Assembly (NCBI GenBank): GCA_934162265.1
Contig: CAKPHZ010000002.1
Coordinates: 6,703 to 70,702 of the forward strand
Direction of reading: 5' to 3'
DNA: 64,000 bases
Origin: an uncultured Bacilli bacterium
Lineage (GTDB): Bacteria > Bacillota_I > Bacilli_A > RF39 > UBA660
The stretch's first letter is position 1. Each line of letters opens with the position of its first letter. The translations under genes were made by a program, and so were the position numbers. A model generated the notes under the pieces. The model had not been told where the DNA came from. It searched no databases and saw only the letters and a list, made by a program, of their open reading frames with translations. This document shows positions 1 through 64,000 of the stretch, one piece after another.

Positions 1-1
1 A

Positions 2-466
2 GCGATGCATTGGGGAGTAGAATATACAGATGAGGCTACAGAATATGAAAAGGATATGGCTTCTTATTTGGCAAGTTTAGGTGTAGATATTATTATTGGT
101 GCTCATCCTCATGTTATTCAGCCAGTTACTTGGATTGATAAGACTTTAGTAATTTATTCTTTAGGTAATTTTATTTCGGCTCAGTATCAGACTGATGATT
201 ATAATAAGATGGTTGGTTTGATGACTAGTTTAGAGATAAAAAAGAAAGTAAAAGGGAAAGATGTAACGATTAGTATTTCTAATGTTGATAATGATTTGGT
301 ATATACTTATTATAAGAATTGGCGAGGATTTAAAGTTGTTCCATTTTCTAGTTCGGAGATTGCTAATTATTTGCCTGATTATAAAAGGGTTCATGATAAA
401 TATGCTAAGGTGGTAAAGAAATATGATAATAATATTTCGGTAAAACCTGCTTATGGAGAAGAATAA
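2..466 (+). CDS. CapA-family (PGA_cap, metallophosphatase-like) protein, C-terminal part; 5' end lies outside the window
   Basis: The frame is open to the window edge. The translation (MHWGVEY..DMASYLASLGVDIIIGAHPHVIQPVTWI..LVIYSLGNF) closely parallels the C-terminus of the next ORF. Confidence 0.7.
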   Translation, partial: AMHWGVEYTDEATEYEKDMASYLASLGVDIIIGAHPHVIQPVTWIDKTLVIYSLGNFISAQYQTDDYNKMVGLMTSLEIKKKVKGKDVTISISNVDNDLVYTYYKNWRGFKVVPFSSSEIANYLPDYKRVHDKYAKVVKKYDNNISVKPAYGEE

Positions 467-1677
467 TGAGAAAAATAAGAAATAAGAAAAAGAAAAAATT
501 TATCGTTTTAGTTCTTCTTTTCTTTATTTCTCTTTTTACTTTTGGAGGAGTAGTTCTTTATCAGTATTTTCCTGTTTTTGAACAAAAGAAAACAATAAAA
601 AAGGAAAAAAATACTTCTAAAGAAAATAAGAAGAGTATAGAGAAATTATCTATGGTTATGGTAGGAGATAATTTAATTCATGATAAGATATATTGGGATG
701 CTAAGAATGAGGGTGGTTATGATTTTAAGCCTATTTTTAGGGAAATTAAACCTATTATTCAAAAATATGATATTGCTTATTATAATCAAGAGACAATTTT
801 AGGAGGATCAGATATTGGGGTTTCTAGTTATCCTGCATTTAATAGTCCTTATGAAGTAGGAGACGCGATGATTGATACTGGATTTAATTTAGTTTCTCTT
901 GCTACTAATCATACAATGGATAGAGGAGAGAGGGCAATTTTAAATTCTAGGAAGTACTGGGATAGTAAGAGTGATGTTTTGGCTGTTGGAAGTTATTCTA
1001 GTACGGATGATCGAAATAAGATTCGGATTGTTACCAAAAATAATATTCGTTATACCATGTTAAATTATACATATGGAACGAATGGAATAAGTGTTCCTAG
1101 TGGAAAAGAATACTTAGTTAATATTTGGCCTGTTACTGGGAATAATCCTGATACAGATACTTTGTACCAAGAATATAAAAGTCAGGTAAAAAAAGACGTT
1201 GAACAGGTTAGGGATAAAGTTGATTTACTTATTGTTGCAATGCACTGGGGTGTGGAATATCAGGATATGCCTAATCGTTATCAGGAAGATATGGCTTCTT
1301 ATTTAGCTAGTTTAGGAGTAAATATTATTATTGGTACCCATCCACATGTTATTCAGCCAGTTACTTGGATTAATCAAACTTTAGTGATTTATTCGCTTGG
1401 TAATTTCTTATCTGCTCATGAAGTAGTTAATTTGTCTAACCGAGTTGGTTTGATGAGTATGGTTGACATTTATAAAGAAAATGATAAAATAATATTAAAG
1501 AATTTACATAACGAGTTATTGTATACTTATTATAATTCTTCTTATCAAGATTTTTTAATTATTCCTTTTTCTTCTATGGAAGAGAAGTATTTAAGTAATT
1601 ATCGTGAAGTATATTCTAAATATAAAGGAATAGTTCAAGCATTAGATAAGAATATATTTGTTCAGTCACTGGATTAA
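466..1677 (+). CDS. CapA-family (PGA_cap) membrane-anchored protein
   Basis: 403-aa ORF with a TAATG stop/start overlap with the upstream paralogue. It has a K-rich N-terminus plus one hydrophobic helix. Motifs VGDNLIH, LATNHTMDRG, VAMHWGVEY and IIGTHPHVIQP are typical of CapA-like metallophosphatases. Confidence 0.8.
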   Translation: MRKIRNKKKKKFIVLVLLFFISLFTFGGVVLYQYFPVFEQKKTIKKEKNTSKENKKSIEKLSMVMVGDNLIHDKIYWDAKNEGGYDFKPIFREIKPIIQKYDIAYYNQETILGGSDIGVSSYPAFNSPYEVGDAMIDTGFNLVSLATNHTMDRGERAILNSRKYWDSKSDVLAVGSYSSTDDRNKIRIVTKNNIRYTMLNYTYGTNGISVPSGKEYLVNIWPVTGNNPDTDTLYQEYKSQVKKDVEQVRDKVDLLIVAMHWGVEYQDMPNRYQEDMASYLASLGVNIIIGTHPHVIQPVTWINQTLVIYSLGNFLSAHEVVNLSNRVGLMSMVDIYKENDKIILKNLHNELLYTYYNSSYQDFLIIPFSSMEEKYLSNYREVYSKYKGIVQALDKNIFVQSLD

Positions 1678-1689
1678 GGAAGAGGTGTT

Positions 1690-2577
1690 ATGATGGAAGA
1701 AGAAAGAGAAGAAATTAAGACAACAAATATTAATAATAACCCAAGAAGGCAACAATTAATAGAAGAAAATTATAGAAGAGAAAGACAACAAGAACTGGCA
1801 AAGGAGAAAAAAAGAAAGGCGATTCAAAGGAAACGCAACAAGAAAAAAATTAAGAGAGCTATTTTTATTGCTGCCATTGCCACAATAGCTATTGGAGGAC
1901 TTAATTATGCTTATAAAAAAGTTACACGTGATCCACTCGAGGTAGCTTCTAGTAATGTTCAAAAACATATCGGTAAATTTTATGATAAAGAGGGAGAAAT
2001 TATTACCGAATATGAAGAAGAAGCAGACGCCTTAGAACAAGAATTGCAATACAATGAACAGAGTAGTAATAGTAAATTATCTTCTGTTGCTGATGATACA
2101 CAAGAAAAGATAGATGTTCAAATTTCTAAATTAGCGGATAAGATGATAAAAGATTTTGATGGTTTAAGTTCTACAGAAGTGAAAACTTCTTGTTTAAAGA
2201 GAACGGATGATAAAGAAAATTATTTTTATAACTTTTCTCTTTATCATAAGAAGAGTGTTATTTTAAATTGGCTAAATCAATATTTTGATTATTCTCAAGT
2301 TGAGAATGTTTATGATAGTTTATCTGAAGAAGAAGTTAATGCTTTAATTGCTTTTACTACTTATGATAGTATTGAAAACTGGAAAGGTGGCTCAGATAAT
2401 AAAGGAGCTTTTCTTAGAAGATTTGGGTTTACCTCTGACCAAAGTGATGAAGAAAAATTAGAAATCGCAAAAAAGATTGTTTCTGATGTTTCTTTTAAGG
2501 TTGCTAAAGAGAGTTTGTCACAGCAATTAGGACAATCTTTAGATATAGAAGCAAAAAGTGTAGGAAAGGGTAGATAA
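1690..2577 (+). CDS. hypothetical bitopic membrane protein (K/R-rich N-terminus, single TM, acidic C-terminal domain)
   Basis: 295-aa ORF with an RBS-like GGAAGAGG upstream and one hydrophobic segment (AIFIAAIATIAIGGL). No recognisable family. Confidence 0.6.
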   Translation: MMEEEREEIKTTNINNNPRRQQLIEENYRRERQQELAKEKKRKAIQRKRNKKKIKRAIFIAAIATIAIGGLNYAYKKVTRDPLEVASSNVQKHIGKFYDKEGEIITEYEEEADALEQELQYNEQSSNSKLSSVADDTQEKIDVQISKLADKMIKDFDGLSSTEVKTSCLKRTDDKENYFYNFSLYHKKSVILNWLNQYFDYSQVENVYDSLSEEEVNALIAFTTYDSIENWKGGSDNKGAFLRRFGFTSDQSDEEKLEIAKKIVSDVSFKVAKESLSQQLGQSLDIEAKSVGKGR

Positions 2578-2578
2578 G

Positions 2579-2815
2579 ATGCAAGATCAAGAAATGGAAG
2601 TTGAGTATGTTACTTTAGAAGATGGTAATGATTACTTTGTTGTTGATATTATTGATCATTATGTTTATTTAAAAAAAGAAGATGATGATAAGACATTTGA
2701 AATTAGAGAAGTAGTAAAAGAAGAGAATGGAGAAGAATTCTTTGTAGAACTTGATAGTCAAGAAGAGTATGAGAAAGCTTTATTATTATTTACAAAGAAG
2801 TATGTCAATCAATAA
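2579..2815 (+). CDS. small acidic protein, DUF1292 (YrzB)-like
   Basis: 78 aa, starting 1 nt after the upstream stop. The pattern VTLEDGNDYFVV...YVYL...FEIREV..ENGEEFFVELDSQEEYEKALLLF resembles DUF1292 proteins. Confidence 0.45.
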   Translation: MQDQEMEVEYVTLEDGNDYFVVDIIDHYVYLKKEDDDKTFEIREVVKEENGEEFFVELDSQEEYEKALLLFTKKYVNQ

Positions 2816-2838
2816 TTTGATTTTATTAGTAAACTAAA

Positions 2839-2868
2839 AAGAAATATTCTTTGGAATATTCTTTTTTC
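2839..2868 (+). terminator. intrinsic terminator
   Basis: A hairpin of about 10 bp (AGAAATATTC/GAATATTCTT, one bulge) followed by a T-run. Confidence 0.6.
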
Positions 2869-2906
2869 TGTGGTATACTATTTTAAGAAATTAAGAAAGA
2901 TGGTAG

Positions 2907-4829
2907 ATGGTGATGGTTAAGAAAACAACAAATACTTATGATGAAAATTCAATTAAAATATTAGAAGGATTAGAGGCTGTTAGAAAAAGACCTGGTATGT
3001 ATATTGGCTCTACTGATAAAAGAGGTCTTCATCATTTAGTTTGGGAAATTGTCGATAATGGTGTAGATGAGGCTTTGAATGGTTATGGAAATCATTTAGA
3101 GATTATTATGCATAAAGATGGTTCTGTTAGTGTTACAGATCATGGTAGAGGAATTCCAACAGGAATGCATGCTTCTGGGAAAAGCACTCCTGAAGTAATT
3201 TATACAGTGCTTCATGCTGGAGGTAAGTTTTCAGAAGGTGGCTATAAAGTAAGTGGAGGACTTCATGGTGTAGGTGCTTCTGTTGTTAATGCTTTGTCTA
3301 GTTTTATGGAAGTGACGACGAGGTATCAAGGAGAAGAATATTATATTTCGTTTAAAAATGGTGGGCATGTCGATAAAAAATTAACAAAGTTAGGTAGTAC
3401 TAATAAGACAGGGACTACTGTTCATTTTATGCCCGATAGTGAAATTTTTAGTAGTACAAAGTTTAATTTTAGTGTTATTTGTGAGAGAATGCAGGAATGT
3501 GCTTTTTTGGTAAATGGACTTAGTATTGAAATTACTGATGAAATTGAAGGAAAGACAGAAAAATACTTATATCATAATGGTCTTGAGTCTTTTGTTGAAT
3601 ATTTGAATGAAGGAAAGGATGTTTTACATAAAGTATTATGTTTTAAAGCTAATAAAGATCAAATTAATGTTAGTGTTGCTCTTCAATATACGGATAGTTA
3701 TTCTGAGAATATTATTTCGTTTGTAAATAATGTAAAGACTAGTGATGGAGGTTCTCATGAAGTTGGATTTAAGACTGCTTTAACAAAAGTATTAAATGAT
3801 TATGCTAGAGAAAATAATTTTATTAAGGCTCGTGATAAATCGTTTGAGGGATCAGATGTTAGAGAAGGTCTTACGGCAATTATTAGCGTACAAATTCCTG
3901 AGTCTATTCTTCAATTTGAAGGTCAGACAAAAGCTAAATTAGGAACTCCTGTTGCTAGAAGTATTGTTGAGGCAGTTACTACAGAAAAGTTAAAGTTTTT
4001 CTTGGAAGAAAATAAGTCAATTGCGACTATGATTGTGACCAAAGCATTAAAGGGAAAGGATGCTAGAGAGGCAGCTAGAAAAGCTAGAGAAGAATCTCGT
4101 AAGGGGAAAGATTCTAAAAAAATAGAAAAGATTTTAAGTGGAAAATTAACTCCAGCTCAGACAAAAGATAAATTATCTCGTGAATTATTTATTGTAGAGG
4201 GAGACTCTGCTGGTGGCTCTGCTAAACAAGGAAGAAATAGAAAAACTCAAGCAATTTTACCATTGAGAGGTAAGGTTTTAAATACTGAGAAAGCAAAATT
4301 AGAAGATATTTTTAAGAATGAAGAAATTAATACTTTAATTCATACTATAGGTGCTGGGTATGGGAATAATTTTAATATTAAAGATATTTGTTATGGTAAA
4401 GTTATTATTATGACCGATGCTGATGATGATGGAGCACATATTCAATGTTTACTTTTAACTTTCTTCTATCGTTATATGAAGCCTTTGATAGAAAATGGGA
4501 ATCTTTATATTGCTATGCCTCCTTTATATAAGGTAACGATTGGTTCACATGAGCATTATTTATGGACAAATGAAGAGTTACGTGAACTTACAAAAGGAAA
4601 GAGTAATTATAAGATTCAACGTTATAAAGGATTAGGTGAGATGAATGCTCATCAGTTATGGGAAACGACAATGGATCCAGAGAAGAGAAGTTTAGTTAAA
4701 GTAAATATTACAGATGTTGCTCTTGCAGAAAAGAGAGTTTCTGTTTTAATGGGAGATGCTGTTGAACCTAGAAAAAATTGGATTAATGAAAATGTTGTAT
4801 TTACCTTGGAAGATAATTATAAGATTTAG
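2907..4829 (+). CDS. parE: DNA topoisomerase IV subunit B
   Basis: 640 aa. It carries GHKL/Toprim motifs (LEGLEAVRKRPGMYIGS, EGDSAGGSAKQGR, IMTDADDDGAHIQ). ParE-specific strings as remembered from B. subtilis ParE: PTGMH..GK.TPEVI, LQFEGQTKAKLGT, REAARKAREE, LSGKLTPA, GKVLNTEKAKLEDIFKNEEINT, FFYRYMKPLIE. Confidence 0.8.
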   Translation: MVMVKKTTNTYDENSIKILEGLEAVRKRPGMYIGSTDKRGLHHLVWEIVDNGVDEALNGYGNHLEIIMHKDGSVSVTDHGRGIPTGMHASGKSTPEVIYTVLHAGGKFSEGGYKVSGGLHGVGASVVNALSSFMEVTTRYQGEEYYISFKNGGHVDKKLTKLGSTNKTGTTVHFMPDSEIFSSTKFNFSVICERMQECAFLVNGLSIEITDEIEGKTEKYLYHNGLESFVEYLNEGKDVLHKVLCFKANKDQINVSVALQYTDSYSENIISFVNNVKTSDGGSHEVGFKTALTKVLNDYARENNFIKARDKSFEGSDVREGLTAIISVQIPESILQFEGQTKAKLGTPVARSIVEAVTTEKLKFFLEENKSIATMIVTKALKGKDAREAARKAREESRKGKDSKKIEKILSGKLTPAQTKDKLSRELFIVEGDSAGGSAKQGRNRKTQAILPLRGKVLNTEKAKLEDIFKNEEINTLIHTIGAGYGNNFNIKDICYGKVIIMTDADDDGAHIQCLLLTFFYRYMKPLIENGNLYIAMPPLYKVTIGSHEHYLWTNEELRELTKGKSNYKIQRYKGLGEMNAHQLWETTMDPEKRSLVKVNITDVALAEKRVSVLMGDAVEPRKNWINENVVFTLEDNYKI

Positions 4830-4884
4830 ATTTTCTTTCTTGAAAATACTTACATTTTCTTTTTCTTTATAAGGAGAATTGATA

Positions 4885-5334
4885 ATGGATAAGGATGTTT
4901 TTTATATGAAATTGGCGCTTAAAGAGGCAACTAATGCGTACTTTTTAGATGAGGTACCAATTGGTTGTGTAATTGTTTTTCATGATCAAGTTTTGGTTAG
5001 TACATATAATCGAAAAACGATCGATCAAATTGCAACTTCGCATGCTGAGATTTTAGCGATTAATGAGGCTTGTCGTCAATTAGGTAGTTGGTATTTGGAT
5101 GAATGTGTTTTATATACTACGGTTGAACCTTGTTTAATGTGTACTGGGGCAATTATTCAATCGAGAATAAAGAGAGTGGTTTATGGTTGTTCTAATCAAG
5201 ATTTTGGTTACCTTTCTCAGTTAAAAAATTCTAAAATAGAAGTTGTATCAGGAATATTAGAAGATGAATGTGTTTCTATTTTGCAAAATTTTTTTCAAAA
5301 AAAAAGAAAACAACATAAAGAAGAAGTTTCTTAA
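4885..5334 (+). CDS. tadA: tRNA-specific adenosine deaminase
   Basis: CDA-fold zinc motifs HAE...PCLMCTGA. AGGAG lies 8 nt upstream of the ATG at 4885; the track's TTG at 4879 is less likely. Confidence 0.85.
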   Translation: MDKDVFYMKLALKEATNAYFLDEVPIGCVIVFHDQVLVSTYNRKTIDQIATSHAEILAINEACRQLGSWYLDECVLYTTVEPCLMCTGAIIQSRIKRVVYGCSNQDFGYLSQLKNSKIEVVSGILEDECVSILQNFFQKKRKQHKEEVS

Positions 5335-5336
5335 GA

Positions 5337-6545
5337 TTATTTAATATTTTCTAGTTTTGTCATAATTTCTTTTAATATTTTTTCATTTTTATTATTTTTG
5401 GGTACGTAATATTTTGCTTTTTTGATTTCATCAGGTAAGTATTGTTGGTTGACATAGTCGTTTGGATAATCGTGGGGATATTTATAGTCGGGGGAGTGAT
5501 TAATAATATGTTTAGGAACTCCTCCAATTTTTTTTGTATGAATATCATTTAATACTTTATCAATTGATGCTTCTGCTGAATTACTTTTTGGGCTAAGTGC
5601 TAATTCAATTACGATGCAGGCTAAAGGAATTCTAGCTTCTGGTAATCCAAGTCTTAAGGCAGAATTAATAGCAGCATCGACCTTTGGTCCCATACTAGGA
5701 TTAGCAAGTCCAATATCTTCGTAGACAATTACTGATAATCTTCGGCAAATGATATCAATATCTCCAGCTTCTACTAGAAGTCCAAGGTAATACAAAGAAG
5801 CATGGACATCACTTCCCCGAATAGATTTTTGAAAAGCACTAATAGCATTATAGTAGCCATCTCCATTTTTGTCGATAATGATATTTGATTTTCCACTAAT
5901 ACTTTCTAATAACTTTATTGTGATGTGATGGCTATTATTTGCATAGTAGGCTATTTCTATTAAGTTATAAACAGATCTTAAGTCATGATTAGAATTATTT
6001 TTGATGAAATTTTTGGCATCTGAATCAATTTTTATATTTTCTAAGATATTTGAATTAATGACTTTATTGATTGCTGTGTTAATGTCTTCATCACTTAAAT
6101 CTTTTAATTCGAATATTTGGCATCTACTTCTAATGGCAGGATTGATTGCATGGTATGGATTAGAGGTAGTAAGTCCAATTAAGGTAATTAGTCCTGATTC
6201 TAGGTAAGGAAGAAGTAAGTCTTGTTTATCTTTATTCAGACGATGAATTTCATCTAAAATTAATACCATTCCTTGATACAATTTTGCTTCTTCGATGATA
6301 ATATCAAAGTCTTTTTTTGTATTAATAACAGCATTGAATGTACGATATTTAACATTTAATTCTGATACAATTGCATGAGCAATAGTAGTTTTTCCTATTC
6401 CTGGATTTCCATATAAAATCATAGAGAATAGTTTTTTATTTTGAAGGAGATTGGTCAGTATTTTATTTTTCCCAATTAAGTGTTTTTGTCCAATTACTTC
6501 TTCTAATTTTGTTGGTCTTAATTTGATTGCTAGTGGTTCATTCAT
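5337..6545 (-). CDS. rarA: replication-associated recombination protein A (AAA+ ATPase)
   Basis: 402 aa with Walker A GNPGIGKTT, Walker B LILDEIHR and the MgsA C-terminal region (SIRGSD..A.YYL). Confidence 0.85.
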   Translation of the reverse strand: MNEPLAIKLRPTKLEEVIGQKHLIGKNKILTNLLQNKKLFSMILYGNPGIGKTTIAHAIVSELNVKYRTFNAVINTKKDFDIIIEEAKLYQGMVLILDEIHRLNKDKQDLLLPYLESGLITLIGLTTSNPYHAINPAIRSRCQIFELKDLSDEDINTAINKVINSNILENIKIDSDAKNFIKNNSNHDLRSVYNLIEIAYYANNSHHITIKLLESISGKSNIIIDKNGDGYYNAISAFQKSIRGSDVHASLYYLGLLVEAGDIDIICRRLSVIVYEDIGLANPSMGPKVDAAINSALRLGLPEARIPLACIVIELALSPKSNSAEASIDKVLNDIHTKKIGGVPKHIINHSPDYKYPHDYPNDYVNQQYLPDEIKKAKYYVPKNNKNEKILKEIMTKLENIK

Positions 6546-6669
6546 TTTCTTCTTCCTTTCTGTTTTATTATTATAGCATGGAGTAATGGGAATGTAAATT
6601 ATGGAAATTTTGTATCTTTTTTTATCATTTCATGATATACTAGATTAGAATAGTATAGTAGGTGATAGG

Positions 6670-7596
6670 GTGGAAAAACTTTTTAAAACAATAGATGAAC
6701 AATTAGATATTTTAAAAGGAAAAGGGTTAATTATTGAAGATGAAGCTTTAGCTAGGGAAATTTTACTTCGTGAAAATTATTTTTTTATTAATGGATATCG
6801 CATTTTATTAATGAACTCTTATCGGGATAAAACTTTTGTTGTTGGAGCTACTTTTCGTGAACTTTATTCTATTTTTTTGTTTGATCGAAGTTTTCGAAAT
6901 ATTTTATTTAAAAACTTACTTATTGTTGAGAATCAATTAAAGTCTGTTATTTCTTATCAATTATCTAAAAAGTATGGTTATCGTGATAAAGATTATTTAA
7001 ATTCTAAAAATTTTACGATGGATAGAAATAAATCTAGAAGGGTAAAAGATGTTATTGAAAAAATGAAGCGTCAAATTCGGGTAAATGGGGCTCATCATAT
7101 GGCAACGATGCATTATATGAATAATTATGGTTATATTCCTTTATGGGTATTGGTAAAAGTTCTATCCTTTGGAATTGTGACGGAGTTATATTTGATTTTA
7201 AAACCAGAAGATCAAGTTGCGATTGCTGATATTTTTGGAATGAATACAAATTATTTAGAGAATTTTTTACCTATTTTATCTAACTATCGCAATTTGTGTG
7301 CTCATGAAGATATTGTTTATGAACATCGATCTGAGAATGTTATTTTAAATACTCCTTATCATGAAAAATTAGGTATTCCTAGAATGGATGACGAGTATAT
7401 TTATGGAAAAAATGATGTTTTTTCTGTAATGATTATGATGAAATATTTACTTCGTAGTGATGATTTTCGAATGATGATGAGAGAAATCGAGTATGAAATT
7501 GAAAAACTAGATGGGGCGATTGATTCTATTCCTATTGAAAAGATATTGGATCGAATGGGGATACCTGAAGATTATATGGATTTAGTAAATATGTAA
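6670..7596 (+). CDS. Abi_2 (AbiD/AbiF-like) abortive-infection family protein
   Basis: 308 aa with a GTG start 5 nt after AGGTGA. The layout (ENYFFINGYR, RNILF..L..VEN.LKS, NYRNLCAHED) matches the Abi-like PF07751 pattern from memory. Confidence 0.7.
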   Translation: MEKLFKTIDEQLDILKGKGLIIEDEALAREILLRENYFFINGYRILLMNSYRDKTFVVGATFRELYSIFLFDRSFRNILFKNLLIVENQLKSVISYQLSKKYGYRDKDYLNSKNFTMDRNKSRRVKDVIEKMKRQIRVNGAHHMATMHYMNNYGYIPLWVLVKVLSFGIVTELYLILKPEDQVAIADIFGMNTNYLENFLPILSNYRNLCAHEDIVYEHRSENVILNTPYHEKLGIPRMDDEYIYGKNDVFSVMIMMKYLLRSDDFRMMMREIEYEIEKLDGAIDSIPIEKILDRMGIPEDYMDLVNM

Positions 7597-7607
7597 GGAG
7601 GAGAAAG

Positions 7608-8705
7608 ATGAAAAAGAATAGTGTTAGAATTATTTTGATTATAGTAGTATTACTTTCTTTTATTAGTGGTTCTGTTGGAATGTATTTTGTTTCTTTATTG
7701 GGTGCAGATAATGTGAAGACAGTAATTTCAACAGGTAGTTCATCTTTAGAAGAGAAGGATACTATTTCTAAGGGAGTCGAGAATGTATATGATGCTGTTG
7801 TAGTTGTTGAAGGATTTTCTAATAATAAATTAGCTTCTACTGGTACAGGTTTTGTTTATAAAAATGGAAATGGGGTTTCATATATCATGACTAATCACCA
7901 TGTTGTTTCTGGCATGGATTCTGTAAAAGTTGTTTTAAGTGATAAAACAGTTTTAAAAGCACAAGTTCGTGGTAGCGAAGCTTATTCAGATATTGCTGTT
8001 TTAGCAGTTGATTCTAAATCAGTAAAATCTGTTGCTGTTATGGGAGATAGTGATAATCTAAAAGTAGGAGATACTGTATTTACAGTAGGGTCACCTGAGG
8101 GAGCAGATTATGCTGGTACAGTTACCAAAGGAATTTTATCTGGAAAAGATCGAATGGTTGCTGTTGCTCTTTCTAACGAATCTTCTTCGGATTACTATAT
8201 GAAAGTATTACAAACTGATGCTGCCATTAATCCAGGAAATAGTGGAGGTCCTTTATGTAATATTAATGGAGAGGTAATAGGAATTACTAATATGAAGTTA
8301 GTTGATTCTACAGTTGAAGGAATTGGTTTTGCAATTCCTATCGATGATGCTTTGTTTTATGCCTCTACTTTAGAAAAAGGGGGAACAATTTCTAGACCTT
8401 ACTTTGGAATAGGAATGTTAGATTTAAATAATAGTTATTATTTATGGAAAAGTGGTATTACTGTTCCTGATACTATTAAAGAAGGTGTAGTTGTTACTGA
8501 GGTTTCTTTGACTTCTCCAGCAGGATTCGCAGGATTAAAAAAAGGAGATATTATTCTTTCTATTGGAGGAGAAAAAGTAAAATCCATTGCCGAATTTCGT
8601 TATGTATTGTATAAGCATAAAGCAGGTGAAAAAGTAGCAGTGGAATTTTATCGAAATAATAAAATTAAAAAAGTTGAAGTTAAGTTAGGAACTTCTAAAA
8701 ATTAA
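7608..8705 (+). CDS. htrA: HtrA/DegP-family serine protease with C-terminal PDZ domain
   Basis: N-terminal TM anchor, a catalytic triad context (TNHHV, DIAVL, GNSGGP) and a PDZ-like tail. Confidence 0.85.
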   Translation: MKKNSVRIILIIVVLLSFISGSVGMYFVSLLGADNVKTVISTGSSSLEEKDTISKGVENVYDAVVVVEGFSNNKLASTGTGFVYKNGNGVSYIMTNHHVVSGMDSVKVVLSDKTVLKAQVRGSEAYSDIAVLAVDSKSVKSVAVMGDSDNLKVGDTVFTVGSPEGADYAGTVTKGILSGKDRMVAVALSNESSSDYYMKVLQTDAAINPGNSGGPLCNINGEVIGITNMKLVDSTVEGIGFAIPIDDALFYASTLEKGGTISRPYFGIGMLDLNNSYYLWKSGITVPDTIKEGVVVTEVSLTSPAGFAGLKKGDIILSIGGEKVKSIAEFRYVLYKHKAGEKVAVEFYRNNKIKKVEVKLGTSKN

Positions 8706-8783
8706 TAGTTAATTTTAATAAAATTTAAAGCTTTTATGTTACAATAATAGGGACTTAAGAAGTTAGGAAAGGAATGATTATTT

Positions 8784-9323
8784 ATGGAATTAAGAGGAAG
8801 TAAAACTGAACAAAATTTAATGACTGCTTTTGCTGGAGAAAGTCAAGCTCGTAATAAATATACTTATTTTGCTAGTAAGGCTAGAAAAGATGGTTATGAA
8901 CAAATCGCTGCTATTTTTGAGGAAACTGCAAATAATGAAAAAGAGCATGCTAAGATGTGGTTTAAAGAGTTAAATGGTGGTTCTATTCCTGATACTGCTG
9001 CAAATTTATTAGCTGCCGCTGAGGGAGAAAACTACGAATGGACAGATATGTATCAAGATTTTGCTAAGACTGCTAAAGAGGAAGGTTTTGATCGATTAGC
9101 TTATCTTTTTGAAGGTGTTGCACAGATAGAAAAGGAACATGAGGACAGATATCGTAAGTTACTTGAAAATGTTGAAGGTGGTTTAGTTTTCTCTAAAGAC
9201 GGAGATAAGATTTGGAAATGTCGCAATTGTGGACATATTGTTATTGGAAAGGAAGCTCCAAAAGTTTGTCCTATATGTGCTCATCCTCAAAGTTATTTTG
9301 AAATTAAAGCTGAAAATTACTAA
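8784..9323 (+). CDS. rbr: rubrerythrin
   Basis: Ferritin-like di-iron domain (EExxH repeats: [19 protein letters not shown]) plus a C-terminal rubredoxin CRNCGH...CPICAHP. Confidence 0.9.
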
Positions 9324-9353
9324 AATTAATGTTTACAAAAGCATTAATTTTTT
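9322..9353 (+). terminator. intrinsic terminator of rbr
   Basis: A 10-bp stem AAAATTAATG/CATTAATTTT followed by Ts, directly after the stop codon. Confidence 0.6.
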
Positions 9354-9505
9354 AAATTCTTTTAAATTTGGTGGATTTAACAAAAAGTATTCGTTATAAA
9401 ATTACTTAATATTAATTTGAATTTTTTAAAGAGTTATTTAGTTTTTTTTAAGTTTTAAGAAATAAAATATAATAAAATTACATCTAAAATTTAGATGTAA
9501 TTTTT

Positions 9506-11376
9506 GTGTGCAGGCATGGTATATAACTAGGTGGTGAAAGTCCACTATACACGTAAGTATCTGCGAAGTATTAGGGAAGCACAACGCATTAACGGTGATG
9601 TTAGGGCCTAAAGGAAGTGTGAAACAAAATCGTGGCTCAACGAACAGAAACTTGATACTAAGGATGCATAAACGGATGAGGTTACAAAACAAACTAAAGT
9701 CCAAAAGATACACGTAACTTTATGTAGTAAATCAAGTGAGTAAACGAGGAAAGTTATATGTCTTACCCTGGGAGGTCTTGTGGACAGTTAAGGAGAACCC
9801 TAGAAAGAAAACTGTTCGAAAAAGGTTTATCACAAGAAGTCAGCCGAGGTCATAGTACTAATTAATTATTAAGAAGGACTGAACAATTTATAGTGTTTTA
9901 GTACACATAATATTATGTTAGTTATAAATCAGAATAAATAAAAGGTAAATAAGTAAAACGTATTTTATGTATAAATCCTTAAAAGATAAATAACTAATGT
10001 TGAGATTAGAAAGGAAAGAACGAGTATGGAATTACTAGAAAAAGTCTTAGATGACAAGAACTTATTTGAAGCATATAAACAAGTGTATAAAAATAAAGGA
10101 GCAAGTGGAGTTGATGAAATTACTGTTGATGAACTTAGACACTATATGTATCTGCACAAAGAAGAAATCAAAGAACAAATAAGAAATAGAAAATATAAAC
10201 CTAGCCCAGTAAGAAGAGTATACATTCCAAAAGATAACGAAGATAAAAGAGGGTTAGGAATACCAACTGTGGTAGATAGAGTAATACAACAAGCAATAGT
10301 ACAAGTACTATCCCCAATATACGAAGAGCAATTTAGTAAAACAAGTTATGGATTTAGGCCTAAACGTTCATGTGAAATGGCCATCATTAAACTATTAGAA
10401 TATTTTAATGATGGCTATACTTGGATAGTAGATATTGATTTACAAAAATTCTTTGATACAGTATGCCATGATAAATTAATTTCCATAATCATGAAAACAA
10501 TTCATGACGGTGAATTAGTATCATTAATAAGAAAATATCTAGTAAGTGGAGTAATGGAAAATGGTGTAGTTAGTCCAACAAAGGTAGGGACACCACAAGG
10601 TGGTAATCTATCCTCACTACTATCTAATATCATGTTAAATGAATTAGACAAAGAACTTGAAAAAAGAGGTTTAAGGTTTACTCGATATGCGGACGACTGT
10701 ATAATTGTAGTACAAAGTGAAAAAGCAGCAAATAGAGTTATGAAGAATATAACAAAGTTTATAGAGAAGAAACTAGGATTAAAAGTTAATGCAGAAAAGA
10801 GCAAAGTAGCAAGACCAAATCAAATAAAATATTTAGGATTTGGATTTTACTATACAAAAACAGGTATAGTCAAACCAAAACCACATTTAAAATCGATTCA
10901 AAAGTTTAAAAGAAGAGTAAAACAACTTACCAAGAGAAGTTGTAGTATATATTTAAACGAAAGAATCATAAAATTAAATCAAGTCATAAGAGGATGGATA
11001 AATTATTTTAGAATTGCGGATATGAAAAATCAACTTTCAAATATTACAAGCCATCTAAATAGAAGAATAAGATGCATTATATGGAAGCAATGGAAAACAC
11101 CAAAGCATAGAATAAAATGTCTAATACAGTTAGGATTAGATAAGAACATGGCAAGGGCGTGTTCGTACGCTAGGAAAAGCTATTGGAGTACTAGTATGTG
11201 TTTTCCTATTCATAAGGCAATTTCTAATAAGCGATTACAACAAAAAGGTCTAGTGTTTCCATTAGACCATTACTTAAAAGTATATACTGCAATATAAATT
11301 GAACCGCCGTATACCGAACGGTACGTACGGTGGTGTAAGAGGGACAAATTTACAAACTATTGTAAATTTTCTCTAC
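9506..11376 (+). mobile_element. ORF-containing bacterial group II intron; the 3' boundary is approximate
   Basis: The 5' end is GTGTG at 9506, followed by GGTGAAAGTCC and GTCAGCCGAGG-type domain I strings. The intron-encoded protein sits in domain IV. A canonical domain V (CCGCCGTATACC-GAAC-GGTACGTACGGTGG, 11304-11334) is followed by a domain VI-like hairpin ending ...CTCTAC near 11376. Confidence 0.8.
10026..11297 (+). CDS. group II intron reverse transcriptase/maturase, no endonuclease domain
   Basis: 423 aa with RT motifs (RRVYIPK, GLGIPTVVDRVIQQA, TPQGGNLSSLLSN, YADD) and maturase X motif RGWINYF. The short C-terminus lacks an HNH domain. Confidence 0.9.
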   Translation: MELLEKVLDDKNLFEAYKQVYKNKGASGVDEITVDELRHYMYLHKEEIKEQIRNRKYKPSPVRRVYIPKDNEDKRGLGIPTVVDRVIQQAIVQVLSPIYEEQFSKTSYGFRPKRSCEMAIIKLLEYFNDGYTWIVDIDLQKFFDTVCHDKLISIIMKTIHDGELVSLIRKYLVSGVMENGVVSPTKVGTPQGGNLSSLLSNIMLNELDKELEKRGLRFTRYADDCIIVVQSEKAANRVMKNITKFIEKKLGLKVNAEKSKVARPNQIKYLGFGFYYTKTGIVKPKPHLKSIQKFKRRVKQLTKRSCSIYLNERIIKLNQVIRGWINYFRIADMKNQLSNITSHLNRRIRCIIWKQWKTPKHRIKCLIQLGLDKNMARACSYARKSYWSTSMCFPIHKAISNKRLQQKGLVFPLDHYLKVYTAI

Positions 11377-11481
11377 TTGATTTTATCCAATGGGTCCAAA
11401 ACGAAAATATCATCATCATAGTTTGCAAATTCGTTGTTATAAATAAAATTATTATCATATATATTTTTAATTTCGTCATAG

Positions 11482-12354
11482 TTATTCAATTTTATCCCTC
11501 ACTTTTAATACATAGATATTTAAAGCAATTGTAATTTTGTTAATCATTTTATCATAATTGTAATTTTTTGATAATGGTGTCATATTAATCAAATTTAACA
11601 TTGATTCTTCATTTAATTCTTTTTTTTCATTAATTGTATATTTTTTTAAAATAATATAATTTTTGTCTATGTTCTTTTCAATTTGCAGTTCATTTTCATA
11701 TTCTTTAATATGTAAAAGTTCTCTTAACTCGTATAAATACTCTTTTTTTGGAGTAACTTTAATTATAATTCCATCCTGTTTTAATATTCTATTCATTTCT
11801 TTTTCATTAGATGGGGATAGAATATTTAGTATAACATCAACGCTTTTATTCTTTAATGGCATATAGTTTAAATCCGCAACCAATGGAATAAAATTATTTT
11901 TAACATAATTTGTTGCGTATTCAACACCGACTTTGGATATATCTACCCCAATAATAAAAGATTGACTGTTGTTTATTAAATTTAAAATCATATTATCATG
12001 TGTACCATCACCACATCCCATATCGACTATTACTTGTGAATTACCTTTTTCTATAATTATTTTCGATATTAGTTTGTGTAATTCATAATAAAACCCTTTT
12101 TTTATAAATTCCAATCTATTTTTGAATAAATTTATATCATAAATATTATCAATCCTCAATTTATTTTTTTTTAATAATGTACAATAGCCTTTTTTTGCAA
12201 TATCATAGCAATGATTTTTTTCACAAATTAGAGAATTTTTATAAATCCTAATATTACTATGACATATTGGACATATAAAAATATTTTCAATTTTTTCATT
12301 AAGCAAATTACTTTTTGTATATTCAATTTTTTTTAGCATATTAATCACCATCAA
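11482..12354 (-). CDS. rlmA: 23S rRNA (guanine-N1)-methyltransferase, RlmA family
   Basis: N-terminal zinc ribbon CPICH..(N)..CEKNHCYDIAKKGY matches the RlmA pattern CPLCH...C...H.FD.AKEGY. It also has SAM motif I VDMGCGDG, VDISKVGVEYA and LINMTP. On the minus strand GGTGA lies 7 nt upstream of the ATG, with an extended -10 TGATATAAT further upstream. Confidence 0.75.
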   Translation of the reverse strand: MMVINMLKKIEYTKSNLLNEKIENIFICPICHSNIRIYKNSLICEKNHCYDIAKKGYCTLLKKNKLRIDNIYDINLFKNRLEFIKKGFYYELHKLISKIIIEKGNSQVIVDMGCGDGTHDNMILNLINNSQSFIIGVDISKVGVEYATNYVKNNFIPLVADLNYMPLKNKSVDVILNILSPSNEKEMNRILKQDGIIIKVTPKKEYLYELRELLHIKEYENELQIEKNIDKNYIILKKYTINEKKELNEESMLNLINMTPLSKNYNYDKMINKITIALNIYVLKVRDKIE

Positions 12355-12693
12355 TTTGACAATATTATATCACTTTTTCGTTGATATTTAAACAGTAAAA
12401 AAGAGTAAATAAATTTATTTTATTAAAAATAGGTTACTATTCACAGCTTTGATAGAGTTTATTCTCTATCTTTTTAATTTTGCTCAGTTGCAAAAGTAAA
12501 TTCCACTTTGAAGTAATAATTTCTACTTTGGATTGAAAAATATGCACTTAATTGAAAAATTAGGTGTATTTTTATGCTAAAAAGTGGTATTATATGGTCA
12601 ATAAGCCGATATTTTAATATTTTATTGTATGTCGAAAAGAGATCGAGTCTTTAAATTTTTTTTGAATTTGAAAGTTCCATCCCTCATGGGTAA

Positions 12694-14125
12694 CTATTAG
12701 ATATCTGATATGATGGTGCTTATTTATGCCTTATTCAGGCAGAACTTTCTTCTTTTGAAGAAAAGAAGAAAGTAAGAAACTGGCACTGATTTTAAATCAG
12801 TTCTTCTTTAACAAAGATGGAGTAAGGTTAATTCCATTGCTTTTTATTTCAAGTATGTTAAGTTTGGTAGCAATGTTATTACCATACATTAAGTTAAACA
12901 TTTCAAGTGGTGATGAATTGTTTAACTTTTTTCTTTTGTATGAATTTATGTGAGACATTATTAAGTTAATATCATTTTGCGTTAAATTATCAAATGAAGT
13001 CTTTTTCTCTAATATTCTTCTGATCATTTCATGATTAACTTCACAAGATCCTTTTTGATCTGGACGGCCTGGTTCAAAGTAAAATACTTTAGTTCTTTGC
13101 TCACCAGTTAAATGGCTATATTCTATCTCTTTTGGATTAGAAAATTCAGAACCATTGTCAGTTAAAATTACAGGAAATAATTTTTTGAAAGTTTCTACTC
13201 TAAATAGCTCTTCTAAATAGTTAAATATGTCAATAACTGATTGAGCATCATTTCTATCACGTAAAAAAGCAAGCATAAAACAACAGTTAACAAAGTGAAT
13301 AGTTAATAATACTTTACCACCTTTTGTTCCTTCAACAGTATCAATTTAAATAACATTAGTGTCCGGATTTTTTTCTATAAATTTTAAAAAATCTGTGTAT
13401 TTTCTGCCTTCTAAACACTTTTTATCTATCTTGTAATATGTTTTTCGCTTTGGTGTTTGTCTTAATCTTACTTTTCTAGGTAGGTCAATGTTTCTTACTG
13501 TTAATGCACCTATATCTATTAAATGATAAATTTCTTTCTCACTACACATAATTAAATTTTCATTGTTAACAAAAGCATGGTGAATAGATTGACCATGCTC
13601 TTTTACAAGAGGAATAAGAATTTTATCAAGATTATCTAATTCTTGTTGTGAAAAATTAATTCCAAGCCTAGCATTTGTCAGATTTTCTTTATATTCTTTG
13701 AAGGCGTAGTCACTTTCATAAAATTGCTTAGATAAGGTACAAGTACTTTTTTCTTTACAGTCATTACAAACATAAGGTGGCTTAGATAATTTGAGACAAA
13801 CTACTTTTTCATAATGAGCACAATTATTAAAATTACAAAGGGTTCCTTTTTGTCTAAATGGACAATTTTTACCTTTTTTGCAATCAAAGTGCTTTCTTCC
13901 AACTGTACCAACTTCTTTAAAAATAATATGATTTTTAATCTCTTTTGCTACAGTAGTACAATCTTTATTGATGATATTACCGATGGCCTTAAAAAATTTA
14001 TTTTCTTTTAGTCCTTTTTCAATTTCTAATCTATCATCGAATGATAAATGTTTATTTTTCATAATAAATACAAATCCTTTCTAAAAAGAATAAGCACCAT
14101 CAGCGATATATTATAGTCCTAATAG
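12694..14125 (-). mobile_element. IS30-family insertion sequence (about 1.43 kb), decayed
   Basis: The imperfect terminal inverted repeats are CTATTAG...TGATGGTGCTTATT (12694-12724) and AATAAGCACCATCA...CTAATAG (14089-14125). They enclose the transposase reading frame. Confidence 0.7.
12797..14062 (-). pseudogene. IS30-family DDE transposase interrupted by one in-frame TAA (13343-13345)
   Basis: The two track ORFs (238 aa and 159 aa) are in the same frame. The stretch between them reads ..PDTNVI*IDTVEGTKGGKVLLTIHFVNCCFMLAFL.., i.e. the IS30 DTVEG motif, and the C-terminal part has TDNGSEF. Confidence 0.8.
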
Positions 14126-14334
14126 ACAAAAAATCAAATTTTACTAAGTAAATTCCACATCATTACTTTTACCAACTAAATTCCATCTTTATTAAAATAG
14201 GGGTGGAATTTACTTTTGCAATGCAACCAATCATATTTTATCCTGATTATTTTGAAAATTAGCTTGTAGAATTTATTTTTTTGTGCTATTATATAGTGGG
14301 GAGTAAAAAAACAAGTTTTGTGAGAAGTGAGAAT

Positions 14335-16233
14335 GTGGATTTCAAAAAAATAAAAACTTGGATGATTTTCGGATTAAGTTTTATCTTATTTTTTGCAGGT
14401 TCTGAGTTTGCATATGCTGATGATTTATCTTCTAAAATACCAGATGAAAATTTCAGAAAATGTTTAACGTCGGTGTTAAAAGAAGGAAGAAAGGATTGGA
14501 TAGGAACTTATACTGGGGATACTTATACTTATTATTTAACTACTGACGAAAAGTCATATGATTTTACAGAAGCAAATTTAGATAAAGTACGTACCATATA
14601 TTGTGAAGATTATGGTATTAAGGACTTAACGGGTATTAATTTACTGACTAACTTAGAATATCTTTATGTCAATAACAATTCTATTAGTACTTTTAATTTA
14701 AGTAATCCTAAGTTAAAATTGATTTATGCAGCTGGCAATAAATATAAAAGCTTAAGTGTTAGTGATGACGTTGCTAAACAGCTTACGGATTTATCGGTTT
14801 CTAGTAACAATTTAACAAAAAGTGTAATTGATGGTTACATGACTAGATTTCCCAATTTAAAATTATTTGCATTTGGTGGAGATAATTATAGTGGGGAATT
14901 AGATGTTTCTAGTTTAACTAATTTAGATAAGTTATGGATTGAAAATAACAATGTTACTAGTATCAAAGGACTAACTTCTAAAATAACAATACTTAGTTTG
15001 CATAATAACCCAATTTCTAATTTTGATTTATCTGCTTTTCCAGAACTTTATGTACTAAGCGTAGGTAAAACTAAGTTTTCTAGTGTTGATGTGTCAAAGA
15101 ATCCCAAATTAAAATACTTAAGAGTAGATGATTTACTGCTAGATTCTATTAATTTAAAAAATAACCCTGAATTATATAAATTTTATGCAAATTATAATAA
15201 TTTTACTTCTATTGATTTTAGTAATAACAAAAATTTAATATATATAGATGTTGGTGTGAATTTGCTTAATTCATTAGACGTTTCTATGCTTACGAAATTG
15301 AAAAGTTTATATGCAAGAAATAATAAATTTTCTAGTATAAATCTAGGAAGCAGTAGCGAATTATTAGATTTAGATGTTAACTGGTGTAAAAATTTAAGTT
15401 CTCTTACGTTAGACAGTAAAACTAAACTTAAATATCTAAATATAGCAGGAGTTTCTAAAATAAATAATTTAAACTTAACATCATTTTCTGGTAGTTTAGA
15501 AAAATTAATTATTTCTTTGTGGCAAGCACAAAAGTATGATTTTAGGGGTTTGTCTAAATTGACTGATGTATCTGTTTCTTCGGCAATTCATGTTCCAATC
15601 TATAATCAAAGTAGTTCCAAGGTATCGCAAGTTTTAAATTATTTACCATCTGGACTTAGTATGTCTTCATTGGGAAGTAAAAGAATTGTTGATAGAACGA
15701 AACGTTATTATAGTTATACTGCAATAAGTGGTGATGATCCAACTATAAATGGTGAAATTGGCAAAAATGTTTCAGTTGATATTGTTGATAGTTCAGGGAA
15801 TTATACTGGATTGAAAGTTCCTTCTAGTGCTAAGGTGCAGTATATACTTAATTCAAGATTTATTTTCCATAAACTTACAAGTAGCAAATATTCTATCAAT
15901 GAAGAAAAAGGCACTATTGATGTTGGTGGAGATGACGATGCAACAATACTTAAAAATTTAAATTTAGTGGATGACTTGTCTGCTATTAAAATGAATATTT
16001 CTGGAGATAAATTGATTTTAAGTTCAAATATTGCGAATGTAGAATCTAGTTATAGTGGAATTTCTAATACATACAATTTTAAAACCTTTACTTTACTTAG
16101 AGTTTCTAATCCTAAAACAGGTAGTATTTCATTTTATATTATTATGGGAATTTTGTTTGTTGGAATTGTTTGTAGTGTTTTAGGCTATTTAAAACTTGTT
16201 AGAACAAAATCAGACCCTGACAATTTTGTTTAA
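14335..16233 (+). CDS. leucine-rich-repeat cell-surface protein with a C-terminal NPKTG sorting signal
   Basis: Signal peptide (V/M)DFKKIKTWMIFGLSFILFFAGSEFAYA|DD. About 15 LRR units of roughly 22 aa (L..L..L.v..N.i..idls). The C-terminus is NPKTG (16108-16122) plus a hydrophobic helix plus KLVRTK. The start is uncertain: GTG 14335, ATG 14362 or the track's TTG 14281. Confidence 0.75.
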   Translation: MDFKKIKTWMIFGLSFILFFAGSEFAYADDLSSKIPDENFRKCLTSVLKEGRKDWIGTYTGDTYTYYLTTDEKSYDFTEANLDKVRTIYCEDYGIKDLTGINLLTNLEYLYVNNNSISTFNLSNPKLKLIYAAGNKYKSLSVSDDVAKQLTDLSVSSNNLTKSVIDGYMTRFPNLKLFAFGGDNYSGELDVSSLTNLDKLWIENNNVTSIKGLTSKITILSLHNNPISNFDLSAFPELYVLSVGKTKFSSVDVSKNPKLKYLRVDDLLLDSINLKNNPELYKFYANYNNFTSIDFSNNKNLIYIDVGVNLLNSLDVSMLTKLKSLYARNNKFSSINLGSSSELLDLDVNWCKNLSSLTLDSKTKLKYLNIAGVSKINNLNLTSFSGSLEKLIISLWQAQKYDFRGLSKLTDVSVSSAIHVPIYNQSSSKVSQVLNYLPSGLSMSSLGSKRIVDRTKRYYSYTAISGDDPTINGEIGKNVSVDIVDSSGNYTGLKVPSSAKVQYILNSRFIFHKLTSSKYSINEEKGTIDVGGDDDATILKNLNLVDDLSAIKMNISGDKLILSSNIANVESSYSGISNTYNFKTFTLLRVSNPKTGSISFYIIMGILFVGIVCSVLGYLKLVRTKSDPDNFV

Positions 16234-16292
16234 TAATCTTTAAATATTAAGATTACTTATGTGAATATTTTCATTGAATTAAAATACTTCTA

Positions 16293-16321
16293 TTGACTTT
16301 CACTTATAAATTTCATATAAT
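16293..16321 (+). promoter_or_regulatory. sigma-A-type promoter of the ileS leader
   Basis: TTGACT, a 17-nt spacer, then TATAAT. Confidence 0.6.
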
Positions 16322-16329
16322 TAATTTGG

Positions 16330-16570
16330 TTTTATAAAATCATGTGAAAGAGACGGTATTTAAATTCTAATTTAAAGAGAGTTTGCTACTGGTGAAAAGC
16401 AGATAACAAGAATTAAATATGAATCACTCTGGAATGTGAACTTTTGAATAGAGTAGAAAGTATCCGGGAATTGTATCCCGTTATCCAATGAAGTTGCACA
16501 AAATTTTTGTGAATTAAGGTGGTACCGCGTTTTTAAGCGTCCTTAAGGAATAAAATTTTTGTGCTTTTTA
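16330..16570 (+). promoter_or_regulatory. T-box riboswitch leader, Ile (AUC) specifier
   Basis: Stem I elements are present (AGAGA, AGAGAG, distal CTGGTGAAAAGCAG). The specifier loop reads ..UAUGA-AUC-A before the closing helix (AUC at 16423-16425). The T-box sequence AATTAAGGTGGTACCGCG is at 16512-16529. The terminator arms are 16496-16519 and 16541-16564, followed by a T-run. Confidence 0.85.
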
Positions 16571-16595
16571 TATTTTAGAAAGAAGGATGATTTAG

Positions 16596-19500
16596 ATGTA
16601 TGAAAGTTTAGATAAGAGAGAGGTTAAAGATGTTGAGAAAAGTATATTAGATACTTGGAAGAAAGAAGATATTTTGAATGAAACGATAAAAAATCGTGAA
16701 GGTAAGAAGGATTTTGTTTTTTATGATGGTCCTATTTATGCAAATGCTAAACCTGGTATTCATCATGTATTTGCCAAAACAATTAAGGATTCTTTTTGTA
16801 AGTATAAGGTTATGAATGGGTATAGAGTATTAAGAAAGATTGGTCTTGATACACATGGTCTTCCTATTGAAGTAAATGTAGAGAAAAAGTTAGGATTTTC
16901 TGGTAAAGCTGATATTGAAAAATTTGGTGTTGATGCTTTTTGTCGTGAATGTAATAAGGCAACTGCTACAAATATTAATGAGGTTAATCATATTACCGAT
17001 ATGATGGGACAATTTATTGATTGCAAAAATCCTTATATTACTTGTTCTAATGATTATATTGAATCCGAATGGTGGATCATTAAACAAATGGACGAGAAGG
17101 GGCTTTTATATCACGGAAATAAGGTATTATGGTATTGTCCTAGATGTGGTACAGAGTTATCTCAAAATGAAGTATCACAGGGATATACTAAAACTAGTGT
17201 TAATACGGTTATTGTTCCTTTGAAGAGAGTAGACGCTGATGAGTATTTCTTAGCTTGGACAACAACACCTTGGACTTTGATGGCAAATGTTGCGATTTGT
17301 GTTAATCCTGATATGCTTTATATTAAAGCAAAATCTAAGGGATATCAATTTATTGTAGCCGAAAGTCTTGCTACTCGTGTTCTTGGAGAAGATTATGAAG
17401 TGGTTGATACCTTTAAAGGGAGCGATTTGGTTGGAATAAAATATGAACAATTAATGCCTTTTGTTCGTGTCGAAGGAAAATGTCATGAAGTTATTGCGGA
17501 TCCTTATGTAACGGATAGTGATGGTACGGGTATTGTTCATATTGCTCCTGCGTTTGGAGCTGATGATAACCGTGTTTGTGTTCAAAATGGTATTGGTTTT
17601 GTCAATCCTGTTGGACTTGATGGCAGGTATACGACTGGTCCATGGGAAGGACGTCTTGTTACCGATCCAGAACTTGAAATTGATATTATTAAATGGTTAA
17701 AAGCAAATGATAAGTTATTTAAAAAAATTAAAATAGAACATGATTATCCACATTGTTGGCGTTGTAAGAGTCCTTTAATTAGTTATCCTAAACCTGCTTG
17801 GTATATTAAAACTACTGAGTATAAAGATAAAATTATCGAGGCAAATAAAAAAATTCATTGGTATCCTGCTTATGTTGGAGAAAAACGTTTTGGAAATTGG
17901 CTTGAGAATATAGTTGATTGGGGAATTTCTAGAAATCGTTATTGGGGTTGTCCACTTCCTGTTTGGGAATGTTCTTGTGGAAAGAGAAAAGTTATTGGTT
18001 CTCTAGATGAATTGCAAGAAAATGTTGTTGAAAATGTTAATGTAAGAGAGATGGAATTGCATCGTCCTTATGTGGATCAAATTCATTTAAAATGTTCTTG
18101 TGGTAAAGAAATGACTCGTGTTAAAGATGTTTTGGATGTTTGGTTTGATTCTGGTTCGATGCCTTATGCGCAATTCCATTATCCTTTTGAAAATCAAGAA
18201 TTATTTAAAAGTCAATTTCCTGCTGACTTTATTGCTGAAGGGCTTGATCAAACTAGAGGCTGGTTCTATGTTTTACTTGTTATTTCTACGATTATTTCAG
18301 GAGAAAGTTCATTTAAAAATGTTGTTGTAAATGATATGATGTTGGATGAATTTGGTAAAAAGATGAGTAAATCTGTTGGTAATATTGTTGACCCAATTGA
18401 AATGATGGAGAAATATGGAGCAGATAATATTAGATGGTATATGTTATATACATCTCCTGTTTGGACGCCTCTAAAGTTTTCCGAAGCTGGTGTAAGGGAA
18501 GTTCATAGCAAATTCTTTAATCCTTTTAAAAATACTTATACATTCTTTCAAACGTATGCAAATATTGATCATATTAATATTGAGGATTGCAAGGTTAAGT
18601 ATGAAGAAAGAGAAGAGATTGATAAGTGGCTATTAAGTAAATATAATCATCTAATCAAAAAGGTAAGAGAATTTTATGAGATGTATGATTTAAATTTGGT
18701 TGTTAGAGAGATTACTAATTTTGTATCTGAAGACTTATCAAATTGGTATATCAGAAGGAATAGAAATCGTTTTTGGGGAAGTGATATGAATAAAAGTAAG
18801 AAAAGTGTTTATATGACTACTTATGAAGTAATGGAAGGTTTGTGTCGTTTATGTGCACCTGTTATTCCTTATTTAACAGAAGAAATCTATACAAAATTAA
18901 CAAAGAAAAAATCCGTTCATTTAGCAGATTTTCCTGTTTGCTCTAGAGAATTAATTGATAGCAAGCTAGAATATAAAATGGATTTGGTTAGAGATTTAAT
19001 CACCATGGGAAGAAACATAAGAGAAGAATCTAAAATAAAAGTTAGACAACCAATTAAAAGTGTTATGCTAGAGTCTTCCCTTAAGAATGATATCTCTGGA
19101 CTTGAATCATTAATTAAAGAAGAATTAAATGTTAAAGAAGTATTATATGTTGATGATGCTAATTTATATATGAATATATCTTATAAGCCTAATTTTAGAG
19201 TAGCAGGTAAAGTATTTGGTAAAGATATGAAAGATTTTTCTCAATATTTGATGAATATTTGTAAAGAGGATTTAATTAAATTATCTAATGGAGAATTAGT
19301 AGTTAATTTTAATGGTACTGAATACAAGATAACAGAAGATTTAATCGATAAGAAGATTGAGTCAAAGGAAGGATTTAATGTTTCAGTTAATGATAATTTG
19401 ATTATTATTCTTGATTTAGAATTAACGGATGATTTAATTAATGAAGGTCTTGCTAGAGAAACAATTTCTAAGATCCAAAATTTAAGAAAAAGTAGTGGCT

Positions 19501-19700
19501 TTGAAATTGCTGATCGAATTAATATTTATTATTCTTCTAACGATTTATATAGTTCTAAGATAAATGATTATGTTCAATTTATTTGTGATGAAACACTTGC
19601 GCTTAGCATGAAAAAAGTAGATAGTATCGAAGAATTTGAAAAAATTAATGACTTTGAAGTAGGAATAAAGTTAGAGAAAATTGAAGAGGAAAAGAAATAG
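16596..19700 (+). CDS. ileS: isoleucyl-tRNA synthetase, long type-2 form
   Basis: 1034 aa with class I motifs (P.YANAKPGIHH as HIGH, KMSKS), an editing domain, and a long C-terminal extension without the type-1 zinc-finger tail. Confidence 0.95.
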   Translation: MYESLDKREVKDVEKSILDTWKKEDILNETIKNREGKKDFVFYDGPIYANAKPGIHHVFAKTIKDSFCKYKVMNGYRVLRKIGLDTHGLPIEVNVEKKLGFSGKADIEKFGVDAFCRECNKATATNINEVNHITDMMGQFIDCKNPYITCSNDYIESEWWIIKQMDEKGLLYHGNKVLWYCPRCGTELSQNEVSQGYTKTSVNTVIVPLKRVDADEYFLAWTTTPWTLMANVAICVNPDMLYIKAKSKGYQFIVAESLATRVLGEDYEVVDTFKGSDLVGIKYEQLMPFVRVEGKCHEVIADPYVTDSDGTGIVHIAPAFGADDNRVCVQNGIGFVNPVGLDGRYTTGPWEGRLVTDPELEIDIIKWLKANDKLFKKIKIEHDYPHCWRCKSPLISYPKPAWYIKTTEYKDKIIEANKKIHWYPAYVGEKRFGNWLENIVDWGISRNRYWGCPLPVWECSCGKRKVIGSLDELQENVVENVNVREMELHRPYVDQIHLKCSCGKEMTRVKDVLDVWFDSGSMPYAQFHYPFENQELFKSQFPADFIAEGLDQTRGWFYVLLVISTIISGESSFKNVVVNDMMLDEFGKKMSKSVGNIVDPIEMMEKYGADNIRWYMLYTSPVWTPLKFSEAGVREVHSKFFNPFKNTYTFFQTYANIDHINIEDCKVKYEEREEIDKWLLSKYNHLIKKVREFYEMYDLNLVVREITNFVSEDLSNWYIRRNRNRFWGSDMNKSKKSVYMTTYEVMEGLCRLCAPVIPYLTEEIYTKLTKKKSVHLADFPVCSRELIDSKLEYKMDLVRDLITMGRNIREESKIKVRQPIKSVMLESSLKNDISGLESLIKEELNVKEVLYVDDANLYMNISYKPNFRVAGKVFGKDMKDFSQYLMNICKEDLIKLSNGELVVNFNGTEYKITEDLIDKKIESKEGFNVSVNDNLIIILDLELTDDLINEGLARETISKIQNLRKSSGFEIADRINIYYSSNDLYSSKINDYVQFICDETLALSMKKVDSIEEFEKINDFEVGIKLEKIEEEKK

Positions 19701-19775
19701 ATGAAATTCTGTTTCTTTTTGTTATTTTTTATAGTAAAATGGTTATGATAGTTATTTTGTAGGAAGTGAGAAAAT

Positions 19776-20444
19776 ATGAATTTAGTTGGAAATCATTGGG
19801 ATAAAGTTTTAGATCATGAGTATCATGAAGAATACTTTAAAAAAATTGTTGCCTATATCAATCAGGCATATAAAGAAAGGGAGATTTTTCCTCCAAAACC
19901 TAGGATTTTACGAGCACTTAGTTTGACTGATTATGATGATGTTCGGGTTGTTATTTTAGGACAAGATCCGTATCATGGAGTAGGAGAAGCAAATGGTCTT
20001 GCTTTTGCTGTTTCTGATGGTGTAAAATTACCACCATCTTTAAAAAATATTTATAAAGAACTTTATAGTGATTTGGGAATAACCCCAGCTTCTGTTGGTA
20101 ATTTGGAGTGTTGGGCTAAAGAGGGGGTTCTACTATTAAATGCGGTTTTAACAGTAGAAAAAGATAAACCAGCTTCTCATAAATTTTTAGGCTGGGAGAA
20201 TTTTACAGATGCTATTATAAGAAGTTTAAATGATAAAGATACACCAGTAGTATTTATTCTATGGGGAAATTTTGCACGTAGCAAAAAAAGTTTGATTACT
20301 AATCCCAAACATTACGTGATAGAATCGACACATCCATCTCCATTTTCTGCTAATTATGGCTTTTTTGGTAGTAGACCATTTTCTAAAACAAATCAATTTC
20401 TAAAGGAAAATCATTTAAAAGAAATTGATTGGCATGTATATTAA
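19776..20444 (+). CDS. ung: uracil-DNA glycosylase
   Basis: Family-1 UDG motifs GQDPYH and HPSPFSA. Confidence 0.9.
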   Translation: MNLVGNHWDKVLDHEYHEEYFKKIVAYINQAYKEREIFPPKPRILRALSLTDYDDVRVVILGQDPYHGVGEANGLAFAVSDGVKLPPSLKNIYKELYSDLGITPASVGNLECWAKEGVLLLNAVLTVEKDKPASHKFLGWENFTDAIIRSLNDKDTPVVFILWGNFARSKKSLITNPKHYVIESTHPSPFSANYGFFGSRPFSKTNQFLKENHLKEIDWHVY

Positions 20445-20486
20445 GGATATATTTGACATTATGATAAGGTAGAAAGTAGGGATAAT

Positions 20487-22877
20487 ATGAATGAACTTGA
20501 AATGCTAGATAATACAATTTTAATCGTAATGAATGGAGAGAAAAAAAAGTTGATTAAGCATTTTAGTGAAAACAACTTTTCTTATCCTAATCCTAAAATA
20601 TTTACAATAACAGAATTTATAGATAAGTATTATTTTTCTTATGATGAAAGGGCAATTTATTATCTCAAAGAAAAATATCATTATCAATATGACGTTGCTA
20701 TAATGTATTTATCTTTATTATATTTTGTTTCTGATGATATAGATATTGATGTAGAAAAAGTAAAATGGATAAAAAAATTGAAAAAAGAATTACAAGAAAA
20801 AGGCCTTTTGTTTTATTCAACTTATTTTCAAGAATATTTGGTAAATAAAGATATTGTTTTTTATGATGTTTTTTTTGATAATATGGTAACTAAGCTGTAT
20901 CATGATTTAGAAAAGCAATTTCAAGTAAGAACTTATTTTCCTCAAAAAAAACAATATGATAGAGAAGTTTTATATGAGTCTTTTGATATTTCTGATGAAG
21001 TTGTGTATGTTGCTACTGCCATTTTTGAAAAAATAAAAAGTGGAATTCATCCTTCCAACATTAAACTGTGTGGAGTAGAAGGAGAATATTTACCAGTTGT
21101 GAAAAGAGTTTTTTCTTGGTTTTCTTTGCCAATTGATGCATCTGATAATTGTTTGTATGCAACATTGATGGGACAAGATTTTTTGAAATATTTAGGTCAT
21201 CGCCCAGATGAAGCAATAGATTATTTAAAAAAACATTATTTTTTAAAAATAAAAGAAGAGTTAACAATTTTTGATCAGATTTGTGATATTATTAATCGTT
21301 ATGTATGGGTAGATGATTTTTTTAAAATAAAGGATTTTCTTATTCATGATTTTAAGAATACAAAAGTGAGAAGCAGAAAAAGTACTAGTGGAATAGAAAT
21401 TATTCCTAATTTGCGAAATGTAGAAGATGAATTTCATGTTTTTTTGCTTGGATTTAATCAAGGAGTTATCCCTAAATTGAAAAAAGATGAGGACTATTTT
21501 GATGATGCTTTAAAAGAAAAATTAGGACTCATTTCTACGAAAGAAGAAAATAAAAAGAAAAAAAATAAATGGCTTCAAGAAATTTTAGAAGTTAAAAATT
21601 TGGTAATCACAATGAAAAAGAAAAGTCCTTTAGGGGAATTTTATCCTTCTAGTTTGAATGATGATTTACAAATGCGTGTTGAGAGTGTTAAAAATACTTA
21701 TTGTTATTCTCATTTGTATAATCAGCTTTTACTTGGAGAAAAGTTAGATACTTTGGTAAAGTATAATGAGAAGGAAGAAGATTTAGATTATCTTTATGAG
21801 AGATATCAAGATATTCCTTATTTAAGTTATGATTCTTCTTTTAAAGGGATTAGTAAAGATAAGTTAAGAGATTATTTAGATGGTAAGTTAACTTTATCTT
21901 ATAGTGCAATGAATAGTTATTATCAATGTGGATTTCGTTATTATCTTTCTAATGTTTTAAAACTTAATTTATTTCCTAATACTTTTTATACTGTTTTAGG
22001 AAATATTTATCATGATGTTTTGTCACAATATAAAAAAGAAGATTTTATTTTTTCAAATGTCTATGATGAGGTTGTTAAGAAGTATGAAGAGGTATATTCT
22101 TATGATGATAGAGAAAGATTTTTTATTAACTATTTAAAGGGAGAACTTAAATTTATTATTGATACAATTTTAGAACAAGAGGAAGAATCTAATTTAAAGA
22201 GTGCTTTTTTTGAGGAGAGAATTGTTAAAAATTATCATTATTCTTCCTATGATGTTTGCTTTAAGGGATTCGTTGATAAGATGATGGTTAGCAATGATCA
22301 AAAGTTAGTTTCTATTATTGATTATAAGACAGGAAATCCTAATTTGAATTTAAATCATACAATTTATGGACTAGATTTACAGTTACCAATTTATCTTTTT
22401 TTAGCACGAAATAAATTTCCTGAAGCTAGGATTGTTGGGTTTTATTTACAAAAAATTTTAAATAATGAGATTAGTCGAGACAATAAACATTCTTATCTTG
22501 AGTTGAAAAAAGAAAAATTAAAATTACAAGGGTACAGTAATTCAGATATTTCTATTTTATCTTTATTTGATAAAACTTATTGTGATAGCAAAGTGATTAA
22601 AGGAATGAGAACAACTTCTAAAGGCCTTGGGACTAAAAAAGTTTTAGATGATGTTAAGATGGAGGCGTTAAGTCATTTAGCTGAAGATAAGATAACTGAT
22701 GCGATGAAGGGGATAATTGATGCTGATTTTACAATTAATCCAAAGAGAATTGGAAATGATAATGTTGGTTGTAAGTATTGTCATTATCGAGATATTTGCT
22801 TTATGAGTGAAAAAGATATTGTGGATTTAAAAGAGTATAAAAATTTAGAATTTTTAGAAGAGGAAAGTGTTGATTAA
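20487..22877 (+). CDS. addB: helicase-nuclease AddAB subunit B (short form lacking an N-terminal P-loop)
   Basis: 796 aa, immediately upstream of addA. The C-terminal PD-(D/E)XK nuclease has IIDYKTG and a 4-Cys iron-staple pattern (YYQCG ... GCKYCHYRDIC). Confidence 0.75.
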   Translation: MNELEMLDNTILIVMNGEKKKLIKHFSENNFSYPNPKIFTITEFIDKYYFSYDERAIYYLKEKYHYQYDVAIMYLSLLYFVSDDIDIDVEKVKWIKKLKKELQEKGLLFYSTYFQEYLVNKDIVFYDVFFDNMVTKLYHDLEKQFQVRTYFPQKKQYDREVLYESFDISDEVVYVATAIFEKIKSGIHPSNIKLCGVEGEYLPVVKRVFSWFSLPIDASDNCLYATLMGQDFLKYLGHRPDEAIDYLKKHYFLKIKEELTIFDQICDIINRYVWVDDFFKIKDFLIHDFKNTKVRSRKSTSGIEIIPNLRNVEDEFHVFLLGFNQGVIPKLKKDEDYFDDALKEKLGLISTKEENKKKKNKWLQEILEVKNLVITMKKKSPLGEFYPSSLNDDLQMRVESVKNTYCYSHLYNQLLLGEKLDTLVKYNEKEEDLDYLYERYQDIPYLSYDSSFKGISKDKLRDYLDGKLTLSYSAMNSYYQCGFRYYLSNVLKLNLFPNTFYTVLGNIYHDVLSQYKKEDFIFSNVYDEVVKKYEEVYSYDDRERFFINYLKGELKFIIDTILEQEEESNLKSAFFEERIVKNYHYSSYDVCFKGFVDKMMVSNDQKLVSIIDYKTGNPNLNLNHTIYGLDLQLPIYLFLARNKFPEARIVGFYLQKILNNEISRDNKHSYLELKKEKLKLQGYSNSDISILSLFDKTYCDSKVIKGMRTTSKGLGTKKVLDDVKMEALSHLAEDKITDAMKGIIDADFTINPKRIGNDNVGCKYCHYRDICFMSEKDIVDLKEYKNLEFLEEESVD

Positions 22878-23124
22878 TTAGGAGTTGATGTTATGTATAC
22901 GAGAAAAGAACTTGCGGATAAAGTAGGGATATTTGTTCAAAAGATAAAAGAGTATGAGGAGAAGGTTATTCTTATATTACTTATTATGAAAAAAGACAAG
23001 AAGAAAAAACAATTCAATATTTAAAAGATAAATATTCAGCAGAAGTAATAGATGATAATGTTTTATTTGGAAATATTTTGTTTGTAAAATTAAAAATTAT
23101 ATTATAGATAAGGGAGGTAATTTG

Positions 23125-26100
23125 ATGATACCAATAAAGCCAGCTGATGTAACGTGGACTGATGAACAGTGGGAGGCAATTTATGAAGATCATAAGAATA
23201 TTATTGTTTCTGCTGGTGCAGGTTCGGGGAAAACTGCTGTTTTAACAGAGAGGGTAATTCGTAAATTGAAAGATGGGGTTGATGTTAATCGGCTACTTAT
23301 TTTGACCTTTACGAAGGCTGCTGCTGGAGAGATGGCAGATAGAATTCGTAAAAAGATTAAGAAAATTCCTGAATTAAAGGAGCAATTAGATTTATTAGAT
23401 TCTGCTTATATTACTACTTTTGATAGTTTTGCTTTATCTATTGTTAAAAAATATCATTATTTATTAAATATTTCTCCTAGTATTGGAATTATTGATTCTA
23501 GTGTAATTACTTTAGAGAAAAGTAGAGTTATGGATGAGATATTTTTGTCTTATTATCAAGAAAAAGATGAAGATTTTTTGAAGATGATTCGCACTTTTTG
23601 TACGAAGGATGATACAGAAATTAAAAATTCTATTTTGAAAATTAGTAATCAATTAGATTTATTATCGGATAAGAAGAAATATTTAGAAGAATATCTCGAT
23701 AAGTATTATTCTGATGATCGATTAATTCGAAATGTAGAGGAATATTTTTCTCTTATTCAAGAGAAGATAGATTTTATTTTTGAGACGGTTTCTGCTATTT
23801 CTTTGCTTGATGCTGAGTATGCAATAAAGTTAGAAGAGTCTTTGGAGATGCTTAAAGAGATTCGTTGTTATAACGATATTCGTAAGTATTTAAATATTAA
23901 GTTGCCATCTGCTCCAAGGGGGAGTGAGGAAGAGTTAAAGAATTTAAAGTCTTCTATTAGTGATAAGCTTAAAGAGATAAAGAATTTGGCAGTTTATGGA
24001 GATGAAAAGGAGATTATTTCTACATTAAAGAGTACTTATGATACGGTTAAAGTAATGATAGAGATTATTTTAAAGTTTACGGATAAGATTTCTTGGTATA
24101 AAGAAGATAAGGGAGCTTATGAATTTAATGATATTGCTATTATGGCGATTGATATTGTTAAGAATTATTCTTATGTTCGGGATGAATTAAAAGAATATTT
24201 TAATGAGATTATGATAGATGAATATCAGGATACGAATGATTTGCAGGAAGAATTTATTTCTATGATTAGTAATCATAATGTTTATATGGTAGGAGATATT
24301 AAACAATCTATTTATCGTTTTCGAAATGCTAATCCTTATATTTTTAAGAATAAGTATGATTTATATAGTGAGAGTAAGATAGATAAAAAGATTGATTTGA
24401 ATAAGAATTTTCGTTCTAGAAAAGAAGTATTAGAGAATATTAATACAGTTTTTACTTTAATTATGGGAGAAGAATTAGGAGGGGCTAATTATTTAGAGAG
24501 TCATCAGATGATTTTTGGTAATGGAGCTTATCTAAAGGAAGAGGCTAATCATTCTCATGAAATGGAGATTGTTCGTTATCCTTATTCGAAAGAAGTTGGT
24601 TTTAGTAAAGATGAGATAGAAGCTTTTATTATTGCTCGTGATATTCAAGATAAAGTAAGTCATGGATATTTGGTTTTTGATAAAGATAGTGGTATTTTGA
24701 GAAAATGTTTATATAGTGATTTTTCTATTATTATGGATAGGGCTACTACTTTTGATTTATATAAGAAAATTTTTGGTTATTTGGGAATTCCTATTACTCT
24801 ATTAAAGAATGAAAAGATGAATGATGAGGATGATATTTTACTTATTTCTAATATTATTAAGTTGGTATTAAAACTTTCTGCAAAAGAGATAGATACGGAA
24901 TTTAAATATTTATTTACTAGTATTGCTAGGAGTTTTTTGATTGGTCTTTCGGATGAGGAGATTTTTGATTATTTTATTAAAAATACTTATATGGAAAGTG
25001 ATGTGGTAGGGAAGTGTTTGAAGTTGGTAAGGACTCTTCCTTATACTACTGCACATCAACTTATTGATGATATTATAGATAGTTTTTCTTTTTATGAGAA
25101 ATATATTACTATTGGGAATGTTGAAAGTGGTATTGTTAAGTTAGCTAAAATTCGTGAGATGGCGATTAATTTGGAGAGTTTAGGGTATTCAGTAAAGGAT
25201 TTTTCTGTTTATTTATCTGAACTTTTAGAAAATGGAATTGAAATGCAATATGAAGTTAGTGATAATGGGGCTACTTCGGTTAAGTTGATGACTATTCATA
25301 AATCAAAAGGTTTAGAGTATCCTGTTTGTTATTTTAGTGGATTATATAAAAAATTTAATATTAGTGATTTGAAAGAAAAGTTTTTATATGATAAGAATTA
25401 TGGGATTATTACTCCTTATTTTCAAGAGGGAATAGGAGAAGTAATTTGGAAAGATTTAGTTAGAGATTGTTATTTAAAAGAAGAGATTAGTGAGAAGATT
25501 CGTTTATTTTATGTTGCTTTAACGAGAGCTCGTGAGAAGATGATTATGATTGTTCCTGAAAATGATAAGTTGAGAGATTTTTCTCAGGTAACAGTTTTAG
25601 AGGATTCTGTGAAAAAAAATTTTCGTACATTAGAAGATATGTTGGATTTTATTTCTTTTCGACTTTCTTCTTATGAGAAAAAGATATCTTTAGAGGATAT
25701 TAACTTAACTAAGAACTATGCTTATTTAAAGAAAAGTAATTATCAGAAATCTCTTAGTAAAGAGAAAAAAGAAATTGAAGTATTTTCTTATTCATTTTCT
25801 CAGGATGAAGTGGAAAGTAAAAGTTTTTCTAAGAAGAATCATGAAGTGATTAGTAAGAATCAATATGAACTCATGAAACTTGGTACTATGGTACATGAGT
25901 ATTTGGAATTTTTTGATTTTAAGAATCCTTGTATTGAGAAAATAGAAAATAAAGAGGTACAGGAAATAATGAAGAGACTTCTTAAGTGCTCAATATTTCA
26001 TAATATAGATAAGGCTAAAGTTTATCAAGAGTATGAATTTATTGATGAAGAGGAAAATCAAGAATTACATGGGATTATTGATTTGATGCTTGTGTATGAT

Positions 26101-26271
26101 GATCATATTGATATTATTGATTATAAACTTTCTAATATTGATGATGAGCATTATGATGAACAATTAAATGGCTATTATCATTATATTCAGAAGAAGGCAG
26201 ATAAAAAAATTAATCTTTACTTATATTCATTAATTAGTGGAAATTTTAGAGAAGTAAAGAAAGTAGATTAG
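23125..26271 (+). CDS. addA: helicase-nuclease AddAB subunit A (UvrD-like helicase plus RecB-type nuclease)
   Basis: Contains GAGSGKT, DEYQDTN, the TIHKSKGLEYPV and VALTRAREKM helicase motifs, and the C-terminal nuclease GIIDLM...IIDYK. AGGGAGG lies 7 nt before the ATG at 23125. Confidence 0.85.
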   Translation: MIPIKPADVTWTDEQWEAIYEDHKNIIVSAGAGSGKTAVLTERVIRKLKDGVDVNRLLILTFTKAAAGEMADRIRKKIKKIPELKEQLDLLDSAYITTFDSFALSIVKKYHYLLNISPSIGIIDSSVITLEKSRVMDEIFLSYYQEKDEDFLKMIRTFCTKDDTEIKNSILKISNQLDLLSDKKKYLEEYLDKYYSDDRLIRNVEEYFSLIQEKIDFIFETVSAISLLDAEYAIKLEESLEMLKEIRCYNDIRKYLNIKLPSAPRGSEEELKNLKSSISDKLKEIKNLAVYGDEKEIISTLKSTYDTVKVMIEIILKFTDKISWYKEDKGAYEFNDIAIMAIDIVKNYSYVRDELKEYFNEIMIDEYQDTNDLQEEFISMISNHNVYMVGDIKQSIYRFRNANPYIFKNKYDLYSESKIDKKIDLNKNFRSRKEVLENINTVFTLIMGEELGGANYLESHQMIFGNGAYLKEEANHSHEMEIVRYPYSKEVGFSKDEIEAFIIARDIQDKVSHGYLVFDKDSGILRKCLYSDFSIIMDRATTFDLYKKIFGYLGIPITLLKNEKMNDEDDILLISNIIKLVLKLSAKEIDTEFKYLFTSIARSFLIGLSDEEIFDYFIKNTYMESDVVGKCLKLVRTLPYTTAHQLIDDIIDSFSFYEKYITIGNVESGIVKLAKIREMAINLESLGYSVKDFSVYLSELLENGIEMQYEVSDNGATSVKLMTIHKSKGLEYPVCYFSGLYKKFNISDLKEKFLYDKNYGIITPYFQEGIGEVIWKDLVRDCYLKEEISEKIRLFYVALTRAREKMIMIVPENDKLRDFSQVTVLEDSVKKNFRTLEDMLDFISFRLSSYEKKISLEDINLTKNYAYLKKSNYQKSLSKEKKEIEVFSYSFSQDEVESKSFSKKNHEVISKNQYELMKLGTMVHEYLEFFDFKNPCIEKIENKEVQEIMKRLLKCSIFHNIDKAKVYQEYEFIDEEENQELHGIIDLMLVYDDHIDIIDYKLSNIDDEHYDEQLNGYYHYIQKKADKKINLYLYSLISGNFREVKKVD

Positions 26272-26281
26272 AGGATTAAAA

Positions 26282-26545
26282 ATGAATAATAAAGAATTAG
26301 AAAAACAATTAAATGAAATTAAAAAAAGAAATCAAAGAGTAGAGTTAGATAAAAAGTGGGAGACTAGTTATACTAGAAGAATTATTATTATGTTCATTAC
26401 TTATTTGGTAGTAGTAATTTATTCGATAATGATTCAGAAAATAGGTAGCATATGGCTTTCTTCTTTAGTTCCAGTGATTGGTTTTTTATTATCAACTTTG
26501 TCTTTAAAAATGATTAGAAAAATTTGGGAGAAGAAAAATGAGTAA
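26282..26545 (+). CDS. small two-TM membrane protein
   Basis: 87 aa with a charged N-terminus followed by two hydrophobic helices; it overlaps the next gene by 8 nt. Confidence 0.55.
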   Translation: MNNKELEKQLNEIKKRNQRVELDKKWETSYTRRIIIMFITYLVVVIYSIMIQKIGSIWLSSLVPVIGFLLSTLSLKMIRKIWEKKNE

Positions 26546-26864
26546 GTATATTATTGTAAGAACTTATTGTGATAGTTTAGATATTTCTAATAAAATTATC
26601 TCTTGTTTATTAGAAAAGAGATTAGTTGCTGGTAGTCAAATTGTTGCTATTACTTCAGAATATTGGTGGAATAATGAAAAAAGAAAAAAAGAGGAATTTC
26701 AATTATCTTTTCGAAGTAGATATGATTTATTTCCTGCGATTAAGAAAGAGATTTTAAATATTCATTCGTATGAAGTACCAGAGATTTCTTGTATAGAAAT
26801 ATTAGATGGTAATCAGAAATTTTTTGATTGGATTGATAAAGAAGTAGAGAGGGGTGTTTTTTAA
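26538..26864 (+). CDS. cutA: divalent-cation tolerance protein CutA
   Basis: 108 aa with the CutA pattern ..LLEKRLVAGSQI.....YWW.......E..L...S........I...HSYEVPEI....I..G...F.DWI. Confidence 0.75.
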   Translation: MSKYIIVRTYCDSLDISNKIISCLLEKRLVAGSQIVAITSEYWWNNEKRKKEEFQLSFRSRYDLFPAIKKEILNIHSYEVPEISCIEILDGNQKFFDWIDKEVERGVF

Positions 26865-27490
26865 TGACAAAAATAAAAAATATTGTTTTTGATATTGGAA
26901 ATGTAATTCTTCACTTTGATTTAGATGAGGTTCTTCCTCACTTTGCTTCTAATGAGGAGGAAAATGACTTTTTACTTAAGGAAGTTATTCATTCTCCAGA
27001 GTGGCTTTCTTATGCTTTAATTGATACGGGTTTTCTTTCTAGGGAGCATGCAATTTCTATTGTAGAGGATAGAACAAATCATAAAAATGATTCATTAATA
27101 GAAAAATTTTGGTATCATTATAATGAATATAGTTTTATTGATGATAAAGTACTTTGTTTGATTTTAAATTTAAAAAAGAAGGGGTATTCTATTTATTTAC
27201 TTTCTAATATTAATGAGTATACATTTAAATCTATTTATGATAGTAAATTATTTGATATAGTAGATGGATATGTATTGTCTTATCTTGAACATCAGGTAAA
27301 GCCATATAAATCTATTTATTTGACTTTGTTAGATAGATTTAAATTAAAACCAAATGAATGTTTATTTATTGATGATAATAAGAAGAATGTTGAAACTGCT
27401 AGAGATTTGGGAATGATAGGTGAGGTAGTTACTCCTGACTCTTATAGTAGTGTTTATGATGTTTTAGAGAAAAATAAAATTAATGTGTAA
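26864..27490 (+). CDS. HAD-superfamily hydrolase (subfamily IA-like)
   Basis: Motif I FDIGNVIL, motif II LLSN, and C-terminal FIDDN. Confidence 0.75.
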   Translation: MTKIKNIVFDIGNVILHFDLDEVLPHFASNEEENDFLLKEVIHSPEWLSYALIDTGFLSREHAISIVEDRTNHKNDSLIEKFWYHYNEYSFIDDKVLCLILNLKKKGYSIYLLSNINEYTFKSIYDSKLFDIVDGYVLSYLEHQVKPYKSIYLTLLDRFKLKPNECLFIDDNKKNVETARDLGMIGEVVTPDSYSSVYDVLEKNKINV

Positions 27491-27532
27491 TAAAGTGTCA
27501 TTATTAAATAATGAATTTACTAATTAATATAT

Positions 27533-27582
27533 AAAAAAACTGAAATTTATTTCTAAAAGTTAGATATTATTTCAGTTTTTTT
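27533..27582. terminator. bidirectional intrinsic terminator
   Basis: Perfect 14-nt arms AAAAAAACTGAAAT/ATTTCAGTTTTTTT lie between convergent genes. Confidence 0.7.
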
Positions 27583-27604
27583 TGTTTATTTGGGAGAGTA
27601 ATTT

Positions 27605-28672
27605 TTAAGTTATTTTTCTTCTTCTTACTAAAGATGAATTCGTTTTCTTTTCTTCATTAAGATAATTATCTCTTTCAATTGGTTTTATTGATTGAAAAGA
27701 AGTTTTTTGTTTTTGAGCATATTGTTCTAAATTTCTTTTATTTTTCTGTTGATTAACTTTTAAGTTGCTAATTTCTTCCATTTGTTTTTCAATTAATCGT
27801 TTTAATTTATCTTGTTCTAGTTCGTTATCAAATTCTGTTTCGATTGTTTTGGGTAGTTTGTTTTCTTCTAATAGATTATTCATCTGGTTAAATAGTTTTA
27901 AATGATTATTATTTCTTCTTTTTAGATAAGTAGCACTACAGATGGTTCCTAAAGTAAAGGTAGAAAATGGGATTAATAAACTTCCTGGATGACTAATCAT
28001 AATTGTTGGAATACAAGAAAAAAACATTATAAATGTACCCGTTGCTAGGGATAACATAATTGTATTTAGGATTTTTAACTTTTTTGGTAATCTTACATCC
28101 CAAAAATAGTCAGCTATAAATTTCTTTGTTACAAGTAGGTCTAATTTATCAGTTCCTTCTTTTATTCTTTTTTCTAATTCTTCTTTTTTGGGGGGATAAT
28201 CATTAGAAAATTCCAAATCTTTTTGCTTTAATACATTGATACTTTGATTGATAATTTGATTTCTATTTTCTTTTTTTCTTATTTCAAGTTGGCATTTTGC
28301 TTGTTCTTCTAACTGTTCAAATTTAGTTGTAGCAGAAGAAAAACTTTGTAGTAGTTTTTTTGTTTGATATTTTCTATCTAAGAAAATTTGACTTATTTTA
28401 CCTATTGCTATAGAGCCACCAAATAAGGCAAGTGAAAAGCTATAAGTAAAAATATTAGTAGGGATACTTAAGATGCTTGTTATTAATATACAGCTTGCAG
28501 CTAATAATAAATAAGTTATTGTCGAAAAAGAAAAAATATTAATTAACTTAAATTCAGAACTATTCATGCGAAGTATTCTTTTTTTCTCCCTCATCATTTC
28601 GATTTGGTTTTCATTTTCCTCCTGTTGTTTTTTTAACTCTATTATACTTTTTATTTGTTCATTCTCATTCAT
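27605..28672 (-). CDS. hypothetical polytopic membrane protein with three coiled-coil segments
   Basis: 355 aa made of alternating E/K/Q-rich heptad-like stretches and two hydrophobic blocks (about 2 plus 3 TM). No recognisable family. Confidence 0.6.
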   Translation of the reverse strand: MNENEQIKSIIELKKQQEENENQIEMMREKKRILRMNSSEFKLINIFSFSTITYLLLAASCILITSILSIPTNIFTYSFSLALFGGSIAIGKISQIFLDRKYQTKKLLQSFSSATTKFEQLEEQAKCQLEIRKKENRNQIINQSINVLKQKDLEFSNDYPPKKEELEKRIKEGTDKLDLLVTKKFIADYFWDVRLPKKLKILNTIMLSLATGTFIMFFSCIPTIMISHPGSLLIPFSTFTLGTICSATYLKRRNNNHLKLFNQMNNLLEENKLPKTIETEFDNELEQDKLKRLIEKQMEEISNLKVNQQKNKRNLEQYAQKQKTSFQSIKPIERDNYLNEEKKTNSSLVRRRKIT

Positions 28673-28751
28673 ATTTCTCTTCCTTTCTTTTTCAAACTAT
28701 TTTATCATAAAATACTTATTTTTCAAATTGATTTTAGTAAAGAAATAATAA

Positions 28752-28866
28752 AAGTATTTTTTGGTTTCTTTCTAAAAAGACTATCTTAAATTTTCTTTTT
28801 ATATTATAATCAATATGGAAAGCAAAATAATACAAAAACACCATGTTAGTATTAGATTATAATAAA
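28752..28866 (+). repeat. direct repeat copy 1 (duplicate of the ABC transporter promoter and first codons)
   Basis: A 37-nt perfect core at 28774-28810 equals 29821-29857. ATGTTAGTATTAGA at 28843 equals the ABC gene start at 29896. Confidence 0.85.
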
Positions 28867-28890
28867 TTAAAAAAATAGGAGGAAGAAAAA

Positions 28891-29751
28891 ATGGTTAGCA
28901 CATCTAGAATTTTAGAATGGAATAGGGTTAGTAGTGAAGAAGAATTATATGAATTATTAAATCAATATCATTGGATACTTTCGGAAGAGGTAATAGCTTA
29001 TTTAGAGCTTTTAATTAATTTAAAAGTTTCTGTGTATGAGTATAATCCGCTTGTTTCTCCAGAAATGAAAGAATTTTTATTAGAATTAGATCTTTATCGT
29101 AAGATAGCTATTTATAATATTTATTATCGAACACAAAATTTATTAATCAAAAATAATGAAGGAATCGATTTAGAAATTTCTAATAATGAAAATGGTATGG
29201 AACATTTAAATGTTGTAGGAAAAATAGATAATCATAAATTTAATATTTTTTCTTTTCAGTATTCATCTGATAATATACAGAAAAATCATTTGTTATTTCA
29301 AGATGGTTCTTCAAATAAAATAAGAAATCTTTATATTGGAGATTCTTCTCTTTATTTAACGAAAGTTGATCCTAATTTAAGAGAGAAAGAATTGTTAAGT
29401 ATTTTGGAAAGTTATGAAAAAGAATCACAAAAGTCTAATCCCTATGGCGGACATAAAAATAAATATGGTGGTCCTTCAACAAATTGGAATTTAGAACACC
29501 AAAGAACGCTAAAAAATTTGACAGATAATTACCGCGAAATAGAAAGTCATGAAGAATTAACAGCAACAGATCAAAGAATTATTCAAGCCCAAGAATATTT
29601 CTATCAGCTATTGTTAAATGATTTTCATGTGAAAGAAAGTGATTTTTCTGAAGAAAAATATCCTTCTTCTCAGAATTCAAAACGAATGAATAAAGTTTTG
29701 AAAAAAGAATATCCAGGAACAAAAATTAAAACAAATATTCAATATTGGTAA
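28891..29751 (+). CDS. hypothetical protein (orphan gene between the direct repeats)
   Basis: 286-aa ORF with a strong RBS, AGGAGGAAG, upstream. No recognisable family. Confidence 0.6.
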   Translation: MVSTSRILEWNRVSSEEELYELLNQYHWILSEEVIAYLELLINLKVSVYEYNPLVSPEMKEFLLELDLYRKIAIYNIYYRTQNLLIKNNEGIDLEISNNENGMEHLNVVGKIDNHKFNIFSFQYSSDNIQKNHLLFQDGSSNKIRNLYIGDSSLYLTKVDPNLREKELLSILESYEKESQKSNPYGGHKNKYGGPSTNWNLEHQRTLKNLTDNYREIESHEELTATDQRIIQAQEYFYQLLLNDFHVKESDFSEEKYPSSQNSKRMNKVLKKEYPGTKIKTNIQYW

Positions 29752-29802
29752 ATGAAAAAAATACTGATTTAGTTTATTCTTTTTATAAAGAGAAGACTAG
29801 GT

Positions 29803-29919
29803 AAGTATTTTTTTGTTTCAAAAAAGACTATCTTAAATTTTCTTTTTATATTATAATGAATGTGGATGGTGAAATAATGCAGAAAGAAGTGCATTATGTT
29901 AGTATTAGAATGTAATAAA
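29803..29919 (+). repeat. direct repeat copy 2 (native ABC transporter upstream region and first 8 codons)
   Basis: See copy 1. Outside the 37-nt perfect core the two copies are roughly 75% identical by eye. Confidence 0.85.
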
Positions 29920-30792
29920 GTTTTTAAGAAAATTGGGCATCATGTGATTGTTTCTGATTTATCTTTTTCTTTAAAGGAAGGGGATATTTTGGGATTTATT
30001 GGTCCTAATGGTGCTGGGAAGACTACCTCTATTAAGCTGATGTTAGGGTTGCAAAGTTTAAGTGGTGGTAGTGTAAAAATTTTGGGTTATGATATCAAAA
30101 AAGATTTTGTTAAAGCAATTAGACAGGTTGGGGCGATTGTTGAGAATCCTGATTTGTATATGTATTTAACTGGATATGAGAATTTGAAAATTGCTTCTGT
30201 TTTTTATCAAGTAGATAAGAATAGAATTGATGAAGTGGTTAGGTTAGTTGGTTTAGAGGAGCGTATTCATGATGCAGTAAAGAATTATTCTCTTGGTATG
30301 CGTCAGAGATTAGGGATTGCTGTTGCTATTCTTCATCGACCTAAGTTATTGATTTTGGATGAACCAATGAATGGTTTAGATCCAGAGGGAATTAAAGATT
30401 TAAAAAATATTTTGATTACTTTGGCACGTGATTATTCGATGGCTATTATGATTTCTAGTCATATTTTATCAGAGTTGGAATCTTTTTGTACTAGGATTTG
30501 TATTTTTTCTAAGGGAAGAGTAGAAAAGGATGCTTCTATTGCAGAAATTAAAAGAATTACAGAAAAAGAACGCTACTGTTTAGAGGTTAGTGATACAAAT
30601 TTAGATTCTATTTTAACTTCTTATCAGGTTCTAGATAATGAACATATTGAAGTTTCTACAACAAGGGAGAATATTGTTAATATTTTAAAAGCTCTATTAT
30701 TAAATGATATTTTTGTATATGAAGTAAAAAGAGAAGTTTTATCTTTAGAAGATGTTTTCTTAAAAGTGATGGAGGCATCTCATGATATTTAA
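29896..30792 (+). CDS. ABC transporter ATP-binding protein (ABC-2/bacitracin-export type)
   Basis: Walker A GPNGAGKTT, signature LGMRQRL, Walker B LLILDEP. Confidence 0.9.
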   Translation: MLVLECNKVFKKIGHHVIVSDLSFSLKEGDILGFIGPNGAGKTTSIKLMLGLQSLSGGSVKILGYDIKKDFVKAIRQVGAIVENPDLYMYLTGYENLKIASVFYQVDKNRIDEVVRLVGLEERIHDAVKNYSLGMRQRLGIAVAILHRPKLLILDEPMNGLDPEGIKDLKNILITLARDYSMAIMISSHILSELESFCTRICIFSKGRVEKDASIAEIKRITEKERYCLEVSDTNLDSILTSYQVLDNEHIEVSTTRENIVNILKALLLNDIFVYEVKREVLSLEDVFLKVMEASHDI

Positions 30793-32203
30793 ATTAATGA
30801 AAATAGAACTTTTAAAAGTATTGAGAAAAAAGGGAATTTATGTTATTTGGGGAGTGATGCTATTATTTTGTTTTTTTAATAATTTTTTGTATTGGCGGGA
30901 TTATGATAAAGATGGTAGATATTTATATGAAGAAAAAGAAAATATTCAAGAAGAAATAAAGAATTTAACTAAGGAAAAAGATTCTGTTGTATTAGGAACT
31001 GATGCTAGGATTATGTTAGAAACAAAGATAGAACTTTTAAAATTAAAGTCAACTTTTTCTAAAAATTCATGGCAATATTTTAAAGTAAATGATTATTTAT
31101 ATGATGCTTTATATGAGAAAAATAAAGATAGTACTAATTTAGAAAAAGTTAAGTATTATGATACTTTAGTTTCGAAGTTTAAAAATAATGATTATTCTTA
31201 TTTTTGGCATTTAGAGAAGAAAGATTTAGAGAGTCAAATTTCTTTTTTAAAGGAAGAACAAGAGAATGGGGAAGGTGATACTAATCTTCAGAAGAATCTT
31301 GAACAAAAAGAAGAAGAATTGTCCATATTAAACTATCGAATTAAGAATCGTATTGTTGAAGATAATGGGTATTTGAATGAGGCGTTGTCAACTTATCTTA
31401 GTTCACGAGATAAATTAAAGGAGCTTTCTAAAAATACTTATCAAGAAAAAATGGTTTATCAAGAAGTGAAAAGAGAAATGAAGATTAGTGAGACTGTTCT
31501 TTTAGATAGAGTGAATTATCCAAAAGAAAACACTTTAAATTCATTAATCAAAGGAATAATGGATGATTATGAACTTTTCTTTGTTATTATTCTTTTGATG
31601 GTTAGTGCATCTTTAATTTGTGATGAATTTCAAAAGGGAACGGTTAAGTTTCTCTTGATAAAACCAGTAAGTCGATTTATAATATTATTAAGTAAATATT
31701 TTACTTCCATACTTGTTCTTTTGATGAGTGTTCTTCTTGTTTTTAGTTTTCAATTTGTTTTAGGGGGAATATTTTTTGGAGTAGATTCTCTACATTTAGG
31801 AGTAATTGTTTATGATTATGGATTAGATAAAGTACTTCATTTGAATGTGTTTCTTTGGTTTTTAATCTCTTTATTATCAAAGATGCCTTCGATGCTGATG
31901 CTTAGTTTAATCGCTTTTCTACTTGGAATCGTAACCTCATCAACGATAATTTCTATGATTATTCCTTTGATGTTATCTATCTTTTCTTCTTCTATGTTAG
32001 AACTTGCTATTTCTCATCGACTTTATTGGATGAAGTATTTTCCTAATTTTGTTTGGAGATTTTCCTCTTATTTATTTGGAAAGTCTTCTGGATTAGAGGG
32101 GTTAGATTTTTGGTTTTCTAGTATTTGGTATAGTTTATATTTTGTTGTTTTTCTTCTTTTAGTAAGAGAAATATTTAAACGAAAAGATATTAAGAATGTA
32201 TAA
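30782..32203 (+). CDS. ABC-2-type permease with a long extracytoplasmic coiled-coil insert
   Basis: It overlaps the ATPase gene by 11 nt. It has one N-terminal TM, a charged region of about 230 aa, and then about 5 TM helices. Confidence 0.7.
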   Translation: MIFKLMKIELLKVLRKKGIYVIWGVMLLFCFFNNFLYWRDYDKDGRYLYEEKENIQEEIKNLTKEKDSVVLGTDARIMLETKIELLKLKSTFSKNSWQYFKVNDYLYDALYEKNKDSTNLEKVKYYDTLVSKFKNNDYSYFWHLEKKDLESQISFLKEEQENGEGDTNLQKNLEQKEEELSILNYRIKNRIVEDNGYLNEALSTYLSSRDKLKELSKNTYQEKMVYQEVKREMKISETVLLDRVNYPKENTLNSLIKGIMDDYELFFVIILLMVSASLICDEFQKGTVKFLLIKPVSRFIILLSKYFTSILVLLMSVLLVFSFQFVLGGIFFGVDSLHLGVIVYDYGLDKVLHLNVFLWFLISLLSKMPSMLMLSLIAFLLGIVTSSTIISMIIPLMLSIFSSSMLELAISHRLYWMKYFPNFVWRFSSYLFGKSSGLEGLDFWFSSIWYSLYFVVFLLLVREIFKRKDIKNV

Positions 32204-32215
32204 GGAGGGGTAAGA

Positions 32216-32842
32216 ATGGCTTCTACTTTAAGAAAAATGATTACGAGTTATTTTCCAGATGTTTGGCCGGTAATTATTATCATTACGGTAATTTGTTGCT
32301 CCCTTAGAGTTTCTTATTTAATTTTACATAGGGAGAAGTTTTGTTTTTATAAAGAGTTATTTATGTTACTTTTTATTCTTTATGTGATGTGTTTATTTGA
32401 AGTTGTTACCATTCAAGATGATAATTATGGATTATCTAATTTTATTCCTTTTAGGGAAATATTTCGCTATCAAGTAGGAAGTCGTTTATTTATTAAAAAT
32501 ATTATTGGGAATATTTTATTATTCTTACCTTATGGTTATTTTGCTAGTGATTATTTGAAAGTAAAAAAAGTATGGTGGATTGCTGGACTTACCATGGTTA
32601 TTTCTTTAACGATTGAGATTGTTCAATTAAATATTGGGAGAACTTTTGATGTAGATGATATGATTTTGAATACATTAGGAGGAAGTATAGGTTTTTTCAT
32701 TTATTATGTTTTAGATAGTTTAAGAGAGAGATTGCCTGATTTTTGTAAGAGTGATGGATTTGTTAATTTTGTTGTTATTGTTATTTTTATTGTAGGGATT
32801 ATTTATTTATTTGATTTACATGTAATGGAGTTTATTTCTTAG
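32216..32842 (+). CDS. VanZ-family membrane protein
   Basis: NFIPFREIF ... NILLFLPYGYF ... DVDDMILNTLGGSIGF, with 5-6 TM helices. Confidence 0.75.
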   Translation: MASTLRKMITSYFPDVWPVIIIITVICCSLRVSYLILHREKFCFYKELFMLLFILYVMCLFEVVTIQDDNYGLSNFIPFREIFRYQVGSRLFIKNIIGNILLFLPYGYFASDYLKVKKVWWIAGLTMVISLTIEIVQLNIGRTFDVDDMILNTLGGSIGFFIYYVLDSLRERLPDFCKSDGFVNFVVIVIFIVGIIYLFDLHVMEFIS

Positions 32843-32858
32843 AAAGTTGAGGTTTTTT

Positions 32859-33299
32859 ATGTTTGATATTATTAATAATTATCATGAAGAGGTATTAGAG
32901 TTAGATATTTTGGAAAAGTATGTGACATATGTTGTAGAAAAGTTGAAGTTAGAGAAGGCTATATTTAATTTTATATTAGTTGATGAAGAGGAGATTCATG
33001 AATTAAATAAAACTTATCGTAAAGTAGATAGACCTACTGATGTGATTACTTTTGCTTTAGAGGATGGAGATGATTTTCAAAATCCTGAGTTTAGGACTTT
33101 GGGAGATGTTTATATTTGTGTTCCTATAGCGTATAAGCAAGCAGAGATGTATGGACATTCTAGAATTCGAGAAATTTGCTTTCTAGCAACACATGGGATT
33201 TTACATTTGCTTGGCTATGACCATATGGAAGAGGAAGAAGAGAAAGTGATGTTTTCTTTACAAGAGGAGTTGTTAAAGGGTTATGAGATTAATCGGTAA
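32859..33299 (+). CDS. ybeY: rRNA maturation endoribonuclease YbeY
   Basis: Zinc motif HGILHLLGYDH. The ATG at 32859 is preceded by GAGG; the track's TTG at 32847 is unlikely. Confidence 0.9.
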   Translation: MFDIINNYHEEVLELDILEKYVTYVVEKLKLEKAIFNFILVDEEEIHELNKTYRKVDRPTDVITFALEDGDDFQNPEFRTLGDVYICVPIAYKQAEMYGHSRIREICFLATHGILHLLGYDHMEEEEEKVMFSLQEELLKGYEINR

Positions 33300-33693
33300 A
33301 ATGAAAGTGAAAAAATTATTAAAGAGTCAAGGTCGGGCAAAGTTTAGAGAAAGTGCATCTCACGCGATGGATGGGATTACTTATACAGTAAGTCATGAGA
33401 GAAATTTTAGAATAGAACTTGCTGCTGCTTGTTTGGTTACGCTCCTTAGTTATTTTTTGAAAGTTAGTGTAGTAGAGTGGTGTATTTTGCTTCTTACTAT
33501 TTCTCTTGTTTTAGTATTAGAGATGGTTAATACGGCGATTGAGAGAACTGTTGATTTGGTGACTAAAGATTATTATGAGCTTGCTAAAAACGCAAAAGAT
33601 GTTGCAGCAGGAGCAGTGCTTGTTGCAAGTATGTTTTCTGTTGTTCTTGGGATATTGATTTTTTTACCTAAGATTATTAGTTTATTAAAGTAA
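33283..33693 (+). CDS. dgkA: diacylglycerol/undecaprenol kinase
   Basis: Three TM helices plus the ERNFRIE and NTAIE motifs. An alternative start lies at 33301. Confidence 0.8.
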   Translation: MRLIGKMKVKKLLKSQGRAKFRESASHAMDGITYTVSHERNFRIELAAACLVTLLSYFLKVSVVEWCILLLTISLVLVLEMVNTAIERTVDLVTKDYYELAKNAKDVAAGAVLVASMFSVVLGILIFLPKIISLLK

Positions 33694-33711
33694 AATACTT
33701 ATAAGTATTTT
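33692..33711. terminator. perfect 20-nt palindrome AAAATACTTATAAGTATTTT after dgkA (terminator-like)
   Basis: Perfect 10+10 nt inverted repeat overlapping the dgkA stop, followed by TCTTTTC. Confidence 0.6.
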
Positions 33712-33752
33712 TCTTTTCAGATTAGAATTTTGATAGTTTAAGGAGATGTGAG

Positions 33753-33974
33753 ATGAAAAAGTTAAGTGGAAGAGTAGTTGAAGTTTTTATTCCAGATAAT
33801 ATGAATCAAGAAGTAGGGTTTAGAGTAGAAACTAATGAAGGAATAAAAGAAATTATAGAAGAACAAGATGAATATAATGCTAAAATATTAAGAGAAGATA
33901 ATGTAATTGTTACAGAACAAATTATTGATGGAAAATATTTTATTGATATAGAATTAGGGGAAAAGTATGAATAA
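33753..33974 (+). CDS. hypothetical small acidic protein (73 aa), translationally coupled to the helicase
   Basis: AAGGAG RBS upstream. Its last 8 nt overlap the start of the next gene. Confidence 0.55.
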   Translation: MKKLSGRVVEVFIPDNMNQEVGFRVETNEGIKEIIEEQDEYNAKILREDNVIVTEQIIDGKYFIDIELGEKYE

Positions 33975-36723
33975 TTCACTAAATTTATATCCTCATAATT
34001 TAGATGGATATAATGATGCTAAAAAAGCTTATCAAGAAGGAAAAAAGATTGTCAGTGAAGTTCGGGCAACGGGAACTGGAAAAAGTTATATTAACCTACA
34101 ATTTGCTTTAGATAATCAAGATAAAAAAGGGATTTATGTTGTTCCTAGTTTATCTATTATTGAACATTTAAAAGAAATTGTTAAAGAAAATTCAAATGTT
34201 AGTTTAAATGATTTTTCTCATGTTGATTTTAGAACTTATCAAAGTTTTGTTAATATGAGTTATGATGAGATAAAAAATTTAGCGTGTGATTTTTTGATTG
34301 TTGATGAATTACATCATTTGAATGGTCCAGTATGGGAGAATAGAATTTCAAAATTGATTGAAACACATCCTGATATTAAGGTGCTTGGGACAACAGCTTA
34401 TACCGTAGTTTCAAGAGGAACTTCTTATGAGAGGGATATGGCTTTGTCTGGTGGAAATGAAATATTTTCTGATTCAATAGTTAGTCGCTATGATTTATGT
34501 GATGCAATAATTGATGGTGTTTTACCAAAACCAATTTATAAAAGTGCTTATATTCATTTATCTAGTAAATTATCTGATATTGAAAGAATTTTAGAAAGTA
34601 GTCATTTAACTACAAAGGAATATCAAGAATATCAACTTATTTTAGATGATTTAAAGAGAAAAATTCATGAAGCACCAACTATTGCGGATGTTTTAAAGAA
34701 AAATTTAAAAAAAGATGGAAAGTATTATTATTTTTGCCCTGTTAAATCAGAAGAAGGAATAAATGATATTGAAACAATAAAAGAAAAAATACTGAGTGAT
34801 TTGAAACCAAAATTTCAAGAAGAAGATATTGTTTTTTATACTACAACTTCAGAAATGGGAGAATTAGGAAAGAAAAATCGAGATGCTTTTTATCATGATA
34901 AAACATTAGATGGACAAGATTGTTCAAATAAACTTCGTATTATGTTTGCAATTAATCAATATAATGAAGGGGTACATGCTCCTGGTGTTGATGGTGTAAT
35001 TGAGGGCAGAATGACAAATTCTGATATTGTCTTTTTTGAACATATTGGTAGATCTTTAGCTGTAAGAGGAGATAATCAGAAAAGAGAAGAAGAATTAGAA
35101 AAATATTCTTATGAGGAATTATTACAAATGTGTCATGATAGAGATATTTTAGTCAAAGAAAATATTTCTAAAGAAGAGATGATAGAAAAATTACTTTCTC
35201 CTCTTATTATTGATTTAACTTGTAATTATGAATGGATTAAAGAGTTAGAAGATAATTTAAAGAATAGATTAAAAGAAAATACAGGAAGAAAAAATAATAC
35301 TTATCAAAGAAGAAAACTTATTGATGCATCATTTGATATAGAAGTGGAAAATATTGATTTATTTTCTAGTTTAATGGAATTAAAAAATAGATTGAATAAT
35401 TCTTGGAATAGAATGTATGAATATGCTCGTATTTATTATGAACATCATGGAAATTTAGAGGTTCCCCAAAGGTTTAAAACAAATAATGGATTTGAATATG
35501 ATGAAGAGGGAAAAATAAAATTAGGTGCTTGGATAGCTAGACAAAGAAGTAGTACGTTACCAGAGAGTGAACAAGGAAGACTGCTATCTCAAATAGGTAT
35601 GCGTTTTTTCAATAAAAATAGTACATTAAGTTGGGAAGAAATGTATGAATATGCCCGTATTTATTATGAACATCATAAAAGTTTAGAAATTCCCCGAAGT
35701 TTTAAAACAAATAATGGATTTGAATATGATGAAAAAGGAATTGTAAATTTAGGTATCTGGATAGTTTATCAAAGAAAAACTGTGTCTCGAGAGAGTGAAC
35801 GGGGAAAGTTGTTATCACAAATAGGGATGCGTTTTGAGAGTAAAAAAAGTACACTTTCTTGGGAAGAAATGTTTGAGTATGCGTGTCAATATTATGAACA
35901 TCATGGAAATTTGGAGGTTCCCCAAAAGTTTAAAACGAATAATGGATTTGAATATGAGGAACAAGGAAAAATTCCTTTAGGAAGTTGGATAGCTAAACAA
36001 AGAATTAGGACGTTACCAGAGAGTGAACGCGGTCAGTTGCTTTTGAAAATAGGCATGCGTTTTGAGAGTAAAAAAAGTACACTTAGTTGGGAAGAAATGT
36101 ATGAGTATGCCTGTATTTATTATAAGCATTGTGGACATTTAGAAGTTCCTGTTAAGTTTAAAACAAATAATGGTTGGGAAGAAGATGATTCGGGAAAAAT
36201 AAATTTAGGTGCTTGGGTAGCTAAACAAAGAATTAGGACGTTACCAGAGAGTGAACGAGGAAGATTGTTATCTCAAATAGGGATGCGTTTTGAGAGTAAA
36301 AATAGTACATTAAGTTGGGAAGAAATGTATGAGTATGCTTGTATTTATTACCAACGCCATGGAAATTTAGAAGTTTTTGCTAAGTTTAAAACAAATAATG
36401 GCTGGGAAGAAGATGAGTTGGGAAAAATAAACTTAGGTACTTGGGTAGCCACTCAAAAGCAATTATACCAAAAAAAAGAAATGTCTGAGGAACAAATTAT
36501 TTTACTAGAGAATATTGGAATGAAGTTGATAAGTGAAAGAGTAGATAATAAGCTACAGATAGAAGAAATAACAGAAAAGAATACAAGAAAAAAACAAATA
36601 GAATTGTTAAATAGAACAAAGAGTTTGTTAAATCATATTGGTAATCAAGATTTTGGAAGTAAAGAAGATGTAGATAGGGTAAATCAGAAGTTTGTAGATG
36701 AGTTAAATCGTAAATCTAGATAA
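33967..36723 (+). CDS. SF2 DExH-box helicase fused to five tandem helicase-associated (HA, PF03457-like) repeats
   Basis: Motif I ATGTGKS, motif II VDELHH, TTAY, motif VI-like FEHIGRSL, then a K/E-rich linker. After that come 5 x 76 aa of W(E/N)(E/R)M(Y/F)EYA..YY..HG.LEVP..FKTNNG(F/W)E.D..GKI.LG.W(I/V)A.QR...LPESERG.LLSQIGMRF. Confidence 0.8.
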   Translation: MNNSLNLYPHNLDGYNDAKKAYQEGKKIVSEVRATGTGKSYINLQFALDNQDKKGIYVVPSLSIIEHLKEIVKENSNVSLNDFSHVDFRTYQSFVNMSYDEIKNLACDFLIVDELHHLNGPVWENRISKLIETHPDIKVLGTTAYTVVSRGTSYERDMALSGGNEIFSDSIVSRYDLCDAIIDGVLPKPIYKSAYIHLSSKLSDIERILESSHLTTKEYQEYQLILDDLKRKIHEAPTIADVLKKNLKKDGKYYYFCPVKSEEGINDIETIKEKILSDLKPKFQEEDIVFYTTTSEMGELGKKNRDAFYHDKTLDGQDCSNKLRIMFAINQYNEGVHAPGVDGVIEGRMTNSDIVFFEHIGRSLAVRGDNQKREEELEKYSYEELLQMCHDRDILVKENISKEEMIEKLLSPLIIDLTCNYEWIKELEDNLKNRLKENTGRKNNTYQRRKLIDASFDIEVENIDLFSSLMELKNRLNNSWNRMYEYARIYYEHHGNLEVPQRFKTNNGFEYDEEGKIKLGAWIARQRSSTLPESEQGRLLSQIGMRFFNKNSTLSWEEMYEYARIYYEHHKSLEIPRSFKTNNGFEYDEKGIVNLGIWIVYQRKTVSRESERGKLLSQIGMRFESKKSTLSWEEMFEYACQYYEHHGNLEVPQKFKTNNGFEYEEQGKIPLGSWIAKQRIRTLPESERGQLLLKIGMRFESKKSTLSWEEMYEYACIYYKHCGHLEVPVKFKTNNGWEEDDSGKINLGAWVAKQRIRTLPESERGRLLSQIGMRFESKNSTLSWEEMYEYACIYYQRHGNLEVFAKFKTNNGWEEDELGKINLGTWVATQKQLYQKKEMSEEQIILLENIGMKLISERVDNKLQIEEITEKNTRKKQIELLNRTKSLLNHIGNQDFGSKEDVDRVNQKFVDELNRKSR
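35401..36528 (+). repeat. tandem 228-bp coding repeats x5 (HA modules)
   Basis: Units start at 35401, 35629, 35857, 36085 and 36313, an exact 228-nt period. They are roughly 75-85% identical at DNA level by eye. Confidence 0.85.
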
Positions 36724-36738
36724 GACTTTAATTATAGG

Positions 36739-36758
36739 AAAATACTTATCAGTATTTT
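36739..36758. terminator. near-palindrome AAAATACTTATCAGTATTTT after the helicase gene
   Basis: 19 of 20 nt are identical to the palindrome at 33692-33711. Confidence 0.6.
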
Positions 36759-36784
36759 TAGTGTATAGAAAGAAGGGGTAAATA

Positions 36785-37183
36785 ATGAAAGAAAAGTTAC
36801 AAAGTTTATTAAAAAATTCATATAGTAAATATTATCATTATCCAGTAGCGTCTGTTATTGTGATGAAAGATGGTGTAGAGTTTAGTGGGGTTAACGTAGA
36901 AACTTCTTCTCCTGCTAGTGGAATTTGTGCTGAGAGAAATGCCTTATATAGTGCGATTACTAATGGTTATACTAAGGGAGATGTTAAGGAAATTCATGTG
37001 ATGAGTACAACAGAAAATGATTGTTTTCCATGTTTTATTTGTAGACATGCTTTAAGTGATTTATGTGATAAAGAGGTTAAAGTATTTTCTCATACTTTTA
37101 GTGATAGTAGAATTGTTATGCATACGATTGAAGAATTATGCCCATATCCTTTTGGGGATGATAGTATGAAAGAGGAGAAGTAA
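36785..37183 (+). CDS. cdd: cytidine deaminase
   Basis: Zinc motifs CAERNA and PCFICR; 132 aa. Confidence 0.9.
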   Translation: MKEKLQSLLKNSYSKYYHYPVASVIVMKDGVEFSGVNVETSSPASGICAERNALYSAITNGYTKGDVKEIHVMSTTENDCFPCFICRHALSDLCDKEVKVFSHTFSDSRIVMHTIEELCPYPFGDDSMKEEK

Positions 37184-38076
37184 TGAAAAGTGGATTTGTT
37201 AGTATAGTTGGTCGACCTAATGTTGGGAAAAGTACTCTTTTAAACGCAATTATTGGAAAGAAAATTGCTATTACTTCAAATACTGCTCAAACTACTAGAA
37301 ATATGATTCAAGGTATTTATCATGGAGATGATGTACAAATTATTTTTGTGGATACACCTGGTATTCATAAGCCTCATAATAAATTAGGACAAGTATTAAA
37401 TAAACAAGCTTATTATAGTTTAAATGATGTTGATGTCATTTTGTTTTTGGTTGATGTTACAGAAAAGTTGGGGAATGGAGATAAGTTTATTTTAGAAAAG
37501 TTAAAAGAAAATGATGTTCCTGTTATTTTAGTTTTAAATAAAATGGATAAAATTACTTATTTAGAACTTTTGCCTAAGATAGAAGAGTATAAGGATTTAT
37601 ATCATTTTAGTGAGATTATTCCTGTATCTGCTTATAAAAAGAAAAACTTAGATGATTTAATTCAAACTGTTAGTAAATATTTAAAAGATGATATTAAATA
37701 TTATGATGAAAATACTATTACTAATGTTAGTGAGAATTTTTCTGTATCTGAGTTAATTCGAGAAAAAGTTTTATATCATACTAAAGAGGAAGTTCCTCAT
37801 TCTGTTGCTTGTATTGTGGATGAAATTAGCGAGGATAAATATAGTATTCGAGTAATTGCTAGTTTAATCGTGGATAGAGAAAATTTAAAGAAGATTTTGA
37901 TTGGGAAGAATGGTTCTATGATTAAAAGGATTGGAATGGAAGCAAGACGTGATATAGAAGAATTGTTAGGGAAAAAAGTTTATTTGGATTTACAAGTAAA
38001 AGTGATTCCGAATTGGCGTGATAAGGATAGTTTTTTATTTAGACAACTTGGATATGAAGATATTTCTCTTGATTAG
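37183..38076 (+). CDS. era: GTPase Era
   Basis: G1 GRPNVGKST, G3 DTPG, G4 NKMD, and a KH domain at the C-terminus. TAATG overlap with cdd. Confidence 0.95.
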   Translation: MKSGFVSIVGRPNVGKSTLLNAIIGKKIAITSNTAQTTRNMIQGIYHGDDVQIIFVDTPGIHKPHNKLGQVLNKQAYYSLNDVDVILFLVDVTEKLGNGDKFILEKLKENDVPVILVLNKMDKITYLELLPKIEEYKDLYHFSEIIPVSAYKKKNLDDLIQTVSKYLKDDIKYYDENTITNVSENFSVSELIREKVLYHTKEEVPHSVACIVDEISEDKYSIRVIASLIVDRENLKKILIGKNGSMIKRIGMEARRDIEELLGKKVYLDLQVKVIPNWRDKDSFLFRQLGYEDISLD

Positions 38077-38123
38077 TGTATAAATTTTTTCTATTTTGTA
38101 CATGATTTTAATGGTGATAATTT

Positions 38124-38249
38124 ATGAATAGAGAAGATTTATGGAATTTATTTAAGATGACTGGGAAAATTGAATATTATTTAAAGTATAAGAAAGACAA
38201 AGAAAGTAGGACTTGCCATGATAAGAAAAGTAACGGGGATAGTGATTAG
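38124..38249 (+). CDS. yqzL: YqzL-like small protein (41 aa); not in the ORF track
   Basis: MNREDLWNLFKMTGKIEYYLKYKKDKE.. fits the YqzL pattern W..F..TG.I..YL.YK. It sits in the conserved position between era and recO, with GGTGA 7 nt upstream. The 3' end overlaps the recO start in another frame. Confidence 0.55.
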   Translation: MNREDLWNLFKMTGKIEYYLKYKKDKESRTCHDKKSNGDSD

Positions 38250-38967
38250 TACAGTAGACTACAAAGAAAGTAGTAAGATTGTTAATATTTTTACAGAAGA
38301 TGAGGGAATTATTGGGGTTCTTTCTAAAGGATGTAAGACAATGAAAAGCAAACTTCGAGCAGTATCTACACCGCTATCTCAAGGGACTTTTTATTTAAGA
38401 CAGTATGGATCAGGAATGTCATTACTAACAGAAGTCGATTTAGAAATCTCTTATAAAGAAATACGAAAAGATATTTTTAAACAAAATTATGCTTTATTTT
38501 TATTAGACCTTGCTAGTCAAGTTTATCGTCATGGTAAGCAAAAGCAAATTTATTCTTTATTAATTTCTGCTTTAGCAAAGATTGAGGAAGGCTATGATGC
38601 TGAAGTCATTACTGATATTGTAGAATTACAGTTACTTAAGTATCTTGGTATTCAGCCAGAACTTTCTTGCTGTGTTAGTTGTGGTAATAAGGAAGATATT
38701 ATTACGATTTCTAGTTATAAGGGAGGTTATCTTTGTAAGAGATGTGTTGGTAGGGAATTTGTTTATTCTTTAAAGATGATGAAATTAATTAGAATGTTAT
38801 CTTTAGTAGATTTGGATAAGATTAAACGGATTGATATTCGGGATGAAGTAAAGAAAGAAATATCTATTTTTATCGATGACTACTATGATCGTTATGCTGG
38901 TCTTTATTTGAAGAGTAAAGAATTTTTAAAAAATTATTCCAAATTGATGGAAGTCACTGACTTATAA
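38218..38967 (+). CDS. recO: DNA repair protein RecO
   Basis: 249 aa with an OB-fold N-terminus and zinc motif CVSCG...CKRC. It sits in the conserved position after era. Confidence 0.85.
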   Translation: MIRKVTGIVISTVDYKESSKIVNIFTEDEGIIGVLSKGCKTMKSKLRAVSTPLSQGTFYLRQYGSGMSLLTEVDLEISYKEIRKDIFKQNYALFLLDLASQVYRHGKQKQIYSLLISALAKIEEGYDAEVITDIVELQLLKYLGIQPELSCCVSCGNKEDIITISSYKGGYLCKRCVGREFVYSLKMMKLIRMLSLVDLDKIKRIDIRDEVKKEISIFIDDYYDRYAGLYLKSKEFLKNYSKLMEVTDL

Positions 38968-39001
38968 TACTTATATAGAATAAAACTGTATAAGTATTTT
39001 T
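38966..39001 (+). terminator. intrinsic terminator of recO
   Basis: 10-bp arms AATACTTATA/TATAAGTATT followed by a T-run. Confidence 0.6.
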
Positions 39002-39062
39002 AAATGCATTAAAGTTTAAAAGTTATCAAGCATTAAAAAAAATTGGATTTGTTTCTCAATTG

Positions 39063-39091
39063 TTGACAAATAGCAGAAGTAGGTATACAAT
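39063..39091 (+). promoter_or_regulatory. near-consensus sigma-A promoter
   Basis: TTGACA, a 17-nt spacer, then TACAAT, about 20 nt upstream of the 39112 ORF and its AGAGGGGG RBS. Confidence 0.6.
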
Positions 39092-39111
39092 AAGCGAATA
39101 AGAGGGGGATT

Positions 39112-39717
39112 ATGATGTTAACAAATGATGAGATTTTTTTAGATTATTTAATTGCAAATGGCTTTCAACCACAAAATTATAAAAATATTTTGGAACTTAT
39201 TCAATCTGTTCCTAATTCGATTTCTAAATATTTAAAAGATTATCGACAATTTTTATTATCAGGAAAAATAGATTATTCAGAGTTAGTATCTTATCAAATA
39301 AAAGGAGCCAATGGTTATCTTAATAAAAGAGGAAGAATAGTTGTTCCAACTTCTGAAGCAGGAGATGAATATTTTAAGAATTTGGCAAAAAAATTAAAAA
39401 TTCGTAGTAATCAAAAAATTCCTTATTTTTATCCCATTATCAGTGAGTTTGATGCATTAATTGCTTATTATGATCTAACACTAGATCAACAAGTTATCGT
39501 TGACCAAATTGTAAACGCCAGTATTCCTTTAATAGAAAATAATTATATTGGTTTTATTGCTGATACAAAAGATCAAGACCAAATTACTAAAACTATAGCT
39601 ATTTTCTCTATATTATTAGAAGTAATTAAATCTAATTCTAGGCAAGACTATACAATGATTCATGATACAGTAAGTAACCAGGGAAAAGAATTATACTTAA
39701 TTAAAAAAAGTAGATAA
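39112..39717 (+). CDS. hypothetical protein (201 aa)
   Basis: The ORF has a strong RBS and its own promoter. No recognisable family. Confidence 0.6.
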   Translation: MMLTNDEIFLDYLIANGFQPQNYKNILELIQSVPNSISKYLKDYRQFLLSGKIDYSELVSYQIKGANGYLNKRGRIVVPTSEAGDEYFKNLAKKLKIRSNQKIPYFYPIISEFDALIAYYDLTLDQQVIVDQIVNASIPLIENNYIGFIADTKDQDQITKTIAIFSILLEVIKSNSRQDYTMIHDTVSNQGKELYLIKKSR

Positions 39718-39832
39718 AAAAGACCAAATGCTAAATTAAACAAGAAAAAAGAATATTGTTTATATATAATTTACTTCCTTGAAATATTTCATAGAGTAAT
39801 ATAAAATGGAAATATGGAAAGGAAGATAAAAA

Positions 39833-40396
39833 ATGCAATATAATTATCCAATAAAATATTCAATAATGCCAATTTGTGCATACGTTGGAGAGAATTTAAG
39901 TAACAATCACACATTAAATATTTATAATTCCATTGTAAGGTATGGATATAAACATTTAGAAGTTATTGGCTATGTTGTTTCTAAATGTTATATCCTTAGT
40001 GAGATTAATTCTTTTTTATCAGATGGAACAACAAATACCTCTTATAGAGTAGTTTTTCCTTATCAAAAAGTTAATGATAAAGGAAGAGAAGCTTATCGTA
40101 AAGTAGAACCTACAAGATATAATGCACAAATAGGAGAGATATACGATACTGTAGAAGAAGCAGTTTTAGCTAAAAATGAATTAAACCAAATCATTTTATC
40201 AGAAGAATTATCAAGAATTCCAAGAAATAAAAACTACCAAAAAAATATTGAATTCATTCAAGAAGCATTTTCAGAAAGGATAGAGAAACTTAATAAATTA
40301 GAAGTAGAAATTGAAGCAAATACCAAAGAAATGATTGTATCTGAAAATCAAGGACAAGATTTATCGATATTTCAAAAAAAATTGAAAAAGCAATAA
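39833..40396 (+). CDS. hypothetical protein (187 aa) with a C-terminal coiled coil
   Basis: The ORF has a GGAAAGGAAG RBS. The segment YRVVFPYQ..GREAYRK...IGEIYDTVEEAVLAKNELN is faintly AP2-like (three strands plus a helix), which is a very weak hint. Confidence 0.55.
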   Translation: MQYNYPIKYSIMPICAYVGENLSNNHTLNIYNSIVRYGYKHLEVIGYVVSKCYILSEINSFLSDGTTNTSYRVVFPYQKVNDKGREAYRKVEPTRYNAQIGEIYDTVEEAVLAKNELNQIILSEELSRIPRNKNYQKNIEFIQEAFSERIEKLNKLEVEIEANTKEMIVSENQGQDLSIFQKKLKKQ

Positions 40397-40408
40397 TTTT
40401 GTAGTAGA

Positions 40409-41299
40409 ATGAATTCAGAAAGGATGAGTAAGATGAAAAGTAAAGTATATTTTATGAAAGAAATCACTTCAGATAATCTAGTAAAAATATATCATGCATT
40501 AAACAAAGAATTACCAGGAAAAGTAGCAATTAAGGTTCATTCAGGAGAAGCTGGTAACCAAAATTATCTACGGCCTGAATTTCTACAACAAATCGTAAAT
40601 GAAGTAAAAGGGACAATTGTAGAATGCAATACTGCTTATGATGGAGCAAGAAATACAACAGAAAAACATCTTCAATTGATGAAAGAACACGAATGGAACA
40701 AATACTTTAAAGTAGATATTTTAGATAGCGAAGGTCCTGATATGGAACTAGATATTCCAAGTGGAAAAGTAATAAAAAAAGATTATGTAGGAAAAAATAT
40801 AAAAAATTATGATTCATGTTTAGTATTATCTCACTTTAAGGGACATCCTATGGGAGGATATGGAGGAGCATTAAAACAATTATCCATTGGCTTCGCCTCT
40901 TCTTATGGAAAAGCTTACATCCATGGTGCTGGAAAACCAGAAGAAAAGTGGACTGCTGATCATGATAAATTTTTGGAATCAATGGCAGATGCGGCTTCTT
41001 CAGTACATCAATATTTTAAAGGAAATATTTGTTATATTAATATTATGTGTAATATGTCAGTAGATTGCGACTGTTGTGCTGTTGCAGAAGATCCTTGTAT
41101 GGAAGATATTGGCATCTTAGCGTCCACTGATCCAATCGCTTTAGACCAAGCTTGTATTGATTTAGTTTATCAATCAAAAGATCCAGGAAAAGATCATCTA
41201 GTTGAGAGAATAGAATCGAGAAATGGAAGACATACTATAGATATAGCCTCTACACTAGGATTTGGATCAAAAGACTATGAACTTATTGAAATCAAATAA
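40409..41299 (+). CDS. DUF362-family protein (putative Fe-S protein)
   Basis: KVAIKVHSGEAGN..LRPEF...V and a cysteine cluster MCNMSVDCDCCA. The more likely start is the ATG at 40433, 9 nt after AAGGA. Confidence 0.5.
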   Translation: MNSERMSKMKSKVYFMKEITSDNLVKIYHALNKELPGKVAIKVHSGEAGNQNYLRPEFLQQIVNEVKGTIVECNTAYDGARNTTEKHLQLMKEHEWNKYFKVDILDSEGPDMELDIPSGKVIKKDYVGKNIKNYDSCLVLSHFKGHPMGGYGGALKQLSIGFASSYGKAYIHGAGKPEEKWTADHDKFLESMADAASSVHQYFKGNICYINIMCNMSVDCDCCAVAEDPCMEDIGILASTDPIALDQACIDLVYQSKDPGKDHLVERIESRNGRHTIDIASTLGFGSKDYELIEIK

Positions 41300-41301
41300 A
41301 T

Positions 41302-41349
41302 AAAGAGATAGTTTTCAACTTAAAGTTTAGTTGATTCAACTATCTCTTT
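41302..41349 (+). terminator. intrinsic terminator
   Basis: 12-bp arms AAAGAGATAGTT/AACTATCTCTTT followed by TCTT. Confidence 0.6.
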
Positions 41350-41402
41350 CTTGCTTTTCTACCACAAATAAGATATGCTAAACTGGTAAAGGAGAGAAAA
41401 CA

Positions 41403-43379
41403 ATGAAAAAGAAAAAAAGAATTATCTTCTTAAGTATAATATTAATTGTTTTAATTTTTACATTTACCTATGTAAATTTAGAAGAAAAAAATAAAAATAC
41501 TAAAGAAGTCAAAGTAGTAAGTAGTTTAATAGAAAAACAAGAAAAAAGAGAAAAATCATTTAAAATAAAAGGATATACCGTAGAAAATCCAAATATCATT
41601 TTAGATCCTTATCAAAATTCTCCATTAACAGCACTTGTTTTATTTGAAACCAAAAATGAAGTAGCACCTAAAGTAACCATAGAAGGAAAAGATGAATTAA
41701 GTACTTTCACTCATCAATTCAAAAAAACAAAACAACACTATCTACCAATCTATGGATTATATGCAAATAAAGAGAATAAAGTAAAAATTGAATATACAGA
41801 AAATGGTAAAAAAATTTCTCAAGAAATTAAAATAAAAACAAAAGAACTACCTAAAAATATGGTATTACCAACTTCAGTAACAGCAGATAAGGAAAACTTA
41901 ACCAATGATTTATATTTTTATACTCCATCTAGTGATGGATATACTGCAGCCTATGATGTAAATGGAGATGTTCGCTGGTACTTATCTAATAATGCTCTAT
42001 GGAAGGTAGATAAATTAAAAAATGGAAATTTATTACTGAGTACAGAAAGATTAATCAATAACCCATATTATATGACTGGTTTATATGAAATGAACATGTT
42101 AGGAAAAATTATTACTGAATATAGCTTAAAAGGTGGCTATCACCACGATTATTATGAAATGGAAAATGGAAACCTTTTAATCGCTAGTGATGATTTCTAT
42201 AATGATGATGGAACAGTAGAAGACTATATTGTTGAATTAGATAGAAAAACAGGAAAAATTGTTAACACCTTTGATTTAAAAGACATCTTAAATATGCAAG
42301 ATGGAAAAAGTGAAAACTGGACAGCGTACGATTGGTTTCATAACAATTCTGTTTGGTATGATAAGAAAACAAATTCCATTACTTTATCTGGTCGCCATCA
42401 AGATGCAGTAGTTAATATTGATTACAAAACAAAAAAATTAAATTGGATTATTGGAGATTCTACCAATTGGAGCAAAGAATATCAAAAATACTTTTTCAAA
42501 AAAGTAGGAGATACAGACTTTGAATGGCAATGGAGTCAACATGCCGCAATGATTACTCCAGAAGGATATGTTTTTATCTTTGACAATGGAAATAATAAGT
42601 CTAAAATCAAAGAAAATTATGTATCTGCTGAAAATAGTTACTCTAGAGGAGTAATGTATAAAATTGATACCAAAAAAATGACCATTGAACAAGTCTTTGA
42701 ATACGGAAAAGAACGAGGAAGTGAATTCTATTCCCCTTATATTTCTGATGTCGATTACTTAGAAAAAAATCATTACATTATTCATTCAGGAGGAATTGTC
42801 TATGTTGATGGAAAAAACTCTAACCAACCAGCAGGATTTTCCAAAGACACTACTCTTGTAAGTGATACAGTAGAATTACTTAATAATAAAGTAATTTTTG
42901 AAATAAAATTTCCAACAAATAATTATCGTGTTGAAAAAATGAGTCTATATAACAAGAATGAAGAAGTGAATTTGAACTCTCCTAAAATATTAGGAAGTCT
43001 AGGAAAAACAAAAATTGATAAAACAGAATTTAAATTACAAATGCAGGCAAACAAAAAAGATAAAAATTATCATTCCCATGAAATTAGTTTTCAAAAAGAA
43101 AAAGACCGTTTAGTATTTAAAGGAACATTTAAAAAGGGAACAGATGTTAAAGTATTATTGTACAAAAACTTAAAAGTAAATACTTATAATATTAGTATTA
43201 GTAAAAAACCTTATACTGCTCTTTGTGTAGATGTATTTACGGAAGAAGAAAATGAAAAAGGACTTACCGTAACAAGATATATTAACCAAGAAGGATTAAA
43301 AGGAACTTACTCTATTTATTTAAGTATAGATGGAAAAATATATAACACAGAAGAATATGTTAATTTTTCACAAGAATAG
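41403..43379 (+). CDS. aryl-sulfate sulfotransferase (ASST family), membrane-anchored or secreted
   Basis: N-terminal TM anchor. ASST beta-propeller strings: YDVNGDVRWY, KNGNLLLS, GGYHHDYYEMENGNLLIAS, YDWFHNNSVWYD...SGRHQDAVVNIDYKT.KLNWIIG, WSQHAAMITPEG.VFIFDNGNN. Confidence 0.8.
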   Translation: MKKKKRIIFLSIILIVLIFTFTYVNLEEKNKNTKEVKVVSSLIEKQEKREKSFKIKGYTVENPNIILDPYQNSPLTALVLFETKNEVAPKVTIEGKDELSTFTHQFKKTKQHYLPIYGLYANKENKVKIEYTENGKKISQEIKIKTKELPKNMVLPTSVTADKENLTNDLYFYTPSSDGYTAAYDVNGDVRWYLSNNALWKVDKLKNGNLLLSTERLINNPYYMTGLYEMNMLGKIITEYSLKGGYHHDYYEMENGNLLIASDDFYNDDGTVEDYIVELDRKTGKIVNTFDLKDILNMQDGKSENWTAYDWFHNNSVWYDKKTNSITLSGRHQDAVVNIDYKTKKLNWIIGDSTNWSKEYQKYFFKKVGDTDFEWQWSQHAAMITPEGYVFIFDNGNNKSKIKENYVSAENSYSRGVMYKIDTKKMTIEQVFEYGKERGSEFYSPYISDVDYLEKNHYIIHSGGIVYVDGKNSNQPAGFSKDTTLVSDTVELLNNKVIFEIKFPTNNYRVEKMSLYNKNEEVNLNSPKILGSLGKTKIDKTEFKLQMQANKKDKNYHSHEISFQKEKDRLVFKGTFKKGTDVKVLLYKNLKVNTYNISISKKPYTALCVDVFTEEENEKGLTVTRYINQEGLKGTYSIYLSIDGKIYNTEEYVNFSQE

Positions 43380-43401
43380 AAAAATACTTATTCTTTTTTT
43401 T
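43372..43401 (+). terminator. intrinsic terminator
   Basis: AAGAATA-loop-TATTCTT followed by a T-run. Confidence 0.55.
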
Positions 43402-43502
43402 CTAGGGGAAATAGCATTTTATTTTATTAAAGATATCTTGCCTTTTTCTCTTTTTTTTGATAAAATCTAAGTAGTGTAAAATAAGAATAGGGGATAGATA
43501 AT

Positions 43503-45404
43503 ATGAATAAACGATTACCAAAAAAAGTAAATAAAATAATCATTTATCTAATGGTATTATTAGTGATTACTTTAGGTGGACTTTCGCTAAAAGGAACTTA
43601 TGCTAAATTCACAAGTAATTATACTACCCCAGATGATATAGTAGGAATGAATTTATCATTTAATCTAAATATTAGCAATATTGAAGAATATGAAGAAATT
43701 CATGTTGCTCCTAATTCTTATGAAATATTTAATGTTAAAGTAACCAATGATAGTAATGCCACTGCCTATTATGGAATATGGTATAAAATGGTAAATCCTA
43801 CTTCTAAAACAAGTGATATTATTATTGCAAGAAATATAGAAAATGATACAACAACCAGTGGAAGTTTATTAGAAAATAATAACATTACAGCAACCATTAT
43901 CATCAAAAATAATACCAATAGCAGCGCTATTGTAAATATAGGTGTTGCAACTTCTGATAAAAGTACAAAAGATATTGAATATTTAAATGGAAAAGCGCTA
44001 ATTAGTGGAACAACATCAGAGGTAGATTTCTCTTATGACTCTATCAATAAAAGGTATATTAGCTATGAAGAAGGAAATAGCAACTTTACATTATCTAGTT
44101 TAATTTATTCTTATACAGGCTCATCCCAAACCTTTACAGCTGATCATACCGGAGTTTATCAAGTAGAAGCTTGGGGAGCAGAATCCATAAATCAAAAAGC
44201 AGAAAACATAAAATATGGAGAATATTCTAGAGGAAATATTGTCTTAAACAATCAAGAAAAAATTTATTTATCCATAGGAGCAAAATCGGTAGCAAACACC
44301 CAAGAAACAAATGATAGCTATCTAGGAACAAGAGCAAGTTACATCACAAAAGATGATAAAATCTCTTCCATAACCAATGAAAACTTAAATAAAATTGTAC
44401 TTTTAGCCAGTAACTCTGCTCAAACATCAAGTGATAAATTTGGCTATATTGGAAATGAATTATTACATAATAAAATAATGTATTGTTATAATTGTCAAAT
44501 TAACCAAGATAGATCTAACCTAATTTTTAATACTACAAATAAATCAAATACACCAACAACAAACTACACAAAGCAAGGAAATGGAGCAATAAAAATAACT
44601 CCAATAGCGCCAACGGTAACAATAACACAATCTATAAATCCAGGAGAACAATTAGAAAATAATCAACTTATTTGTAATGACAATGGAAGTGGCTGTGAAA
44701 TTTATAAAATTCAAGATACTACTAAACTAGATATTGGAGAACATCCCGTAAAAGTCATTTTAAAAGATTCTTTTGGTTACACCTATAAATACATGATTAA
44801 CTTAAAAGTAGGAAATAAAATTAGTCAAGAATTTAAAGTAATTTATGATACCAAAGAAATCTCTTTATATAGTGAAGATAATAATTTATTAAAATCCACC
44901 CCATTAGGAAATACAACAATAAAAAATATCGAAAGAATGGATAATTATATAGGGAAACCTACTTCAGATACTGAAAAATATTTTAAAGGTTATATTTATA
45001 AATTAAAAATAACCTTAAAAGATGAAACTACTTTACTTGAGTATGACTTTACTAAAAATACGACCAGAGATTTATCAGGAAATGGATATAATGGTATTTT
45101 ACAAAATGGAGCAAATTTAAAATATGATGGAAAAAGATATGCATTATTTTTAGATGGAGTAGATGATTATTTACAAATTCCAACCCTACCAAGTACAATA
45201 GATTTTGCTTCTGGTTACACTATAGAAATAGAAGCAAAATGGTCTGATACAAGTCGTGCAGCAAAATTAGTTACCTTAGGAAATGATACCATAAAGAATA
45301 ATATTTCAATTTATAGTACAGAAAAGAATCTAGGTGCAGAATTATTCGATAATAATAATTCTAGTAAAGTTCAATCTGAAAATTATTTAATCACAGAAGA
45401 ATAA
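43503..45404 (+). CDS. secreted protein with a SipW/TasA-type signal, a glycine-rich-domain-like core and a C-terminal LamG/concanavalin-like domain
   Basis: N-terminus K-rich plus TM plus LKGTYAKFTS, resembling the GT.A.FTD SipW-cognate signal. FTADHTGVYQVEAWGAE is the signature of glycine-rich-domain proteins. The C-terminus DLSGNGYNG.LQNGA......ALFLDGVDDYLQIP is LamG_3-like. Confidence 0.6.
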   Translation: MNKRLPKKVNKIIIYLMVLLVITLGGLSLKGTYAKFTSNYTTPDDIVGMNLSFNLNISNIEEYEEIHVAPNSYEIFNVKVTNDSNATAYYGIWYKMVNPTSKTSDIIIARNIENDTTTSGSLLENNNITATIIIKNNTNSSAIVNIGVATSDKSTKDIEYLNGKALISGTTSEVDFSYDSINKRYISYEEGNSNFTLSSLIYSYTGSSQTFTADHTGVYQVEAWGAESINQKAENIKYGEYSRGNIVLNNQEKIYLSIGAKSVANTQETNDSYLGTRASYITKDDKISSITNENLNKIVLLASNSAQTSSDKFGYIGNELLHNKIMYCYNCQINQDRSNLIFNTTNKSNTPTTNYTKQGNGAIKITPIAPTVTITQSINPGEQLENNQLICNDNGSGCEIYKIQDTTKLDIGEHPVKVILKDSFGYTYKYMINLKVGNKISQEFKVIYDTKEISLYSEDNNLLKSTPLGNTTIKNIERMDNYIGKPTSDTEKYFKGYIYKLKITLKDETTLLEYDFTKNTTRDLSGNGYNGILQNGANLKYDGKRYALFLDGVDDYLQIPTLPSTIDFASGYTIEIEAKWSDTSRAAKLVTLGNDTIKNNISIYSTEKNLGAELFDNNNSSKVQSENYLITEE

Positions 45405-45428
45405 AGAAACAAAGAAAGAAGGAAAAAG

Positions 45429-46793
45429 ATGATAAATAAATATATATTTAGAGAATATGATATTAGAGGAGTATATGGAAAAGATATTACAGAAGAGTTA
45501 GCCTATCTTTTAGGTAAAGCTTTTGGTACAAAGTTAAGAAGACTAAATAAAGATACAACTCTAGTAGGATACGATAATCGATATAGTTCTCCTAGTTTAG
45601 AAAAAGAATTAGTAAAAGGAATTCGTGAAAGCGGAGTAAATGTAGTAAGATTAGGATTAGTTACAACACCAATGTATTACTATGCATGGGATTTATTACA
45701 TATTCCGTGTGGAATGATGATTACAGCATCTCATAATCCTAAAGATGAAAATGGATTTAAATTTTCATACAACGGCATTCATAATGCCTATGGAGATAGT
45801 TCAAAAGAATTATATCAAATGATAATGGATAAAGATTTTATCACAGAAGAACAACTAGGAGAAGTAAAAGATGTAGAAATAAAAGAAGACTATATCAAAA
45901 TGATTACTTCTAATATTGATTTAGGAGAAAGAAAATTAAAAGTAATTTATGACTGTGGAAACGGAACAACTTCCATAGTAGCAGATGAAATCTTCAATAC
46001 CTTTAAAGATAAATTAGAATTAATCCCTCTATTTAATACAAGTGATTCTAATTTCCCTAACCATCATCCAGATCCAGCAGTAGAAGAAAACTTAAGTATT
46101 TTAAAAGAAAAAGTAAAAACTTTACATGCTGATGTAGGAGTTGCTTTTGATGGAGATGGAGATAGAGTAGGAATTATTGATAATAAAGGAGAATTTCTTC
46201 CTATAGATAAATTTATGATTTTAGTATGGAGATATTTAGTAACACTTCCTAACATAGAAAAGAAAACTTTTTATGATATCAAATGTTCTTTAGCCTTAAA
46301 AGAAGAACTAGATAAATTAGGTGTAGAAAATGAATTTTATCGCACAGGAAACTCTTATACCAAAGAAAAAAGTTATCAAGGAAATTATCCATTCTCTGGA
46401 GAATTATCAGGACATGTTTTCTTTAGAGATAAATTTAATGGCTACGATGATGGCATTTATGCTGGCTTGAGGTTAATTGAAATCCTATCCAAAACAGACA
46501 AAACCATAAAAGAATTATTAGAAAATATTCCTATCTATCAAAGTACCCCAGAAATCAAAGTTCAAGTTCCTGACGAAATTAAATTTAAAGTAGTAGAACA
46601 AATCAAAGAATACTGTCAAGAAAAACACTACCATATTTTACTAGTTGATGGAGTAAAAGTCTTCTTTGAAGATGGTTCAGCCTTAGTAAGAGCATCTAAC
46701 ACAGGACCAAATATTACGACTAGATTTGAAGCTAAAACAGAAGAAAAATTAAAAGCAATAGAAACAGAATTCATGAACTTAATTAATAACTAA
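45429..46793 (+). CDS. phosphomannomutase/phosphoglucomutase (alpha-D-phosphohexomutase family)
   Basis: IFREYDIRG, catalytic TASHNP, metal loop FDGDGDR, sugar loop GELSGH. Confidence 0.85.
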   Translation: MINKYIFREYDIRGVYGKDITEELAYLLGKAFGTKLRRLNKDTTLVGYDNRYSSPSLEKELVKGIRESGVNVVRLGLVTTPMYYYAWDLLHIPCGMMITASHNPKDENGFKFSYNGIHNAYGDSSKELYQMIMDKDFITEEQLGEVKDVEIKEDYIKMITSNIDLGERKLKVIYDCGNGTTSIVADEIFNTFKDKLELIPLFNTSDSNFPNHHPDPAVEENLSILKEKVKTLHADVGVAFDGDGDRVGIIDNKGEFLPIDKFMILVWRYLVTLPNIEKKTFYDIKCSLALKEELDKLGVENEFYRTGNSYTKEKSYQGNYPFSGELSGHVFFRDKFNGYDDGIYAGLRLIEILSKTDKTIKELLENIPIYQSTPEIKVQVPDEIKFKVVEQIKEYCQEKHYHILLVDGVKVFFEDGSALVRASNTGPNITTRFEAKTEEKLKAIETEFMNLINN

Positions 46794-46803
46794 CTAAAAA
46801 TGC

Positions 46804-46832
46804 TTGTTATACCAAAGAAAATATGATATAAT
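46804..46832 (+). promoter_or_regulatory. sigma-A promoter of the rimP-nusA-infB operon
   Basis: TTGTTA, a 17-nt spacer, then TATAAT. Confidence 0.55.
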
Positions 46833-46847
46833 CAATATATCTTGAAG

Positions 46848-46877
46848 AAAAAGTGGCCTTATGAAAGTCCACTTTTT
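46848..46877 (+). promoter_or_regulatory. leader hairpin plus T-run (candidate attenuator) upstream of rimP
   Basis: 9-bp stem AAAAAGTGG/CCACTTTTT with a 12-nt loop, about 15 nt downstream of the -10 and before the RBS. Confidence 0.5.
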
Positions 46878-46895
46878 ATATATTAGGAGGAATGT

Positions 46896-47153
46896 ATGAT
46901 AGAAGAAAAAGTCAGAAAATTAATTGAAGAACCAGTCAATAAAATGGGAATCACAATTGATAGCATTATTTATGAAAAAGAAGGAAATAATTACTTCTTA
47001 AGAATTGTGATTGATAGAATTAAACCAATAGACATTGATACATGTGTTGAAGTAACACATCTTATTAATCCATTATTAGATAATAGCGATATCATAAGTG
47101 ATAGTTATATATTAGATATATCTTCAAAAGAGAAAGGTGATAACAATGAATAA
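46896..47153 (+). CDS. rimP: ribosome maturation factor RimP, N-terminal domain only (85 aa)
   Basis: Conserved position before nusA. It has the N-terminal RimP pattern (..IEEPV...G..I.SI.YEKEG...FLRI.ID........D.C...T..I...LD......Y.LDISS) but ends where the Sm-like C-terminal domain normally begins. Confidence 0.65.
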   Translation: MIEEKVRKLIEEPVNKMGITIDSIIYEKEGNNYFLRIVIDRIKPIDIDTCVEVTHLINPLLDNSDIISDSYILDISSKEKGDNNE

Positions 47154-48306
47154 AAAACAAATGAAAGAATTTATGAAAGCTCTAAATACAATAGTAGAAG
47201 AAAAAGGAATCGATAGACAAATTGTCATCGAAGCAATGGAACAAGCCATGGCAGCCGCTTATAAAAAGAAAGGTGGACCTGCAAGATGTACGGTAAATCC
47301 AGAAACAGGAGAAATTAAACTATTCTCTGTCCGTACAGTTGTAGAAGATGAAAACTTCCGTGATGAAAAAAGCCAAATTTCTCTATCAGAAGCAAAAAAA
47401 AGAGTTCCTGATATTGAAATAGGAGAAACGATTGAAGATCCAGTTGAAATGACTGATTTCGGTAGAGTAGCGGCAGGAACAGCAAAACAAGTAGTAGTTC
47501 AAAGAATGAAAGAAGCAGAAAAAGATTTGATTGTAAAAGAATTAGGCGATAAACAAGATGAATTAGTCGTAGGAACTCTAGCAAGAGAAGATGCTAAAAC
47601 ATATTATGTAGATTTAGGAAAAACATTCGGTTTACTACCTAAAGATGAAATTATCCCAGGAGAAAAATTAGAAATGGGTTCTCAAGTAAAAGCATATGTT
47701 TCTAAACTAGAAATTGGAACCAAAGGAGTCTTCATCTTATTATCAAGAACTCACTATGGATTCTTAAAAAGATTATTAGAAATAGAAATCCCAGAAATTA
47801 ATGATGGAACAGTAATCTTATATTCAGTTGCTCGTGAAGCAGGATCAAGAAGTAAAATTGCTGTTTATACAGAAGAAGAAAATATTGAACCAATAGGTTG
47901 CGTAATTGGAAATGGTGGAAATCGTATCAATCGTGTTCTAAAACAAATTGGCAACGAAAAAATAGATGTTATTCTATATGATAAAAACCCAGTCCAATTC
48001 ATAAAAAATGCTTTAAGCCCAGCTAAAGATATTGAAGTATTTATTAAAGACTATAAGAAAAAAGAAGCAATAGCTATCGTTTCTAAAGATAACTTATCAT
48101 TAGCTATCGGAAAAAAAGGACAAAACGTTAAACTAGCATCAAGATTAACTCATTATAAAATTGAAGTAAAAGGTTATGATGATGTCAATATCGAAGAATA
48201 TCGTGAAAAATATTCTAACATAGCACCAGCAGAAGAAATATTACCACAAGAACAAGAAAATGATGGGAAAGTAGAGGATGATCATGAAGAAAGTGCCAAT
48301 GCGTAA
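47146..48306 (+). CDS. nusA: transcription termination/antitermination factor NusA
   Basis: N-terminal domain, S1 domain and two KH domains (GNGGNRINRV, IGKKGQNVKLASRL). AAAGGTGA lies 7 nt before the ATG at 47146. Confidence 0.9.
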   Translation: MNKKQMKEFMKALNTIVEEKGIDRQIVIEAMEQAMAAAYKKKGGPARCTVNPETGEIKLFSVRTVVEDENFRDEKSQISLSEAKKRVPDIEIGETIEDPVEMTDFGRVAAGTAKQVVVQRMKEAEKDLIVKELGDKQDELVVGTLAREDAKTYYVDLGKTFGLLPKDEIIPGEKLEMGSQVKAYVSKLEIGTKGVFILLSRTHYGFLKRLLEIEIPEINDGTVILYSVAREAGSRSKIAVYTEEENIEPIGCVIGNGGNRINRVLKQIGNEKIDVILYDKNPVQFIKNALSPAKDIEVFIKDYKKKEAIAIVSKDNLSLAIGKKGQNVKLASRLTHYKIEVKGYDDVNIEEYREKYSNIAPAEEILPQEQENDGKVEDDHEESANA

Positions 48307-48535
48307 ATGTATTGTTACTGGAGAAATATTAGAAAAAAACCAATTAATTCGTGTGGTGAGAAATAAAGAAGGAGAAGTCTTTATTGATCCAACAGGAAAA
48401 ATGAATGGCCGTGGAGCTTATTTAAAAAAAGATCTTGAGGTCATAAAAAAATGTCAAAAGAATAAAATATTAAATAGAAGGCTAGAAGTAGAAATACCAG
48501 ATAGCATTTATGAGGGGTTAGTGAAAATGATATAG
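48284..48535 (+). CDS. ylxR: YlxR/RnpM (DUF448) RNA-binding protein
   Basis: MKKVPMRKCIVTGE......LIRVV........D..GK.NGRGAYL. Conserved position after nusA. Confidence 0.8.
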   Translation: MKKVPMRKCIVTGEILEKNQLIRVVRNKEGEVFIDPTGKMNGRGAYLKKDLEVIKKCQKNKILNRRLEVEIPDSIYEGLVKMI

Positions 48536-48556
48536 ATATTTGGAGGTGATGCTCAA

Positions 48557-50686
48557 ATGATGAGTGTAAAAGAATATGCAAATGATGTAAATTTAGATGT
48601 AACAACAATTATGGAGTTATGTAAAAAATTAAAAATACAAGTCCAATCCACTGAAGATATACTAGATGATGATGCCATTATTTTATTAGATAATGAGATT
48701 ATAAACTTAAAAGAAGAACAAGCAGACGAAGTAGAAATTATTGAAGAGGAAGAAGAACTAATAGAAAGTAGCAAAGATTTTGTACCTAATCAAAATTCAA
48801 ATAATAAAACACAGCAAGCCAAAAAGAAGAAAAAACAAAATAAAAATATAACACAAAATAAAAAAAATGATTTTAAAAAACAAAGAAAAGAAATGTACAA
48901 GCATAAAGATAAATTAAAATCAAATACTTATCAATTAGATGAGAGTATAGTTCTTTATAAAGAAGGAATGACAGTAGGAGAATTTGCTACAGCATTAAAT
49001 ACATCAGTAGGAGAAGTTATTAAGAAATTAATGTCACTTGGTATGATGATGAATTTAAATCAAGTAATTGATTTTGATACTGCTGCAATTATTAGTAGTG
49101 ACTTTGGTAGAGAATTAAAAAGAGAAGAAACAACAGATGAAGTAAATTTTGAAGAATTAGAACTTCAAGATAGCGAAGAAGAATTAGTAAAACGCCCACC
49201 TGTTGTTACCATTATGGGACATGTTGATCATGGAAAAACAACTCTTCTAGATACCATCAGAAAAACAAATGTAGTATCAGGAGAAGCAGGAGGAATTACT
49301 CAAGCAATAGGAGCATATCAAATTACTTATCAAGGAAATAAATTAACATTTATTGATACACCAGGACATGCTGCATTTACAGAAATGAGAGCTAGAGGAG
49401 CAAGTGTTACAGATATTGTTATTATTATCGTAGCAGCAGATGATGGGGTAATGCCACAAACCAAAGAAGCAATTGATCATGCTAAAGCAGCAGGAGTACC
49501 AATTATTGTTGCCGTAAACAAAATGGATAAACCAGATGCAAATCCAGAAAGAGTATTAACAGAAATGGCAGAATCAGGAATCATCCCAGAAGAATGGGGA
49601 GGCGACACAATGTTTGTCAATATCTCTGCTAAAACAGGAATGGGAATTAGCGATTTACTAGAACGAATTTTATTAATCAGTGACCTTGAAGAGTTAAAAG
49701 CTAATCCAAATCGTTACGCAAGTGGTACAGTAATCGAATCAAAAATGGATAAGAATCTAGGAGTTGTTAGTACCCTTCTAATTCAAAATGGAACTCTTCG
49801 TTTAGGAGATGCTATTGTTGTAGGAACTTGTGCTGGTAAGGTTAGAACTTTAAAAAATGATCTAAATGAATCACTAGTCAGTGCAGAACCAAGTACACCA
49901 GTTACCATTACTGGATTAAGTGAAAGTCCATCAGCTGGAGATAAATTTATGGTATTTGAAAACGAAAAGAAAGCAAAATCTATCGCCAGTGAAAGAGCTT
50001 TAAAATTAAAAAACAACAATAAGCAAACTCAAGAAACAGTTTCTTTAGATGATTTATTTAATCGAATTAATGAAGGAGCTAAAGAAATAAATGTTATCTT
50101 AAAAGCAGATGTTAAAGGTAGTGAAGAAGCAGTAAGAAACTCTCTACTAAAACTAGATGTTGAAGGAGTACATATCAATATTATTCGTAGTGGAATTGGA
50201 ACAGTATCACCAACTGATATCACCCTAGCCGCCGCAAGTAACGCAATTATCATCGGCTTTAATATCAGACCAGATAACAAAACCATGGATTTTGCTAAAG
50301 AAAGAAACGTAGATATTCGTCTTTATAATATTATTTATAAATTAGTAGAAGAAGTAGAAGCCGCAATGAAAGGAAAACTAGATCCAATCTTCGAAGAACA
50401 AATCTTAGGAAATGCTGAAGTAAGAAAATTATTTAAATTCTCTAAAGTAGGAACAATAGCAGGCTCTATGGTCACAAATGGAATAATTAAAAGAGATGCC
50501 AAAGCAAGAGTTATTCGTGATGGCGTAATCATTTATGATGGCGCAATCAATACCGTAGCCCGAGAAAAAGATCAAGTAAAAGAAGTAAAAAGTGGTATAG
50601 AATGTGGAATTACCATCGAAAACTTTAATGATATCAAACCAGGAGATATTATTGAAGCTTATGAAATTGTAGAAAAAGAAAGATAA
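48557..50686 (+). CDS. infB: translation initiation factor IF-2
   Basis: G domain [21 protein letters not shown]. The N-terminal region is K-rich. 709 aa. Confidence 0.95.
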
Positions 50687-50813
50687 ACGAAAAATACTTA
50701 TTTATTCTTTTCTAAAGATTTTTAAAGAAAAAAATTTACATCTAAGGTTTATGTTCCTTGGAATCCACGTTGATATTGTATTAGAGGATTTTTTTAAAAT
50801 ACTTTTATATATA

Positions 50814-50842
50814 TTGACAAACATTTCTAAAAGCACTATAAT
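50814..50842 (+). promoter_or_regulatory. consensus sigma-A promoter of the T-box leader
   Basis: TTGACA, a 17-nt spacer, then TATAAT. Confidence 0.65.
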
Positions 50843-50854
50843 TAAACCATATTT

Positions 50855-51080
50855 TTGAAAGCTGTGAAGAAGAAGAGTAAAATATATTCAAATCATAGAG
50901 AGTTAATGGTTGGTGTAAATTAACATTTGAAATATTTGAATGAAGCTTTGAAGCAGAATAATGTATACAAGTTATTCCGTTAATCGCGTTAAGATATGGA
51001 GATGTATGGTTAATTTAATTAACTATATAATTAAGGTGGTACCACGATAGATTCGTCCTTATTGGATGAGTCTATTTTTT
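50855..51080 (+). promoter_or_regulatory. T-box riboswitch leader, probable Glu (GAA) specifier
   Basis: GAAG-AAGAGUA specifier-loop 5' side, AGAGAG plus GGTTGGTGTAA distal elements. The 3' loop GAAU-GAA-G lies next to the closing helix (GAA at 50942-50944). T-box sequence AATTAAGGTGGTACCACG at 51029-51046. The terminator ATAGATTCGTCC/GGATGAGTCTAT plus T-run ends at 51080. Confidence 0.8.
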
Positions 51081-51094
51081 ATTTAAAGAAAGGA

Positions 51095-52735
51095 ATGATA
51101 GAAATGAATTATGATGATTTAGCTAATTTATTGTACCCAGATGTTACCAAAACAATAGATGATTTAGAGAAGATGTATCCTAAAAGAAATCTACCAGAAG
51201 GTGCAGAGGTAATGAGATTTGCACCTAGTCCAACAGGTAGAATGCATTTGGGAAATCTTTATGCTTCTTTTATTCCAGAAGTTATTGCTAAACAAACTAA
51301 TGGAATATTTATTGTAAGAATTGAAGATACTGATCAGAAAAGAAAAATTGAAAATGGAATTGAATTAGGAATAAATGACTTAGAACACTATAATTATAAA
51401 GTAGATGAAGATCCTATTAAAGGTGGTAATTATGGACCATATATTCAATCACAAAGAATCAACATATACCATACAATTGCCAAATATCTTGTTTCTGTAG
51501 GTAGAGCATATCCCTGTTTTTGCTCTGAAGAAGACTTAAATCAGATGAGACAAATTCAAGAAAGTAAAAAAGATAGAATTGGTTATTATGGACATTATGC
51601 AAAGTGTCGTAATTTAACCTATGATGAAATAAAAAAACATATTGATAAAGGTGATAAATGGGTATTGAGATTAAAATCAAAAGGAAACTTTAATAGTCAA
51701 ATAATACTTAAAGATTTAGTAAAAGGAACAATAAAATTACCAGAAAATGATTTAGACCAAGTAATAGTTAAATCTGATGGTATTCCCCCATATGCCTTTG
51801 CACATGTGTGTGATGATCATTTTATGAGAGTTACAATTGTTACAAGAGATGATTCTTATATTTCCTCTGTTCCATATCATTTGGAATTATGGAAAGCTTG
51901 TGGATTTGAACCTCCAAAATTTGCACACCTTCTACCATTAAATATTAAAGATGGTGATTCAGTAAGAAAAATCAGTAAAAGAAAAGATCCCAAAGCAGCA
52001 GCAATATATTATCATGAAAAAGGAATTCCTGTAGAAGCAATTAAATTGTATTTTGCAACCTTAATGAATTCTAATTTTGATAGTTGGTATTTACAAAATC
52101 CAACTAAATCTTATAGAGATTTTAAATTTTCTTTTAGCAAAATGAGTAAAAATGGAGCATTATTCGATTTAGATAAAATAATAAATATATCTAGAAACTA
52201 TATTTCAAGATTAACAGCAAAAGAAGTATATAATAACCTATTACAATGGACTTTAGAATTTGATAAACCTTTTGCCGAACTAATAACAAAGTATAAATTA
52301 TATACGATCAATATTTTAAATATAGAAAGAGAACAAAAAAAACCTAGAAAAGATTTCTGTTGTTATTCTGAAATAAAATCATATATATGGTATATGTATA
52401 ATGAATTGTTTAATAACATTGAATATGAATGGCAAAATATCAATAATATAAATGAAATTAGAACCATTTTAACGGATTATATAAATAATTATTATAATAT
52501 AGCTGATGATAAAGATACTTGGTTTAATAAGATGAAAGAATTATCAGATAAATATGGATATTGTTCCAATGTAAAATTGTATAAAGAAAAACCTAATGAT
52601 TATAAAGGAAGTATTATTGATATAAGTATAATTATTAGAGTAGCATTAACAAGTAAATCTACGACACCAGATTTATACGAAATAATGAAATTATTAGGAA
52701 TAGAAAACATCAAAAAGAGAATAAGTTTATTATAA
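51095..52735 (+). CDS. gltX: glutamyl-tRNA synthetase-like class I aaRS (divergent, long form)
   Basis: RFAPSPTGRMHLGN (HIGH region), VRIEDTDQKR, YIQSQR, AYPCFC, DGIPPYAFAHVCDDH, KISKRK (KMSKS). The track's TTG start at 51062 lies inside the T-box terminator, so the real start is the ATG at 51095 or 51104. Confidence 0.75.
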   Translation: MIEMNYDDLANLLYPDVTKTIDDLEKMYPKRNLPEGAEVMRFAPSPTGRMHLGNLYASFIPEVIAKQTNGIFIVRIEDTDQKRKIENGIELGINDLEHYNYKVDEDPIKGGNYGPYIQSQRINIYHTIAKYLVSVGRAYPCFCSEEDLNQMRQIQESKKDRIGYYGHYAKCRNLTYDEIKKHIDKGDKWVLRLKSKGNFNSQIILKDLVKGTIKLPENDLDQVIVKSDGIPPYAFAHVCDDHFMRVTIVTRDDSYISSVPYHLELWKACGFEPPKFAHLLPLNIKDGDSVRKISKRKDPKAAAIYYHEKGIPVEAIKLYFATLMNSNFDSWYLQNPTKSYRDFKFSFSKMSKNGALFDLDKIINISRNYISRLTAKEVYNNLLQWTLEFDKPFAELITKYKLYTINILNIEREQKKPRKDFCCYSEIKSYIWYMYNELFNNIEYEWQNINNINEIRTILTDYINNYYNIADDKDTWFNKMKELSDKYGYCSNVKLYKEKPNDYKGSIIDISIIIRVALTSKSTTPDLYEIMKLLGIENIKKRISLL

Positions 52736-52791
52736 AATTTCTTTTCATACTTAATTATCATTAATTATTTATTTGGTACATAAGAATTATT

Positions 52792-52817
52792 AAGTTCTTC
52801 ATTTCAAGAACTTTTTT
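52792..52817 (+). terminator. intrinsic terminator
   Basis: AAGTTCTT-CATTTC-AAGAACTT plus a T-run. Confidence 0.65.
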
Positions 52818-53021
52818 CTTTTCCTTTTAAATTTATTCAATAAAAAATAAATTTAAGTATTTTAATGAGAATATGAATTTATCTCTCCCTATTTATTAGC
52901 TATTCAATTTTTTAGATTTTAACATGAAACGAGAATTTCACTTAATATAGAGAATAAGAATAAATAAGTATTTTTTCCCCTCTAAATTAAATAAATATTT
53001 ATTTTCATAAAGTATTAGATA

Positions 53022-53030
53022 TGATATAAT
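53022..53030 (+). promoter_or_regulatory. extended -10 element (TGATATAAT) upstream of map
   Basis: A TGnTATAAT match 23 nt upstream of the map ATG. No clear -35. Confidence 0.45.
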
Positions 53031-53052
53031 ACTAGAGAAAGAAGTTGATTTT

Positions 53053-53802
53053 ATGATTACAATAAAAAGCAAAGAAGAAATAGAATTAATGAGAAAAGCA
53101 GGCTACTTAGTAAGCTTAACCCATCAATATTTAAAACCTTTTATCAAGTCTGGAATAACAACCAAAGAATTAGATACATTAGCCGAAAGATTTATCAAAG
53201 AACATGATGGCATTCCCACTTGTAAAGGCTATGAAGGATATCCAGCTACATTATGTGTAAGTGTTAATGATGAAGTTGTTCATGGTATTCCAGGAAAAAG
53301 AAAATTAAAAAATGGCGATATTGTTAGTATCGATATGGTAATAGGTTATCATGGTTATCAAGGAGATGCCGCTTGGACCTATGCTGTGGGTGATATTAGT
53401 GAAGAAAAAAAATATTTAATGGAACACACTGAAAAAGCTCTATACGAAGGAATCAAGCAAGTAAAACCAGGCAACCATATTGGCGATATTTCCCATGCTG
53501 TAGAAACCTATGCTACAAAACACAATTTAGGTGTTGTAAAAGAATTAGTAGGTCATGGAATAGGAACTGAAATGCATGAAGATCCTGATGTTCCAAATTA
53601 TGGAAAAGCTGGAACAGGTCCAAAATTAAAACCAGGAATGGTTATTTGTATTGAACCCATGCTAAACTTAGGAAGTGCTGCTGTTGGAATATTAGATGAT
53701 GATTGGACAATAGTAACCGAAGATGGAAATCCAGCTTCCCACTATGAACACACCATTTTAGTAACCAAAGATGGATATGAAATACTAACGCCAAGAATAT
53801 AA
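53053..53802 (+). CDS. map: methionine aminopeptidase type I
   Basis: 249 aa with metal ligands in context (D..IGY.GY.GD, HGIG, EP, EHT). Confidence 0.9.
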   Translation: MITIKSKEEIELMRKAGYLVSLTHQYLKPFIKSGITTKELDTLAERFIKEHDGIPTCKGYEGYPATLCVSVNDEVVHGIPGKRKLKNGDIVSIDMVIGYHGYQGDAAWTYAVGDISEEKKYLMEHTEKALYEGIKQVKPGNHIGDISHAVETYATKHNLGVVKELVGHGIGTEMHEDPDVPNYGKAGTGPKLKPGMVICIEPMLNLGSAAVGILDDDWTIVTEDGNPASHYEHTILVTKDGYEILTPRI

Positions 53803-53811
53803 GGAAATATT

Positions 53812-54384
53812 ATGATAGAAGAAATAGAAAAATATGCAAAAGAACATAAAGTTCCTATTATGTTAAAAGATGGAATAGAATACTTATGTAACTATATCCA
53901 AGAAAATCATATCCAAAATATCTTAGAAATCGGAACAGCAATTGGTTATTCAGCAATCAAAATGGCTTTAGTTAAAGAAAATATCCATATTACTACAATA
54001 GAAAGAGATGAAGAAAGGTACAATATTGCTCTAGAAAATATTCAAAATATGCACTTAGAAGATAGAATTACCCTAATATTAGGAGATGCCATGGAAGTCA
54101 ATGTAACAGGCAATTTTGATCTAATTTTTATTGATGCTTCCAAAGGACATAGCATTGATTTCTTTGAAAAATATGAACCCTACTTAAAAAAAGGAGGTAC
54201 AATCATAACCGATAATCTTTCTTTTCATGGGTTAGTAGAAAATGAAGCATTAGCAGTTACTAAAAATCAAAAAGGCTTAGTAAAAAGAATCAAAAAATTT
54301 ATAGACTTCTTAGAAAATAATCCAAACTATTGTACAAGCTATATAGAAGTAGGAGATAAAATCAGTATTTCTATAAAAAAATAA
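53812..54384 (+). CDS. trmR: class I SAM-dependent O-methyltransferase, YrrM/TrmR type (tRNA mo5U34)
   Basis: LEIGTAIGYSA and FIDASK motifs. It sits immediately upstream of the two U32 genes, as in the B. subtilis yrrM-yrrN-yrrO arrangement. Confidence 0.7.
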   Translation: MIEEIEKYAKEHKVPIMLKDGIEYLCNYIQENHIQNILEIGTAIGYSAIKMALVKENIHITTIERDEERYNIALENIQNMHLEDRITLILGDAMEVNVTGNFDLIFIDASKGHSIDFFEKYEPYLKKGGTIITDNLSFHGLVENEALAVTKNQKGLVKRIKKFIDFLENNPNYCTSYIEVGDKISISIKK

Positions 54385-54397
54385 AGGAGGAATTGAA

Positions 54398-55219
54398 TTG
54401 AAAAAAATACTTATTATTCCCAATAGCCTAGACTTATTAGGCAGTGTTTTAGAAAAAGATGTTGCAGGTGTAATCCTTCCCATTACTAATTTATCAGTAA
54501 ATCGAGATCTCACATTCTCATTAGAAGAAATAAAAACTATCCTTAATATGACTTCCAAAGAAATTTCTGTATCAATCAATAAAATTATGCATAATTCTGA
54601 TTTAAAAGAATTAGAAAATACTCTAGTAGCATTAAATAAAATGAATATTAGTAAAATTTTCTTTTATGATTTAGCAGTCTTAAACATTTGCAAAAGATTA
54701 GGAATCAAAAAAGATTTAGTAATCTTCCAAGAACATCTAAATACTAGCATTTATTCAAACCATTTTTGGAAAAAGAATGGCGTAAAGTATACAGTAATCT
54801 CTAATGATATTACGAAAGAAGAAATCAATGAAATCTCTCCCTCTATGCCTCTTATGCTAATTAGTTATGGTTATATTCCAATCTTCTATTCTAGAAGATA
54901 TTTAATTACAAATTACTTAAATTATATTCACGAAAATAAAGAAAAAGGACATTACTATATTAAGAATAAAGAAGATAAATATCCAATTGTCGAAGAAGAA
55001 TATGGAACAACAATCTATACCAAAGAACCCATTAATTTAATTAATGAAATAAAAAATATTAAAGTAGAATACTTAATCCTAAATTCAACCTTAATAGAAA
55101 ATAAAGTCTTTTTAAGTACTTTAGATCAATACTTAAAGGAAGAAGAAGACAATCATAAACATTATACAGGCTTCTTAAACGAAAAGACCATTTATAGAGT
55201 AGGAGATAAAAATCAATGA
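54398..55219 (+). CDS. trhP1: peptidase U32-family protein, YrrN/TrhP1 type (tRNA ho5U34 synthesis)
   Basis: 273 aa, the short U32 paralogue, with a TTG start after AAGGAGG. Call supported by synteny with trmR and the long U32 gene. Confidence 0.6.
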   Translation: MKKILIIPNSLDLLGSVLEKDVAGVILPITNLSVNRDLTFSLEEIKTILNMTSKEISVSINKIMHNSDLKELENTLVALNKMNISKIFFYDLAVLNICKRLGIKKDLVIFQEHLNTSIYSNHFWKKNGVKYTVISNDITKEEINEISPSMPLMLISYGYIPIFYSRRYLITNYLNYIHENKEKGHYYIKNKEDKYPIVEEEYGTTIYTKEPINLINEIKNIKVEYLILNSTLIENKVFLSTLDQYLKEEEDNHKHYTGFLNEKTIYRVGDKNQ

Positions 55220-56415
55220 AAAAAGTAGAATTATTAGCACCAGCTGGCGATATAGAAAAATTAAAATTTGCCTATCTCTATGGAGCAGATGCAGTTTATA
55301 TTGGAGGAAAAAATTATAGTTTACGTGCCAATGCCAAAAACTTCTCCAACGAAGAAATTAAAGAAGCTGCGTGTATTGCCCATTCTCTAGGAAAAAAATT
55401 ATATGTAACAGTTAATATTACTTTTCATAATGAAGATTATCAAGGATTGTTAGAATATTTAAAAGAATTAGAAAAATATAAAGTAGATGCTATTATCGTA
55501 TCAGATATGGCTGTTGTAGATTTAGTAAACCAAGAAAAATTAAATCTTAAAATTCATATCTCTACCCAAATGTCCAACGCTAATATCGAAAGCGTTAGTT
55601 TCCTAAAAGATCAAGGGGTAGAAAGAGTAGTATTAGCCAGAGAATGCTCTAAGGAAAACATCAGGGAAATTATCGAAAAAACAGGGGTTGAAATTGAATG
55701 TTTTCTTCATGGAGCTATGTGTTCCTCTTATTCAGGAAGATGTGTTTTATCTAATTATTTTACCAAAAGAGATGCTAATCGTGGAGGATGTGCTCAAATT
55801 TGTCGCTGGTGCTTTGAACTAGAAAAAGAAAACCAAAAAAAATCTAATGAAACAGAATTTACAATGTCTTCAAAAGATTTATCATTAATTAATTCTCTAA
55901 AAGAAATGATTGAAATAGGAATTACTTCCCTAAAAGTAGAAGGAAGAATGCGAAGCAACTATTATATTGCAACAGTAATCAGCACTTATCGTGAAGCAAT
56001 TGATCATATTTATAAAAATACTTATACAAAATCTTTACAAGAATATTATCAAAAAGTATTAAATAGAGTTGCCAACCGTGAAAGCACCGATCAATTCTTT
56101 AATACCTTTCCAGGAGTAGAAGCCCAGTACTATCTAGGTAGACAAGAAGTATCTAATCAAGATTTTTTAGGAATTGTTCTAGATTACGACAAAAAAGAAA
56201 AATTGGTAACCTTAACGCAAAGAAACTACTTCAAACCAGAAGATGAAGTAGAAATGTTTGGTCCAAATATTCAAGCCTTCTCATTTAAAGTTCCTAAAAT
56301 TTATAACGAAGAGATGAAAGAAGTAGAAGTCGCTAGACACCCACAAGAAGTCATAAAATTTTATTTAGATAAAGAAGTATACCCTAATGATATAATGAGA
56401 ATAAAAATAAAATAA
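55216..56415 (+). CDS. trhP2: peptidase U32-family protein, YrrO/TrhP2 type (tRNA ho5U34 synthesis)
   Basis: ELLAPAG, GADAVYIGG, and the U32 signature E.FLHGAMCSSYSGRCVLSNY. ATGA overlap with the upstream gene. Confidence 0.7.
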   Translation: MKKVELLAPAGDIEKLKFAYLYGADAVYIGGKNYSLRANAKNFSNEEIKEAACIAHSLGKKLYVTVNITFHNEDYQGLLEYLKELEKYKVDAIIVSDMAVVDLVNQEKLNLKIHISTQMSNANIESVSFLKDQGVERVVLARECSKENIREIIEKTGVEIECFLHGAMCSSYSGRCVLSNYFTKRDANRGGCAQICRWCFELEKENQKKSNETEFTMSSKDLSLINSLKEMIEIGITSLKVEGRMRSNYYIATVISTYREAIDHIYKNTYTKSLQEYYQKVLNRVANRESTDQFFNTFPGVEAQYYLGRQEVSNQDFLGIVLDYDKKEKLVTLTQRNYFKPEDEVEMFGPNIQAFSFKVPKIYNEEMKEVEVARHPQEVIKFYLDKEVYPNDIMRIKIK

Positions 56416-56445
56416 AATTTAAATTAAACTATTATGGAGGAAAAA

Positions 56446-57459
56446 ATGAACATAAAAGAAGAATTATTAAAACTAAGAGAAAAAATAATGAAAAAGGGAA
56501 AAAAGAAAGAAGGATCAGAACAAGATAAAGATACATATGATTTAAATGATAAAGTAGAAGAATTTATTGAGTGGTATAAAAATAATATGGTAAAAGGACT
56601 TTATACGGATATTGGCGAGTATCATCTTCCTAATGAAATGAGAAATTTCATTGAAAAAATAGCAGTATGGTATGAACTAAGATATCCTAATGATAAAGTA
56701 AATCTAATAATAGAAAGTAGTAAAAAATTAAAAAGTATAGAAAATATCATAAAACAGAATAATAAACAAACAAACCCAGAAACAGAAATTTATGGTATTA
56801 AATCTTTCTATGATGCATTATCAAACGAAGAAAAATTTTATTTAAGCCAACCAAATTATAGAAGTATAGTCTATTGGAAAGGAGTATTATGCTCTGCACA
56901 TCTTCACTTAAGTAAAAATGGAACTGTCGAAATGTCAGAATGTATGGATACTGTTATTCCAGGAATTTCAAATGAAGATTTAGAAGGAAAAAATATCAAA
57001 GAAGTCGTAAAAATAATCAGGAAAAAAGGAATAATAATTCCAGAAGACAGTGAATTAACAAAAGCAATTCAGGATTATAATAATTTAAATTATCAAAAAG
57101 AAGAAATCTTAAATTGTGTAATGTACAGAATTATTGAACGTGGAGGAAATCGAATAGGACCAAAAAGAGCATTCTTATTTGCTAAAGAATTTGGTAGGGA
57201 TATTAGTATTCCTATGATGTACGCAATAGATTACTCTGATCCAGGATTAAGATTATTCATCAATGAATATATAAAAGCTGGTGGTTCTAAAGATTTAGAA
57301 TGTTTAGTAGGATATTTTTCAAAAGTTAGTAAAGATGAACCATTAGAAAAAGTATCTATTCAAGAATTAATCCTAACACATCCTAATAATACAACTTCCT
57401 TTTATACAGAAGAAGAAAATGAATTACATCAAAGGCTTATTCATTCCTTAAAAAAGTAA
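56446..57459 (+). CDS. hypothetical protein (337 aa)
   Basis: Long ORF. The GGAGG RBS lies inside the track's first codons, so the ATG at 56446 is the likely start. No recognisable family. Confidence 0.6.
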   Translation: MNIKEELLKLREKIMKKGKKKEGSEQDKDTYDLNDKVEEFIEWYKNNMVKGLYTDIGEYHLPNEMRNFIEKIAVWYELRYPNDKVNLIIESSKKLKSIENIIKQNNKQTNPETEIYGIKSFYDALSNEEKFYLSQPNYRSIVYWKGVLCSAHLHLSKNGTVEMSECMDTVIPGISNEDLEGKNIKEVVKIIRKKGIIIPEDSELTKAIQDYNNLNYQKEEILNCVMYRIIERGGNRIGPKRAFLFAKEFGRDISIPMMYAIDYSDPGLRLFINEYIKAGGSKDLECLVGYFSKVSKDEPLEKVSIQELILTHPNNTTSFYTEEENELHQRLIHSLKK

Positions 57460-57463
57460 GTCT

Positions 57464-57509
57464 AAAAAAGACTATTAAGATGAATTAAATATTCTTAATA
57501 GTCTTTTTT
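57464..57509. terminator. bidirectional intrinsic terminator
   Basis: Perfect 17-nt arms AAAAAAGACTATTAAGA/TCTTAATAGTCTTTTTT between convergent genes. Confidence 0.75.
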
Positions 57510-57510
57510 G

Positions 57511-57771
57511 TTAATTTGCTTCTACAATTAATTTTATTGCCGTTCTTTCTTCACCATCAATTTGAATATCAGTAAAAGCCGGAATACAAACTAAATTTTT
57601 ACCAGAAGGAGCAACAAATCCTCTAGCAATTGCAATTGCTTTAATCGCTTGATTTAGCGCGCCAGCTCCAATTGCCTGTATTTCTACGCAACCATGCTCC
57701 CTAAATACATTTGCTAGTGCTCCAGCAACAGAATTGGGATTAGACTTTGTACTTACTTTTAAAGTTTCCAT
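57511..57771 (-). CDS. spoVS: stage V sporulation protein S family
   Basis: 86 aa: M..LKVS..SNPNSVAGALA.V.RE.G..E.QAIGAGA.NQA.KAIAIARGF.AP.G..L...PAF..I.IDGEERTAI. Confidence 0.9.
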   Translation of the reverse strand: METLKVSTKSNPNSVAGALANVFREHGCVEIQAIGAGALNQAIKAIAIARGFVAPSGKNLVCIPAFTDIQIDGEERTAIKLIVEAN

Positions 57772-57874
57772 ATTTTTTTATTCATTCCTTTCTATAACAC
57801 TTACAATAAAGCTTATGAAGTATTTTACAAAAAATTCTAAAAAATTCAAATTGATATAGAATAAAAGAAATAAA

Positions 57875-57903
57875 TAGACAAATTACAATAGTTTTGATAT
57901 AAT
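57875..57903 (+). promoter_or_regulatory. promoter upstream of essC
   Basis: TAGACA, a 17-nt spacer, then TATAAT with a TG extension (TGATATAAT). Confidence 0.5.
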
Positions 57904-57939
57904 AAAATTAACTAAGATAAGAGGATAGGGTGTGATACG

Positions 57940-60900
57940 GTGAAATTGTTAATATGTGATTCAAAACGAATAACTTCTTTTAATCTACCATCTAAAATAG
58001 AGGATTATTTCATCATAAATTATCAATATTCTGATAATACAATAACAGCCACAGAAACAATTACGTTAGAAGCAAAAAATGGATTATGGAATATCTTAAC
58101 GGATGATACATTAAGAGCAAAAGAAGGAAATATCCTTCTTCAGTATCTTCCTTTAAAAGAAAATAATCTTTACAAAGTCTTTTTTTCTGACATTAATCAA
58201 GAAATTTTTTTTTATGTATCTAGTAATGATAACATGTACTTAGATTATTCTACTGCAGATACAGCTAATATAACAATTGGAAGTGATAATAACGCTACGA
58301 TTTCTTTTCAAGGCAATAATCTTTTACCACAGCAAATAATTATTACCAAAAACGCAAATCAGTATTTGATCAAAAATAATAATAACAGTTCTTTATATGT
58401 TTATTTAAATGGCACAATTCTTAATGAGAGTATTTTAAATACTGGGGACGTAGTTTTTCTTAATGGATTAAAAATAATTTGGATGGGCAATTTTATTAAA
58501 GTAATCCAAATTGGAGATAAAATTATTCCCGTTAAGTTACCTATATTTAAAACTACAAATACCCAAAATACTTATACATCACTAACAGAAATTGAAAAAA
58601 ATATTAAATTATTTAAAGAGAATGATATCTTTTTTCATACGCCAAGAATTAAGAGTGATATAAAAGAATATCAAATCACTATAGAATCTCCACCTTCTCC
58701 TTATACTGAACAAAGAGCACCAATGATTTTAACATTAGGTTCTTCCATAGCTTTTGGATTAATTTCTTGCATGATGGGAGTATCCGCAGTACAAGAACTA
58801 ATCAACGGATCAGGAGATAAAACCAGTGCTATTGTAGAGTTAATTATTTGTATTTTAATGATTATATCTTCTTTGTTTCTTCCTATGTTAACGGATCTTT
58901 GGGAAAAAAATAAACAAAAAAAATTAGAAAATTTACGTCAAAAAAAATATAAAGAATATATTGAAAAAAATATTAATCTTCTACAAAAATATATTACTGA
59001 TCAAGAAAGAATTTTAAAGGAAAATAATTTAGACTATACACCAATAATAAGAAATATTGAAAGTAAATCTCGCCAAATTTGGAATAGAAATATATTTGAC
59101 AATGATTTTTTATCCCTTACTTTTGGAAAAGGAGACATTCCAGCAAGAATAACAGTAAATTTACCAAATAACGGATTTTCTATGGAAGATGATAATTTAA
59201 AAGACTTAATCTATGAAAAATTCAGTCAGAAGCCAATGTTGAAAAATGTTCCCGTAAACATGTCTGTAATTAATAACAAAGTTTTACCAGTGCTTTTAGA
59301 TACCAAATATAAGTTAGATTTTATTCATTCTATTATGGTACAATTAATCTATTATCATAGTGGAAAAGATCTAAAAATTGTTATTTTCACTAATAAATCA
59401 AATGAATATCGTTGGTCATATTGTAGATATTTACCACATTGTTGGAATAGTAAATTTAATAAAAGATTTTTTGCTACTAATGAAGAAGAAATGCAAAACT
59501 TATCCCTATATTTAGAATCAATTTATGAAAAAAGAATAAATGAATCTTCTAACAATGAGGATGGACAAAATACAAGTAGTGATGAGATGTATTTAAATTT
59601 TCCAGAATACTATTTAATCATCACAGATGATTTTAAATCAGCAAAGGATAATTCTATTATTAATAAAATTATTAATGAAGAGAAAAATATAGGCTTTTCT
59701 TTATTAATATTTGAAAATTCTATTAACAATTTACCAAGTAAATTTAATAATTTTATTGATATTACTGATGATGTTTGTGGAGTTTTTGGGAGAAGTGTAG
59801 ATTTAGATACACAAATTAAATTTAAAGCTAATTATGAAAGAAACTTAAATATGGATTTTTATACTAAGGTTATGGCTAATATTCCAATTTATACAAAGGA
59901 TACAGATGAAAGCATTCCTTCGAGTTTAACCTTTTTAGAAATGTATAATGTAGGAAGGGTAGATCAACTAAATGTATTATCCCGTTGGAAATCAAACGAT
60001 CCAACAATTAGTTTAAAAGCACCAATTGGAGAAAAAGAAAAAGGAAAAATCGTTGAGCTTGATCTACATGAAAAATTTCACGGGCCACATGGATTAATTG
60101 CAGGATCAACTGGAAGTGGTAAATCAGAATTTATTATTACCTATATTTTATCTATGGCTATAAATTACCATCCATATGAAGTTCAATTTATTTTAATTGA
60201 CTATAAAGGTGGTGGTTTGGCTCTTGCCTTTGAGAATAGAGAAACTGGAATAAAAATTCCACATTTAGTAGGAACAATCACTAATTTAGATAGCAGTGAA
60301 ATGAATAGAACATTAGTGTCATTAAAAAGTGAACTACAACGTAGACAAGTAATTTTTAATGAAACAAGGAATAAATTAGGTGAAAGTACTGTTGATATTT
60401 ATAAATATCAAAGATTTTATCGAGAGGGAAAAGTTAGTAAACCAATGTCTCATTTATTTGTTATTTCGGATGAATTTGCTGAATTGAAAAGTCAACAACC
60501 AGATTTTATGGAAGAACTAATTTCAACAGCACGCATCGGAAGAAGTTTAGGCGTTCACTTGATTCTTGCTACACAAAAACCAAGTGGTGTAGTTGATGAT
60601 CAAATATGGTCTAATACAAGATTTAGAGTATGTTTAAGAGTGCAATCAAGTGAAGATAGTGTAGAAATGCTTAAGCAGCCAGAAGCAGCAACTATAAAAG
60701 AAAGTGGAAGATTTTACTTACAAGTTGGTAGTAATGAAATTTTTGAATTAGCTCAATCTGGTTGGTCGGGAGCATTATATAATCCAACCGCAAAAATAAT
60801 AAAACCAATTGATGATAATATCAATTTTGTAAACAACTGTGGTGAAATCATTAAAACAGCTAACGATTCTCTAAAAAAGACAGAGATAACCTCAAATGGA

Positions 60901-62559
60901 GAACAATTAACAAACATAGTGAATTATCTATACGAGTTAGCTAATCGTGAAAAAATAAATTTTAATTCTTTATGGCTGCCAAGTTTATCAGAAATTATTT
61001 ATATGGCAGATTTAATAAAAAAATATGGTTTTAAGGCAAATGCCAAACAATTTAATATATTAATTGGAGAATTTGACCAACCTTCTAATCAACAACAAGG
61101 ATTATATGAAATTTCTCTGAATCAATCCAACACAATTATTTTTGGCTTACCAGGATGTGGTAAAGAAAATTTATTAACAACAATAATTTTTTCTGCTTGT
61201 ATTAATTATAAACCAACAGATATTGAGTTTTATATTTTAGATTTTGGTGCGCAAGTTTTAAAGTACTTCAGTTATATGCCACATGTAGGAGATGTTGTGT
61301 TTTCAGATGAAAGAAAGAAAGTAAATAGTGTACTATCCAAAGCGGAACGAGAAATTAAAAAAAGAAAACAATTATTTTCTGATTATGGAGGAACTTTTTC
61401 CTCTTATATAAATACAAGTGGAAAAACAGTTCCTCTATTAGTAATTGTTATCAATTCTTATGAATCATTTTGTGAAAATACTGATTTAGATGATAATGAT
61501 TTTCTAATGCATCTATTAAGAGAAGGAAGTAAATATGGAATTATTTTTATTCTAACAGCAGTAGCTACAAATTCAGTCCGTAATAGCATGTTAGATTGTT
61601 TTGAAAATAAAATTTTACTTCAAATTCAAGATACTTTTGATTATGAATATATTCTAAAATCTCCACATGGATTAGTGCCCAAGAAAACTTTTGGCAGAGG
61701 AATTGCTTACATATCTTCAATAGATGATACATGTGAATTTCAAACTTGTTTAGTAAATAAACAAGAAGAAATTAGTAGTTACATCAAGTCGCTTGGAGAA
61801 CAGTTAACTAATTATTATAAATATAAAGTATCCAAAATAAAATTTTTGCCAAAGAAAGTTACGCAAAAAGATATGTTACCATATTTAAGTTCATTAGAAA
61901 AGATTCCGATAGGATATACTGTAGAGGATATAAATATATATGAATATAATATATTAAAACAAAAATATCATTTTATTTTGGGAAATAATTTAATTGATAA
62001 TGTTGTTTTTTATGGAGGAATAATAGATTTAATTGATACAATTTCTAATATAAATTTTGTTATACTAGATTTTTCAAATACAATTGATTTCAGTGGAAAT
62101 GCATTATTTTATCAAAGCAATTTTGGTGAAGCATTTGATGATATATTAAACGATACAATATCATCGTCAGTAACAAGTGTTTATTTTATCATAGGAATAG
62201 GAAAAATTAATGAAGTTTTAATAGATTTTGAGCTAGAAAAATTTAATATAATAATGAGTAATTTACAAAAATTTCAATCTAAGTATTTTATCTTTGTTGA
62301 TGATTTTTCTGAATTTAAAAATATTACTTCTACGATTTGGTATGATGATTTAAGAATTAATTCAGGAATTTGGATAGGAAATGGGATAGATATGCAAGAT
62401 GTTTTTGAAATTAAGGATTTACAAGAGGAAGACATAAATATTCAAATTTCTGATATAGCTTACATCATAGAAAATGGAGAATATCAAATAATAAAAGTAA
62501 TTGGAGATGGAAGAATACAAAAAGAAGAAGTGGGATTAGGTGATTTTTTAAATGAATGA
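57940..62559 (+). CDS. essC: type VII secretion system (T7SSb) FtsK/SpoIIIE-family ATPase EssC/YukB
   Basis: 1539 aa. The N-terminus is FHA-like and is followed by two TM helices. There are FtsK-like domains with Walker A GSTGSGKSEF (D1) and GLPGCGKENL (D2), and a third domain without a P-loop. GTG start. Confidence 0.85.
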   Translation: MKLLICDSKRITSFNLPSKIEDYFIINYQYSDNTITATETITLEAKNGLWNILTDDTLRAKEGNILLQYLPLKENNLYKVFFSDINQEIFFYVSSNDNMYLDYSTADTANITIGSDNNATISFQGNNLLPQQIIITKNANQYLIKNNNNSSLYVYLNGTILNESILNTGDVVFLNGLKIIWMGNFIKVIQIGDKIIPVKLPIFKTTNTQNTYTSLTEIEKNIKLFKENDIFFHTPRIKSDIKEYQITIESPPSPYTEQRAPMILTLGSSIAFGLISCMMGVSAVQELINGSGDKTSAIVELIICILMIISSLFLPMLTDLWEKNKQKKLENLRQKKYKEYIEKNINLLQKYITDQERILKENNLDYTPIIRNIESKSRQIWNRNIFDNDFLSLTFGKGDIPARITVNLPNNGFSMEDDNLKDLIYEKFSQKPMLKNVPVNMSVINNKVLPVLLDTKYKLDFIHSIMVQLIYYHSGKDLKIVIFTNKSNEYRWSYCRYLPHCWNSKFNKRFFATNEEEMQNLSLYLESIYEKRINESSNNEDGQNTSSDEMYLNFPEYYLIITDDFKSAKDNSIINKIINEEKNIGFSLLIFENSINNLPSKFNNFIDITDDVCGVFGRSVDLDTQIKFKANYERNLNMDFYTKVMANIPIYTKDTDESIPSSLTFLEMYNVGRVDQLNVLSRWKSNDPTISLKAPIGEKEKGKIVELDLHEKFHGPHGLIAGSTGSGKSEFIITYILSMAINYHPYEVQFILIDYKGGGLALAFENRETGIKIPHLVGTITNLDSSEMNRTLVSLKSELQRRQVIFNETRNKLGESTVDIYKYQRFYREGKVSKPMSHLFVISDEFAELKSQQPDFMEELISTARIGRSLGVHLILATQKPSGVVDDQIWSNTRFRVCLRVQSSEDSVEMLKQPEAATIKESGRFYLQVGSNEIFELAQSGWSGALYNPTAKIIKPIDDNINFVNNCGEIIKTANDSLKKTEITSNGEQLTNIVNYLYELANREKINFNSLWLPSLSEIIYMADLIKKYGFKANAKQFNILIGEFDQPSNQQQGLYEISLNQSNTIIFGLPGCGKENLLTTIIFSACINYKPTDIEFYILDFGAQVLKYFSYMPHVGDVVFSDERKKVNSVLSKAEREIKKRKQLFSDYGGTFSSYINTSGKTVPLLVIVINSYESFCENTDLDDNDFLMHLLREGSKYGIIFILTAVATNSVRNSMLDCFENKILLQIQDTFDYEYILKSPHGLVPKKTFGRGIAYISSIDDTCEFQTCLVNKQEEISSYIKSLGEQLTNYYKYKVSKIKFLPKKVTQKDMLPYLSSLEKIPIGYTVEDINIYEYNILKQKYHFILGNNLIDNVVFYGGIIDLIDTISNINFVILDFSNTIDFSGNALFYQSNFGEAFDDILNDTISSSVTSVYFIIGIGKINEVLIDFELEKFNIIMSNLQKFQSKYFIFVDDFSEFKNITSTIWYDDLRINSGIWIGNGIDMQDVFEIKDLQEEDINIQISDIAYIIENGEYQIIKVIGDGRIQKEEVGLGDFLNE

Positions 62560-62809
62560 TAAGGTTTTAGTAAAATTAATTGTTCCTGAAATAGATGCAT
62601 CATATGATATTTATTTACCAATTACTAAAAAAATAGGAAATATAATTATATTACTAAATAGAGCGATTAATGAATTATCAATGGGAAGTTATCCAGTTTC
62701 TAATACAAATAAATTATATAATGCAACAAATAACGAAAAATACTCTCCAGATGTATTATTATATAACAGTGATATTAGAAATGGGACATATTTGATATTA
62801 GTTTCTTAA
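62552..62809 (+). CDS. esaB: ubiquitin-like T7SS accessory protein (YukD/EsaB-like)
   Basis: 85 aa, overlapping the essC stop by 8 nt. The pattern V.V.L.....D..YD..LP....IG..I........ ...L.NSDIRNGTYLIL resembles YukD. Confidence 0.55.
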   Translation: MNDKVLVKLIVPEIDASYDIYLPITKKIGNIIILLNRAINELSMGSYPVSNTNKLYNATNNEKYSPDVLLYNSDIRNGTYLILVS

Positions 62810-62824
62810 TTGAACAGGATAAAA

Positions 62825-64000
62825 TCATAAACATTGAGAATTAGTTGAATCAACTAATTCTTTTACTTTTTCTGGATTTAAGTAAGTAAATATTTTTTCT
62901 ATTTCATTTTCAAAATCCATACATAAATATTTTCTAATATTTTTAAGACTTAATCCATATATATCTTTTACTAATTTTAAAATTGATAAACAAAATTTCC
63001 TTATAATATTTAGATTTTTTTGCGCATTTTTCTCGAATGTTTTATTGTTGTCTTCTTTAAAAGTTAAATCTAGATGCCAATGTAATTTATTTTCTATTGA
63101 CCATTCTTTCCTAATTGCATTACTGAATTCTATTATATTACATGGTAGATTACTAATATAATATCTAGTTTCAACTGTTGTTTTGTTAGTTATAATATTA
63201 CTAATAGTTTTTTTTACACAACCAATACTTTTTATGTTTCTCCATTTTTTATAATTGTATAACCACATAACATCCTCTACTTGATAGTATTCATATTTAA
63301 TAATTGAACTACGATTTTTTTCAGTATTACATCAATAATTTTCTTCTTTTAATTGTTTTAATATTTTTTCATCTTCAAAATAATTTATTAAATCTTCATA
63401 CGTATTTTCTTGATTTGATTTCACTGCTGCAACATAATAACCCTTTTGATTTACTATTGTATCAATTGTTTTTTTCTTGTGTATTTAAAGCATCAAAAGT
63501 AACAATAATATTCTCTAAATTTAATAAAAATAACAATTTAGACCCAGTAGGAATTTCATTTGTTTTTTCTTCAATAAATTCCGTTGCAAGACAAATTCCC
63601 AAATTATTTGAATAAATACTCATTGCCTGAATAGATTTTATTTCTCCAGTTTTTGAACTATTTCTTCCTGAGGAATTACATTTTTTTTCATCCATTGCAT
63701 AAACATCTTTTTCGTTACTATATTTAGATTTATCATTTAAAATATTTTGATATTGCTTAAGTATTTTTAAAAGAAAGTTTACTAAAATTGGCTCTACTTC
63801 GTTAGGGTTAATTACAGACATAACTCTTTTAAAAGTTACAGCTTTTGGTATACTAGCATTTAAAGATAAAAATTTTTTAAACCAATCATAATGCTTTCTT
63901 GCAAACATTTCGATTTGTATCCATTCATCGCAATCAGATAAAACAGCAAAAAAAGTAATCATAAAAATATCTATCATTGAATGTATTGTATAGCTTTGAT
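62825..64000 (-). pseudogene. ISAs1-family transposase, decayed (frameshift plus in-frame TGA); N-terminus runs off the window
   Basis: The N-terminal part (..DIFMITFFAVLSDCDEWIQIEMFARKHYDWFKKFL...IPKAVTFKRVMSVINP) is the DDE_Tnp_1-associated domain. The C-terminal part (ETRYYISNL...IRKEWSIENKLHWHLDLTFKEDNNK) is the ISAs1 DDE end. The frames differ by 1 nt around the A7 run at 63469-63475, and an in-frame TGA lies at 63332-63334. Confidence 0.8.

Follow-up and report, generated by a model that had tools for sequence, protein, structure and literature searches.

The closest described relatives of the protein considered here are annotated by PGAP as "Helicase associated domain protein" in Ruminococcus albus 7 pRUMAL01 (WP_013483605.1) and Aneurinibacillus (WP_272443845.1). 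Both combine an N-terminal SF2 motor of the same ResIII type with tandem helicase-associated (HA) domains (PF03457), 8 to 11 there, and both are functionally uncharacterised, as is the protein encoded in the window, the 64-kb stretch of DNA that was analysed. Their motors are 28 to 29% identical to that of the window protein; they differ in having a recognisable Helicase_C domain, which Pfam missed in the window helicase, and in lacking an annotated small OB gene upstream. The Aneurinibacillus protein has, in addition, a 150-aa N-terminal extension of unknown fold. With these annotations in Firmicutes, the statement in the initial annotation that HA domains are mostly actinobacterial or eukaryotic proves too narrow, and its view that they have no established function is out of date, as the title of an NMR structure report indicates DNA binding (Mills 2013, reference 64 in PMC12191111). 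The structure in question is that of the HA domain in Bacteroides vulgatus BVU_0683, likewise a PF03457 member. It is a single domain rather than a variable array, and it was not detected by sequence from the window modules in PDB searches.

In E. coli, the SF2 ATPase RadD has an accessory role in repair and acts together with SSB, an OB-fold protein. In Foldseek searches, RadD (PDB 7r7j, 8h5y, 6jde) was the best structural match of the window motor (E 1.6e-7 for 7r7j; 16% identity), followed by the motor of the Type ISP enzyme LlaBIII (4xqk, 2.6e-7). This is a fold match for which membership is not claimed: RadD has no HA array, and it acts with the cell's essential SSB instead of a dedicated 73-aa acidic OB protein. 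PADLOC returned two weak matches for the window helicase, the better of which was to the Type IV SauUSI-type mREase_IV (1.1e-6, residues 321 to 365); distant HA helicases match mREase_IV at 1e-17 and also match PbeA. The window protein differs from these restriction enzymes in that Pfam and its AF2 model show no nuclease, methyltransferase, target-recognition or other effector domain, and neither a full-length PADLOC or NCBIfam match nor a known defence signature was found for it. HA modules are also present in two systems whose organisms appear different from that of the window, namely COG4889-HA helicases and PLD-nuclease-HA fusions. The former have been described in acr-aca2 operons (PMC13551039), and the latter in PMC12191111; both place HA modules on proteins in settings of mobile element-host conflict. 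The motor and nuclease partners differ from those of the window, no OB partner is described for them, and the likeness is drawn through the HA domain.

A two-gene operon between dgkA and cdd

The identities of ybeY, dgkA, cdd, era and recO in the window were confirmed with Pfam, and two ORFs encoding proteins of 73 and 918 aa lie between dgkA and cdd, as originally annotated (Table 1). The end of the first ORF overlaps the start of the second by 8 nt (33967-33974), again as first read. The two genes had been proposed to be translationally coupled because their reading frames overlap; consistent with this, overlaps of 8 to 11 nt were seen in the contexts whose sequence was read, and a Shine-Dalgarno-like sequence lies within the tail of the small ORF. 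No consensus promoter was found in the leader, where a promoter scan gave no plus-strand site between 33690 and 33750.

Table 1. Positions of the gene pair, its encoded domains and its flanking elements in the window.
Feature	Position	Strand	Basis or detail
dgkA, upstream flank	33283-33693	+	Pfam DAGK_prokar
Left 32-nt direct repeat	33681-33712	+	Last 11 nt of dgkA, stop codon, hairpin; T-rich run next
Left palindrome AAAATACTTATAAGTATTTT	33692-33711	+	Core of left direct repeat
Cassette leader	33713-33752	+	Shine-Dalgarno AAGGAG at 33740-33745
Gene for small acidic protein, predicted OB fold, 73 aa	33753-33974	+	ORF, AF2 fold
Helicase gene, 918 aa	33967-36723	+	ORF, Pfam ResIII and HA
SF2 motor	33967-35070	+	RecA1 aa 1-145, RecA2 aa 190-368
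K/E-rich helical linker	35071-35397	+	aa 369-477, net charge -7
Five 76-aa HA (PF03457) modules	35398-36537	+	228-nt tandem repeats
Basic helical C-terminal tail and stop codon	36538-36723	+	aa 858-918, pI 9.5
Right 32-nt direct repeat	36728-36759	+	Copy of dgkA 3' end and hairpin; 26 nt upstream of cdd start codon
Right palindrome AAAATACTTATCAGTATTTT	36739-36758	+	Core of right direct repeat
cdd and era, downstream flank	36785-38076	+	cdd 36785-37183, Pfam

The G+C content of the cassette is 28.7%, against 27.9% for the window. For both genes, dN/dS was 0.24 to 0.35, which indicates purifying selection, with no overall positive selection; the small gene gave 0.11 to 0.30 in three of five informative comparisons. 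The neighbours of the cassette are mostly housekeeping genes and form no defence island, and Pfam identified no integrase, transposase or recombinase among the ORFs in or near it, as had been noted at the outset. With no recombinase, native G+C content and purifying selection, the earlier suggestion of a domesticated mobile-element remnant finds no support. We conclude that the two genes form an accessory operon that is functional but not essential.

Helicase motor, HA array and small OB-fold partner

All four SF2 motifs first read from the letters (ATGTGKS, VDELHH, TTAY and FEHIGRSL) are present in the translation, and the DExH core was recovered by Pfam as ResIII at helicase residues 6 to 144 (E 3.5e-9). 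RecA1 carries motif I (GTGKS), motif II (DELHH) and motif III (TAY), and RecA2 carries motif VI (HIGRSLAVRG); the motif residues of the motor are invariant in 23 homologues. The helicase also matches the PHROG_16 DNA helicase family (E 9e-13). Its AF2 model (pLDDT 72) contains two RecA-like domains, the K/E-rich linker that had been described, five HA modules and the tail. The five tandem modules were likewise found by Pfam, as five stretches of PF03457 (E 8e-66; score 218.7 bits, cutoff 28.4), and their DNA repeats are 78 to 83% identical to each other. Module number ranges from 3 to 13 in the closest 120 homologues and differs between strains of one species; the helicase is 839, 842, 918 or 1071 aa long in strains with an identical Cdd protein. 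Array length probably changes by unequal crossing-over.

The 73-aa protein is acidic (net charge -9, pI 4.4), and its AF2 model (pLDDT 90.3) is a five-strand barrel, a confidently predicted OB fold. Foldseek retrieved generic OB folds (RPA, SSB, Trbp111, HIN) at a TMq near 0.6, none of them with a significant E-value. No match was found in Pfam, NCBIfam, PHROG or PADLOC, and the protein represents an unannotated family, which falls into 854 clusters when grouped at 90% identity and 142 when grouped at 50%. The SSB family of Pfam gave no match, and the strong acidity of the protein makes simple single-stranded DNA binding less likely. In one fusion protein, P0335, the OB domain and an HA protein form a single chain, which lacks the Walker A motif.

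In the main alternative to the reading that we favour, a RadD-like ATPase with a dedicated SSB-like OB partner, tethered to the chromosome through its HA array, could be a semi-core, lineage-specific helper of DNA repair or replication restart. Such a function would agree with the structural match to RadD, the OB fold of the partner, the presence of recO in the operon, the lack of an effector domain, purifying selection and native composition, as well as with fixation in every strain sampled from the window's species and a constant location in a second species that is very common. We nonetheless consider it unlikely. The RadD match is of generic SF2 quality at its low identity, with the Type ISP motor scoring almost equally, and the OB protein is acidic and without an SSB-family match. 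The recO neighbourhood is lineage-specific, the pair lying elsewhere in other lineages, and absence in one close relative, cross-species exchange, deep alleles and 3 to 13 HA modules are untypical of repair genes.

The layout of the pair also recalls toxin-antitoxin loci, in that a small acidic gene precedes and overlaps a large one, with conserved coupling and strict pairing. Here, a harmful helicase would be neutralised by the small protein, possibly through mimicry of nucleic acid in the binding groove of the motor, and addiction would let the cassette persist in an essential operon. This is improbable, as Foldseek gave no antitoxin-type DNA-binding fold for the small protein, neither a known toxin family nor a PADLOC match of that kind was found, and P0335 keeps the OB domain where the Walker A motif is gone. 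Moreover, a sister-species genome without the cassette (L013) retains no trace of the small gene.

Insertion history, flanking repeats and distribution

The cassette is absent from three outgroup genomes whose Era is 69 to 79% identical (L014, L016, L028); the cdd ribosome-binding site directly follows the stop codon of dgkA in L014 and L016. Of three genomes of the sister species, L013 has an empty dgkA-cdd site, L089 an old, divergent cassette, and L012 a recently imported cassette of the window type. These findings support the proposal that the two genes were inserted into the operon, and since L014, L016, L028 and L013 lack them, the cassette is not carried by all relatives at this position. 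They also bear on whether ribosome maturation has recruited the enzyme as an RNA helicase, as its location between ybeY and era might suggest. Although the operon contains ribosome-biogenesis genes and SF2 DExH proteins include RNA helicases, we regard this as very improbable: the ybeY-era context is lineage-specific, close relatives and outgroups manage without the cassette, DNA translocases come closest to the motor, and HA domains reportedly bind DNA (PMC12191111).

Between the window and L089, dS was 0.59 to 0.78 for the cassette and 0.52 to 1.4 for the flanks, so that the L089 cassette is about as divergent as its flanking genes. Entry into the dgkA-cdd spacer would then predate the split of the two species. 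Between the window and L012, by comparison, dS was 0.05 to 0.29 for the cassette versus 0.41 to 1.4 for the flanks. The identity profile places the end of the imported tract within era, near window position 37700, and dgkA provides the other crossover arm; the L012 cassette arrived recently through homologous recombination, the crossovers lying in these two genes. L124, from the window's own species, carries a deep allele (helicase core dS 0.47 versus 0.07 to 0.23 for the flanks), and deeply diverged helicase alleles coexist. We infer that L013 lost the cassette, although its sequence may fit either loss or never having had it.

Near-identical palindromes bracket the cassette, as first noticed, and each proved to form the core of one of two 32-nt direct repeats, which are 88% identical. 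The right repeat copies the last dgkA codons and the hairpin, which supports the suggested duplication of the dgkA terminator; this duplication would have arisen at insertion. The right repeat is intact in the empty allele of L013, and that of L124 carries left-hand-type sequence. At zero to one mismatch, these two palindromes are the sole matches in 64 kb, where 0.02 are expected. The flanking hairpins are weak (z -1.2 to -1.9; left hairpin -6.7 kcal/mol, z -1.9), and the left 8-bp stem is conserved in L001, L012, L089 and L124 with differing loops. The initial annotation had cautioned that the repeats might be a common terminator type of this genome. This is partly right, because the recO terminator (about 38966-38998) has the same arm core, ATACTTAT/ATAAGTAT, yet its hairpin is longer and stronger (-13.2 versus -6.7 kcal/mol), and the palindrome is not a genome-wide type.

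Palindromic ends could instead be recombination sites of a self-mobilising element or its remnant. Besides the flanking repeats with their palindromic cores, the different sites occupied in different lineages would fit this, as would a junction from helicase end to leader in the L124 contig, which may represent tandem copies or a circle. The L124 array may, however, be mis-assembled, because the contig is a 4.5x short-read assembly with 1.8-kb exact repeats. We give a self-mobilising element hardly any credence: there is no recombinase in or near the cassette, the AAAATACT palindrome is absent from its flanks in other lineages, its position is fixed within each species, G+C content is native, and searches of phage and plasmid records did not find it. 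The observed spread is explained by homologous recombination in flanking genes; entry, loss, exchange and resizing need no recombinase.

In all contexts examined, the small protein gene overlaps the start of an HA helicase, and the pairing is kept down to 42% helicase identity. The pair lies between dgkA and cdd, PBP and mraY, or Flg_new and C39-ABC, in a block of hypothetical genes, and with Band_7; its recurrence in at least five unrelated chromosomal contexts bears out the early description of an autonomous module. Phages, IMG/VR contigs and plasmids yielded no copy of it, only relatives at 22 to 29% identity. We conclude that the pair is a conserved chromosomal module of uncultured gut Bacilli, with a different fixed site in each lineage. 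The family is large and unnamed; its members come and go, pass from one species to another and change in size. The cassette was present in 10 of 10 contexts among those listed for the window's species, and the pair keeps a constant position in a further, very common species (1686 collection blocks indexed). In these two species, it looks near-core.

Proposed working and role

Our best explanation overall, an accessory operon of an OB protein and an HA helicase with the history given above and the mechanism and role proposed here, is one that we hold to be probable, if not strongly so. The HA array would keep the enzyme on double-stranded DNA, with module number setting the length that is covered, and the motor would translocate along or remodel the DNA with ATP. 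The OB subunit, whose synthesis would be coupled to that of the motor, may capture exposed single strands; alternatively, it may occupy and gate the nucleic-acid site of the motor.

More tentatively, and somewhat short of probable in our estimate, the pair may be a DNA-tracking accessory module in conflict with or surveillance against foreign DNA rather than core housekeeping, which is our leading proposal for its function. We infer this role from presence/absence polymorphism, cross-species allele turnover and repeat-number variation. Further support comes from the weak match to a Type IV restriction motor and from the reported HA helicases in acr-aca operons (PMC13551039) and PLD-nuclease-HA fusions (PMC12191111). 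Counterpoints are the lack of an effector domain, near-core presence, housekeeping neighbours and no overall positive selection.

Transcription would proceed by read-through from ybeY-dgkA across the weak hairpin. A role of the flanking hairpins as attenuators is putative, the hairpins being weak. Terminator hairpins lie beside the pair in all three other contexts with flanks read, and -10-like boxes were seen upstream in two of the three.

A two-gene operon in the dgkA-cdd interval

In this uncultured gut 'Bacilli bacterium' (28% G+C), a small ORF and a helicase ORF occupy the interval between dgkA and cdd (see table). The initial annotation had described two overlapping ORFs at this position, unaccompanied by any recombinase. 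Both ORFs and their overlap were recovered at the same coordinates, amid housekeeping neighbors in which Pfam recognized VanZ, YbeY, DAGK_prokar, cytidine deaminase, Era, and RecO. Neither the cassette itself nor any other ORF between 28.9 and 41.3 kb was found by Pfam to encode an integrase or transposase. The G+C content of the cassette is native, and purifying selection acts on both genes, whose dN/dS is 0.24 to 0.35 as against 0.05 to 0.18 for most housekeeping neighbors. Overall, we conclude that the two genes genuinely constitute an operon, functional and not essential, that was inserted in the ybeY-recO operon.

The near-identical 20-nt palindromes that had been noted to bracket the cassette were both located and were the only matches in the 64-kb window at 0 to 1 mismatch (0.02 expected). 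Each is the core of one copy of a direct repeat 32 nt long; the two copies are 88% identical, and the left one takes in the final dgkA codons. Folded as RNA, the palindromes give weak hairpins (-6.7 and -6.6 kcal/mol; z -1.9 and -1.2), and the cassette is probably transcribed by read-through over them. The recO terminator has the same arm core, yet its hairpin is longer and stronger (-13.2 kcal/mol); with two clean copies and one related recO hairpin, the view of the palindrome as a genome-wide terminator type was rejected.

The AAAATACT...AGTATTTT repeats are confined to the dgkA-cdd site, and the flanks are unrelated in other lineages. In three of these, terminator hairpins lie on the flanks of the unit, -10-like boxes are found upstream in two of the three, and the AAAATACT palindrome is absent around the cassette; the palindromes thus belong to the dgkA-cdd site and do not mark the ends of an element. 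A mobile-element remnant had also been proposed, and a mobile element is one of the less likely readings: as ends of such an element the palindromes were rejected, being absent at other insertion sites, and the cassette differs from a transposon, IS, or integrative element in having neither a recombinase nor element-specific terminal repeats at all sites. Elsewhere in the window, group II intron domains and two T-box leaders were recognized.

Positions of the cassette, of features around it, and of compared loci in other genomes or contigs
Feature	Sequence	Position	Strand	Remarks
dgkA stop	window	33693	+	left bound of cassette interval
Small ORF	window	33753-33974	+	73 aa; in dgkA-cdd interval
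Helicase ORF	window	33967-36723	+	918 aa; 8-nt overlap with small ORF
cdd start	window	36785	+	right bound of cassette interval
recO	window	38218-38967
Region downstream of recO	window	39112-43379		201- and 187-aa ORFs without family match, DUF362 gene, arylsulfotransferase
Same place	L001	13340-18985		glycosyltransferase and dTDP-rhamnose gene cluster
Same place	L114	7293-10399		glycosyltransferase and dTDP-rhamnose gene cluster
Group II intron domains	window	9589-9879		24 kb upstream of cassette; Rfam group-II-D1D4-3 118.5 bits, D1D4-1 45.1 bits
T-box leader	window	16335-16547		above gathering cutoff
T-box leader	window	50855-51063		above gathering cutoff
Tandem cassettes	L124	1-6455		assembled upstream of cdd
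Third conserved gene	L090	9072-9392
Third conserved gene	L091	9749-10060
Third conserved gene	L095	10582-10893
Abi_2 and AbiEi/AbiEii genes	L005	738-5721		2-7 kb upstream of cassette; PBP gene intervenes
Two adjacent HA-domain helicase genes	L098	4998-11029		downstream of sugar-nucleotide genes

The helicase motor, its HA array, and the OB-fold protein

Profile searches of the large protein detected both ResIII, at residues 6 to 144 (E 3.5e-9, above the gathering cutoff), and the helicase-associated (HA) domain PF03457, in five stretches (218.7 bits; cutoff 28.4). The helicase motifs quoted in the initial annotation were all present in the translation, and their key residues, with GTGKS (motif I, Walker A) and DELHH (motif II, Walker B) among them, were invariant in 23 homologues. 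Intact motifs I and II, together with PF03457 above cutoff, thus indicate at the level of sequence that the protein is an HA-domain SF2 helicase. Helicase_C (PF00271) gave no Pfam match at E<=0.01. The AF2 model (pLDDT 72) contains RecA1 (1-145) and a RecA2-like alpha/beta domain (190-368) that carries motif VI, followed by a helical acidic linker, five three-helix HA modules, and a basic tail that is, like the linker, helical. Foldseek aligned the protein over about 450 columns to two-domain helicases. PDB sequence searches with the whole helicase and with the five-HA-module profile returned no match at E<=1, and NCBIfam none for the helicase.

At the DNA level, the HA array consists of five 228-nt repeats. 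When modules were counted by HMM, the 120 closest helicases contained 3 to 13, with protein length stepping in line, and the count varied between strains of one species; array length probably changes by unequal crossing-over. Two remarks on the HA domain in the initial annotation needed revision. It had been considered to lack an established function, and an NMR structure has been solved, with DNA binding indicated in the title of the paper on it (Mills 2013, cited in PMC12191111); it had also been described as mostly actinobacterial or eukaryotic, and HA helicases were found in Ruminococcus albus and Aneurinibacillus. The HA array is likely to tether the enzyme to double-stranded DNA and the motor to translocate along DNA, and we consider a reading of the cassette as an RNA helicase less likely. 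The N-terminal extension of the Aneurinibacillus protein received no Pfam or PDB assignment and was dropped as a candidate OB domain or nuclease.

The small protein had no match in Pfam, NCBIfam, PHROG, or PADLOC. Its family comprises 854 clusters at 90% identity and 142 at 50%, with most members of 70 to 97 aa. AF2 (pLDDT 90) modeled a five-strand barrel (strands 2-12, 20-27, 30-37, 50-58, and 61-68, strands 3 and 4 being joined by a short turn), a predicted topology that agrees with an OB barrel. Foldseek returned only generic OB folds (RPA, SSB, Trbp111, and HIN; TMq about 0.6), none at an E-value <= 0.001, and a search of viral structures gave nothing beyond generic OB folds. By sequence the protein stands outside the named OB families (SSB, RPA, CSD, and S1), with no Pfam or NCBIfam match. 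Its strong acidity (net charge -9, pI 4.4) casts doubt on nucleic-acid binding.

Insertion, probable loss, and exchange at the dgkA-cdd site

Scanning one genome per species with Era as the anchor yielded 80 loci, which were then screened by tblastn. In more distant relatives, ybeY, with or without dgkA and cdd, is followed by era and recO with nothing between. The cassette is missing from L014 and L016 (Era 79% and 76%), where the dgkA stop adjoins the cdd ribosome-binding site, and from L028 (Era 69%), where an unrelated spacer fills the site. Three further loci, L012, L013, and L089, belong to one sister-species cluster whose flanks are mostly 94 to 98% identical among themselves and 70 to 88% identical to those of the window. 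Here, L013, on contig CAKPBH010000019.1, has an empty site, with the right hairpin intact and the left repeat as an eroded copy, L089 holds its own divergent cassette, and L012 holds one of the window type. That the two genes look inserted, and that they form a module, were the main inferences of the initial annotation; both were upheld, by these cassette-free and empty sites and by the occurrence of the pair in several contexts.

Between the window and L089, cassette dS (0.59 to 0.78) falls inside the range of the flanks (0.52 to 1.4), and the cassette therefore probably predates the split of the two species. Between the window and L012, cassette dS is 0.05 to 0.29 compared to 0.41 to 1.4 in the flanks, and a tract of high identity extends from the end of dgkA to about mid-era. 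The L012 cassette was thus imported recently through homologous recombination that crossed over in the conserved genes on either side. L013 has probably lost its copy. Together, these data demonstrate that one close relative is without the cassette and that in another it was replaced by recombination. An accessory gene pair can sit in an essential operon and spread between species by ordinary homologous recombination. Further along the same operon, recO is 64 to 66% identical (dS about 1.4) between the window and the three sister-species loci, and the adjacent era is 90 to 92% identical between the same two sister species, so that the era/recO junction forms a sharp mosaic boundary.

Within the species of the window, the cassette accompanied an identical Cdd protein in 10 of the 10 contexts listed, with helicases of 839, 842, 918, or 1071 aa; a metagenome scan anchored on Cdd returned one close locus. 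In strain L124, dS against the window is 0.47 for the helicase core compared to 0.03 for the small ORF and 0.07 to 0.23 for the flanks, both of which are close, and the core represents a deep allele, either maintained or imported within the species. L124 also assembles with at least three tandem cassettes, joined at a hybrid junction in which the helicase stop is succeeded by the repeat and then the leader. Across 1.8 kb spanning the leader, small ORF, and core, the copies show 100% identity; they differ in the HA array and tail. Because of this identity and the 4.5x coverage of the short-read contig, in which mis-assembly is possible, the tandem structure is provisional.

Many metagenome contigs of this species, among them L009 to L011 and L119 to L123, stop within the HA array, a short distance upstream of cdd. 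Assemblies thus break repeatedly at the array, which matters for the assembly of abundant uncultured gut Bacilli. Downstream of recO, gene content differs between strains of the same species (see table).

The conserved pair, its nearest relatives, and candidate roles

The small protein is encoded directly upstream of the HA helicase in every context examined, always overlapping its start (8 to 11 nt where the junction was read). Besides the dgkA-cdd site (window, L001, L012, and L089), the pair lies between a PBP gene and an mraY-like gene (in a very common species, with 1686 indexed collection blocks), between Flg_new and a C39-ABC transporter, in a block of hypothetical genes, and, for a remote member with 42% identity to the window in its helicase core, in a Band_7 context. 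In some lineages a third conserved gene (103 to 106 aa) follows directly 3' of the helicase; it is present at L096 and L097 in addition to the three loci in the table, has no homologue in the window, and matched nothing in Pfam or PADLOC. The pairing of an OB-fold protein with an HA helicase is thus conserved; we found no description of it in the literature. In P0335, a natural fusion protein of 735 aa, residues 1-75 are an OB domain, joined to the remains of a degenerate motor without the Walker A motif and to five HA modules. The OB subunit is likely to be a stoichiometric partner or gate. Searches with the helicase core returned no relative in IMG/VR; one match at 26% identity was found in a phage collection, and only relatives at 22 to 29% identity on plasmids. 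The cassette itself was thus absent from the phage and plasmid records searched. At L005, of the PBP-mraY lineage, Abi genes lie upstream (see table), and the upstream region in this lineage differs between strains L092 to L094.

The motor most closely resembled Escherichia coli RadD in fold (1.6e-7), then the motor of the Type ISP enzyme LlaBIII (2.6e-7), followed by RecQ5, Chd1, XPB, and RapA. A RadD/SSB-like repair helper is the main rival to a conflict role. The structural alignment with RadD is only 16% identical, however, the C terminus of the window helicase is an HA array, and RadD did not emerge as a PDB sequence match at E<=1. In PADLOC-DB v2, the helicase gave a 45-residue match to mREase_IV, a Type IV restriction motor, and a weak match to Cas3c; no full-length defence-model match was obtained for the helicase, the small protein, or the L005 relative. 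Unlike restriction enzymes of Types I, III, ISP, and IV, neither protein of the pair has a nuclease domain in Pfam. Gene order and overlap would fit a Type II toxin-antitoxin pair, but the small protein is an OB fold and the helicase has no toxin-family match, and we regard this reading too as less likely.

Thousands of genomes have annotated HA-domain helicases, and no tested function for these proteins was found in the literature; the helicase described here is of known architecture and uncharacterized. What is new is an obligatory, unannotated OB-fold partner, unmatched in four family libraries, which this sub-family adds, and allele turnover without a recombinase in an essential operon. 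The population pattern leans towards a role in conflict or surveillance, which remains unproven because there is no effector domain and no defence signature and because the cassette is fixed in the well-sampled species. Speculatively, and with low confidence in the proposal as a whole, the OB protein and HA helicase could form an unrecognized two-component (in some lineages three-component) genome guard against foreign DNA, widespread in uncultured gut Bacilli, in which HA number would serve as a tunable sensor of DNA length or of a DNA feature, gating of the motor would fall to the acidic OB subunit, and alleles would be kept diverse by between-species exchange at fixed chromosomal sites. With alleles that are empty, old, imported, or resized, all at a single site and in gut bacteria that are close relatives, the locus amounts to a natural experiment, so that function can be tested by association studies and by cloning of defined alleles.

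More distant HA helicases, named 'Helicase associated domain protein' by PGAP, are 28 to 29% identical and have a layout of ResIII, Helicase_C, and 8 to 11 HA modules. They differ from the pair in having no small upstream gene and match the Type IV motor model and PbeA far more strongly than the window helicase does. Fusions of a PLD nuclease to HA have been described (PMC12191111), and COG4889+HA helicases are reported to be frequent in acr-aca2 operons, with HA also near retrons (PMC13551039). The Ruminococcus albus 7 megaplasmid pRUMAL01 (L098) has a pair of adjacent genes for HA-domain helicases.
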